Part shown: one piece after another, positions 1 to 64,000 of the stretch | Position numbering within the stretch: position 1 is the first letter of the stretch | How the letters are laid out: each line of letters starts with the position of its first letter | Assembly: GCA_977016875.1 (NCBI GenBank) | Contig: CDRNST010000011.1 | Span: 1,426,001 to 1,490,000, forward strand | Source of the DNA: Pavona decussata | Lineage: Eukaryota | Direction: 5' to 3' | DNA length: 64,000 nt | Made by a program: the position numbers and the translations under genes | The notes under the pieces: model-generated | Databases searched by the model: none | Told to the model about the DNA's origin: nothing | The model's input: only the letters and a program-made list of their open reading frames with translations

Positions 1-255
1 CGAACAAAATTAATCCGTAGTGTATTATCAATTATCCAATTTAAATTTTGTATCTCTTAGCTGGCGGGACCTGTGGTCGCGCCGGGATAATTCTTGTTTT
101 CAGGGCCTCAGACGGTCAGAGAGTAACTGAGATTACTGGAGACAAGAATGATTGGATTTCGTTTGGTAAACTATTTCCGCGGGGAAAGAAAATGAGCGAC
201 CGTGACCGCGTTAGAAGGAAATAAGAGTGCTAGTAAATTTAGGCCTGGTGGCGAG

Positions 256-505
256 TTACATGTGCAACGCGCCTTACCGTGGCCACCCAACAAACTATTT
301 TTTACAAGCTAGCCAATCAGGATATCTTCCTCCTTGTTCATAAAATACAAAACGACATGTTTTCAATAATTTGTTGTTGCGTCACTTGTCTGTTGGACTG
401 TGCAAGGAAGCGTGACCGTTAACCAAATTCGCGTATCCTGATTAACTCACTTGTAAAAAAAGTTCAGTGTTGGATGTCCACGGTAAGGCGCGTCGCACTG
501 TAAAC
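256..505. mobile_element. MITE with long imperfect terminal inverted repeats
   Basis: tgcaacgcgccttaccgtggccacccaaca..tacaag..aatcaggata is inverted as tatcctgatt..cttgta..tgttggatgtccacggtaaggcgcgtcgca. Confidence 0.7.
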
Positions 506-619
506 TATTCAAATAACAGGAGTTCGTTCAAATGAGAGTACTTTTTCGTCAGTTGCTGTTTGCCATGCTGGCCTTTGGTGATGTGGATGGAATAAGAATT
601 TTTTTTCTCCTGGTTTTAA

Positions 620-1001
620 AGGGACAATATCACGCTATTTATAGTAACACATTGAAAATCGGAAAGACGCTATTCGGTTGATAGCAGCCAAGATATAATG
701 ACAAAATGCCATTAAAGACCATCCGAATGCAAAGAAACTATCCACGGATATTTTCGCCGGCAGATGACCAAGATAGAGAGGGGTTCAAATTTGAAAAAGT
801 CTGGCGGACGTTTTCAAATTTCGCTGTTGTAACGCACTAAAAATCGCCGGTTGTACTATATTTTGGTTCAACCTTTCGTCTTAGAATCACTATTAATATT
901 TCTTTAAATTAGCGATTGAGAAATTTATTAACACGGTGTTCAAGGTTTAAATTTAGTGAATTTTGGCCAAAAATCATGATATCTCCCATGACACTGCCCC
1001 T
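620..1001. mobile_element. Kolobok-like MITE (TTAA target duplication, AG...CT ends)
   Basis: ttaa|agggacaatatcacg ... catgacactgcccct|ttaa. Confidence 0.65.
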
Positions 1002-1079
1002 TTAAGTTATGAAAAAGTTCTCGGAAGAGAAAACGTTTAAAGTGAATTGTGAAAAACAAGTTTCACAACTTAAACTGAC

Positions 1080-1569
1080 TACAGAAAAAACCTGCATATA
1101 AGAACCTCATTTTTAGAACCTTTTAGGCTAAGATTTACATTTAGACCCCTTTAAATAAGAACCTGTTTTAGCCTAAAATTTGAAACAGGTTTCTCTTTTA
1201 TAGAATTCATAAATCAAATAAAACAAGCCCTAATGGGCAGTGAAAATAAGCCAAATCCTTTGCAATATCTTTTCAGATACACAGCTAACTGCACAAATAT
1301 TTCCTTCTTATCAGTGAGGCAATGACAGTACAACTGTATAACATTACAACGGCGAGGGTTTCATACTGATTTCACACTGTCTTATTGAGACATGAATGTT
1401 TTACATAAACAATAGACAGTACCCTGAATATTCTTTCAGCAACAAAAAAACATTTTTTCTAAGAAAAAAAGAACCTGCTCAAGAACCCAAATAGCCTAAT
1501 TTCCCAGTAAACACCAATTATATAAAACATTTTGAGGCTAACTTGGAAAAGTGCAGGTTTTTATACGTA
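1080..1569. mobile_element. TA-flanked MITE (Tc1/mariner-like)
   Basis: tacagaaaaaacctgca ... tgcaggtttttatacgta, with internal aagaacc repeats. Confidence 0.55.
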
Positions 1570-2801
1570 GGTTAACGTTGCTACGGTATCGAGGAAGTTT
1601 TATGTGGCTGCAGGTTAGATTATTTTGCCGACCGCCCACTTCTTGTTACTCAATAATTTATTTTTATTTATTTGTTGGGCTTGGCCTTTGCCACTCAGGC
1701 AGGGGAGCCACTAAAGCAAGGGCCAATTACAGTGGTCCCCTTACATTACATTTAAAATAACACATAAAACATGGAGAACACTTACAGTTTATTATCAAAA
1801 AAGACTAGCATCAAACTGTGAGCGGCGTTGCCGTTTAGGGCAGATAGTCTTCCACGATCTTAGGAATTAAATTAAAAGATTAAAATAATGATAAATGCTG
1901 TAACACTTTTCTTTCAGTTGCACTATAAAATGCTTCCTTTTCCGCCATTCGTGGAAATAGTTCTAATAATTACACGTCGTTCAGAATTTCAAAGTTTGAA
2001 TAGCCAACATTTGTTCTTTTCCGTTTCGGTTTGCTTTGAATAATCGAGAATGGCTAGTTAATAGAAAGATATTACACGATAAAATGTTAAAGCTTTACTG
2101 CCTGAGGGGTCGTGTAAAATCTAACGCTAATGCTAACTGTAATTATTAAACCATAATTTACAATTCACAATTTATTCAAATGATTTAAAAACAGAAAATT
2201 AGTCGTAGACAAAGTCTCTATGAGCTGTAGAGGCTGACGGTTGATGCGAAAAAAAATCGCTTAATAGGACCTGCGCTCGCGGCTTGGACTTTTGCTGCTC
2301 GATGATCGCGCTATTCTCGTGGATTTTCAGATCTCACTCCTCGTCATCTTTGAAAGAAATGACTGCTCGCAGTTACTTCATGAAGTAATTCTAACAGCCT
2401 GCAATAGAGCGAGAGATTAAAATACCTAAGAAAATTCAACGAGTGACAAAGCAACGGCGTATACTCATACCAAAGACATGCATTTAATCATGAATAATAA
2501 AACACTCTTCAGTCTTCGGTCATGTCACAAACAGGATCGGGAAGCTGCAACTTTCAACTTTATCCACCGACTCGAAACGACGGACACGTGCACAGCCACA
2601 AGAGCACATTGACTGTTTATGAAATGGTCGCATGTATGGTTTGTCCCCTCTTTCCCCATAGAAAAATGCGTTAGCGAAGGTGGTTCGCTTTCAGAGAACC
2701 TGAACTAAAACCCCGAAATAATTGAAGAGAAACAAAAGGGACAAAACTTACAAAGAGTTGTGTAGGCGTGATTTTATTATGCGCGGTACCAGTCAATATT
2801 G

Positions 2802-2809
2802 TGACGTCA
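2802..2809. promoter_or_regulatory. Full CRE palindrome in the Caskin proximal promoter
   Basis: TGACGTCA about 325 bp upstream of the ATG, in a CpG-rich stretch. Confidence 0.4.
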
Positions 2810-3133
2810 TTTTCGCAGAACCGAGACAAGTTCTCGTGATCACGTCGTAAAATCGATTCAGTTCTCGAATGACTATTTACTTTGTATGTGACCGCTAAAT
2901 GAACAGAATAATTCAGTCTGGGTTTAAATTCCTATACTGTCTGACGTCTCTGCCGTTCTGAAAATGAACTAAAAGTATACGTTGGGCATTTGACTGGAAA
3001 TGTATCGTAAAATGGCCAGCTTTTGATTAATTAATGAGTGGACGAGTTCGAAGAAGCGCGCTAAGTCAGCTTGCAGCTGTTTCCGAAGTTATTAGTCACA
3101 CAGGTCTATGAAGAGCGATAAACATTGTATGTC

Positions 3134-6100
3134 ATGGCTAAAGACCAGGAATTACTTCAGGCGGTAAAATCCAACGACCTTGGAGCATTCAGGAAGCTAG
3201 CGACAAAGATCAAAGCGGCTAAAACAAGTGAGTAATACAAGATTTATTGAAAGAACTTTGATTACAGACTATAAAACAACTTTGCTTGCGCTTTTACACG
3301 TGAAGTGAAAATGTTTTGTAGAAAGCGCAATGAATTTTAGTTTAATGAGGATCTTAATTGAGGTTCTTATGCCGTCAGGGTATAAGCAGAATAAACATTT
3401 AACGTGGCTTTTGAATTAACGTCAATTGTGCTTTGCTTTGTTTCGCAAGAGTAGCTTTCTCCCTCGCGTGTCTAGTAGGTGATGAAAGGTCAGCATTTTA
3501 CTGATTCAGTTATTTACTTTTCAAAATTCTGAACAAAATGCCTATTTCTAGTCTGAAGAGAAGAGTAATTTGACTTCTTTAAGAAAAGCAAACTCTGTAG
3601 AAAAATTTCCAAAAGCAAAAACAATGAAGAAATTGCGCGCGAGCATAGCTAGAAATCTTTATCCGAAAATAATTATATTAGCAAGAATTCGAATTCGGGG
3701 ATCGGAAACATTTATAAGCAATTCAGCTTGTGTTTATTATTTTAAAGATTTTAAAGATTGTGAGAAGATATTGTATCCGGATGTTGTCTGCATACTAAAA
3801 GCACATTATGTTAATTTCCAGGTCAAACATTTACACTTTGGCATAGATAAAATTCAATACAGCACGCGTATTTTGCTTGAAACTATAAGAAGAGACAGTG
3901 AAGTATTGGAAGAAAGATAAATCCAGAGATAACCCATTCACTGAATGTTTTCTTGTTCTCACTTTTTGCTATCAAGTGTATAAATAACGAGATAGATAAA
4001 AGTAATTTCTATTTATTTTTCTTCAAAAATTCACTGGATATCAACATTGTTTACAAATAGCTCATCGGGCTCCGACAGTCGAATTGACTTATTAATTTTT
4101 TGATTTTCCTAAATTATTTAAAACATTCTTGCTTTTCAAGTTCTATTATTGATATCAACAGTAAGGTTCTTTTTAATTTCTTCATCATTTAAGCTAAATA
4201 AATTAAATTTGGATACCCAGACAAGTTACAATGTATACTGTCAAATTTTTGTTTTCATATGATGTGAAGCCACAATGAAGCTCCTTCTTATATTTGTGGT
4301 CAACACATCAGTGTCACACATTTTCAAGGAAAATTTCATGATTAATATATTGCTTCGATTTAGAAATATTTATTAATAATTTTCTTAAAACTTTTTTCTC
4401 GACAACGTTGTCCTGAAGTCTAATGTATTGAGCCAGAAATTGCACTAGTTGTTCTTTAAAGTTACTATTTAACTCTTCTGTTTCTGAATCTTCTACATGC
4501 AAGCAAACCCATGTTATCATACAATCATGTATTTGATGAAACCAAGAATTGTGTAAGAGCAAGAGGAAAGTCTTGCATCAAGAGAATTTTTTAAACAAAA
4601 CTATTTTAAAGAAAGTCTGTCTGAATCACTCTCAATAGTACTCTCAAGACTCAACTTTCTCAAAATTGGTGATTTGTTGCTTTCAGTCCAATTTTATTTT
4701 CCCTTTATTTACACTGGTGTTAAATAAGACTCTCTTTGTAGGCGAAGAATCCCTGTCTTGGATGCCTGATACTTCAGTCCCTCATACTGCTCGCTTCTGC
4801 TATACATGGCAGGGGTTTCAAGAAGAGCCGGCAACCGGTGAAATTCGTAGTCTATGTGAAGCGAATTGACCTATATTTGCAACCTACTTTCGCCCAAATT
4901 ATAACATAAGAGTAAAAATCGAACTTCCATTAGCTGCCTGCTTTGCAGTTTTTGCCATCTGCTTAAAAACTTATTCAAACCCCTGCATGGGCTGAAGACT
5001 TGTTTATAGTTTCAAACTTGACTGAAAAGATTTTTATAAAATCACTTTATTTCTAATATATAAGATTATTGTAACATACCTAGTTTAAAGAAAAAAAAAA
5101 GATTATGTGACATTAAAAATCTTGGGATCTTGGGCTTGTTGCAGTTCATTTTAGAATTGAAAACTTTTTAGAATTTTTTGTTTTGTTCAGAGTATTCTAT
5201 TGGAAGATAATTTTGATGTCAGCAGTAGTCTCTTTCAGCCAGTAAAGACTTTTGGACTTTGGTACAAAGTCTTTAGTTAGTAATAAATTCTTTGACCAAA
5301 AAGACTCAAAGTACATGTACATGTAGATCTCTCAAAGGAGGAAAAGGTCAATGGTGATGTTTATCTTAAGTTTCAAGAATTGACAAATAGACTCTTAAGA
5401 TGGGAGTGTTAACATGTGGGTTTAGGATGCAAAGAAGCAGGAAGAAGGGAGGGGGGGAGGGAGGGAGGGAAGGGAACGTGTGGGTTTACATGTAGGTGCA
5501 TAAGAAGCAGGAAGAAGGGAGGGGGAGGTGGGTGGTTCAGGTTTACATACATGTAGGCTCAAGCTCTCAACCCCGTAATTAAATTATCAGAGGAAGTACT
5601 GAAATATCTGATTGTTTGCTCGCCTCCCAACCTCCTTAACTATGTTATTATTTGATGTCAGAAGTTCACCCTCCCCCCTAAAAATAATCAAATTTGTTTT
5701 TACGCCTGCTTGACGTGTTAGTGTTGGGGGAAGAGCTGGATTGATTGATTGAATGATTGGATATCACTTGTGATATTATTGACAGTATGGATATTGGATA
5801 CTAATTACATTTAGCATTGATAAAACCATTTGCGAGTTGAGTTGAAGACCAAATAAGGATAATTTGTTGCAATACGTTGGTGTTTATACAGCGTATTCAC
5901 CAATATCATGAGCACCAATATTTTAGTTCTAGTATTACAAACTTAAAGTTGAGTATTTATAGCAGCAGTGTGTGTACTTGGCTTAAGCAGATATTTATTA
6001 TTAGAAGTACATGTAGAGGTCATCAAAATTTAAATATTTGTATTTGTTGTTGAATTTTTATTAAAAATACATTCTTTTTTTGTCAGAAAAAGGTGGCAAG

Positions 6101-9100
6101 AAATACAATGTCAACATCCAAGATGAAGATGGGTATGTTCTATATTTTAATAGTTTTCCAGTTATTTCAATAATGAAAGCATTTTGTATATTGACAATCA
6201 TCTCAGAAGGAGAATGCACAGGTTCTACAAAAGTGTTTTTAAATTAATGCTCTAAGCCTTGGTATCAACTTGTATGTTCTCCTTACTGTTTGCTGTTGAG
6301 CAAATTGACGCCAGTTTTCTATGGTCTATACCATAAAGTGACGTCAAAAAATGTTCAAAACTCAATGGCGAGTGGTTTCACTGCCAAGTTTTGAATATTT
6401 TATGGCGTCATTTTATGGTCTATAAGAGTATAGACAGTCATTGTAGAAAACTGCTGACGTTTTGTTTTTTTACAATAACATGGAAAAAGTAAACATTGGC
6501 TTTATTTTCTGTTGAGAAAGTGCACGCATTACGTCTGACGCAATTTTTATTGTCTTACTCTGTTCTCTTACAGATGATAGCTACAAGCCAATTATTGCAC
6601 GGGAATTTTGACAGTTGTTGTAAAAATAAAAATTCTGTCTTAGGGTACTAGTTGATAGAATATTTTTAAACATCAAGACAATTTATTTGAGAATCATTTC
6701 CTTTAATTTCATGACCTGATCAATATTTGATCAATTAGTAATATTGAAATACCTAAGTTTTTTTTGTAAGAAATTATAAGACTGAGATACAAAAGCTGAG
6801 TGGCATATATCCCTTGTCCTCTAATGAAGAGGACTTTTCATAAATCCCTGGATGGTCAAATCCAGCTTGAGTGATATTTTTTTTCTTTTGACAGTTTTAC
6901 AGCTTCCCATCATGCATCTCTCACTGGCAGCAGTGAAGTTGTGATAAGTCTTATTGAATTGGAGAGTGACATCAATGCTAGAGACCACAAAGGTGATAAA
7001 TGTTGTGGCTGGTTTAACTACATTGTAATGTAATTCAGCTTCTCATTAAGGCATATCAATACAACATTTAAAAATAGCTATTCCAACAACACACATCTGA
7101 TATGAGTTATCTGATCATCCCATAATTGTTACATAAGCTGGAATCTTCTTTATTAGGTACACTTGGATGTACCCGAGATATCACCTTGTCTCAAAAAGTT
7201 TTAATTCATAGATCCTATGCAAATATGGCTGACATTTCAATGTTCTTTTGTCTGCATTCAAATTAGACTCACTAGTCTCGTTCTCGAGTTCAAAAATCAA
7301 AAGAATATTTTCCTTGAACGAGGCTAGTGAGGCTAATTAGAATATCAAAATGTCAGCCATTTTTGCATAAGGTGTATTGAAACACTATCCTGTTTTAACT
7401 TATTTCATTAAAAGTAGGCTGACTGAAAACAGACTGACAAGTATTATTAAGCCAGACTGGCCAATAAATACTGACCAATATGTGTAATGTACAATTTAAC
7501 TCTTTTAAGTCCTCTTATGTGTGACTCACAATAATGTAATTATATGAGCAATCATATCAGCAACCAAGGAGATACAACATGCAAGGTCAAAATATTTTTT
7601 ACCTTGTTTATGTAAGTTCAACTCAATATCATCATCAACAAACAACATTGTAGAAGAAGCTGTTGATCTCATGTAGTTTTGCATACACAGGCATGTCACC
7701 ACTGCATTTAGCTGCATGGTCTGGAAATGTTGAAGTAGCACGGATATTTGTGGAGGCTGGTGCGAATGTTAATGCAAGTTCAGACAATGGAGATACACCT
7801 CTTATTTTAGCATGCCAACATGGCAATTCTGATGTGGTATGTGAAAAGTACTACTAATTAAAAATGTCTAATGATATTTTGCCCAAGTATACACTGCACT
7901 TTTGAATTACAGTACATGTACACCTGTCTCTGCACCCCAGATTTAAGATTTGGCATGTATTAAATAAATGCAGCTGAAACCCTGCAATGTAGCAATCTAT
8001 TCACTCCAATTTGTAGAGAAATGATTTTTATGGAGGTTTAAAAGGCGTTGAGTATAGTACCGCTCAAAGTAAATTACTAGCCATGTCTAGTTTTGCACTA
8101 CATGATTTGCATAGCATGCAACTTGAGTCGCACAGTTCAAGAGTCGCTGAAGCTCACTAAATTTTGGGTTTACATGTAAATTGCAAATGACTTATCCTAC
8201 ACAAAACAAATTAATTGCATGGCAGCTTCTCAGTGAAGTCAATAAGTGAGTGAAGGTTAAAAAAAGCAAAGTGTGTTTTGCTTAGTTTTTTTGTTTGTTT
8301 GAATGGCTGTTAAATTTAAATTCAAAAATTCTGTGTCATGGTGACAGTGAAGAATTCAATTTATGTGTAAATGAAATGGCAGCTGGAACAAGAAAACATG
8401 GTCATTGTAGAGAGGTGGCAGTGTTATTGACGGGTGGTTGATAGTTAAGACTCAACTTAATATTTGCTTAATATTGACTCATAATGGGAAACGAGTTCTT
8501 TTGGGGAAGGTAATTTTATCTACAGTACATACACAGCTACAGCTCAAAGGCCACATTCAAACAGTTTTCTTTTGACTAAGGTTATTGTAATGTTATTTAG
8601 ATAAGCTACAACTGTAAAGACCTGTATGTAAATTTCTAACTTAAATTCTCTTTTCACTTTCATTGTACTTTAATTTGTACAATTTGAAGCAAAAGTTAGT
8701 GAGTTGCGAAGCATCACGAGCATCTAAAGAATCAAGCTTCTCTTATATGCCTCGCTGCATATTTATTCGTAGCAGCATATTATTGATATTGTAGTACCTA
8801 GTTTTAACCTTTGTAGTTTTCCAGTTTTATTTAGTTTTTTGCAGAGGGCCATAAGTTCATTACTGTTATTCAATATGTAGTGAGCAGCCTCTTTAAATAA
8901 AGGATTTACTTACTTACCTAAATGTACTTAGCAGTATGAAGTGTTAACCTTGAAAAAGATGTTATGCCTGTTGTTCCTGCAAAAAGTGTGTTTACATACA
9001 TGTAAAGTCCTTTAGTCCTTTAGTCCTTTAATTCTCATAAAAGAAATGACTCTTTGCATTTACAGGCTGATGTACTACTAGACAGGGGCTGTAATTCATG

Positions 9101-12100
9101 GAGTACAAACAAGAGTGGAGAATCTGCTTTGGACCTTGCTTGCAGATTTGGACATGTGCATGTATGTACTGGGTCTTTAATTTAAGTTCTACATCAGCCT
9201 TTACGTTGGACTCTTGTTCCCATCCACTCCCCTCCTGTACCCTCCCCCCCCTCCCCTCATTTCACCCACAGAAATGACTGTAGGATTTCCTCTCCGTCTG
9301 GGCCTTCCCTTTGTGGGAAAAAGGCAGGTTTTTCGGTGAACCAAGTTTGTGTGTTATACACTGTATTTTCCCTTCTGGGCAGGTTGTTGAACTGCTTTTG
9401 AAGTCCAAAGAAGTTAAGAGCATTTTATCAAGTGGTGAACCACAGAAGACTGACCCGCCATTACACTTGGCTTCTAAGGCAGGTCATGTGGAAATAGTAA
9501 GGTAGGATTTTAAACGTAGAAAATCCCTGGCCAGTACTTTCTTCACTTATAAATAAATACAATATTTTAAGGACTATGTAAAGAACATGTATTTCTGAAC
9601 ATGTATGTTGTGGTTCAAAAATTGTTTTGGTTTAAATATTAAAAAAATTGTCAAACTAGTTTCATTTACATGTATTTTGTATTTTCCTTTGTCTCAGATT
9701 ATGGTAATGAATACTGCACAAAGGAAAATATAAATTGAACTGGTTTGAAAAATTTTAAACAAAAAAAATTTAAACCACATTAACATACACAGATAAAATT
9801 ATATGTACAGTTAAGTCTCTTATAAAGCACCTTTATGACTTTCTATTTTAATTAGTTTACATTATGGATACTATTTTAAGAATCTCTCATAAGCACCCAT
9901 CTTCTTTCAACAAGTACCATCTTGTAACCCCATTTCAACCTGGTACTTTTAAGTGACCTGATTCCTTCAGGAACCATCTTAGTGTAATTTAAAAGAACAA
10001 ATCCTCCTATCTTGTTCCCATACTTTTCTTATAGAACTTCTGGGAAAATTATTAAAATATCAAGAAATTCACCTTGGGTGATCATATCCTTAATTCTCAT
10101 GACCTCAGTGGTTGAATAAGCATTGATATTGCAAGGAGAAATTTGATGCTGATCACTCTAGGGCTTAAAGGGTTAAAATCAAGGGTGCTTACCATTTACG
10201 CAAGCCACCCGGATGGAAATTATCGGCATAAATACGAAATGATTTAGCTTGTGTTAACAGAAGATGGATAACATGCAAAATGTATGAACATCAGCTGTAA
10301 ATCCCAAAAGGAGTAATAAAAATGCATCACTTTGACCAGAAGCCCATAATTTCAGAAGTACTCCAAACGGAATTATGCGTACCATTTGATTTTCCAACTA
10401 GAATTTCCGGGTTTTCCATGTAAATGGTTAGCACCCCGGTTCTCAGTCAAACATTGTCATTCAGAAAAAGGGTCTGCTAAAGGAAAATCCTAAATACCAT
10501 CTTAAAGCAAACAACTTTCCTGTCTCCATGAAAGAGATTACAATTTATTCAGTAAATATCAGCATGGCATAAGTTCAAATATTATGTGTTTTCTTGACAG
10601 AATGCTGTTAGAAGCTGATGCAGACCTTAATCACGTGACAAGTAGGGGGACATGTTTACACGAAGCAGCTCTTTACGGCAAAACAGATGTGGTTAAGTTA
10701 CTCCTTGAGGTACGAAAATCTAATACTGCAACAGCGTTACATTCCTGGTGTTGTATCTTGCATAATTAATCAAAAAATTGATCTTGCTGGACTTTTGAAA
10801 ACGGGCCTGCTCAAGTCATGCTTGTTTGAGAGTGCAGTTAATGCCTTTTGTCATTCAAAATCTCCAAAGTTATGAATATAAAAACATTTGGTCATGTAGC
10901 CTTTTTTTTCTCTCTTCTTTCTTATATCATTCTGAACCTTCTTCCGGCCAAAAATACAAGTGTTTTGGTGTCATTTCATCAAGAGTGCTCAAGTTTTCAT
11001 CAGCAACGACCAAAAATTCAGCTAGCTAGAGATTTAATCCTACAAACCTGGGATGATTCTTGCTTAATAGAACCTTGTGCTATACAGAAATTCATTTTCA
11101 TTTGATAATGGGAGTATGTTGTTTAATTACTGCTTGCTGACTTGAACTCCTTGTGGAATTTCTCAAACAAGGTTTCTTTAATTAATTTTTAAAATTAATT
11201 AATTAATTAATTAAATTAGTTAAGTACTACAGTGTAATTAATCTATTGTTGTTTAAAAAACATGGCTCAATGGAAGAGCATGTAAATATGAATTGATACT
11301 ACATGTATAAATGAAGTTTACCTTCCTACCTACCTTTCAGTGAGTGCTTGAAATAACAACAGCCTATACTGTAGCCTGCAAGCAAGCTCTATTTAGGTCA
11401 ACTGTGGAAGACCAGTGCCCACCCCAATCCTCTTGCCACTCGCCCTATCCTTCCGCGGCAGACCTAAAGAGAGCTTGCTTGCAGGCTATCTAGACTGTAC
11501 AGTATCTATAAAGTTTGGTGATGTTAGTAGTGTAGGCGGGTTGTCCTTTTTAGTTTGTGTATGTCTGGGGAAAAGTTTCATGAAAGGTGTTTGTGGTTTC
11601 TGTTCACAAAAATGTTTTGGAAAAAAAGGCGTGTTCTCAGGTTTCATCTTTCTAGTGTGTGCTTGCCAATAGAGATATCCTTTGCTGCTGGCAATTTGTG
11701 AAAGAGGCACAAAGATAAAAACTTTATCAAATAAATTATTATTGCAGTTAGTTTGTTCAATCTGTGTCGAGAAAACATTCCTGGTCCTGTGTTTTATAAT
11801 ATATATTTGTACATGTACATGTAAGACCCTGGCCCTAGAGACAGCTCATAGAAAATCAACATAGAAATAGAAGAATGAATTGATTACAAAAGAGAAAATT
11901 GAAGGCTTGCTTGTTCATGTGGTTGATCTGATTGAAACCAAAGGTTTTGACTGAAAACTTGTGTTTATTTCAGTGGGGTATAGATTCCAGTGCCAGGAAT
12001 GATGAAGGTCACACCGCGCTTGATGTAGTAAATCTTTTCACAAGTTCCAAGGCATCCTCAGAAATTAAACACCTTTTAAAAGGTTAGTTTATTGCTTGTT

Positions 12101-15100
12101 GTTGTTATTATTATTATTATTATTATTATTTTTGAACTGAAATAGAGGAGTATACTGCAGATGTATACTTTTACGTCCAAACATGTGAAAACTTCCAAAG
12201 GGTGTACGTTGTGGTCCAAAGCGAGTTTATGTCAGTCAGCCTGATGAACTGCAGTGTAATTGGCGTTCAACAGACTAAACACATTAGCTTCTTTTTTTGA
12301 GCTGCTTATGAGTAGGTAGCCTGTTCAGTGTGGAATGCCTGTGGTCCCTCTCCCCAATACCCTCTCCTTTTGTTCTCTTACAATATTTTCCCTTGTGTTC
12401 TTTCTTTCCTACTCCTTCCCAGGATCTAAAAGATTGACCATTTTGATCTTGAGGCAGGTGGGGTTGGGCAATACGAAAAAAATATTCTGTAAAGCTTTTT
12501 CCGTAGAAAAAAATCGTGCACGGGATAACAAAGTGAGGGAATACCTTAAAAAGTAGTGAAATAAGTTCATACCAAGGTTTGAGTCACAAAAAATGTGGCA
12601 ACGGAAAAATGCCTGTAAACTTACCTATTAATTAACTGTTGAAAAAACCAAAGATTCGTTTCTACTCCCCACCGACGACGCAGCACCACAGCTTCTTTAG
12701 AAACTAACCCTCTTGTCTAGTCATTGACTGATAATTTGACTCATTTCAGACGCAGTTGCTGTTGATAGTACTGTCTATGCTAAAGCTGTTAGAGATCACT
12801 TCAACATGATGGATTCAAAAGCCCTGTCATTCAAGACTGGTGACACGATTATTGTAAGAGACACAGCATTTGTTGTTTACGAGCCTTTTTACTGACTTGT
12901 TATTCTGTTATAAATCCGAGGTGTACCCAAACCCTTAAGGTGGTTGGCAATGGTTTCCGTCACTTTCCATCACTTGTACTATGACGGATCAAAAATCTCT
13001 GTTTCTATAAATCGAAAACGGATGCCTGTGAGCAGTGCCTGATTCTCACACTCGTAGTTTTAATCTGGGTCTCTACTATTGGCGCTAACGTTATGTCACT
13101 GGTTTAAAAAAAGGTGAAACCGCAAAACAAACTCTTGGGATTGGAGCGCAAGAAATGACGGATAGTTGCGCTCACGTCATTGTGCACCACACGCGTTGAA
13201 TTATTTTCACTCTTTTAAAAGAATGTGATTACCCATACCGACACAATATTGTCCATATCACTGATAATGCGCACAAGTTTCAGTGGTGAGCGCAATATAC
13301 AGCTGTAACCTTCTATCAGGCCCAAGTTTAGCATCACTCTCTATTGTTCGTTCGCGTTCCCCGCGGGAATGGTTTACCCAGCGAAACGAAAATTGAGCCT
13401 GATCACATGTTAAGCGCAATATTGCATGCCATCATGCAACACGTGTCTGGGGCCTGTAATTTTCTTATTTTGCTGATTAATAAAAGAAAAAAGAGAACAC
13501 GTTTTATGCTTTTTTGTTATTTTGTTAGGTACTGGAACAAAACCAGAATGAAAGATGGAAAGGGAAGGTTACGAATGGAGAGGTTGGTTACCAGTGACCA
13601 GTTCTAAGTTTGTATTTAGCTGAATTTTTTTGCTTTATGTGTTTATTTTCCTCTGGTCGTCACGTTTTCCATGCTTTACATTGTGATTTAAGTGTAGCCT
13701 TCGTGGAAGGGGCTAGAAAGGGAGAAGGAAGAAGGGGAATCAGGCGCATGCGTACGACGGGCGAGGGGAGCGTGCGCACATTATTCCCCTTCTCCCTTCC
13801 CCTTTCTAGCGCCTTCCACGCAGGCTAGTTTAAACTTTGGATCGAGCTAATAGAGTTATTTACTTAATAGTCAATTGACCACAGTATCGCCTGGTGCAAA
13901 AATATATTTTTATATTAAACACTAGGGAAAAAGCAATCATTGGAAAAATCTAGTAAAAGGCAAAACGCCTCAACCGTCGAGGTGGGAGAGATTTTGGGTC
14001 GTAACCTGACTGTTGCGATTTGGATTGAAGTTCAAAGTTCAAAGTTCAACATTCCACATATCTTTTGTCTTTGATCTTTTATTGATTGGTTTCAATTTTT
14101 TTTATCATTTGGTGTGATCACTGCTTGTAGACCAGTAAAAGTTTCCTGGTTGTGTGTAGTGCGCTGTATAGTGCTCTACCCACTATGTCATCAGGCATGT
14201 AAGAATGAGTGAGTGCGTGAGTGAGTGTCCGTAAACAAACAGGTCCGCAGCGCGTGCACAGCACTACCCGCATGTACGCAATGCGTACCTATTTTTTTAG
14301 CTGGTCACGGAATCATGATTTCCGTGGTCATCCCGTCTCGTGATTCAATAGAGATAAATACGAAGCTCACCCCTCCCTCCTGGTCTTCGAGAAGAATACC
14401 TCAGCCTATGGGAAAATTGCTTACCGCGTGAAAACGCGAGTCGTATTTATATGTAGTCAAGGACTGCTTGTTCTCTAAGGCCGTCAAATGGTCTTGCACA
14501 CGTCCGTTGTCTTGTAATAGCTTTGTCCTCTTGATTCATTTCCCAGAAAGAAAAAGTTGGATTCTTCCCAGGCAACTTCGTTAGGATAACTTCACCGAGA
14601 CGAGGCTCTAATGGTTTGTATAGTCAGATTGTAACGATTTGTAGAAGGATTCTTTCTTTCTTTCGGCTAGGCTTTAATGTCTGACACAGAAAGAATGTTA
14701 CTTGTACCATTCGGCCGTGTATCAGTTTGTTCCAGTTTCTTTGAAATCAGACATTGGTCGGCATAATAGAGCGGTTTGCAACTGAGTGTCGTAAAACCAG
14801 AAGCATAGTAATTAATCTAGATCTGGCCAATCACAGCAGACGTAAACAGCGTGGTGAACCAAATAGAGTTTGAAGCAAAGAGACGTGACTGGCGTCAAGC
14901 GCGGGAAAACGCGTGCGACCAAGCCACGATTGATTTGGGTTTTGCTTCTCATTGGTTGAGAAAGTGGCGCGAGCTTTGCTAACCAATCACAGAGCTTGGT
15001 AAAGTAAAACCAAAGCAGAAACGAATTACTCTCCGTCGACACCAATTTAAAAACGGCTCTGTTGTTGAAAAACTAATTTAGACCAAAGAACTGAAAGCAG

Positions 15101-18100
15101 AAAAGGACCAAATGTAGTTGTTGGTTCAAATAACGTCCAGGCCAATATTTTTGTTTGTTCCGTGACCTAAATTTTCTGTGTTGGGTTCGCAGCCAAGCAG
15201 AGAAATTCTGAAGGATTTTCACTCATTCTAGCATTCATTCGTACACTTAAACAAAATTTCTTTTTAATACGGTCATTCTGAGTGATTTGATTCCATTAGA
15301 TTTTTATTATCATAGACCTTTGTAATTAATTTAATTATAGATTTTGTTTTGTAAATTATACACGTAATTCAGTCTCCGGACTGCGAGGTGTTTTTTTTTC
15401 AATAAACGATTTTACTTAACACTATATTTATCTTTATCTTAACGTCAGTTACAGGCAAAAGGTCACCAAAGGCGGAATCCATCGTACCAAAGGGGTCTTA
15501 TGAGATGATAGCCTTGGCGTCAGGTAAGTCAGCCGAAAAAAACAATGTAGAAACAAAAACATAAATAAAGCAAAGCAAACAAGATCAAAAACAAAAACAA
15601 AAAAAAAAAAGCAAAGACTTGAAGAATTTAGCCTCCGGGTGACGACTATAACGTCAGATTAAGTGAGTTAAATTTACAAAGGCTAAATCTTCGACAAAAC
15701 TAGTTGAGAAAAATGCGAATTTTACACATATATTTCAATCTCCCTTAAGGAAATCACCGTCTTGAGGGCGGTAAACCTTCACTCCCCCATCCCCCCTACT
15801 CAATGTTGCTTTGAATGCCGGACGATTACCCAGCCATTTAGTTCAGGGACGGACCAACACTGATGAAGAGCTGGTGGGGGACTAAGTTGTTGATGTATCA
15901 CCGTAGCGGTGGAATTAGTAGATCGATAATATAATGTTTCTCGACGGTTTTGTCCAAGATTGTAGCTGATAAGAAATTCGCAAGGGATGTAGTGTTATTC
16001 CGAGTGAATTCAATTCAATTCAATTAATATTATCGAGGAGGGGTTTACGACTTAGACTAGTATTTTTAGGTTTACATTTTGTAAAGATCCGATTGTAGAT
16101 TATCACTGAACCGTAAGTAACTTTGTAAGAGTGTTCAATCTATTTATTTCCTTCAAATTATAATGAATGGAAACGTCTACCAGGTGATGTTAGAAATGTC
16201 ACAAGCGTTTCCACTTTTAAGACGTTTGTTGCCACCTCCAAATCGTCCTTAATGTTAAATTACTACTTTTATCATCAGTAATTCAGTAATATAAATAATT
16301 TTTACTGAAATTTTATGGTCTTTTTTGTTATAAGTTATTCTTTGCTATTGTTTTCGCCAGCATCATCATCTTCAGACTTTAACCGGAACTCTCCACGGCT
16401 GAGTAGCTTTGGTAAAAAGGGACCACGCCACCGTGACGATGACAACGAGGACCAAAGTCCCAGCCCTGCTCTGAAAAAGGCCCTTGTAGAACCACTGTTA
16501 CCTGAGAAGGGTCTTAAGGCCAAGAAGGGCTCTGTCAAGCTTGGTCATGGTACGGGCCTGCAGTACGTGGAAGTAGCGGTTGACAAAGGCCCGTTATCTC
16601 CTCCCCAGACCTCTGGTGCAGGAGGAAGTCAAATAAACAACAAAACGCAATACGCCGAAGTTCTTTTGCCGCAAAATGGATGCGTGCAAGAGGTGGATGA
16701 ATGTGAAGACGTTCCAACTTTGCCTCGTAAAGGCAGTAAGAAGGCTCTTTCTTTAAACGAATGTGAAGATATTTGGGTTCGAAATACGGCCGCCAACCCA
16801 CCACCCTCTCTTCCGCCTAAAACACGCACGAAAAGCGACGCTGCTGATTCTGAACGGCACGCTGCTAAATCGGCTCGAGCGCCCGCACCACTTCCACAAG
16901 ACACAAAACGCGCGGGTGGCGCAAGTCCCGCGGGTAGCTCGGGTCTCAGTGTTCCTGAGCAAGCCACAAAGCGGGTCGCTACGCCTGAGTTATCAAGGAA
17001 AGGATACGAAGATATGAATCTCAGCTCAGTGTCTAGTGGCAGAGCAACGCCGCCTTTCAAAGAAGACATCTGGAAACCACTGCCTGTGACCACAAGAGAA
17101 CACTCTAGGCAGCAGCCATTAGCGTACGAAAATGTGAGCCTCCCGCAGAGAGGAAAGACCGATGACTTGCAGAGCATGTTCATCTCCGATGTTGACGAAC
17201 AGGGGGAGGGTGATGATGGTTACGTTGTTGTTAGCCAACAGCTTTCAAAGCCGACTGATCCCAGGGGTTACGAAAATGTCACGCCAGGTGCTGTCACGCA
17301 AGGTGCTGTCACGTCAGGTGCTTCCACTTCAGCTGTGAAACATCCGTACGAAAACGTTTCGAATGATGGGACTTATTATGTGCCCATGGCAGGAGGTGTT
17401 CCGGACTCCAAGCAAACTGACAGGAAGAATGCTCAAGCTGCTGGAGAAGACAATAAAGACAGGAATTCTTCAGATATTGCAGGTATAAGGATAGCTTTTA
17501 GCTTCTCAGTTTGAAAAAAGGATTTCATCTAGAGTTTCAAAGATCAGAACCACCTTGTACAGCATAATAAACAGCACCAGTCATCCACAGACTCAAAAGT
17601 TAGAACCACCTTGTACAGCATTATAAAAACATTAGCAAAAGAAAGTACTGCTTAAAGTCAATCTGCATCACGCGTGATTAGTATTTTTGAAATTTGAACG
17701 GAACTTTGGAATTTACATGTCAGTTTTGAACATTAAGAGTTGCCCTAGAAATTTCCCTAGTTTATTGACGGTATAAAGCTAACAATTTTTCTTTACATTA
17801 CAGCATTAAGTATTTAAAAAAATAACCATTGTTTCCCAAGTATTTTGAACTTTTTTCCAGTTAATACGTCTTTTTCAGAGAAATCTTCAAGATTCCATTC
17901 AAATCATTCAGGATTTCATCAACAGTTACAATCGTTAAAAACATACTATGTGAGTCGATAAGCTTCAAGCTCGTAGCTTTAAGTGAGTGATGGAGGATAT
18001 CTTTTACTGTTCTCTTCAGAAGAAAAAAAAGACGCCCTGGATTACGAGATGATGAAGAGTGGCGCAGTACCAGTCATACACCAATATGTCAATATTAAAC

Positions 18101-21100
18101 GGCACGGTAAGTAACAAATGGGGCTGGTTCAACAAGAGGGATTAGTCCTTGAGAAGCTTTTTCTTGGCAATTTTGACTTGTTCGTGTAGTCAAGGGAGGG
18201 TGTAACGTTTTCAATGAACGTGTTACAAAACAAGAAAGATAACGACAGTTTTTGAACAAGACGGCTTGTCAAGGAAAGACTTCGCAAATTTTTTTGTTCA
18301 TAAAAAACTTATTCATCACATTATTTCTAATATAAAACTTGTCAAATGCGGGAGGGAGAGACGGCTTCCTTGTCAAATTCGTACTTCTCAAGGGAGAGTT
18401 GTTTGTGTGCCTCCCACCCCACCCCTGACGTGGCTCTGGGAGGGACGGCTTCCTTGTCAAATGCGCACTTCTCAAGGAAGACTTGCTCGTGTACCTCTCA
18501 CCCCACCCCTGACGTGGCTCTGGGAGGGACGTCTTCATTGTCCAATGCGCACTTCTCAAGTAAGACTTACTCGTGTATCTCTCACCCCACCCCTGACGTG
18601 GCGCTGGGAGGGACGGTTTAGACGTGTTACTTAAGGAGTTTTCTCTCAACTTGTTGTTAATACGATGTTGAAACCACTGGTACCACGCAATCTTTCTACT
18701 ATCCATGATAAAACGTGACGCATTGATCTCGAAAGAAAACAGTGCTCTATTTATTTCTAAGTTCAAAACAATCTGCCCATGTATAATTTGAGGCTTTTAA
18801 AATTATGTCTGAGCACTTACATTGGGAATTATGGCTTTGAAAGAAAAATACGATCGATAAAAATATTAAGTAATGTCTTAATCTCCTTATTTTCATTTGT
18901 CGTACATCACGGATGTAATCGGATAAAAAAGTAGAAACGTACAGGGCTGGTGAATTGTCTCACAAAATGAACGGGTTCCCGCCTTGCAGTACAAAAGTCA
19001 TGGGAATCTCACATTACCAAGTATTAGACCAAGTGATGGCGTAATATGCCACTCTTGGTGTTCTTGAGGCTTTAAAGACTCCGACGATACACTCTGTCGA
19101 GATTATTTGAAACGGAATTTTGAAAACGCGTTAACAATCGTTTTTGACGCACGAAGATTTCCAATGGGGAGACATGACGTCAGTTCCTGGAGATTTAATC
19201 TTTACAATAATCGTGTTTAACACTGTCCTTTCACAGAACTGATGTTTCTACTAAAGGAATCGACGTTTTGTTGCCGTTGTTTACGTTTTTTTTTTTTTTT
19301 ACGGTGTTCATAACGAGTATTAACAGGGCGATTTTTAGTGTAGAAAATAATTTGCATTTTTTACGGTTTTGCGCTATGAGTAGCGGCTTCAGTTTTCAGA
19401 TTTTTTTAATTCTTAGCATTGGAAAACAATGACAGCATAGACAGGGAAAGATCTGCACCTTCAGAAAAATTTTGAAGTTTGAACTGTGCAAGTCGAGCAC
19501 CTTTTCGTAGGTAGAGCGGGAGGAGCGTAGCCAATATGATGACAACATTCGTGATAGAACGCTAGTTTTATAAGATTTTAAAATTTAGTATTCAAAGCTA
19601 ACAAAAGTTGACTTCTGCTAAGAAACATTTATCGCCAAAGACACTTACCGGGCCCGGTATGTTACCGGGTCTTTCGAGAAACGGGCCCCAGCTATCAAAG
19701 TCCTGGAGGTGGATTCATCATTTACGTCTGCGAACTATCTCATTATTAACACACATATTCTTCCCACTGTGCTCTATGTATCTCTTATGGTACTTGTTCG
19801 GAGAATTCGTTTAAACATCAAGACATTTTATTTTTGTGATTATTCCCCTTTTTCTCATAACTTATATTGTTTGGTCCAGTATTGGTATTGTGGAGAGAAA
19901 ATAGATGGTCGTCAAGGATTAAATGTGAGTGACTGACCATCTTCCTGCCGTGCGGTCTTTCTCCGAGCTCCTGCCTTTCAGTGAATATTTCGTGACAAAA
20001 AATAATACATTGAACGTCCATATTTCTTGTCATGCAAGTTGAGGTTTAACTCCAGTCTTGGCCTCTTCTTTTATTTCTTTTTTACCTCTACTGAGTATAA
20101 TGTGTTGTTTTTGTTCGAGCAGATGGCGTGGGCGATCCCGTAGAACCCTCGGGTAATATACCGCTCAAGGTGAGTCAAGATTTCCTTTTTTGGACGCTAG
20201 ATAAAAACGCTGACTTGCCCCAGGTGTGTTCATGCACCGTGAAACAACTGAAATAGAACTGCGTATCCTTCCTTTCTTCCTTTCGCCGGAACAACGAGGA
20301 AAGATCTCAGTTGGAGTCGAGTTTACGGCTGTACATCGTGTTGAAAGATGTACTTTGTTACGGAAGTTGTGAGGTCAAGTTTCAAGTGCTTTGGGCGTGA
20401 AAAGCTATCGTCTTGTGAGTGGCTTGGCCCGCCCTATGGCCTGGAGACGTGATTACAGTACCGCAGAGAGCCGTCATGATTAAAAATAGTGCAATTTATA
20501 CCAATAAGAAGTCTAATCTGTAAGAGGGACGATTGCAGTCGAAGGTGGATTGTACTTGTCCTGTGCGAAAAGGTCAGAGCAAACTTGTTGTAATTCAAGC
20601 CATGTGTACAGGAAATGCACAGTGAAAGAAGATCACAGTGTGAACTTAGGTTTAACTTGTAAAAATCAGGATTTAGCCATATTTAGTCACGGCAGGAATT
20701 CAAACGCCATCTTAAAGCACGGAAATGTTCGGGATGTTTGTTTACGAGCCCATGCCGTTTTGTGGTTGTTTAGTTATGCCTCGTCACTTATAAACAAGTT
20801 GCCACTTGAGTGGTGCTTGTTTAGAAAACGAGCTTTTGCTCTGTGCATCAGCTACGACAGCTCTGTTGCTTTACGCTTGGAAATTTTGGTAAGACTGCAA
20901 ATTAAGACACATCTATACAAATCCATATTTTCCCTTGTCATTTTCAGTTAAACGATAAATTGTCACACGTTAGAGACATCTGATAAATAGTTTTCTCACC
21001 TGATAGTTTACTTGTTGCGGGACACATCCTTATCTTTGCATTTCTTTAAATTGTTGTTTGTGTTTATATTTTACTGTTCGTTTGACCACAATATTCGTTT

Positions 21101-24100
21101 TCGGCTACTGTGTTTTTAAAATTTGACCTAATTTCCCCTTGTGGTTGGCTCATTAATGTCCTCTAGATCATTGAACAACATCATGTTAGTTTCCACCATC
21201 GACTTCATGGTCTCGACACTCGACAATATCACCTAAACTCCTTTGTATTGCTATTTGTTCTAAATTGAGTGCTTGGGTTATATTCAATGGTAATTACTTC
21301 TTTTGCATTTGCAAAATATGATGTGTTAACTTGACTATAAGGTGTTCTTAATTTTCTTAATCTCACCGAAATATTTCTGTGTGATGATATCATCATTTAC
21401 AAATGTTGTTTCCTTAAATTAATACTTTTTCGTGTTTCTTTCCAAAAGATGCGAGACTACAACGCGCTGTATGACTGGTTGGAAAAGATCAAGTTGACAA
21501 TCTACATCGATAATTTTGTCACAGGAGGTTTCGACATGACCAGTGTCCTTGGAATCACCGCAGAGGTAACGAATAATCCTCTTTCTAGTTTTCCCTAGAT
21601 AAAATGTTAACGTAAGATTACTCAAATGAAAGCCACGTTAAAATATTTGCAAATAAGTTTTGCGTTTTCCGAGTTGGCCGCTTCTGTGGGTGACATTCAT
21701 GGCACCTTGAGGGAAATTGCACGACAATAATATTTGCGTTAAGGTTAAGATAGGGGAAAGATAAATTGAAAGTGCTTGTTAGGACAGGGTAAAGCCAAAA
21801 ACGTGCAGTAAAAATGCAATCCTTAAAAAAAGTGCGCCTGTTACATGGTTCGAAAGCTATCAGATGGATACTTTCGTGGAAAGAAAGTCTACCAAGAAGC
21901 AAAAACAAACGTCACGAAGCGAAACACAATGTTATTGTTTGAAATTTGTGGCTAAGTTGTTGGGGAACTTAAGTAATACAATAAGGTATTTAGTCACTTT
22001 TCTCACAGGTAACAGCTTGTTTAAAATTGGTTCTGCCTGAGTATCGTATGTTCGACCTCGTTTCGTTTTATAAACCTTCTGTGTGCGTCTCATTTCTCAG
22101 ACGTAGCAGGCGAGAAAAATAATTTACGTAACGTAGCTTAGGTCAGAGTTCGGCAAGCAAAAGAAAACGTAAACTGCAAAAGCTTGTTCGTTGTATGTTG
22201 TTTTTGAACTCGATGTGTCTTAAAAAGAAACAAACCATTTGTTGTTCATAAGACAACACTGTTAATTGATATGTTGCTTGTTAATCAGCACTGATTAGAT
22301 TAGAAATAATCTAACTATTTACCAACCAATTATTGTCGTGTTGAATTCCATTTTTACTTGGTTGTAGCTTTTTCTTGTACCAAACCGGCTTCTTCGCCAA
22401 ACGTCTGAAGAAGTAAGCTTGCTTGAGTGCATCTTTCTCTTCCCTGCTGTCGGTGTTCGTTTTCCTCATAGTTCTTACATACCTAGTTCCTAGTTCTTAC
22501 ATACAAAGCGCTTAATAATCTGGCTCCAGATTACATATCTGAACTCTTTTGCCCATATCTACCATCACGCCCATTAAGATCTGCTGACCAAAGGCTCTTA
22601 GCTACTCCTCGCTATAACACCAAGACATATGGAGCGAGAGCCTTCTCTGTCTATGCTGCCAATGCTTGGAATTCCTTGCCGCTTCAAATAAAGAAGTCCG
22701 AGACATTGAACTCTTTTAAATCTTCAGTTAAGACATTTATTTCGTAAATTTTATCAATTAGAGTAGGTTTTTTAATGTGACTATGAAGTTTTTTTTTATA
22801 TATATATGTATTTTTCTCACATTTGTAATTGGCATTTTTATAGAGTTGTAAAGCATTGAGACTTAGTGTAATGCTTAATTATATATTATTATTATTATAG
22901 TTTCGAACCTAAAGGTTCGCCCAGAGGATTAAAAACCTCCTTTTTTGGGGAAGATGTGTTGTTTTTTACAGCTTGTACGAGACCCTATTCCGCGTTAAAT
23001 CCCTCAAGGCTGAAACGACAAAATTGTCATACCCTATGCAGTCAGACCAGTGGTCCAAATGTACCCTATTCTTCAGAGTCAAATGGTCAGAAGCTGTCAT
23101 CCATTTTGGATCAAAATAGCTAATTAGAACACGTGACACATGTCTTCCGTACTCACTTACAGGGGTACTCTTGGTGGAAGCGACGGGTGCTTTAGTTTAT
23201 AGGGACTACATGGGTTCAAGCTTTTTTTTGTAGTTTCATGTTCAAAAAAAAAAATGTTTATAATTGTTATTTTGATACTGTTGTGGATTTAAATCTAATC
23301 AGGACATTTTGTTGTTTTTTTTTTGCTGGTTATTCCTATCTTGTGTTGTTAAGCGTACGGTCCACGTAATGTAATATAAACACAAGAGAACGGTGCTGGG
23401 ATTCTAGGCGTCTCTTTTTCCGGTGAAGTAGAAATGTCCTAGCTCAGATGAATCCGGGGCAGATTTTAATTACAGCGGAAGAAAATGACCAAGTAAGGGG
23501 TAATCTTTCGAGACGGCACACTTTCTTTCAGTGATTTCATGTGCTACCGGTAAATCAACTGGACATAATAGGATAAAGAGAAGATTGGCATGAATTTAAT
23601 AGTTTCGTTCCCAACGAAATCAGATTCGAAACTGTAAAAGAATCCCGAACTGAAATCGAACATTCACCATGCAAAAGTTAGAAACACCTTGTACAGCATT
23701 ATAAACAGCACCACAGGAAAGTACTGCTCGGTAGCTTTCATTTGAATGGTCACACTTTAGGATTTCATCTACAGACTCAAAAGATAGAGCCACCTTGTAT
23801 AGCACAGTAAACAGCACCACAGGAAAGTATTACTCAGTAGCTTTCATATGAATGGTCACACTTTAGTTTCCCAGACTTGAAAGTTAAAACCACCTTGTAC
23901 AGCGTAATAAACAGCACCACAGGAAAGTACTACTCAATAGCTTTCATTTGAATGGTCACACTTCAGGATTTTGTCCAGTGTCTCAAAAGCTAAACCCGCT
24001 TGTGTAGACGTTTTATTCTGCTTTTGTTTCAATGAAATAATTGGTATTTCTCGTGAATTCTGTTCAGGATCTGACGGCTATAAACGTAAAGAAAACAGGT

Positions 24101-27100
24101 CATAGGAAAAAGATTTTATCAGAATCAGCCAAGCTGGAAAAAACAACAGTATTTCCTACAGATAAACCGGTAAGTTTGCATGTTTGTTTTTTTTTCTTAA
24201 AATATAGGACGAGATTATTTTTAATGCTCTGTCGGATTTCTGTCAAGGCAGATACACGTAGTTAATTTGTGTTCAAACATCGGAACATTTTTTTTTCAGT
24301 CGAGTATCGAAAGTAATTTCTCGTTTGCTTGGGTTTTGCTTTTCTAAATACAGCCTGTTTATATGGAAGAGGCCCGCGTTACCGAGATCTCGGGTCGTAC
24401 CTATTTTTCTGTGTTATTAAAATCTCATTGTATTTCTGTGGGTGTGCGGGCTGACTTGGTTGCCGATACCCCCCTATAGAGTGTGTTCATGGCGGCCATG
24501 TTGGAGCAGCCAAACAATAAAAGATATTTGCATAAAAATAAAATTCATTTCCTAAAGGAAAATCATTCTATTGTTTCCGCCGAGGCTCCTACAATATGGC
24601 CGTCGTAAACGCACTCTGTAAGCTGCCGGGATTTCGGTAAACCAAGCTGAAAAAAATCTTTTATAAGCGAACCAGCCCGCTTAATGAGCTGAAAACTGTC
24701 ATTGTGCGCATGGCAATTCGCTGAACATAGCACCAACTCGCGTCCGGTACTTTCATTGCAGAAAGATATCATGACGTGGCTGCGTATGATTGGCCTAGAA
24801 CAATACATTCCGGAGTTCATGGATGGCGGATTTGATGACATGGACTTCCTACAGGATATGACGCTAGAAGACTTAGTAGCGATTGGAGTTACTAAACCAG
24901 GGCATCAAAGAAAGATTTGGATGGCTGTTAACGCGCTGAAGGAAGACGACGAAAATGGAAGCTTGTTGGAACAACAGGGAACAATTCAAACGGAAAATGT
25001 GCAGGATGAGTTGATGCCACAGGAGAGGAAAGGTTATTTGGAGACCAGTTTAGATGGAGATGATTCCGGTGTCTCCACTGATGAAGTCGAACCGGAAAAC
25101 GCGAGAACGGACGACAGCGAAATGGAGTTTCCTCCGCCTCCCCCGCTTTTAGTTAGGGAAAATGTCAACGAAGAGCCATTTGTCGAGGATTCTTCGTCAG
25201 TCGAATCTGAAATCCCAGAACGCTCAGGACTTTGCAGAAAAGTAGATAGCGTAGAATCGCCAATGGAAAACAAAGAACAAGTGGATCAAATAGAGAATTC
25301 GGTTTCTCCAGATCTGCTTTCTGAAGTTCCACAAACATCTCAAGTTGAAACAAGTCTGTGTTCTGGACGCCAGGAAAAAGAACTTGATAAGAAAGATGCG
25401 GACACTTCGTTAGTTTTACACGAAGTGAATAGCGATCAATCCCCGGAAAGCGAAGATGACGAGCCTCCTCCCCGCCCTCCCCCTCCCATGGAGGACATTG
25501 ACATATCATTCCCCATACCCGACCCTCCTCAAGACAATCACTCAAGAGGCCCCGTTAAGTCCGTTAAGGATACCGTGATGAGAGAAAACGATAGATTACG
25601 GACCTTTTCTCTGGACTCCACCTTCCAGAGGCCCAAGAAACCCGCGGCGCCTCCGCCTGTGAAACCGAAGAGCTTCAAGAAGCCCCCTCCCCCTGTGGTG
25701 AAGCCCAAGCCTCGCAAGGCAGCGTCGTTCTCCGGATCCAGCGACAAGAGCTCTGGCGAGGACAGTGGCGGAGACAGGTCACCCATGAAACCTCTTGCTC
25801 CTGTTAGTCCTTTGGACAGTAAGTATTTTTACTTTTATTAAGAATAATAAAAACACAATCCTGACCAAACGGTTTAGGGACATCCTACTTTTTAGAACCT
25901 TTTTCTAAGCTTGGAGGCATTCGTTTCAACCGACCCGAATCTGGATGTTGCGCTCAAAAATTCGATTTCTGTTCCAATTGAGGAAAAACTATTCTCAAAA
26001 TCATTAATAATTCAATTGAAGGAAACAAAGCAAAGGAAATCACTATCGTGAATGAGGTTTGGAAATGCGATCTTAATTATCATAAAATGTGGTGAATTTA
26101 TGCTTTGAATTTGAATTTGAGAAGCTACATCAAACACTTGAAAAACTGTTTCATCCGATTTGCAAAAACCTTGAAGTTGGTTTAAAAAAACTTGGCTACG
26201 CCCAAATGGTGCTTTGGAAATCAGATGAAATACTCTTCCACATGTTTGATGTATTTCATCTTACATTTAATCCAAACAATCGTTCTGATTTGTCTACGAA
26301 TCCGTTTTCAGATCAATATGTTCCGTCCGCTTTGCACAGATTTTGTCCACATTAATTTTTTAACACGTGCTTATTTTGAATGGAAATAATCTCATTAATC
26401 TTTCTTAGCTAAGACTAAAATCCAAACAGTATGGATTCATAAAATCTGAAAATCGAGTACACTTAAGGGAATGCATCCTTACTTCAACGTCGCTGATAAA
26501 GCGGTTTTCAATTGAGTGTGGAAAGTAATTTCTCGTTTGCTTTGGTTTTGCTTTACTGTGCTCTGTGATTGGTTGGCAAAGTTCGCGCCATTTACTCAAC
26601 CAATGGGAAGCCAAACTAAACCAATTGTGCTTGGTTGCACGCGTTTTCCCGCGCTTGACGCAGGTTACATGTATTTGCTTCGAGTTCTGATTGGCTGATT
26701 GTGCTGTTTACATCAGTTGTGATTGGCCAGAGGAATTACTTTGGTTTTGGTTTTACAACAGTTAATTGAAAGCCGCTCTAATTGACAAATACCAAATGTA
26801 TAAATCACTTTAGGCCACTCTCGTTTAAAAATATCTCAATTCGGCCATACGTTGTAGAAGATGGTAGCTGGTTACATGATATCTTCAGTTATTTAGACTC
26901 TACCCTAGCCTCTCGTTAGCTGAGAATGCACGATTTTAGTACTGAAACTAAAACAGATAACAAAAGGTTAGTACATTAGCTGTTTTTTTAGTCGAAAATA
27001 ACGGGGAATGTCTTTGTTACACACAAGCCAAGCACACACACCGAGAATTAAATTGTGCCTTAACTTGTCTCAAATAAAGTCTTACCTTTAAACTTGGTTT

Positions 27101-30100
27101 AAAGCACATAATCAAAAGCTAACAAAATAAACTGCGTGAAAATAAGTAGCTTGTAATTGTTTAAAGAAAAATAAACAAATAGCGCTTGTCGAGAGTTTCA
27201 TTAAGTCACGTGGGCAGGTTCTTAAGTCACGTGGACAACTGATCGTCATGTGATTTGCTTGGCTTTTTTAAGTGACTCATGTATCATTACCATTTAAGTC
27301 GCATTACACATTCTTCTTGTGAGTGAAAACTGACACGTTACAGGGAAAGATTTTTCGAATGTACCTTTACCATGTTGTTTTCTTTTGACTCGTCCATTTG
27401 AGTCAAATGAATAGTGCTTGTGAATTCATTCCCATTTTCAGTAAAAGTTATATTTAGAACATTTTGGTGTTCAAGTTCGCCTCACCACGTAGGTACGTTA
27501 AGAGTTTTCCTGCGTGTGAATTAATTTGGAGCGACCTGCACCGTTTGCAACGTCTTACATGGTTGGTCGAGAGGGCAAAAGAACGAACGACAGAACAATG
27601 TTCCCAACCCCAAAAAACAACGAAGCTGCAAGTTATAAGGGGTCCAGTGAAAACAGAGCTTTTGCATTAAATTTTGAAAGTTGCAGGTCCACTGTGTAGT
27701 TAGCCATGCAGCCATGAAGACTACTTCACGTCTTTCATGTGTCAAGTTTTACTTCACTGCCGTGTTGTTCACGTGCTGTGTAGTTTTACTTCACGTGCGT
27801 TACATTAGCCATTTAAGTCACGTGTGTAGTAACTGTCAATCACATTGCCGTCAGGGCGTAGCAGCACAGGTTCCAATCCCTTCCTTTGGCCGACCTCCGC
27901 CTCGTCACCAGGCAACCGCCACAGCGGAAACGGAAGTGTGCATTCGTTCAGCAGTAGTACCAGCAGTCAAGGGTCGGTGGAGTCTATAATCGAGGAGTTT
28001 GAAGAGAGAAAAAGGAGTTTTGAAAAACCTGGAAGGAAGCATAGTGCGCCAGAGCTACTGAACAAGTCATACGAGAATGGTGGAGTACAGAGATTGAGCC
28101 CGGCAGATGCCACGAGAGGTAAACAGCGGTCCATCGCGTGAATAAGAAGCACTGTGTGTTCACTGTACTCTGACTGGCTGTGCGCTCTTCATTAACATGC
28201 TTCATGGTGACTGACAGCACCACTCATGTTCACATTAACATTAAAATTAACATTTATGTATTATTTATTAACATTAACATCGATAACAACTAACTTCATA
28301 AGAAACTAACTTAAACATATTTAAGATGGTAACCTGTTAAAAGAGCTCAGATTGCGGAGACAGCGAAAGAATCGCGAGACGGGTTTCTTTGTACATACCT
28401 TTTACTTGAATCCTACAATCTATATGCTAACAGGGTGTTAGACAATTTAACCGTGGTGATTTCTTCAAGCGAGTAGCTATATTAAATGAGAACTTTGAAA
28501 TACAATAAAGAGTTTTAACCTTATTTCGAATCTACATAAGATTTCTTTATACTGGGCATGTAAACTATCGTCAAGTAATTATTTAATCTCTTTAATATTC
28601 CTCCCTTGGGCACTTTAATCTTTTTTCTCAAGCAAAGCAATTTCCAATGTTAATGCTACCTTTTAATTTTAATCTTATCGTGCTGATGTTATTTAAATTG
28701 AGTTTGATAGTTAAATAGTGGCGCACCCTACCGGTGCCATCTAGGTGTCTAGTTTGTCTGCGATGGGCGTTTGGATTTCAGCTAAAATCTGTTCCTCCCT
28801 TCTCTTTCTTGGTCGGCCATGCTGCTTATCATCGACAGAGAAAAGAGAGGTTTTTAACCTGTGAATAAGTATTAAAATCAGAATGGTCGTTAACTAGAAT
28901 CGTGCCGGTCTAAGTTGTTAACTGGTGGCTCTAAAGGAGCTTATATTTTGTGTAAAAGAACTGAACCTTCCCTTTCGAAACGTCTGCAAGATTTGTGTTC
29001 TTTCTTTTCTGATACTCAGCGAAACTTTCCTGTGGTTCTGTTCATTGTTGAAACTTTTCGCGATTTGTGCGTTTGTAAACTTTGAGAGAGGGATGACGTG
29101 ACCACAATGACATGGTTCGAGCAAAAACAGCAAGAATTTCTTGTCATTTTGACTGGATTCATTTTAACTTTCTTTCACTTGATATTGTTTTCATTCCCAC
29201 AGCTGACGGTGAACTAAATGAACAGATTAAAGAGATCTTAAGACCTCGCTCCAGAGAAGACTTATCACAGCCAGTCTCCACAGGTAACTTTCCTACTTAC
29301 TACATTTAGCTTATTTCTCTAGTTACTCTACGGCTTTGTTCTCACGCCGTCACGTTCAATTCGTTGTAACGTTAAATGCGGTTTGATGACGTATTCGGGG
29401 CTAACCGCGCGATCGTAAGCGGATTGTATTCGGGGCGAACCGCGCGATTGTAAGCGGATTGTATTCGGGGCGAACCGCGATCGTAAGCGGATTGTATTCG
29501 GGGCGAACCGCGCGATCGTGAGCGAATTGTATTCGGGGTGAACCGCGCGATCGTAAGCGGATTGTATTTGGGGAGAACCGCGCGATCGTAAGCGGATTGT
29601 ATTCGGGGCGAACTGCGCGATCGTGAGCGAATTGTATTCGGGGTGAACCGCGCGATCGTAAGCGGATTGTATTTGGGGAGATCCGCGCGATCGTAAGTTG
29701 ATCGTATTCGGGGCAGTTTTAGTGCACTGAAGTGGTAATTTATAACAAACCTAGACAATCATTTTTATTTTTTTGGTAATACAAGAACGTTTTGTGATTT
29801 TTGAAATGACACCAAACCTTCGTGACACTTTCCCTTTAAATTCTGTCTCTGTTGCTTGTGTAACTTGCTAGTAACTTTACTTGGAGAGAATCTTGACCTC
29901 TAGCCTTTTTTTTTGTTTAATTCTATTACAGAGTCTTCTGTGTCATCTCCATTTGTTCCGCAAGTTGAAGCTGAGACAGGGCCTCTGGGCACCAAGGCGG
30001 TCAAGACGGCTGAGCGAGAGTATGGAAGAAATCTTCTTATCAGCTCGCACATTCTTCCTATTTATGCCTTTTTCTCTTTTGTCATATAATTTACGAGAAT

Positions 30101-30874
30101 TAACTCTTGGCTATAGTTGTTGTCATGTCTTGGTATCAAAAACGTTTAGGAGAAATTTTATTCTGATCACTGTTGCGGCTGAAATATTAGCGACCTTCAG
30201 ATCGGACAACGAGTACGAGATCGATGACGAGTACGACTTTTCAATTCCTAGTCGTAAGCGTGTATTATCGTGTATGACACCAATCTCGTTCCTAGAACCT
30301 CATTCTATTCTGTTCAACAACGCTGAGGAGCGAGGGACCCGCTGAGAACTCAGCTGTTTCGAAATTTGAAAGTCGTACTCGTACTGTATCTCTAACTCAT
30401 ATTATGATCTCAAGGTTCAGTTATTGCGGAGTCCCCGGTTAAATAAGGTTAGAAAATTAAGTTACAGCAGGGATAAAGTCCGTGCTTATTTGATCAGTTG
30501 GGCGTAAAACCAACATGCGTAAGCTTTTTACCGCGTGTAGCAGTGGTTGCATGTTTTGGCTTGCAGTTCTGATTGCTTTATTTATGTTGGTTGTGATTTG
30601 CCTGATGTAATTACTTTGATTTCGGTTTAACCACTGTGAAAGCGGTTAACAAATGAGTGCCTACAATGAATCGGGCTTGTTTTGGTCAGTTTGTTTTAGT
30701 TTAAATACCCTCGTTAATTCGTTGAAAAGACCCGTGCTGCTTTCTGTAATTTAACTTCTTTTATTGAATGTTTTTTATGCTCTCTTGCCTTGCAGTCTGG
30801 CCGAGGACCTTATGAAGGACATTAACAATATGCTTAGCGACTTCTCCTCAGAACTTGACTCCATGTTCGATTGA
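3134..30874 (+). CDS. CASKIN: Caskin family scaffold (ankyrin repeats, SH3, tyrosine-motif-rich linker, 2 SAM, Pro-rich region, Caskin C-terminal tail), 22 coding exons, about 1386 aa
   Basis: GT-AG exons with consistent phases: 3134-3227, 6087-6132, 6895-6992, 7691-7836, 9066-9161, 9383-9501, 10601-10709, 11974-12082, 12750-12853, 13529-13582, 14547-14613, 15449-15523, 16361-17482, 18020-18106, 20123-20169, 21449-21565, 24068-24169, 24762-25818, 27855-28118, 29203-29283, 29932-30019, 30796-30874 (sum 4161 nt). N-terminus [12 protein letters not shown]. Ankyrin motifs [10 protein letters not shown] and [13 protein letters not shown]3 [23 protein letters not shown] motifs [15 protein letters not shown] and [17 protein letters not shown]-terminus [18 protein letters not shown] matches the Caskin tail. 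Exons in the low-complexity regions are less certain. Confidence 0.9.
6295..6630. mobile_element. Non-autonomous interspersed repeat (Crypton-like); second copy inverted at about 59470-60390
   Basis: The motifs atggtctat, aaaatgttcaaaact and ttttttacaataacatggaaaaa occur in reverse complement in XPO6 intron 1. Confidence 0.6.
7212..7376. mobile_element. Short MITE
   Basis: tatgcaaatatggctgacattt ... aaatgtcagccatttttgcata inverted pair. Confidence 0.6.
10182..10437. mobile_element. MITE (PIF/Harbinger-like termini)
   Basis: gggtgcttaccatttac..cccgga ... tccggg..gtaaatggttagcaccc. Confidence 0.6.
14767..15061. mobile_element. About 290-bp MITE; the same family occurs inverted at 26497-26780
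   Basis: Termini agagcggttt..aa.tgagtgt. Internal ccaatcacag/gattgg repeats and gcgcgggaaaacgcgtgc are shared by both copies. Confidence 0.75.
18354..18616. repeat. Intronic tandem repeat, 84-bp unit x3
   Basis: acggcttccttgtcaaat...ccccacccctgacgtggctctgggaggg recurs at 18361, 18445 and 18529, with a partial copy at 18613. Confidence 0.9.
22490..22900 (+). mobile_element. 3' fragment of an L2/CR1-group LINE
   Basis: Translates [48 protein letters not shown], followed by a 3' UTR ending in (TAT)n. Confidence 0.8.
23673..24005. repeat. Satellite-like tandem repeat, about 101-106 bp x3; fragments also at 17520-17655
   Basis: caccttgtacagc..taaacagcaccacaggaaagta..tagctttcatttgaatggtcacact is repeated. 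Confidence 0.85.
26497..26780. mobile_element. MITE, inverted copy of the family at 14767-15061
   Basis: aagcggttttcaattgag ... aattgaaagccgctcta; internal gcacgcgttttcccgcgcttgacgc is the reverse complement of the other copy. Confidence 0.75.
29391..29716. repeat. CpG-rich 35-bp minisatellite, 9 units plus a partial
   Basis: Unit gtattcggggcgaaccgcgcgatcgtaagcggatt, head to tail with no spacers. Confidence 0.95.
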
Positions 30875-32219
30875 AGCGACGAGTTGCAGTTAGTATGGTG
30901 ACCATGGTAACAGCAACTATTGGCACCACCTGGATACACTGACTAGGGTCGTAGCTTTCCAAATATGAGCATAACCCGGATGCGCTAGTTGATTACCCAG
31001 TATCTAAGTAATTAGACGCGCTGTAATTGTTCAAGGTAGTGGTCACGTGACGTGAGGGAAAGAGGAGGGACAAAGATTTTTTCCCTTAACGGCGAGACAA
31101 AGAGTAAAAATTTCAAACTGTTTTCAATTCATGCATTTAGGTCAAAATCTAAAATAACGTTAGCGATTTTATATGTACTCAGGGGAATTGTTACACTAGT
31201 CTATTTTTTACGCCATGTTTGATTGAGATGAGATCTTTTTATTACAACCGAATGAATATTTTCCTCGTATGTGTCAAATAGTTTTACATCGTTCAGCAAT
31301 CCACTTTTGTGTATAATTTCTTTTCTCATCGTTGAGATGTTTGCATAAGTCGGTTTATCCTGGGCGTGCTCTGTCTGTCGTACTTTACCAGTGTCGTTTT
31401 TCACCTTTTCTCCGTCGTTGAAGTCCTCGAAAGCTATTCTAGTTCCTTTGCGTTCTTCGCCCCGTAAGGCCTGGACTCTACCTGAGTGGTGATGTCACCG
31501 AATCAGACTCGCCTTCACTCGCACCAGGGTAGCGCGAACAACAAATCACCACTAATTCTCGATTCTTCTCTACCGAACGAATGAAATTCTTTGATCAAAA
31601 TTAGCGGGAGCCATTGCAGAGTTATTGAACTTTTCTACGTCAGCTCAGCACGATAACCAGATGCAGGTTGCCTAGCAACTACCGACGAATACTAATCGAT
31701 TAACCTTATAAGAAACTTTGTTTTCAAATTTGGAAGGGATATTTATTTTTTATAACTAGAAACGTTAATTTTACGGTGAAGGCTCGATTTTTTTAAACTT
31801 TGCCCGAATAGTCGTCATAAGATTGCTTTTTTTTTTTAATAGAAATTATCGTCTGGCCCGTTTTAAGGCTGAGATGTTTATCTCCCAGAAAATTGAATCG
31901 GACATTTTAATCGTCCCTTTCAATCAGGAGCGTACCTGGTCGTACATTAGAGGAGAAATTTTGTATTCTTTGCATTGTATAAATTTTTAGAAAGAACCGT
32001 GCGACTTTAATTAAGACTTTCAACTTCTCGCACGAAGTACAAAGACGGATTTTTCTGACGAACCCTGATCGTTTTCATGTGATAAAGATGAAATCAAAGT
32101 GAATTTTGTTAGAAGTTACTGCTCAATATAAGATATCTTTTAAAAAGATTGTAAAACGAATTTTAGGTAAGTGGCATAACATGTACAAAACTTTAATTAT
32201 ATATTTTATTTTGTTGGAA

Positions 32220-32225
32220 AATAAA
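32220..32225 (+). terminator. Probable polyadenylation signal of Caskin (3' UTR about 1.35 kb)
   Basis: AATAAA at the end of a repeat-free stretch after the stop codon, followed by T/GT-rich sequence. Confidence 0.5.
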
Positions 32226-33380
32226 CATATATTTTAACAATGACTGGTTCATTTCATTGTTTCTAACAGCTCTAGGAAAAAGTCGAAACGCACGGAAAAA
32301 AATTCGACAAAGAAAAGTAGGGGGGAAGGGGGTTACTTTTCTTCGTCGAATTTTGTTCCGCTCGTTTCGACTTTTTGCTCGTCCCCGAATGTTAGTATAT
32401 ACATTTGTAAATAGTCTGTAATTTTTTCTCTACGCAATTCAGTTTATACTGCCATGTAGTGTCTTAATAAACGTATCTATCTCCCCACTATCTACCCCTG
32501 GGTCCCCGAGGATAGCAGCTCTGTAAACTTTTTAAGGATGTGCAAAATTACGAAGTAGGGAGGGGAGAGTCGCCCAGTGGAGGTCGGAAACCAAACCACT
32601 CTTAACTATTCAAACACAAACGGTAACGAGTTACTTCAATGGCAAACACGCATTTGCTGCATAAGAGCTGAAAGAGGAGTGCATGACACGACCTTATTGA
32701 CCTGATTGACTAAGAAAACAACATGTTTGATCTGATTTTCTGATTAGAAGGACGTTCCGTAAGTATCTCAATCAAGTAGGGCGCTACAGTAAACTATCGC
32801 AGAACCGAGGAAAAAAGGTTGATCAAGAAGTGCTCCAAAGAACAGAAACAGGTTCGAAGGCGGGAAGGGAAAGAAGGGAAGCAAATGGAACAGATAGTTT
32901 GGTCAAGAAATCTTTTAGCTGTACATGAAGAAATTATTTCATTTGACCCTTGTGAAAATGCAAGCACATTTTTGTACCACGGTTTTGGAACTGAGTAAAC
33001 TTTCACTCATTAGACACTACGAAAAAGTTCTAACTGGGATTTTTGGTGGAATGTAAATCCCAAATGTAAAGAGCAGGCCGCTTCTTTCGTTTTTGTTTCC
33101 AAATAGATTGCTGAGAAAGATATCACTTTTTACAACATCTAACATGAGATTACAGGATGAATGCAAATCGTTTGGAATTAACCAAAAGGACATAGCATGA
33201 TCTGTTCTGCGTACGTTGCATGTCTCGAAAATCACTTTTCCGTTTTTTTTTTTTTTTGCTTTAAAACTTCTATCTCTGTTGAAGGACAATGTCATCGAAA
33301 GGCAGGTAATTATTTTTTTCGGTTCGGGACTTAACGTATTAACAGAAATGGCACTCCGACAGAATGATTCGGTCTCATCC

Positions 33381-34337
33381 TCACTCTTGCTCTCCTATGT
33401 CGCACAGAAATGCAAAACGATTTTCTAACATTTCTTCCCCGAATTTAAGATTATTCTTGACAGGAGAGCGTTTCGTCTTTCTATCAGTTTCCTTTCCTCC
33501 TTTGTTTTCTTGTGGCACCATCTTATCTAACAGATCATTTGTCACTGCCATGTAAAGTTTGTAATACACGCGAAATTGCTTGAAAGATGGGAGCAGTTCC
33601 TCAGGAGCGCGACCTAAAAAAGAAGTAGTACAAATGTAAGAAATTAAAAGAAATTATATGCTTCTTCTCACGGATTGACGCAGTGGTGAGACGAGCAGCT
33701 GCGAATTCGATGTTCTTGCATTCGGCATCATAAGTGGTAAAGTTAGTTCTCGTTTCGCCTTGCTCTAAGGATTTTTTCTTGGTTCTGCAATTTCCTTCCT
33801 CAGCAAAAACTAACAGAATCGGCTGCAACTATAGACAACTCTCCCAAGACAGGCACCGTTGGGATCAAAACCCTTTGACCTTTTCAGAGAGGTGCTTTGT
33901 CTCAGGGACAATTCAGTAACTGTAAAATGACTGCATCACTTAAAGCAGATACCAACTTTAACTTTACTTCTCAAACTCATTAATAATTCATGCAGTCAAA
34001 AGCCAATAAATGACCTCCATTTCGGTCAGGTGGATGAATCTTGATACCCCAATGAAACACCAGATGAAACACCACCAGGTTTTCATCTGAGATGAAACAT
34101 GTTTTTCATCTGAGATCAAACATTTGCATTTTAATGAGATTAATTTCTTATTGTTTCATTTGAGAAGACATGTCAAAAACTCGGGCTTCGTGCTTTATCA
34201 CGGGTTCCAAATACCTCGAAACAGATGAAAGCACTCGGCCTGCGGCCTCGTGCTTTCATCTGTTTCTCGGTATTTGGAACCCGTGATAAAGCACTCGCCC
34301 TCGTTTTTGACATATTACTTAAAACTGTGAATAAACA

Positions 34338-34421
<84 letters not shown>

Positions 34422-37400
34422 CATGTGCTAGATTCATTGTTAAGGTGATTTCATTCTCTTAATTTTTCAGTATTGTTATTTTGTCTGTCGCGTCGCACCT
34501 TTTTCTGTTATATACATTCTGCACGCTTTTATTTCGCGCCATATGTAAATTCGGTTCATCCTACATTCGTATTCACTTCGTCTTGTTACCTTCAAAGTTT
34601 TCGTTTCCCGGCTCGCGGTCGTAGCGTTGGTAAGTGTCGTTTTCCGCCTTTATGAACTTTTTCGTAGTTTATCTTACTTTTCGTCTTCATGTCTGTATTA
34701 GGTGTTTACTTCAGAGTGACAACTGTGCAATGGTACATCATGAAAACTGGTTTTGCCCTCGAGTCTCTACACTCATTATTACTCAATAGCGAGCTTGTAG
34801 TAACAGTATTTCTACCCAAATTGCCCCCCCCCCTCCCGAGTATAGATTCCACAAGAATGCAGTTACTAAAGAAACAAGACTTACCTTGACGCAGTTCTTC
34901 ATGTAGAGTATGCGCCATTTGTCCATTGAACGTCTTGTGTACACACGGTGTAGCTACAGGCTGAAGTAGCGTAAAGTTTAGGTGAATAGCATCCCTTAGA
35001 ACACACTGCCACTGACAAAAGCTGTGCGCTGCTTGAAGATCAAACGGTTGAGAGAAATGTTTCCTTTGGATCCTTTTGCCCTTCTCTTCTGTCAAATCTT
35101 CTTCCAATATTGACTTAACACAACAACACAGTAACGCTACGAGGTGATTCATTTTCACTGCTGGCTGTGCATGACTGATGAGATAACGAAGGGATGCTGC
35201 GATTAATTTGAACTTCTCCTGTAACAGCCTGATGTGAGGAGTGTCAGCATCGAGCGCAAATAACAAAAACTTTAACCTTTCATCAGCATCAAGGTAAGGA
35301 ATAAGACTTAAACTAGGTACAACACCCTCTACATAGGGTGCAACCTTTGTCTGTTTCACCGTCATACCGTCCCTGTCCCATTCATGGAATGTCGTTATGT
35401 TTTCCTTAACTTCCTTTTCTCCAGGATCATTTAAAATACCGTAAAGAAACTGTCTCAGCCACAGGGAACTGCGGTTCGCTGACATTTCCCGACAGTTTTC
35501 AACCTGGATTCTGAGAAAGCATTTTCCCGTTGTCAAACTAGTTATGCATTTGGTGGAAAATTGTCCCGCGCGAAACCGTCGCAACACCCATTGCTTAATC
35601 TCGTGGCCATTTTGAGTCCTGAGGGAGCTGCAGATAGCACCCCTTTCAAAATAGACCAATAAATTCGATTCTTTGTTGTTATATTCCTGAAGAGAAAGAT
35701 CAACAGCCTTTTTCAGTTCATCTCTGCTTTGCGGCGATGAGATCAGTTCCAACGCGGACTTGAGCGCCTCTTCTTGTGTGCATAAGCTGGGAAGTTCAGA
35801 CAACATGTTAGCAATACTTGCAAACCTTGCTTCTCTTCTGCTAAAACGACTCGCAGTCTGGACGCGACAAAGTGCTTGGTTAAAAGCTGCCAGTGCGTCC
35901 GAACTGACATAATCATTCCCCGCCAAAGAAGCTAACAAAGGAATCAAATCTGCACGAATACGAAAGTGTGATGCTAGCTTTTTGCGATAGAAAACACTGG
36001 CTGTTAGGCGATCAGAATTCCAGTAGAGGAAAGACAGTGGAATGTAACCTGCTTTGATGTCAAATATGAAGAAGTCACTGTCACTGCTTAGGACTGGGCA
36101 GTTCCATGCTGCAGCCAGGGAGGCGATTTCTGTGTCAGCTTCACTGTTGGGAAGAAGCAAGAAAACAACATTAAGTTCAAATGACCAAGGTTAGATAACC
36201 TTTGATATTTTCTGTTTGAGCACAGAACCCCCGGATTGCAGGGCATCAGCGATTCATTTCCTCTCACGCGCGACACTGCTAAGACGTTAACAGAGCTTAA
36301 GCTAGCTCTAACCCTGAATTAAATAACCTTAGTTGTTGGCTGAAAGCTAACAAGCTCAGTCTAAGTGTTGCTAAAACAGAACTAATGATAATTGGATCAA
36401 GACAAAGACTATCTGCCCATTGTGACGATATAGAAAACAGAATTGATGACCAAATTATCAAAAGAGTCGATAAGACCAAATCCTTGGGTCTTACCATAGA
36501 TGCCCAACCCTCTTGGAGTAAACAGGTTGAAGAGATTTGCAAGAAAGTCTCTTCAGCTATGAGCGCCCTGAAACGTGTGCGGCCCTTTATACCCAAAGAA
36601 ACTGCAACCCAAATTTATAACGCTTTAATTATGCCTCATTTTGATTACTGCAGCCCCTTTTGGGACTGTTTGAGTGGTTACTTGAGTGATAAGCTCCAAA
36701 AGTTACAGAATCGTGCAGCCAGAGTTATTACTAAATTACCTTTTGATACGAACTCAAACCACCTTCTCTACACCCTAGACTGGGGAAGGCTATCTCTTCG
36801 GCGAAAGAAACAAAAAGCCTTAATGATGTATAAAACCATAAATGACCTTGGTCCAAAATATCTACAAAGTCTTTTTTCTCAGCGTCACTCTGCTTACAAC
36901 TTAAGAAACTCTGAGGGAAGGCTGTCCCTGTCCAAGCCAAACACCAATTATTTGAAACGAACCTTTTCTTACAGCGGGTCCATGTTATGGAATAACTTCC
37001 CCAAAAGCTTAAAAAATGCTTCATCCGTTGAGCATTTCAAGCTAAATATCAAGAAGGTAGCAGATATATCGGATTCCCACACAGCAATCTTGTAAAGCAG
37101 TTGTAATTAGTTTTAGTTTTTAACTTAAGCTTAATTAACTAATGATTTTCCGTGTTTAAATAAAGATTTACAAAAATACATACACCATAGTTTATCTCGA
37201 AATGTGTGTGTGTGTGTGGGGAGGGGGGGGGGGGGGTAAGGGGGGAGCGAACTCGAAATGTGATGGGCGAACTTGAAATTTGGGGGGCGAACTCGAACGG
37301 GTTGACTTCGACAGGGGTCAAAACCTCTCATCATCCTTTCGCCCTGGGGAAGTAAGGTAGCTTTGAAGGGGAGGGTTTGTGAACTGTTGGTCTGAAAGAC

Positions 37401-37973
37401 GACATAGCTTTTGGGTCCGAAATGGGGTATAGATTCGGCCTGTCATTTTCTTTACGATTGGGCATGAAAAAATCATATATTTTGGACTACAGCCAACACG
37501 TAAAATTCTAAAGCATATGCGGCAAATTCAGCGCATACGATCATCATTTCTTACCTATCACAGATTCCAAATTTAATGCCTCGATCCCTGAGCGCCTGTT
37601 GAAACACAAACTTGGCCAAAAGCGGAAGTAGAAAGAGCCTACTGTCAGCTGATTTGGTCAAGTCATTCGCAGTTTTGATGTTCTGTAGCACTCGCTGTTT
37701 GAGTGTGTCCAGCTTTTTGTCGCTTGGATCATTCGCACCATCGAATACTACAACGCATTCCACGCGGCAAGAATTAAGAGCGTCGAAAAACGAAACCACA
37801 GCCTCGTAAAACTCATCGTATTGGCCGCCACATTGGCAGTCCAGACCACTGTTTACGTAGAGATAATAGCACAAACACGATCCATCTATGACAATTTTTG
37901 TGTCTTGAAGAACGATTGTTGTCCAAAGATTTTCGATTGAGTTTACAAAACTGGTGAGTCCCGGAATCCCCAT
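33381..37973 (-). CDS. ASTE1: Protein asteroid homolog 1-like XPG/FEN1-family PIN nuclease, copy A (636 aa; soluble type, basic patch plus NRFAFL C-terminus)
   Basis: Three exons 37973-37555, 36143-34885, 33613-33381 (1911 nt, GT-AG, phases 2 and 1). Motifs MGIPGLTSF, IVIDG, VVFDG, EAD, SSDSDF, LAGNDY, AAHSFCQWQ; ends ENRFAFLCDIGEQE*. Confidence 0.9.
34172..34320. mobile_element. Palindromic terminus of a non-autonomous element (Crypton-like)
   Basis: gtgctttatcacgggttccaaatacc..gaaacagatgaaagcac is inverted as gtgctttcatctgtttc..ggtatttggaacccgtgataaagcac. Confidence 0.7.
34339..34419. repeat. (TTA)n microsatellite, about 27 units
   Basis: Seen directly; it explains the poly-N and poly-L ORFs. 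Confidence 0.97.
36275..37185 (+). mobile_element. 5'-truncated LINE (CR1/L2-group ORF2 C-terminus) inserted antisense in ASTE1-A intron 1
   Basis: WLKANKLSL..KTELMIIGSRQRL, KSLGLTID, IYNALIMPHFDYCS, LQKLQNRAAR, FSYSGSMLWN. ORF to 37095, then a 3' UTR with aataaa. Absent from copy B intron 1. Confidence 0.9.
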
Positions 37974-38460
37974 TCCCAACTATAATAAAGTATATAATGG
38001 CGCTGATCGTGCCTCAATGACCAAATCTGAAAGGCGTTCGACGGTCAATTAACGACAAATTTTCCAGGGTAGGGGTGGGTCAGGTTGAGTAAGTTTGGTG
38101 CACAATGCTTATCTTTTGAGGTAGCAGAAAAAGTAATAATCACTAACTACAGTTTTATAGCTTGTTTCAATCGAAGGTTTCGGATTTGTTTTACAAAAAG
38201 TGGGAAATAAACACCAGTTTACGAGTGCTCTGATCTTCACCGTCCCTACCCTAGGAAAAAAATAAGATAGCCCGTAATCTCTAATCAGCGGTATACCTAA
38301 CTTAACAAAGTCTATCAAGTAAGCGTAACTGAAGGTTTTCTTTGGTTTCCGCCAAGTTTCCGCCGGCTTCGTTTTACGGAGGTGATATAAATTCGCCCCA
38401 AAACAACAGGAAAACATGAAGAAATACGGCGATCCCCACGGCCCGAAGTCACTTGCGGCC

Positions 38461-38552
38461 TTATTTTGGCGATGGCGGTATGATTGTGCCATCAAACAGT
38501 GAAATATGTAAACATCCTGTATCCTTTATAAAATGCAAGTTTAAACGTTGTA
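38461..38552 (+). pseudogene. Degenerate duplicate of mLST8 exon 1 and its U12 5' splice site
   Basis: ttattttggc..gtatgat..tgccatcaa..acagtgaaatatgt..aacatc.ctGTATCCTTTataaaa.gcaagtt aligns collinearly to about 46475-46598 with several deletions. No other mLST8 exons seen downstream. Confidence 0.85.
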
Positions 38553-38658
38553 TGTGTAAAGAATATCTAGTATTAACAGTGCATTTAGCAAAGTATCTTA
38601 CGGCTAGTTATTGAAGGATTTATTTCGTGGTATACTGGTAACAGCGTAGTCTCCCTCG

Positions 38659-38730
38659 CAGCCGTTTTTAGTGTCGTCACGCAACGCTCCTCCCCACGGG
38701 AGCGTTGCGTGACGACACTAAAAACGGCTG
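38659..38730. repeat. Perfect 32-bp-stem hairpin (MITE remnant)
   Basis: cagccgtttttagtgtcgtcacgcaacgctcc / ggagcgttgcgtgacgacactaaaaacggctg. Confidence 0.85.
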
Positions 38731-39024
38731 GGAATTTTTTGGTTGGGTGTGCAGCCCTGGGCCTATTCTTGACTAAAACATGTAATTTCCAGTCCTTTTT
38801 TTCAGACCTGGCTTCTCAAATTCATACCTTTTCAGACCTGGTTCCTAGAATCCATAACCATTTTCAGGCTTTCAGACCAAAATGGTTAAAATCTAAAACC
38901 TTCGCCATTGGTGCGGTACATACCTAAATAGCTTATAAAGGGGTGTACTCCCTCCCAGGGGTGGCAAGATTTTGGCACACCACCATACATTATGTCACTG
39001 GCAGTGTCACTGGTATACATTTTG

Positions 39025-39482
39025 CCCGGGGGAGGGGGGGGGGGGGTACTCCTTGGAATTCTTGGTGGGAGTGTGCCGCCCGGGTCTTCAAATCCCGACC
39101 CTATTTCAGACCTAAACATGCCATTTTCCACACCCGTTTTCAGACCTGACCTCTAAAATTCATACCCATTTTCAGACCTGATAATTATGCATCAGTGCCG
39201 AACAAAAGTTGACGCAAGGAGTAAAAGTAAGCTGGAATGACATAGTTTATCTATTTCTTTTTCTCGCTATCAGTTAGTCGTTCCAGTTACGTACTGAGAA
39301 GAAAAATACATTCGTAAGCTTTCGTAAATGTTCCCCGCCCCAAAAACCCGACCCGATTTCAGACCATAATTGTCAAAATCTATACCCGTTTTCAGACCAA
39401 AACGGCTCAAAAACCATACCCTTTGGGGCGGCACATACCTATATACCTTATATAGGGGAGTACCCCCCCCCCCCCCCCCGGG
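39025..39482. mobile_element. MITE with CCCGGG-poly(G)-TACTCC termini and 8-bp target duplication
   Basis: acattttg|cccggggg..gtactcc ... ggagtacccc..cggg|acattttg; internal tttcagacc repeats. An older related fragment lies at about 38730-38960. Confidence 0.85.
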
Positions 39483-40422
39483 ACATTTTGTGACTAGAAG
39501 CTGTGTGCATGTATAATTTCTAATTAATGTGTGGAGCTGTGCACAAATCTTTCCCTGGTGATTTTATCATGGTAAACTCAGTCAGTTTTTTTCGGAGGAT
39601 GCCTGTGTCACTTACTGAATAATGCATCATTCTCATAAAAAGAGTATTTCCTGTACAACTGAATGATAAGAAATGAACTTATTCATCAGTGCAATTTCCA
39701 TCTGTCAAGCCAAACAATCCCATAATCTGTCACTCGAACCAGTCTCCTCTTTTCTGGAAGTGGAAGTAGGTCATTTCCGAGTTACTTTGTACCTCATTAT
39801 GAAGGTGAGGCTAAGTGCAAAGCTTCTCATGTGAAAATTAGTTTTGTTCAGTTGTCTATGAAAGAAAACTAATATAATTATTTTTATCACAAAAACTATG
39901 TGTGAAGCTTCACTTTCATAATGAGGTTCAAAGCAACTTGGCAATGGCCTGTGATAATCTGTTTTATTATGCTTGGAAACAAACATACATTCTTCAATGA
40001 ATGCAGAATTCCTTTGAGTCGCATTATCACATCATAAAGGATAAGTGAAATTACACTGCCGGGTGGCTAGAGCTACTGCTACTTATAAACCTGGCCAATT
40101 TTATCCAAACACAACAACGTACGTTATTAACACAACAAGTCAATCAAAAACAAAAACATAAAACCAGTGCCAAGAACTGGAAAATGCACATAAGCCAAGT
40201 CATGGCTGGGCTTTGTTGAACTCTAAAGACTTGTTTGGCTAACAAAACAGTCCATCAATTTTGTTCTTATTGGTAAGAAAGAAGTTTTGTGAGCATATCC
40301 AACTATTTACACAGCTTAGCTACATTGACTGTTGAACAATATGATTTGTACAGCATCAACTACAAGTTCAGGTTGTTGAGTTATTTTGCATTTCTCTGCT
40401 ACTGAAGGAAACAAAATCAACA

Positions 40423-43400
40423 TTAATCCCTGGTAAGGTATACAGTGAGTATGCCAATCAGAAATAGCACCAGTACTCCGAACGTCACCAGGAAGAATCT
40501 TTTCACGGCAGACCGTGTATTGCTCCCTTCTTGCACTATCTTATCCAGGAGATCAGAAGTTACTGCCACGTAAAGTTTGTGGAAAATGTCCTTGGACGGT
40601 GAAAGCAGTTCCTCAGGAGTGCAACCTGAAAAAAAAATCCCTATACTGTCATATGTTTGTGTCTAAGGTGTTTCGCAACATTTCTAAGTTGATGCGAGGT
40701 ATTACTGTATGACAATTCAGTTACTACTGCAAACGAGAGTAATGGTAAGTAAGGATCGAAACATTTTCATACCTTGTATGTATCATTTGAAGAGCATAGA
40801 GCATAACTGACATATTAATAGTGCTTTTTTATTACTTTTTGTTGTTTTAGCTCAAATTCACAAGATTTTTTGCCTTTGGCCCTAACTTCCTTCAGCAAAT
40901 GTTGCCTTAATGCTTTATCCGCACTTTGTTCTGTGACAAAAATGGACATCTTGTTCATAATGATAGGTTTTTTGTCGCAAAAGAAGCCCAAAGAAGTGGA
41001 TAAAATACTCATGTCTGGGGCAATGTTTCCCAAACTGAAAGGAATTGAAGGTTACATGCAAAAAAAATTCAGCGAATCTGAGCTGAAAAAAATAAAAGTG
41101 ATCTAAAGGTGCTTAATAGGTTGGTTTTGCCTCGAGCCCTTCATTTAGAAAAGTTGCTGCATTTAAACCAGAAGCAATTCATCTAGGTGATAATATTACT
41201 TCCAAGTGGTTGTGCAGTGCACAAATGCAAACTTTTTAAATTTGTATTAAATAGTTACATATTTGGAAAAGTCACTGGTGGGGTAAATTTTGAAAGAATT
41301 AATTGTGCGGGAAAATGTTCTTCTCAGCAACTTATTTTAGCAATTTTTGAATTCAAAACAGTAGCAACATTCACAATACAATATTACAACCCACAAAATA
41401 TGGAGACAGCATGGTTCAGTGGTTAGAGTGCTGGACTTGTAATCTGGAGGCCCTGAGTTCAACTCGGCTCTGACCACTTGGATTTGTTTCACAGTAACCC
41501 CATTTTCAAATCCAAGGCCACGCTTTGTAAATAGTCAACTGGTTTACCTCCCACCAGTTGGGATTTTTAATATACATTCAGCCTGTTTATGTATTTCACT
41601 GATTTATAGTGTCCCCAATTAGCACTACAGAGCTAAATACTTCACATAAAGTCATTTATTTATTAATTTATTTTATATCATGCCATAATAATGTGGTATC
41701 TCAATATTTTTACTCAACCCACCCCTCTCTGAGTAAAATAATGTCAGACAGGTATCAAAGACTTGTTGATACACAAACAGAGTTGCTGTTTTGTAGTGGA
41801 GTAATAAGCCTTACCTTGATGCAGTTCTTCATACATACTATGCGCCATTTGTCCATTGAATGTCTTGTGAATACACGGTGTAAGTACAGGCTCACAAAGA
41901 GTATAGTTAAGGTGAATAGCATCTCTTAGAACACACTGCCACTGACAAAAGCTGTGTGCTGCTTGAAGATCAAAAGGCTGAGAGGAACGTTTCCCTTGGA
42001 TCCTTTTGCCCTTCTCTTCTGTCAAATCTTCTTCCAAGGTTGGCTTAACACAACAACACAGTAATGCTACGAGGTGATTCATTTTCACTAATGGCTGTGC
42101 ATGACTGATGAGATAACGGAGGGATGCTGTGATTAACTTGAACCTCTCTGGCAACAACCTGATGTGAGTTGTGTCAGCATCGAGCGCAAATAGCAAAAAA
42201 TGTAATCTTTCATCAGCATCAAGGTGTGGGATTAGACTTCGACTTGGGACCACACCCTCTTCACAGGGTGCAACTTTTGACTGTTTCATGGTCATATCTT
42301 CTCTGTCCCATTCATGGATTGTCATTCTGTTTCTCTTTCCTTCATCTTCTCCAACATTGTTTAGAACACTGAAAACAAACTGCCTAAGCTGCAGAGAACA
42401 GTGGTTTGCTGATATTTCCAGAAAGTTTTCAGCTTGTACATTAAGGAAGTATTTTCCCCCTGTTAAACCGCTTATGCATTTGATGGAAAACTGCCCTGCA
42501 CGAAACCGATGCAAAACCCATTGCTCAATCTCATGGCCATTCTGAGTTCTCAAAGAGCTGCAAATGGTGCCACTTTCAAAATAGCCTAACAAATTTGATT
42601 CTTTGATGTTATATTCCTGAAGAGAAAGCTCAACAGCTTGCTGCAGTTCATCTCTGCTTTTCATTGATGGGATCACTTGCAGAGCAGATTTGAGAGCCTC
42701 CTCTTGAGAACATGAACTGGGTAGCTCAGACAACATGTTAGCAATACTTGCAAACACTTCTCTTTTCCTAAAACGACTTGCCACCTGAATGGGACTCACT
42801 GCTTGGTGAAACACTGCTAGTGTGTCTGAACTGACATAATCGTTGCCTGCCAAAGAAGCAAACAGAGGAGTCAATTCTGCACAAATTCGAAGGTGTGATG
42901 CCAGTTTACACCGATAGAAAATATGGCCTGTTAATCGATCCAAGTTCCAGTGGAGAAAAGGCAGTGGAATGTAACCTGCTTGGATGTCAAATATGAAGAA
43001 GTCACTGTCACTGCTTAGGACTGGGCAGTTCCATGCTGCAGCCAGGGAGGCAATTTCTGCGTCGGCTTCACTGTTGGGAAGATAAAAGAAGATTGCATCT
43101 CACATCATCAATAAGTTGTTAACTCGTGAATGCGCGCATGCGCAATGAACGAGTTATAGCGATAGCTGACTCTCGACTTGGTCGATCAGTCGATCAGTCG
43201 ATCAGGCGATCAGTCGGTTTTGTCGTTAACTTTCGGGCGTGCGCAGTGAATGAGTTTTAAATTCAATTAGTGGAAAAAAACACGCGAACATTTGTTGTTC
43301 ATGGCGCATCAGGAAATTCTTATTCAATATGTAGAGAATAATTTGACGATCATTTAGTGCAAGAATGGCGATTTTTCGTTCAATCTGAGCAAAGTTTCAA

Positions 43401-46019
43401 GTTTTTTCAGTTTTTCAGAAAGTCGGGGGTCGTAAACTCAATTAGTGAAAAAAAAAAAAAACGTGAAAATTTGTTTCACGACGCGTCAGAATTCTCTCAT
43501 TCATTCTGTAGAGAATAATTTGACAATCATTTTAGTGTAAGAATGGGGATTTTTCGTTGAATCTGAGCAAAGTTATAGGATTTTTTCGTTTTTTTCTACG
43601 AAGTGCGGTTTCTTTCAAGAATTAAAAATAATTTAATTTAAAAATAATTTAATTAAAAAATAATTTAATTTGTCAGTTTTCACGCGAAAGCGGAACGTGC
43701 CATGTCACGCATCATTGACGTCGTAAACAAAATTATGCAAATTTCTGGTGAAATGAACACTTTTAAGATCTTGTCAGCTTTCATAGAGGTTTCAAAGGGA
43801 AAAAATGTTTCATTTTCGAAATTTACAACTGGTAATTTATGGGAAAGCAAAAGGACGCGGTCGATAAATAATTCTTATTTAGCAAGAGCTTGTCATAGTT
43901 CATCATTTTTACTTGAGGATTGCGTGGACTGAACTCCAAAGGAAAAATTTCACGCATTTATGTCGGGCATGAATCGTAATGCGATACTTTGTTGAACATA
44001 TTTCCCTTTGTGAGATCGGCTTGCCCTACAGTAATTTTGTAATTTTAATTCCCAAAAAAACTTCACTTGCCCATCGGGCAAGTGATGGTTAGAATCCACT
44101 AGCCCGATCGCGAAATCCAGTAGCCGCGGACTATCACACGAATTTGCATGACGTAGCTGCACATGGCGTGCTCCTATAAACTTTGAATAAAAAAAACACG
44201 TGATATTTTTTAATCGGCGCATCAGAATAATCGGCTTATTCAATCTGTACAGAATAATTTGACAATCATTTTAATAGTACAAGAATGGTCATTTTTCGTT
44301 ACATAATCGGGCAAAGATATAATTTCTTTTAGCTTTTGAGGAAGTTTCCGTAGCCGTCTAAATTGCAATTACTATGTGTCATCTGCATTCACGAGTTGGC
44401 TCACAGGAGCCTTTGATTTTAAAAATGAACTGTTGCCCTGAGCAATATGATTGGCAACATGATTGAAGCCAGCTAAGAAAGAAGCACCATGTCCTAACCA
44501 TGACACAAGTAAAAAAAAAAAATGTCCTAAGTGAGAATCAAACCCAAGGTTCGACTGATAGGGAGCAATCTGATTTTTTTCCGAGTATACCTGTGTCACT
44601 TACTGAATAACGCATCATTCTTACTTATTTTACCAGGTTTAAAATATTCCATCATTGAACATATGTCACACATGACATCCAATCCTAGCAGTATGCAGGA
44701 TGTTTGTGCCATGAACCTAGTTTAATGGCCTTAGCTCCCACAAGTGTCCTCACATAGTGTAGCTCAGTGGTAGAGCATCTGAACTAGTAATCGGAAGGTG
44801 TTAGGTTTGGATTTTTTTCCACGTATGCCTGTGTCGCGTATTGAATAATTCATCATTCTCAAACCCATAACTAGTTTGTAACCATTCAGATGGTCTAACT
44901 ACTAATTAAGCTTCTTGGAGAGTCTGGCAAGCTAGGCCACGTATGAAACGCATTCTGCATACTGCTAGGATCAGTAAATACTGTATTGATAGCACCCAGA
45001 TGTGTTTCAAGATTTTTCAGTATTTTCTGTTTGTGCACAGAAATCCCAGTGTGAAGTCAAAGGGCTTTAGTGATTCATTTTAAGAAATCCTCTGCTCTTC
45101 TAGTCCCTGACTAGTGTAAATCATTATGTGAGAGCATCACATTCATTACCCTGTGTTCCGCTATTAACCCCCCAATGCTATCACTAATAATCCTCCAATT
45201 TATCTTAGTGCTTTCTTTTGTACTTAGCACAAACTCTTTATTTCTCTACCTTTACCATTTTCGCTCTCTAGAGTAATGGGGGTGTGGGGGGGGGGGGGGG
45301 AAGGTTTTCTTAGGGGCTTATAATATGGGCTTAATTGTGGGCATGAAATGAGTTGGTAAAAGTGTAATCCCTTACATTAGCTAAGCTTACATGTATGCCT
45401 TACTGACCGACCGACTATCAAAGCGGTATGGAAAATGAAATATTCGTTAGTGAAAACGCTCATAGAACCAACATATTTGAAAAATAAAAAAAATTAAAAC
45501 AATAAAAAAGCCTAGATATGGGGTTTGGGATTTCGGGCCATACGCTTTCATCCATATAATCTTCCACGTAATCACTACCTACTTGTCACAGATCGCAAAC
45601 TTAATGTCTCGATCCCTCAGCGCCTGTAGAAACACAAACTTGGTCAAAAGCGGAAGTAGAAAGGGCGTCCGGCCATAAGGAGTGTTACCAGCTGACTCGG
45701 ACAAGACGTCAATAGCATTGTTGACCTTGTTTTCCGCTCGCTTCTTAAGTGTTTCCAGTTTTTTGTCACTCGAATCATTTGCACCGTCGAAAACCACAAA
45801 GCATTCCACACATTTGGAGTTCAGAACATCGAAAAACGAAACCACGGCGTGGTAAAACTCGTCGTACTCTCCACCACATCGGCAATCTAATTTGTTTTCT
45901 TCGTAAAGATAGTAGCATAAACGAGATCCATCTATGACAAGTTTTGTGTCGTGAAGATCAATTGTTGTCCACAAGTTTTCGTTTGAGTTGATGAAGGATG
46001 TGAGTCCAGGAATCCCCAT
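40423..46019 (-). CDS. ASTE1: Protein asteroid homolog 1-like nuclease, copy B (631 aa) with predicted C-terminal transmembrane tail anchor
   Basis: Three exons 46019-45583, 43070-41815, 40625-40423 (1896 nt) with the same intron positions and phases as copy A. IDG, FDG, EAD, DSD and GNDY all intact. Exon 3 reads GCTPEELLSPSKDIFHKLYVAVTSDLLDKIVQEGSNTRSAVKRFFLVTFGVLVLFLIGILTVYLTRD*. Candidate minus-strand AATAAA at 39963-39968. Confidence 0.88.
41402..41675 (+). mobile_element. tRNA-derived SINE
   Basis: A box tggttcagtggttaga, B box gagttcaact, core aactggtt..ccagttgggattt, and a (ttta)n tail. Confidence 0.7.
43116..44420 (+). mobile_element. Non-autonomous Helentron (DINE-1/HINE-like) element in ASTE1-B intron 1
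   Basis: 13-bp subterminal inverted repeats aactcgtgaatgc (43121) / gcattcacgagtt (44385-44397). Partial inverted copy at 43142. (GTCGATCA)4 microsatellite, internal long repeats, and 3' hairpin ggctc-acag-gagcc plus T run. Confidence 0.7.
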
Positions 46020-46443
46020 TCTTCTGCAGCCAGTTGTCTACAATGTTCAAGGGAGAGAGGAACAATTTTTACTGGGCAGGGTAGGGTAGGGTAGTTGCGT
46101 GCCATTTTTTTTCCTCGGAACATCAGGATATTTCTTGCTTATAGAAAAGATACTAAGTACTAAATAAATATTTGTAAGCTTAATGGTTTAAAAAATTGTA
46201 ATTTAACACTCTAATGACAGAAATTTCCAGTCATTCCAGTTGGCTAATCGACCTAACACTGGACCCCTGGGGAAAGCGACAGACCCTCTTTAGTCAGCGG
46301 TACAACTATCTTCAGCAAAATACATCAAGTAAGCTTAGCTGAAGTTAGGCTCAAAACGAGCAGTATTCTGATCAGTGGCCACCGGTATTTTCACGAAATT
46401 TCGTCAATTAACGTCATTAAAAGGCGCAAATGATAACCGCAAG
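46020..46443. promoter_or_regulatory. Bidirectional promoter shared by ASTE1 copy B and mLST8
   Basis: Divergent start codons 424 bp apart. Blocks tcagcggta and atcaagtaagc.ta.ctgaag also occur upstream of copy A (about 38280-38336). Confidence 0.75.
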
Positions 46444-47755
46444 ATGACTGAAACAGATGGTTCTAGTGAACCGGTTATTTTGGCTACAGCGGGGTATGAT
46501 CATGCCATCAAGTTTTGGCAAGCTCACAGTGGAATATGTCACCGAACAGTGCAACATCCAGATTCTGTATCCTTTATAAAAAGCAAGTTAAAATGTTGTG
46601 AGCTTATGTGTTGGACTTAAAATTTGTTTTGAGTCTGCAAGTTTTCAAACCAGTTTAAGTTTTACTTTCCCTTGTCTTAGATTTATTACCAAGGCTGGAG
46701 CAAAGGAGAGTAAAAGTTAAAACTGGGTTGAAAAAATATTCCCAGAGACAGTGAATTATGTAAGCCTTACGCTAACTTAGAGCACAGTAGAGGCCCTAAA
46801 TATCTAAGTGAGTACTGGCCATAACAAATGGGGAGAGCTCTACTAAAATCCTTGTTGTTAAAGTGAGGATTATATGCACAAGAACAAGGTGATATTAGAA
46901 ATACATTGTACCAAAATAATGTTGTTTATATAACGTTCCTTTTATATGCATGTGATTGCTAGTTGCATTCTTTAACTGCTGTCTCAGCAAGTCAATGCCA
47001 TGCAGATCACCCCGGATAGGCAGTTGTTAGCTGCTGCAGGTAATAGGCCTTATCACGGTTTTCGACGCCATTTTGACGAGTAGGCAAACACGCTTGAAAT
47101 AACAGTGTGTATGGAAATCCGATGTCAAATAATTTTCATAAAACATCGCTTCTGAAAAATTCATGAATTGGAAACTTTTGGCACTAGGAAAAGGATTTTA
47201 AGAAAAAAAAATTGGAGGGATGTAGCTGTGCCAGAAAGCGTCCAGTCGTGTTTTGAACTGTCCATATATTTGTCTGTATTTTTTCCCCGCGAACTAATTT
47301 TAGTAGCAGTTCACAGCTGGTTTGCTATACAGACAAATGTGTGGAAAGTTCAAAACACGACTGGACGCTTTCTGGCACAGCTACATCCCTCCATTTTTTT
47401 TCTTAAGGACAGTGCCTACTAATACCGAAGTATTTTTGTGCGGTTTATGACTTTGCGGGAAAAACAGATCTTAGCAAGGGCTATTGGAATCCAAAAAGAA
47501 AATTGGGGGTAACCACGCATTTTTCAGAGATAATTAAGCATTAATATCTCTAAAAAATGCCAAAATATAAAGCAATGTATGGGATTTTTTCCTAAATGGA
47601 AGCTTAATTATCTCTGAAAAATGCATGGTTAACCACAATTTTTTTTGAGATACCAAAAGCATTGGGTAAGTTCTGCTTTCTCCGTATAGTTTTAGACCAT
47701 GCAAAAATATTCCTGTATTAGTAGGCACCACCCATAGGAAACCCGAGTATCTCGC

Positions 47756-47799
<44 letters not shown>

Positions 47800-50700
47800 C
47801 AAAATCCTTTTCCTAGTGCCAAAAGTTTCCAATTCATGAATTTTTCAGAAGTGATGTTTTACTGAAAGTATTTGACATCGGATTTCCATACAAACACTGT
47901 TATTTCAAGCGTGTTTGCCTACTCGTCAAAATGGTGTCGAAAACCGTGATACATGTATTCTCATTGTAATTAGATGTAAATTAGAAGTAGTGATCCATGC
48001 TCTCTGAAAATGTACATGTGCATGTGCATGTAGCAAGTGCATGTACATGCAGTGGTACTTCCCAGGAGGGATTAACTAAGGACTTCAGCTGTAATTCCTA
48101 TGAATTTGTCTTTCTTCAGTCTCTAAAAAATATTTATGACAGACCCGCCATTACTATCAGAAATTAATGGCAAAATAATAGCCTTATTAGCATATCTAAA
48201 ACATAAACAGCAAACCAGCTACAAATAAAGTAATGGTAGTTATTTTTGTAAAAATGTAAGCATGGTTTTCCAGGAGCCTTTTGGAAACATGGTAATTTGT
48301 TTGAGAATATTCAACATATCACACTAATACATTGTATTTGCACTGACTACCAAGATCATGGCCATTTGTTCATAGCTTGTTGTTTGATATATGATAGTGA
48401 GGCAAGATGTGCAGTTCAAGGAAAATTCCATAACCACCCCATGGAAGGTCATTGGGAATTCCTAGTGGGAGGGGGGTCTTATAGAAGCAAAGCATGAAGC
48501 TCAACTAAAATTTCCTGGAGGGATGGGGGTGCAAAACAGGAAAACCTTCCATGGGGAGAGTATGGATATTTTCTGATTACTGCACAATGGAACAGTAACA
48601 GCACCAAAGATTCTCCTATGCAGTAAATGTTAAGGATGGGATATATGAAGGAAATACCATAGTGGAAGTGGAATATGACCTGATCTTTTATAGAATTACA
48701 ATTATGGAATGATTCCACATATTTAGTGATGAGCTGCACTGATTCTCTGTTTTAGGTTATCAACACATCCGCATGTATGACATCAACTCCAGCAACCCCA
48801 GTCCTGTAAGTTATTAGCCTTGAACATACCGTATTGTTGTTACATGCTGTTACTAAGTATTATCTCTCAAGTTTTTTTGCATGATGTAAATTCGTCCGTC
48901 TTAAAGTTTTAGCCCGGATCCGCAGTAATTGGCCTTAGCTGTTGCGGTATCCCTGTCCATGTATTTACTGTTACTGTCCCCAGTTTCAGTTTCTGTTATG
49001 TCATTACATTCTTGCGATGTCTATTGGACAAAGCTAATAAATAAATAAAAAAATAAATTATACTGTAGGATAGGAATTGTATTTTGTTTAATACATGTAT
49101 CTATTTGTGATCAGGGTTCTTCATAAGGACACATAGAGCACATGCCTGGGAAAAATGTTACTTTTAGCAATAGGAAGTCGAAACTGTTCATTCCTAATGT
49201 TAGCAGCCGAGCTAAGAAATGCAAACGAGTGCAGTCTGGCACCTATAATTGCAGCTCGGCCAGGTTCTCTGTTGTGACTCACTAGCTATAATTCCTTCGT
49301 CTATTACAATATTATCAAACCATTCAACTATGTTGACCTTGGGAAACAAATTAAATTCAACTACTGTACTGCATGAACAACAGAATGAAGAATGTTTGGT
49401 AAAATTGAAGAACGTGCAGCTCCACAATAAACTTGTCAGGATAGTGGGCTGACAAATGACCAACAGCCAGCCGTCAAACAGTTAACAGTTCAGTGTTTTG
49501 CCATCTATCAAGAAACATGCTGAAATAAGCGATGCGTTGTTCCAGAAAATATCCATTCCCCCAAGGAAGGCTTTTTTACTTTGAAACCCCACTCCTCTGG
49601 AATTCGATTCAGCTTTTGAGAACACCCCCACCCCTCCCCTCAGAATTTCCAGTGACTTTCCATGGCATGGGCTGGGTAGGAATATTTTCTGAAACTACAC
49701 ACTTCAAATCTGTTCATGTATGCATTTGTTTCCCTCTAGTAGAGGGAAGGGGCCCTTGGCTCCTTGTACTACCCCCGACAGGTACTGCACTAGTACTACT
49801 CACAATGATACGAGTTTCAAAATGGTAGACTGTTCAAATTATTAGCCTGATGAGGCAGGGAATTTTGCCAATCTTTTTGTTTCTCTTATTGAAACTCTAA
49901 ATGATCAGATTGGAGACTTCTATTACTTTAATTCAGGTTGTGAATTATGACGGTGTGTCTAAAAATGTGACAGCTGTGGGATTTCATGAGGATGGCAAAT
50001 GGATGTACACTGGTGGAGAGGACTGCTCGGCTAGAATATGGGATTTGAGGTTTGTTCTTTCTTGGGTAATTAAGTTTGCGGTATTCAACTTGTCTTGAGC
50101 TAATCGGACTTCAAAGAAAAATATATGAGTCCCCCGACAGTAGTGAAGCCCATTATTGATCTTCTAGATTGATCAGATTTGTTGGATTCCTTGTGACAAT
50201 TTGAGGAACGTTTCCCCAAGAATGCTGACCAGGCCTACAACATGCCAAAGACAACATTTCCTCGTGTAGTAAATTATCCTGTCCCAAAGTCTTACTCATG
50301 ACCAGCATTACTGTCCTTCTGACTTTCTTGTATCTTGCATCACCTATTATTTATTCAAAATGCTTTCAATAGATGGATCTAGTCCTTCTTACAAGTGCAG
50401 ATCTTTAAGTGTGACTGTCTTGCATTGCAGGTCTCGTAACCTTCAGTGTCAAAGAGTGTTTCAAGTTAATGCTCCTGTGAACTGTGTTTGCCTGCACCCC
50501 AATCAGGTGAGAATAAAATGAGTGTAGTAAAAATGAAGGTCTCACTGCATAACTGGCCTATAGTGCATTTCAGATGGCTTTTTTCTTGTTTTAGTTCATT
50601 ATCCCCTAGGTTTTGCATGTGGACTTAAATTTCTTCGGAAACTATAGTTAGCGACAACTATAGTTAGCGATAGAGGAAATTGGTTGAAATTTGAAAACGT

Positions 50701-53700
50701 TGCTGTTCTTTTTCTCTCTTGTTTTTTCACTGGTAAAGATACATACCAAGTGTTACTCACTGCGGAGGAACCAGAGGGTGAGATCGGACATTGCCATATA
50801 GAAGGCGCCTCTGTCTGGCTGCCGCCTCAGTCCATACATGATCTCACCCCACCCACCCAGACCAATGATGGCTCTAGTCAGATAGACCATGGCACCTGGA
50901 ACTCTACACCCCACTCTTTTCGAACAGTGCCGTGGGTTCTTTAACATCCCACAGATTATTATTAGAAACAAGTGTTGTAAGACGGGACCTACGGTTTATC
51001 GTCCTTATCCGAGAAGACTAGAAAGTCTAACCATTTGCAGATGTCATTACAAAGGCAGCACTTTCTCCTCCATTATTTAAAGACCCCGAGTGTTGGTCCG
51101 GCTGGGGTTTGAACCCACGACCGCCCGCACGGTAGTCCGGTACTCTACCAACTGAGCTAACTGGTCGACGGAAACATTGCTCCATGTTTTATGGGTTGCT
51201 TTTGTTGTGTGATAAAATGGAAATATTGCCCATATTGATAGGTTTTTATTGCAAAGAAAGCACAAAGCAGTGAATAAACCATTGGAGCAATGTTTCCTGA
51301 AGGAATTCAAAGCCACATGCAAAAACCTTGGTGAATGTGAGCTAGAACTGTCACAACAAAAAACGATCTGAAATGCACTAAACTAAAAGGTAATGAAGTG
51401 AGCTCTTGTGGCAAGGTGTACAACCTGTAATAAAAATATTTTGTATTATCATAATTTTATTACCATTTTTCATTAAAAGCTAATTTCCACTCTCACTGTC
51501 CCACTTAGCAGCTGTTTTACAACGAGAGTGGAAATTAGCTTTTAATGATTTTTTTTTAACCTGGGTATATTTCAGGGTGAGCTTATTGTTGGTGATCAAA
51601 GTGGTGCAATTCACATGTGGGACCTGAAGACAGATCACAACGAACAGCTGGTAAGTGAATTCACTGCCTCATTGAATACTGAATCATTGAGGTTTTCACT
51701 GAAGGTGCAAAGAAACTATTAACAGGAAAGTTTTTAAAGATCTTAGGTCATGTTTTTTTGGTCTGTTCTGGAATGAGAAAGGATTGGATGTGAATGATTC
51801 AAATGACAGGAATATAAAAGAATAATGATTAAAAAAGACAAAAAAAAAAAAAACTACCGTTCTGAAAAAGGAATGAAAACTTGTTAATTCTGTTCTTTCT
51901 GCCCCAAGGAAAAGAATTACTTGTATGAGATTCTAAGGATTCTGGAATGAAAATACTTAGTTATTAATAATAAATACTGTGCTAAAATGTCATTCAAAGT
52001 ATTCTCGTTTAAGATGGTTTAAAAAAACCTACACTTGATCTGATTACACTGTATTCAAATGCTATGGCTATGAAGCAATTAAACTGGAAAGCCATTCCTA
52101 TACCAGATGGAAAACCATTAATAATAAACAGAAATAACCGCGATAATGTTTAAATTATGGTATTAATTAAAGTTGTATAAAGGGCAATGAATTGTACAAA
52201 AGAAATAAGATAACTATTTTGAAATAATATTTAGTATTGTGAGATGACTGGGGGTAAAACTGCCTCATGCTGAGTAAACGTACATGTATGCAAATAATGA
52301 ATCTTTATTTTTATATATTTTCTTATAATTTATGCATGTACATGGTGCACAATAATAAAAGAAGATATTTGCCTTGTATTATCTGGCTGTCATTTGTGAG
52401 AAAGCATCCTTTCCTTTCCTTGTGAACAGAAATGTAGAGCAGCAAAGCCCTATGCGCTGTCAGGCAAACAATTTCTTATCCTTGAAATTTCTCCTGAAAT
52501 CATTGCTAGATGTGGGAAAGAAGGGCCAGCATCACTATGGTTTTGGAATAAACTGAGCTCACAAGCAAAAATGAAGCAATTCCTAGAGCAAAGAAACAAA
52601 CAAGCAAACAAACAAAATAATCTGAAATTTGACTTAAGACAGGCCTGCCAGTATGAGTATTTGTGTGTTGTCTAGATTCCAGAGTCAGATGCTTCCATCT
52701 TATCCATCAGTATTGACAGAGAGGCATCCTACATGGCAGCCGTCAATAATCAGGTATTTAGAAACAATAACAAATCATTGAAGTTTGGTGCAGTGTCCAC
52801 AAATTGTGTGAAGGTTAGATGAAGGTCATGCAAGAAGAATATTGAAATTTTTAAAATTAATTGATCTTTACACAAGCATTATCATTTCAAAAAAAAGAAA
52901 GAAAGAAAGAGAGAAAAAAGGTGAATTGCCTGGTCTGGAGCTCAAATGGGGACCGGGAATGGGATTAATCAGAAATCTGAGTCGTCACAAGAAAGATCAC
53001 ATTAAAATTAGTCTGTTTACCAAGTTTGAGGTTCCGTTGTTAGATTGCAACCATGTAGAGGGCTTTAAAAAATTGGAAAAAATTAGGGACTTTGTATGGA
53101 TTTGGGGGGACGCCATCTCAAAATTAGAGACATTTGTATGGAATTTGGGTGACCTTTGACAGGTCACAGCATGATTACTATGCAATGAAACAACCAAACT
53201 TGGTAAAATAACTAATTTTGAGGTGATATTTCTGGCGGTGGGGTTCATTTCTTCATATGACACAATTTGAACAACGTGTAAACTCTTCCTTTGTTTGTGC
53301 CCTCTTAACCTCATTGTTAAGCGGAATTTTAATATATCGAAAGGAGCCTATTGTAGCATTTTCCAGATGCTCAGGCTTTTGTTTTAAAGTATAATTTCTT
53401 AATATGTTAACTTTTTGTTTTCCATTGCTGTGTTTTCTGAAGGGTAATTGCTATGTATGGAGCTTAACTGGAGGCACCAAAGATGATCCAACTGTCCTGC
53501 ACCCCAGGACAAAAATCCCTCGGGCACATAAAAGAGCAGCCTTGAAGTGCTTGTTTAGTCCAGACTCCTGGTAAGTACACTTTACTGCATGATGGAACTT
53601 TGGAAGTAAATTCCCACTCTCGTGAACCTACAACCAGTGATAACAAGACCAGGGCTAGTAACCTTGTATTCAAAGAACTGCTATCATGTCAATTTTTTTT

Positions 53701-55030
53701 GTTTTTTTTGGTGCTGTTAAGTTTTGCAATGTGTCCCAAGAATTTTGGGTCAGAAATGTAACTTTCCATGGCTCTCCTATAGCTCAGTGCATCAGTAGAG
53801 CAACTGACCAACATGTGGAAGGTTATGGGTGGGACCTCTCCTGTTGTGGACTTGGATTTTCTTTCCTTGCTGTCCTGTGTTCCTGATCAGCTTAAAACAG
53901 TTTCCTGTTTTATTTTAAATTAATCTTGTTGTTTGCAGCTTCTTAGCCACAGCATCTGCTGACACTACAGTCAACATATGGCAGACAGCTGACTTCTCAC
54001 TTAAAAAGACTCTGAAAGAAGCCAATCAGAGATGGGTGTGGGACTGTGCATTCTCTGAAGACTCACAGTATCTCATCACAGGTGTGAAAAAACTTAAGAC
54101 AATGATGTGTTACTACATGTAACTTGGAAAGGTCTTTTAACAACTTGACAGTATGGGAGTGAGTCTTCTAATGTCAATAATATCAAACACCACTATTATA
54201 GGTCTGTAATGGGGTGTGTGAACAGTCAGTCCGAAAAATAAATCACAAAACTAGTTACATAATTCTTAACCCTTTAATCCCTAAGAGTGCCATTTGGCAC
54301 ATAAGGCCACAACTCTGTCAATATTTGACAGATTTCTATGAATTTTTCACACCAAGATGGTCTTGTGAAGATCTACTCATTAAAAGGATAAAAACTTAAC
54401 CCCCTCCCATATGTGATATGGTTGACCACCTCCATAACTTTTCAACTTTTTTCCCCTAGAAGTTGTGGGTCTTAAGACATCTCTCACATTAATGAAGATG
54501 TTGAGACCTGCAAAATAAGCTATAGTTTAGGGATATACCTAATATACACAAGGATTGGGATGTTTTTGAAGTTTTAAATTTATACATTTTAAGGCCATTT
54601 ATCTCAAAGCCATAACTTTTCTCATTCATAATTATATCAGTTATAAAATACACTCATGAGTAGCTTTAAAATGGTATATTATACATAGACATCGAGTTTG
54701 TAAACTTGGATCTGGAGAAAATGTCGTTTTGCCTTAGGGGTTAAAGGGTTAAATGTTAACTAGCTGTACACCAAAATAGAGCTAATCTGGAGCAATTTGC
54801 ATTTCATATTGAAAATTTCAATATGAAACTGTCCACTTGTGTAGATGTTTTTGATTGAGTCCATCATTGCTTAGCTTACATTATTTTATTCACCACTTTT
54901 CATGTCATCAGCATCATCTGACAACATGGCACGTTTATGGAATCTGGATCAGGGAGAGGTTGTTCGTGAATACAGTGGACATCAGAAGGCTGTGGTGGCT
55001 CTTGCTTTCAGAGATGCACACGCTGTGTAA
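46444..55030 (+). CDS. MLST8: Target of rapamycin complex subunit LST8 (WD40), 10 exons, 318 aa
   Basis: Exons 46444-46566, 46988-47039, 48756-48805, 49937-50049, 50431-50506, 51576-51650, 52676-52753, 53443-53570, 53939-54081, 54912-55030 (957 nt). Motifs [72 protein letters not shown] near 55570 and 55649. Confidence 0.97.
46567..46987 (+). other. U12-type (minor spliceosome) GT-AG intron, mLST8 intron 1
   Basis: Donor GTATCCTTT; branch site TTCTTTAAC about 11 nt before the acceptor; no long polypyrimidine tract. Confidence 0.9.
47051..47951. mobile_element. Foldback-type MITE (about 230-bp arms) interrupted by a second MITE
   Basis: tatcacggttttcgac ... gtcgaaaaccgtgata; the arms are near-perfect reverse complements once the insert is removed. 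Confidence 0.9.
47407..47798. mobile_element. Nested Kolobok-like MITE
   Basis: ttaa|ggacagtgcctacta ... tagtaggcaccgtcc|tcaa (TTAA duplication with one mismatch). Confidence 0.85.
50720..51170 (-). mobile_element. Near full-length tRNA-derived SINE
   Basis: Minus strand has tagctcagttggtagag (A box) and ggttcaaacc (B box), followed by about 350 nt of non-tRNA body. Confidence 0.8.
54270..54748. mobile_element. piggyBac-like MITE
   Basis: ttaa|ccctttaatccctaag ... cttaggggttaaaggg|ttaa. Confidence 0.85.
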
Positions 55031-56682
55031 TCAACAAACGATTAGAGAGAATTTATTGTACATTACAACCAGTGGACATAGAAATGAATGTTTTACCTTG
55101 GCATATGGACACACTGGTGACTGACTGGATAGAGCTTACACTTCTTCCTAGTAGTGTTCAAGATATTTTATTTACATGTAAGACAGACCAGTGTGGAATT
55201 TCAGTAAGGGTCAAGAGATGTGGGATATGCTTTTAACCCTTTATGCTCCAGTATCAACCTCAATATTCCCCTCGCAGTTCTCCTTTATGGTACTACATCT
55301 ATTTGGGAGAATTTTTTTCAAGAACAAGACATCTTTTCCTTGCCAAGTTTTTTAAACCAAGTTTGAGTTACATTACTTGAAAAGATCTTATACCAGCCTA
55401 ATACTGGTATTAACTGAAGGCTATCTCTAACAAATATACTCACTACACCAAGTTTGTGTGACAAAACAGAATTTCTGGCCCCAGTCAAAAAAAGTAAAAA
55501 TTATGTACAAACAAACAAATGCTGTTAGAGTAGTTGGTTTGAACAAAACAAATGTAACAAATTTGTCTTAATAAATTAACTGTTATTTCAGTTTCTAGAA
55601 TATCCATGTCCCCAAGGCTGTTCTCTCTTTGACCCTTTTTATGTTCTCAATAAAACTGAGCCAAAAATGTGGAAATGTCGAGTACAAAGTGCCAACTGAA
55701 CTCAACATCGCTTCTCTTAATTTTGTCTTCATTTGATTACTTTTGAAAAGGGATACATGTATATAGATTCATTTAGGAAGAAGAAAAACCTATGGGACTA
55801 TATCAAGCTAGTAAGGAAAGATAGGGAGAGCTTACTATCACATTTTTATTGGTAAAAACTAGAACATTATGACTCCAAATAAGATTATTTGAAATGAACA
55901 ATTAAATCCAGCTTTTTGTTATAGATACTAATAATCTTTTTTTGAAATAAAATCTGCGGTGTTGACATGTGTACAGAAGTACTCTGTTGCCACTGTTGTT
56001 GTTTAGAGTGATATTCAGTTTAACTCCTTGAGTTGCACTGGGATGCAAGGACTCTTGGCTGCACCAGCATGACTCCATCGCTGTATTCTTTTGCATAACA
56101 GGTCCAGGAGGAGTACTCCCAGGTTCTATTTCTCAAAACACCTGAAGAGTTTTTGAGACCAAAAAGTATTTTTTAATACTCCATTTTGCCGTTGTGTGCT
56201 TTGTGACCTGGGCATTGAATGGAAGCGAGGTTGGAGTTGACTTTGTTTCGATACAGACCTTGATACTTTTCAATGGAAATACAAACTAGTTAACATAAGA
56301 AATATGAAAAGTATGAAAAACAGTCAACACAGCCTTGCTTTCACTCAAACGTCCAGGTCACTTGGCACACAATTGTACTAAATGGGCTATTATGTTTTCT
56401 AATGATGGTGGTAGTCGCATTTTTTATGCAACTTTTCCCATTGTGCTCTTAATCTTGTAAAATGTTCGGTGTTTTACCTTAAAAAAAAAGAATTTCTGCT
56501 AATTAAAATTTGCATAGAAAAAAGCTTGCTGGCCAAGTGTATGCCTGATCTTGAATTGTTGTTGAGTTGTGAATGAAGCCAAATTTCATGCCCCAAAGTA
56601 CCCACGCCTTTTACATATCTGAACAAAAGTGTTTTGTTTAGTCCATTGTTGATTATTCATGTAATCCTGCCCATCTCCTAAT

Positions 56683-56885
56683 TGGCTTGATTGGCTTACT
56701 CAGTTGGTAGAGAGCACTCTACCAGCATGGCAGAAGTCATGGGCTTGAATCTTGTTCAAGCCTGAATTTTTTTCAGGCCTTCTTTTTGCAGCTGCTTTAC
56801 CTGTGTATTAAATAACTGCGAGGGTCTTTCTTCTATTTAATATTTCACTGGCGGTTCAAATATATGTTTCATGTATTCTTATTCA
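56683..56885 (+). mobile_element. Degenerate tRNA-headed repeat; related heads at about 44757-44860 and 53772-53885
   Basis: ctcagttggtagag..gtcatgggcttgaatc..gcctgaattttttcaggc. Confidence 0.55.
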
Positions 56886-58009
56886 TTAATTCAAGCATTA
56901 TAAGTTATACTGATAGCAAAGTTTTACTTAGCCCATCCTTCTCCAAGGGAAAAAAAACCTACCTACTCTCCAAGCCTGAAAAGATACCAATGAAGACAAT
57001 AAACAAGAATTCCTTTCACCTGACCCATGAGAGATTTATAGAACAATGGGGTTATGCCCCCTTGGGGCTACACTGTGTTTTTTGGTGGGGTGTATTGCTG
57101 ATACTCTGAATACCAGACCTATGAATCAGATCATCTTCAACTGCAACTTTGTAATCAACTCTAATCCAAACCAGATGCCTAAATTCCTAACTTATCCCAG
57201 ACTTGCTGTTTTCCAGAAGAGGCATACCTTCAGTTCATACCACTGATCATTTCCATGATAAACAATTCCCTATTCTTCACCAAAATTTACTTCTGTAAAA
57301 CGACTCTAATCCTGGGAGGGGAAGTCGGGGATAAATGTGCACAGCTAGAGCCTAAATCTTGCCTTGCATTTGCCCTTCGCTGGCCATTCCTGAAATTCTA
57401 ACAGCGGTATTGCATGTCACAGGTATAATGATTCAAAGACCCTTATCCAGTGGAAGAAAGGTATAAATTTGGGATATACACGAGTAAAAAACTCGTCCAT
57501 CCAAACCCCTACTCTTCCGCTTGATTCCCCTTCCCACCCCTCCCTATGTGCTTGCGACAATAGCCTCGTCTTGATGTATGGGCCGGGCAGGAAGAAGGGG
57601 GCACAGCTATCGCAATCTGACGAGAATTTAACTGGTTTGGGCACCGTTTTTTTAATACGTCCTTGAAATCGTCGAAATTTCTTCTAAAGGCAGAGTCACC
57701 TCCATAATTCTTTCTATCTTGTGGCAAGGCAGGTTGTTCTCCTCGCAAGTCGAGATCTGAAGTCTTATTCTCGCTCACAAGGAAAGCCTGGCAGAATTTC
57801 ACTTGTCATGGATCTCTGGCGCAGATGCCGTAGATAACGTCCACGTTGCCTGCATTCCTTGGATCTGACGGCGTAAAAAGACTGTCATCACTCTGTTACG
57901 TGCGACATATTTATTTGAACATCCCTCGAAATGTGTTTCTTTCAATTTAGATGGCGTTGATGACGACCGACCGTTCATAACGACAGAAACGAAAATCGTA
58001 TTAGTAGAG

Positions 58010-61000
58010 ATGGTAAGCTATGGATTCTTCAATCAAGCATAACTTGTCTACTATCTCGCCTTTAAGCTTTTTTCAGTCAACTCACTTAAAAGTTATGAAT
58101 GACTTCATATTCTAACCAGCGAGATGATTTTATTGACGCGTTCGCGTGTTGAGGAGTGTTCCGACTTTTCTTATCCATGTAAGGGTATAATTATTTTGGG
58201 TACATGTTCTTGACAAAAATCAGAAATAGTTAGGACATACCCCTGGTGCGAGAAGCAATTCCACTGTATGAAGACCATTTCACTTTTAAAGTGTAGTGGA
58301 ATATATTTTCATATGTAGATATTAATATATAAATAGCATTTTTTATAACATTTATCATTAATTATTTTTAATTTTGCATGATTATATTGTTACGGCCCCA
58401 CTGAAAAATGCTACGGCAAGTTGGGCTCCCTTGTTTAATTATTATTATTATTATTATTATTATTAGAAACTGCATCATTGTATAATGCAATTCCACAGAT
58501 TAGATTGGCTTAGCAGCCATGGTATATGAGCCATTATACCATGCCCAAGAAATAGCGGCCATTAAGTTGTCTTCTGGTGGTTTTCCAAAAGCGAAATCAG
58601 CAAGATCTAGCAATATTTCTTTATTGTTTTTAATAAAACAATTATTCCACTTGCGCTTGTTGGATATGAGATGATTATGGCCAACTCGGCGCTACACGCC
58701 TCGTTGGCTATCTATCATCTCATCCCAGGGGCTCCACTTACATATTTTAATGACGGAGGGGTCTGAAGGATTTTTTTGGGTCTGACATTTTGGCCAAAAG
58801 GGATTTTTTTTGGGTCTATGAAAGATGCCAGGATTTTTTTGGGTCGCAGAAACAACACAGGGATTTTTTTGGGTATTGTATTTTTCATCAGCTCAAGTCA
58901 ACAATAACGTAAGTGCAATTTACTGCTTGTGTGGTATTAGGGGATATTTCTGAGATTGTGATCTATTTGAAAAGTAATTACCGGCACTCCACGCGCATCT
59001 AATCAAGAGAGAAATATGGTGAAAAGTCTGATGCCACGAGGTCTGTTACATTGGGATGTTCCGGTACAATAGCAAGCAAAGAATGTGCTAAGGACAAGAC
59101 ATGCTGTAGATGTCATAACGAATATCTTCCTGTAAAGTTGTCGCAGAAGATAGGATTAAGAGACACTATAACAGTCATGCAAGCTTTTTGTATTTGTTTT
59201 TGACCAAAAACAAAGTTGAAGTTGGCATATTTTAGCTTTCCAGAAGATAAATAATAAAATTTGCTGATGCAAAAACACTGAGGGACTTTTTGGGTATGCC
59301 AAAAAAAGTAGGGATTTTATTGGGTAGACAAATTCTGAAGTTAGGATTTTTTTTTTGGTATAAAATATGAACCTCTGTCGGACCTTCCCCCCCCGTCATT
59401 AAAATATGTGAGTGGGGCCCCTGGGCATCTCATATCCAACGCGTGCTCATGGAATAATTGTTAATTATAACTATTACAATAGCTGCCAAAATTTCCGCGT
59501 ACTGATTAGCTATTGTCTATAACAGTATAGGCAATAAAAGTAATGCCAGACGTAATGTGCGTGTTTTCTCAAGAGAAACTAAAGTCAATTCTGCTTATGC
59601 TTTTTTCCATGTTATTGTAAAAAAAACAAATCTATGGCAGTTTTCCATGGTTTATACTCTAATAGACCATAAAAATTAATGCCATAAAATGTTCAAAACT
59701 TGGCAGTGAAACGACTTGCCTGTTGCTCATGGTTCCACTTGAGTTTTAAACATCGTATGACGTCATTTTATGGTCTACTTAACAATTAGATTATGAGCTT
59801 GAAATTTTTATTGCGTGATAGCTGATAAGGGCGAAGCCTGAATCAACTATTAGGTATAGAAACTGAGAGCGAATAATGTCAGTAATTGTTTTAGTATCAA
59901 TCTACTAGTCGTTCAAAACTTAACAAGACAGGTTCACGTTTTTGTTGAATAATGATACAAATAGGGCATGCTATGCGCTACTCACTCTACTCACTATCTA
60001 TAACAGATTAGTATAAATCTACTAGTGTTCTATCACGAATGCCGTTCTCTGATTGGCTACGCTACTCGCTATCTATTCTGTGATAGATAGTGAGTAGCGA
60101 TTTTCAACAAAATGGCGGCCGCTTCTTTGCGTTTTCGAAGTGTCTGCGATGAGGAAATAGATAATTTACTTGTTTAGTTTTGAACAACTAGTAGATTTAT
60201 ACTAAAACAATTAGATTATTCGCTCTCGATTTCTATGCGTGATAGTTGATGAGGGCGAAATCACGCGATAGAAATCTCGAGCTCATAATCTAATTGTTAA
60301 ATAGAGAACAGCATTAGTGATAGAAGGTTGGTAGATTTATACTAAAAGAGTATGGACCACAAAACACCGTTGTCAATTTGTTAAATAGATGTCAAAAAAA
60401 AACTGGAAATGGGAGAGGAGTTCATGGATGAACCCATGAAAAGGGTTTATGTTAGGGTTAGGGTTAGGGTTAAGTGGGGGTTGGGGTCATACATGAACTC
60501 CTAACTGGAAATGGGTGTGTGGTGGTTTCCCTGTGCCATTATTTTGTAAAGGAATCTAGACCTCCTCAAGCAAACCAATAAATGCCTTACGGCAGGGGAA
60601 CAAGCTGTTCAGATATCCCATGGTACAGCTAGCTACATGTATACAGTAATGTTCAATAATTTTTTAAGACATTTAATGTGGCTGTTATGTTAAGTGAGTA
60701 TTAAAATAATGGTCATTCAAAGACCATTATTTTAATACCATCTCACCAACTTTTGGTCAAATTTTATTTCGTACCCTGACTTGTCCTGTAATAATATTAA
60801 CATTCATTTGCAACTTTGTTCTTATTGTAAGTTATTTGTGTCTCAGTCTTCAGATACAGCATCTCTTCATGCCTTGGAGCTGCTTATGAATGAATTCTTT
60901 GATGCTTCTACCAACAACCATCGCAAGAGAGAAATAGGTACAGTGTAATAAATATTATGCTGCTTGCACTTGAATATATAAGGAGAATGTTATTGGAAGT

Positions 61001-64000
61001 GAAATTTTGGTCTTTATTTATACAAGGTACCAAATATTTCTTTTCATTGTCATGGCTGTTGAATAGTGCTGTAAAAAGGGAGGGGGTGGGGGGGTGACTT
61101 TATCCAGAGACCATAACCTTGAGAACTCTTGGAGGAGGGTTGTGGTGTTCCGTTGGTAGGGAGTAGAAACAAACGTTTGGTTTATCAACAGAGTTGATAA
61201 ATAAAGATAAATTGGCCACCGTAAAGAGATTCGAGTACTGATTTTTCGAGGGTTAGCTCTTCCTAAGAGCGAATCCAGGAATTGTGGGTTGTTTGTGTTT
61301 GTATAGTGAGCATATTCACTTTTTAAACTACTGAGGCCAGTTTTTTAAAGTTTCCAAAATTATGTGTGAAAAAAAATCAAAATCTAGATATGTTTTTGTA
61401 CTGGATGTACTCTTAGCTTTAGATCAAACTAGTCTACAGGCCTTCCATGCAAAAAGTCAGAAACAAAAAAAATTGAAATTTAGCGAAACTCATTAAAAAT
61501 CTCAACAGACAGGGGGAAGAGTAGCTGTCTTTTTTGCAAGCATGGTCAAGGAGTCTGTAACACTTCCTTTTTGGAAGCGAGCATGAGAAGCAAATGAAAG
61601 TTTCTGGAGAAAAGGAGCGTAAAAAATGGAGGAGGTGGGGGGAGGGGTGGGGTGGGATAGGAAGTCCATCCTTGCCCCTCTCCCCCTCCCACCTGTAACC
61701 TTTTTTGTTCCTTTTTGTACTCTATGGTACCTCCCATAGAGGTCATGTAGAAAGTTTTACAATACAATTGTAAAACGCAGTTAATGGAACGTGACGCCCT
61801 TAGCCCCGGGTGGCATCTCTACGTACTGTACTTTAGACTTATCACTGTATCATTGTCACGTTAGTCAATAGTCACATTGTAATATGTTGCGACATTGTCT
61901 GGAGACAAGTTAGTTCGCTTTTTCTGTATGGCTAAACCAGTGAATGGTGCATTCATGTCGCATTTGCTATGATGTAAAGTCTATCATAAGCATAGTACAA
62001 CCCTGGCCATTGGCTCTGACATTGAACGCTGTCTAGCTTTAAATGTGCGATAGAATATTCTAAGTCACACTTGGTTACGACGTGGTTTTATCTACTGTTA
62101 CGCTGTAAAAAATGTACCCACCCTCCCTCCCTTTGGGGGTTGATCTGTGATATAACAAATAAACTTGGGGATGCCTATCAGCGGTTGCGCTTCGGTTAAG
62201 TCTGCGTAGCGACTTCCCCAAGCTAAGTTCTCTAGTTCATTTCAATGACTTTTGGTAATATTGACCTGCCAATACTCCGGTCCGACCCAGCAGCGCTGGT
62301 GAGATAGGTGAGGCATGATAGGTCATTCAGTTAATTAGGTTTGCGCGTTGCTGGCCTAGATGGCAGCTCGTAGCGCTCTAGTTTTGCGACCTGCCAATAC
62401 TCTTCTTGGAGTGGCGCTGCTGGCCTAGCTGTGCTGCTGTTGCAGTGCGTTGTTGTGTTTTGTTGTTGTTGGCCTAGGTGCAGCTGGAAGTGCCAGAGAA
62501 GTGAGGCCTTAAAATGGTCACGCAATAGTAGTCGCCAGTCACGCCAATCGCCGAGCGGTGTCCCCCAAATTAATGCCAAACGTGTCTTGTGGTCCTTACT
62601 TTAGTTTATTACTCTACGTTTCATTAAAGCTTGTATGTTTGGATACTCTAAACGGAACAGTGACATTAAGGCCATTTTGTCCTATGCTTCTTACTAATTT
62701 TGCTTTCTTTTTTAGAGCAAGTCTTGCATAATTTTAGTCAGCAATCAGGAGCATGGCACCAATGTGTATATTTTATGAACAACTGTTCAAACCAGTATGT
62801 TCTGATGTATGCAATTTCTGTGTTTGAGGTAGGGGAATGCTTAACTTAATAACTGCTAACTTTTTTCCAACTCAGATGGTTGATGTGTTTACCTGTGAGA
62901 GCTGTCAGAATTTCTGGTGATGTTCTTTTAAGACCTCAAAAAGACTCTGAAAGAGGTTCCAAAGATTTCTAAAGTTGTGAAGTTGTTCTGGATAATTTAT
63001 GCTTGGTTTGAGAACTTTCATGCTAGATATTTTTCATTTTCTTTTTTCTCAGATTCATTACTATAATAATTATGAAACAGTGGAAAATAAAAGTAATGCA
63101 AGTTAACTTAATTGAAAATTTTCAAACCAAAAACAAATGTCTGTCACAGCAAATATGGTGATTTAATTCCCCAGTACTTGTTAAATTCATGATAAATTCT
63201 AAAAACAATGGTTGATTTAACATTTACAAGCTTCAATTTGTAGGGCATGGGAAGTTGTTTTGCATGCATGAGATGGTGTGAGATCAAAGGTTTTAAGATT
63301 CATAGCCCGGTTGATACTCACATGACCCCCTTGAGATGTCGACAGACATGAAAATGAAACTGAACTATGCATGTATCACAGAACAGGGTGTAGCTGTAAA
63401 CACTCTACTTACAGCCTCATGGTTCTACAAGAAAGTCATCTTAATTAACATTTTTTTAGTTTCTTCATACAGTGAATCCTGTATTTGGTGGACCTATACA
63501 CCCTCTGTTATTAAAGCAGACACTAGCTTGAGGACCATAGTGTTTTTCCCATATTTACCAGTTGTAAAAGGAACAGCAGCAGACAATTGGGGACACCAAA
63601 ATGAAGCCATTATTTTTCTTACGCAAAACCTATATCAAGTGTTTTCTAGACCATGCCGTATATTGGGAGATTGTTACCATTCTGAATTGTGAACTAAGAT
63701 ATAATGAAAACATAGGGGTATAATGAACAAGGGGATACAAAAGGATTCATTATAAACTCTTTTTGCACAGCATTTGTATTAAGCAGACAACCTTTAATAA
63801 GACATAGCGAGGCTCCCAAAATGTCCACTTATCACAGGTTTCACCATATCTTAACTTTTTATTTCATTTTTACAGAATCTAATAAATAAACAGTGGATAG
63901 GAGCACCCCCAGGAGATAAGGCAGAAGTGCGTCGATTTCTCAATGAATACCTGCTGTCTCACCACAAGAAGCTTCCAGTATACATTACAAACAAACTTGT
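58010..64000 (+). CDS. XPO6: Exportin-6, 5' part (continues beyond the window)
   Basis: Exons 58010-58012 (ATG only, then gtaagc), 60847-60937, 62716-62828, 63876-end give MSSDTASLHALELLMNEFFDASTNNHRKREIEQVLHNFSQQSGAW..YVLMYAISVFENLINKQW..LLSHHKKLPVYITNKL. This matches the XPO6 N-terminus as I recall it. The position of the first exon is less certain. Confidence 0.92.
58724..59425. mobile_element. 702-bp MITE with about 33-bp TIRs and 8-bp target duplication, inserted into a palindromic Crypton-like element (about 58475-59465)
   Basis: catctcat|cccaggggctccacttacatattttaatgacgg ... ccgtcattaaaatatgtgagtggggcccctggg|catctcat. The host arms aacaattattcca..gttggatatgagatg and catctcatatccaac..tggaataattgtt rejoin when the insert is removed. 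Confidence 0.88.
59470..60390. mobile_element. Cluster of nested non-autonomous palindromic elements
   Basis: The outer element (family of 6295-6630) is split at about 59778/60345 by elements carrying aacaattagattat..tcataatctaattgtt. Confidence 0.6.
60416..60502. mobile_element. 87-bp mini element containing (TTAGGG)3, flanked by a 13-bp direct repeat
   Basis: TIRs aggagttcatggatgaaccc / ggggtcatacatgaactcct; aactggaaatggg at 60401 and 60503. Confidence 0.65.

Follow-up and report, generated by a model that had tools for sequence, protein, structure and literature searches.

The 64,000-nt stretch of DNA analysed here (the window) carries two tandem copies of ASTE1, which encodes a structure-specific DNA-repair nuclease of the asteroid family. 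Both copies, hereafter A and B, lie on the minus strand. A first-pass annotation had proposed that B encodes a nuclease with a hydrophobic C-terminus placed like a membrane anchor, while the product of A is soluble. This raises the question of whether B is a working gene whose product has exchanged a soluble tail for a transmembrane helix and, if so, to which membrane it would be tethered and how often such tails have arisen.

Structure and expression of the ASTE1-B gene

A and B are the only two ASTE1 copies in this genome. Each contains introns, at identical positions and in identical phases (Table 1). Counted exon by exon, the product of B has 631 residues and that of A 636. The acceptor of B exon 3 is an AG at 40627-40626, behind a polypyrimidine tract, and the exon begins at 40625; the donor of exon 2 (CAAG/GTAAGG) follows 41815. 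The last base of exon 2 (G) and the first two bases of exon 3 form a codon, joining the exons in frame. From 40623, exon 3 runs for 66 codons: a PEELL motif, a KLY.AVT.DLLDK block, a 12-residue linker ending in KR, 21 uncharged residues, TRD and a TAA stop (40425-40423). The acceptor, the phase and the common PEELL / KLY.AVT.DLLDK block bear out the earlier claim that this exon splices in frame and is homologous to exon 3 of A. The reading of the minus strand also agreed with the annotated 21 uncharged hydrophobic residues followed by TRD only. The basic residues said to precede the helix are present in the window allele as KR, but the K is polymorphic, with E found in two related genomes (L001 and L002) and in some RNA contigs. 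Copy A ends, as had been described, in a charged, basic tail, its exon 3 reading as a basic linker, NRFAFL (33405-33425) and an acidic end.

Table 1. Position of the ASTE1 features and of the associated mLST8 relic in the window
Feature	Position	Strand	Remarks
ASTE1-B exon 1	45583..46019	minus	ATG at 46019; XPG_N with IDG and FDG (Pfam XPG_N, E=1.9e-4); donor after 45583; junction 45583/43070 in contigs of 3 runs
ASTE1-B exon 2	41815..43070	minus	EAD, DSD, GNDY; Asteroid/XPG_I_2 (Pfam XPG_I_2); 418 codons open; match to own genome 100%
ASTE1-B intron 2	40626..41814	minus	GT..AG; skipped in contigs of 4/4 runs, 4 studies
ASTE1-B exon 3, coding part and stop	40423..40625	minus	First half homologous to exon 3 of A; second half a short linker, hydrophobic helix and TRD; orthologous exons in L001 and L002
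ASTE1-B predicted transmembrane segment	40435..40497	minus	21 residues, ~608-628 of 631 (counted exon by exon); GRAVY 2.68; Hessa sum -3.8 kcal/mol; identical in L001, one change in L002
ASTE1-B 3′ untranslated region	40200..40422 at least (examined stretch ends at 40200)	minus	RNA-type contigs continuous over 40200-40623
ASTE1-A exon 1	37555..37973	minus	69% identity with B exon 1; Pfam XPG_N
ASTE1-A exon 2	34885..36143	minus	77% identity with B exon 2; splice sites at the codon phases of B
ASTE1-A exon 3	33381..33613	minus	Ancestral tail: basic linker, NRFAFL, acidic end; motif family-wide
mLST8 relic upstream of A: degenerate duplicate of mLST8 exon 1 and the B/mLST8 intergenic region	38278..38551	plus	blastn 78-79% to 46287-46344 and 46537-46599

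Expression was followed over window positions 40200-46150 in contigs from runs labelled ‘RNA?’, a label that is a guess; these contigs show the use of exon 3, not the share of each isoform. The 41815/40625 junction, which the annotation had singled out for an RNA check, was exact in contigs of all four runs, each from a different study. The segment skipped at this junction ends in CT..AC on the plus strand, that is, in GT..AG on the minus strand, and one 877-base contig spanning it reaches 182 bases into exon 2. The junction of exons 1 and 2 (45583/43070), which skips 43071-45582 with GT..AG on the gene strand, was found in three of the four runs. Since the genome's only two ASTE1 copies both have introns, intron-less B contigs must derive from RNA. 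B is transcribed, and spliced as predicted.

Some contigs depart from this pattern. Run X1 contains low-depth contigs within intron 2 of B (window 40598-41344), which could be unspliced RNA or an intron-retaining, tail-less isoform; were they retained-intron RNA, the product would end ~22 residues past exon 2, without the membrane tail. Run X7 yielded one low-depth contig (window 40627/41839) with B exon 3 and the end of exon 2, in which 22 differing letters are A-like (LQEELRQ). It may reflect an allele, past conversion or chimeric assembly via shared words. Depth over intron 1 of B (window 43000-45000) reached hundreds to thousands in all four runs, indicating that this intron holds expressed repeats. 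Intron 1 of copy A contains a reverse-transcriptase-like ORF on the plus strand (36385-37095).

The nuclease core was examined in both copies. The Pfam XPG_N model (PF00752) matched exon 1 of either copy barely above its cut-off of 22, with 22.3 bits for B and 22.7 bits for A, but hundreds of asteroid homologs back the assignment. PF12813 matched B exon 2, and homologs carry Asteroid_N (PF27698). In an alignment of 53 full-length relatives, B keeps 13 of the 13 invariant and 21 of the 22 near-invariant positions, the exception being a Y to F change, while A keeps them all. The IDG, FDG, EAD, DSD and GNDY motifs, annotated as intact, were located in both copies. L001 and L002 hold the same ASTE1 pair in the same order, and dN/dS values among B orthologs were 0.22-0.36, with A in the same range. 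By these comparisons, purifying selection acts over the whole length of B, which can be regarded as a functional, expressed ASTE1 paralog with intact catalytic residues.

The hydrophobic tail as a predicted membrane anchor

The segment encoded at 40497-40435 has a mean Kyte-Doolittle value of 2.68, which only 69 of the 39,394 six-frame 21-mers of the window reach. Over 19 residues, the maximum elsewhere is 1.54 in B, and does not exceed 1.6 in either copy. The summed value of the segment on the biological (Hessa) scale was about -3.8 kcal/mol; both scales were our own calculation, with the Hessa values entered by hand. The N-terminus of B is polar, and a 19-residue Kyte-Doolittle scan gave no other hydrophobic segment and no signal peptide. 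A single hydrophobic C-terminal helix, three residues beyond it and nothing comparable upstream make up the tail-anchor geometry that the annotation had proposed. As only these three residues follow it and a signal peptide is lacking, the helix would leave the ribosome only once translation has ended, so insertion would be post-translational.

The segment is also conserved. It is identical in L001 and differs in L002 by one residue (I to T), the two further differences from L002 being synonymous, so that the hydrophobicity of the tail is retained in the orthologous exons, as the annotation had anticipated for a genuine anchor. Two within-species variants seen in the RNA contigs inside the segment (40453 and 40461) are synonymous as well. 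The linker directly before the helix varies freely among relatives.

For structure modelling, P0300, the closest full-length tailed relative, was used as a stand-in for B, which was itself searched exon by exon. The AlphaFold2 model of P0300 (mean pLDDT 89.8) has a confident globular body up to about residue 590, including the first half of exon 3, and the solved folds nearest to this body are those of EXO1, FEN1 and XPG/Rad2. Past the body, the model shows a disordered linker and then a lone, low-confidence helix that is not set against the body.

In mammalian cells, high hydrophobicity of the transmembrane domain and low tail charge direct tail-anchored proteins to the ER, whereas lower hydrophobicity and positive tails mark mitochondrial anchors, and peroxisomal ones carry a strongly positive tail (PMC5450235). 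All the coral hydrophobic tails collected here (see below) have helices with GRAVY values of 2.4-3.2 and tail charges of -1 to +1. High helix hydrophobicity and a tail charge near zero would make the ER, and the outer nuclear membrane continuous with it, the likeliest target; our best guess for B is therefore this membrane rather than mitochondria or peroxisomes, by a targeting rule derived from mammalian and yeast cells. Peroxisomes, the symbiosome membrane and the outer membrane of mitochondria were also considered as sites for the anchor of B. Tail-anchored proteins get to all of these membranes, the targeting rules come from cells other than those of cnidarians, and the window allele carries KR right before the helix. 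However, that K is E in the relatives, and the hydrophobicity and charge of the coral tails do not match those of mitochondrial or peroxisomal anchors (PMC5450235), which makes such a destination quite improbable.

Hydrophobic ASTE1 tails in other corals and the history of the duplication

The tail of copy A is that of the family. Among 129 full-length family members, 46, including frog ASTE1 and a sea anemone protein, have NRFxxL followed by acidic residues within the last 40 residues, often with C.V before it (e.g. P0129, P0137 and P0124), and just one other protein has a hydrophobic C-terminus. A has both the basic linker and the NRFxxL-acidic motif; B has neither. Since A has retained the tail typical of the family, the membrane tail of B is the derived state, in line with its annotated gain. 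We know of no function assigned to the NRFxxL-acidic motif. SERBP1/HABP4 has a closely similar motif at its N-terminus, a likeness that gives a lead to a possible common binding partner. No relic of the old tail was found 3′ of the stop codon of B, unlike at L010 (below). The exact register of the B helix on the NRFAFL of A was not retained as a result, since DNA alignment, protein alignment and inspection by eye gave three different registers.

Full-text literature searches (ASTE1 transmembrane; asteroid homolog in coral) found no paper on a membrane-bound ASTE1. The annotation's remark that it knew of no described membrane-anchored asteroid protein thus stood as regards the literature, but the tail is not private to this genome: tailed paralogs are present in other corals. 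The tailed set comprises P0300/P0304, P0033, P0283, P0354-P0356 and loci L006 and L007. In robust-clade corals, hydrophobic-tailed ASTE1 was found in Oculina patagonica (ACROYT_G037924), in Orbicella faveolata (XP_020624173.1) and in at least three further assembly sequences; hydrophobic tails also end the relatives of these proteins in loci L006 and L007, as well as the exon-3 ORFs P0354-P0356. Two tailed paralogs are in NCBI as ‘asteroid homolog 1-like’, with the tail unremarked. In another coral lineage, the P0300/P0304 transcripts run from KNRFAF straight into 16 hydrophobic residues, and the sister paralog retains NRFAFLCD. The Acropora-type and Porites-type loci sampled had non-hydrophobic tails only.

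The Oculina, Orbicella and P0300/P0304 tails resemble that of B in belonging to the same family, in a hydrophobic run that starts at the former NRFxxL site, and in hydrophobicity and charge. Their helix sequences and linker lengths differ from those of B, none is annotated or discussed as membrane-bound, and the robust-clade tailed group forms a separate paralog clade. ASTE1 of robust-clade corals falls into three paralog clades, whose members often share a contig (L005, L006 and L007; P0112 and P0114). The tailed copy adjoins an ankyrin/SAM gene in L005 and a SAM-domain gene in L007, and a 722-residue Oculina paralog is extended at its C-terminus by a long, unrelated stretch.

L010, a contig of the P0300/P0304 lineage, has mLST8 exon 1, a tailed copy and an NRF copy in the same order as the window. 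Here the DNA of the helix resembles small duplications of T-rich, RFAF-coding words plus a frameshift (L010:12360-12614), the old LCDMGEQ now being read as LQHGRAM, and the 3′ UTR contains a further remnant of the former tail (12546-12614).

Trees were built to place B relative to these paralogs, the groups tested being named after the first tree inspected. With the whole of exon 2, A and B formed a pair (support 98/94) and the robust-clade tailed group was placed elsewhere (99/98); constraining B to join that group was 145 log-likelihood units worse (AU test, p=3.9e-57). Synonymous divergence between A and B (34885-36143 against 41815-43070) is uneven, however, with dS of ~0.2-0.3 at the ends of exon 2 and ~1.0 in its middle. 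Together with the conflict between trees of the whole exon and of its middle, this suggests that the tandem copies have undergone gene conversion. In the middle part, the one least affected by conversion, B grouped with the L010-lineage tailed paralog (94/85), and all robust-clade sequences fell into one clade (99/100). With the whole exon, constraining B together with the L010-type copy was mildly disfavoured (p=0.0145).

Two histories were discarded on these results. A single origin of the coral hydrophobic tails was rejected both with the whole exon and with its middle part (p=4.6e-5 for the latter). A recent duplication private to this lineage as the source of A and B, suggested by the whole-exon tree, was dropped in view of the uneven dS, of the middle-part tree and of the order of mLST8, tailed copy and NRF copy shared with L010. 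The trees lead us to conclude that hydrophobic tails were gained at least twice in corals. B and the L010-type tailed copy are probably orthologs with tails built differently, by one gain or two within that group. The mLST8 relic upstream of A (Table 1), which covers the promoter and exon 1 region, indicates that the duplicated unit carried a piece of the head-to-head neighbour. A similar relic is present in L001, and extra copies of mLST8 exon 1 lie beside ASTE1 copies in L001, L008 and L009.

These data bear on whether the hydrophobic end is an anchor at all. It might instead be neutral or mildly harmful decay of the tail in a redundant duplicate, a signal for degradation, or a helix packed against the rest of the protein. 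Decay of duplicates commonly starts at their ends, T-rich drift readily yields hydrophobic codons, and the tail of the L010 lineage did arise via small duplications and a frameshift. Yet B is expressed and selection is purifying over its length; the helix is better conserved than the linker, with mostly synonymous changes; the same outcome has evolved at least twice; and the P0300 model, as far as it can be transferred to B, leaves the helix unpacked from the body. We regard an explanation without an anchor as very improbable.

A candidate endomembrane nuclease

The reading we favour, and hold to be likely, is that B is an expressed ASTE1 paralog whose soluble tail has been swapped for a C-terminal transmembrane helix, making it a tail-anchored protein most probably of the ER/outer nuclear membrane; we infer its membrane insertion, topology, ER targeting and any substrate. 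The ancestral tail (basic linker, NRFxxL and acidic end) would have given way to a short linker and a single transmembrane helix. The protein would be inserted post-translationally as a tail-anchored protein, via the GET/TRC40 route to the ER, and its ~600-residue nuclease would face the cytosol or nucleoplasm on a ~12-residue tether. Copy A, with the ancestral tail, presumably retains the ancestral nuclear repair role, and B would be a relocalised nuclease minus the conserved C-terminal motif.

The relationship to known ASTE1/asteroid proteins is close, with XPG_N, Asteroid/XPG_I_2 and the conserved acidic residues all shared, and the relative that was modelled having an EXO1/FEN1-like fold; the difference is a transmembrane helix where the family has the basic linker and NRFxxL-acidic motif. 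To our knowledge, no member of the FEN1/XPG/EXO1/ASTE1 superfamily is an integral membrane protein.

Passage to the inner nuclear membrane is usually size-limited, and the extramembrane domain of B, at ~68 kDa, lies at or above the usual limit. This bears on a further possibility, in which the same anchor serves a nuclear function: after insertion in the ER, B would move by diffusion to the envelope and act from the inner nuclear membrane on DNA ends or persistent breaks at the nuclear periphery, its repair role being kept. The ER is continuous with the nuclear envelope, and the catalytic core of B is unchanged. Human ASTE1 is reported to be recruited by SHLD2 and to act with shieldin in trimming 3′ overhangs at breaks (PMC9894118, PMC10398656). 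Besides the size of its domain, however, B has lost NRFxxL and the basic linker, which would be the likeliest nuclear-import element. Deprived of linker and motif and membrane-bound on a 12-residue tether, B would be unable to trim overhangs in the same way as ASTE1. We consider a working site at the inner nuclear membrane unlikely, and return to a nuclease of the ER/outer nuclear membrane.

For such an enzyme, mammalian TREX1, a 3′-5′ DNase, offers a known parallel in layout. TREX1 has a soluble paralog, TREX2, an arrangement that parallels B with its soluble neighbour A. TREX1 is tail-anchored, removes cytosolic DNA and restrains cGAS/STING (PMC11904002). Its layout is the one predicted for the product of B, with a single C-terminal helix tethering a DNase to the ER on the cytosolic side. 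The likeness is of layout only: TREX1 is a DEDDh exonuclease with a long linker and B a predicted FEN1-like endonuclease, with unrelated fold and chemistry. Cnidarians have cGAS-like receptors and STING (PMC9980059). As a speculation with a small chance of being right, drawn from this analogy, reef corals might at least twice have made an ASTE1 duplicate into an ER-anchored, cytosol-facing, TREX1-like nuclease that clears self, viral or symbiont DNA from the cytosol and sets the threshold of cGAS-like receptor/STING signalling.

The window thus holds a soluble and a predicted membrane-tethered copy of one nuclease side by side, the tethered form being expressed and conserved, and the separate gain in a second coral clade argues for selection rather than accident. 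The case offers a clear, testable example of a transmembrane helix seeded by a short conserved motif at the C-terminus. B is a candidate for nucleic-acid handling at coral endomembranes, which may be relevant to DNA sensing, viruses and symbiosis.
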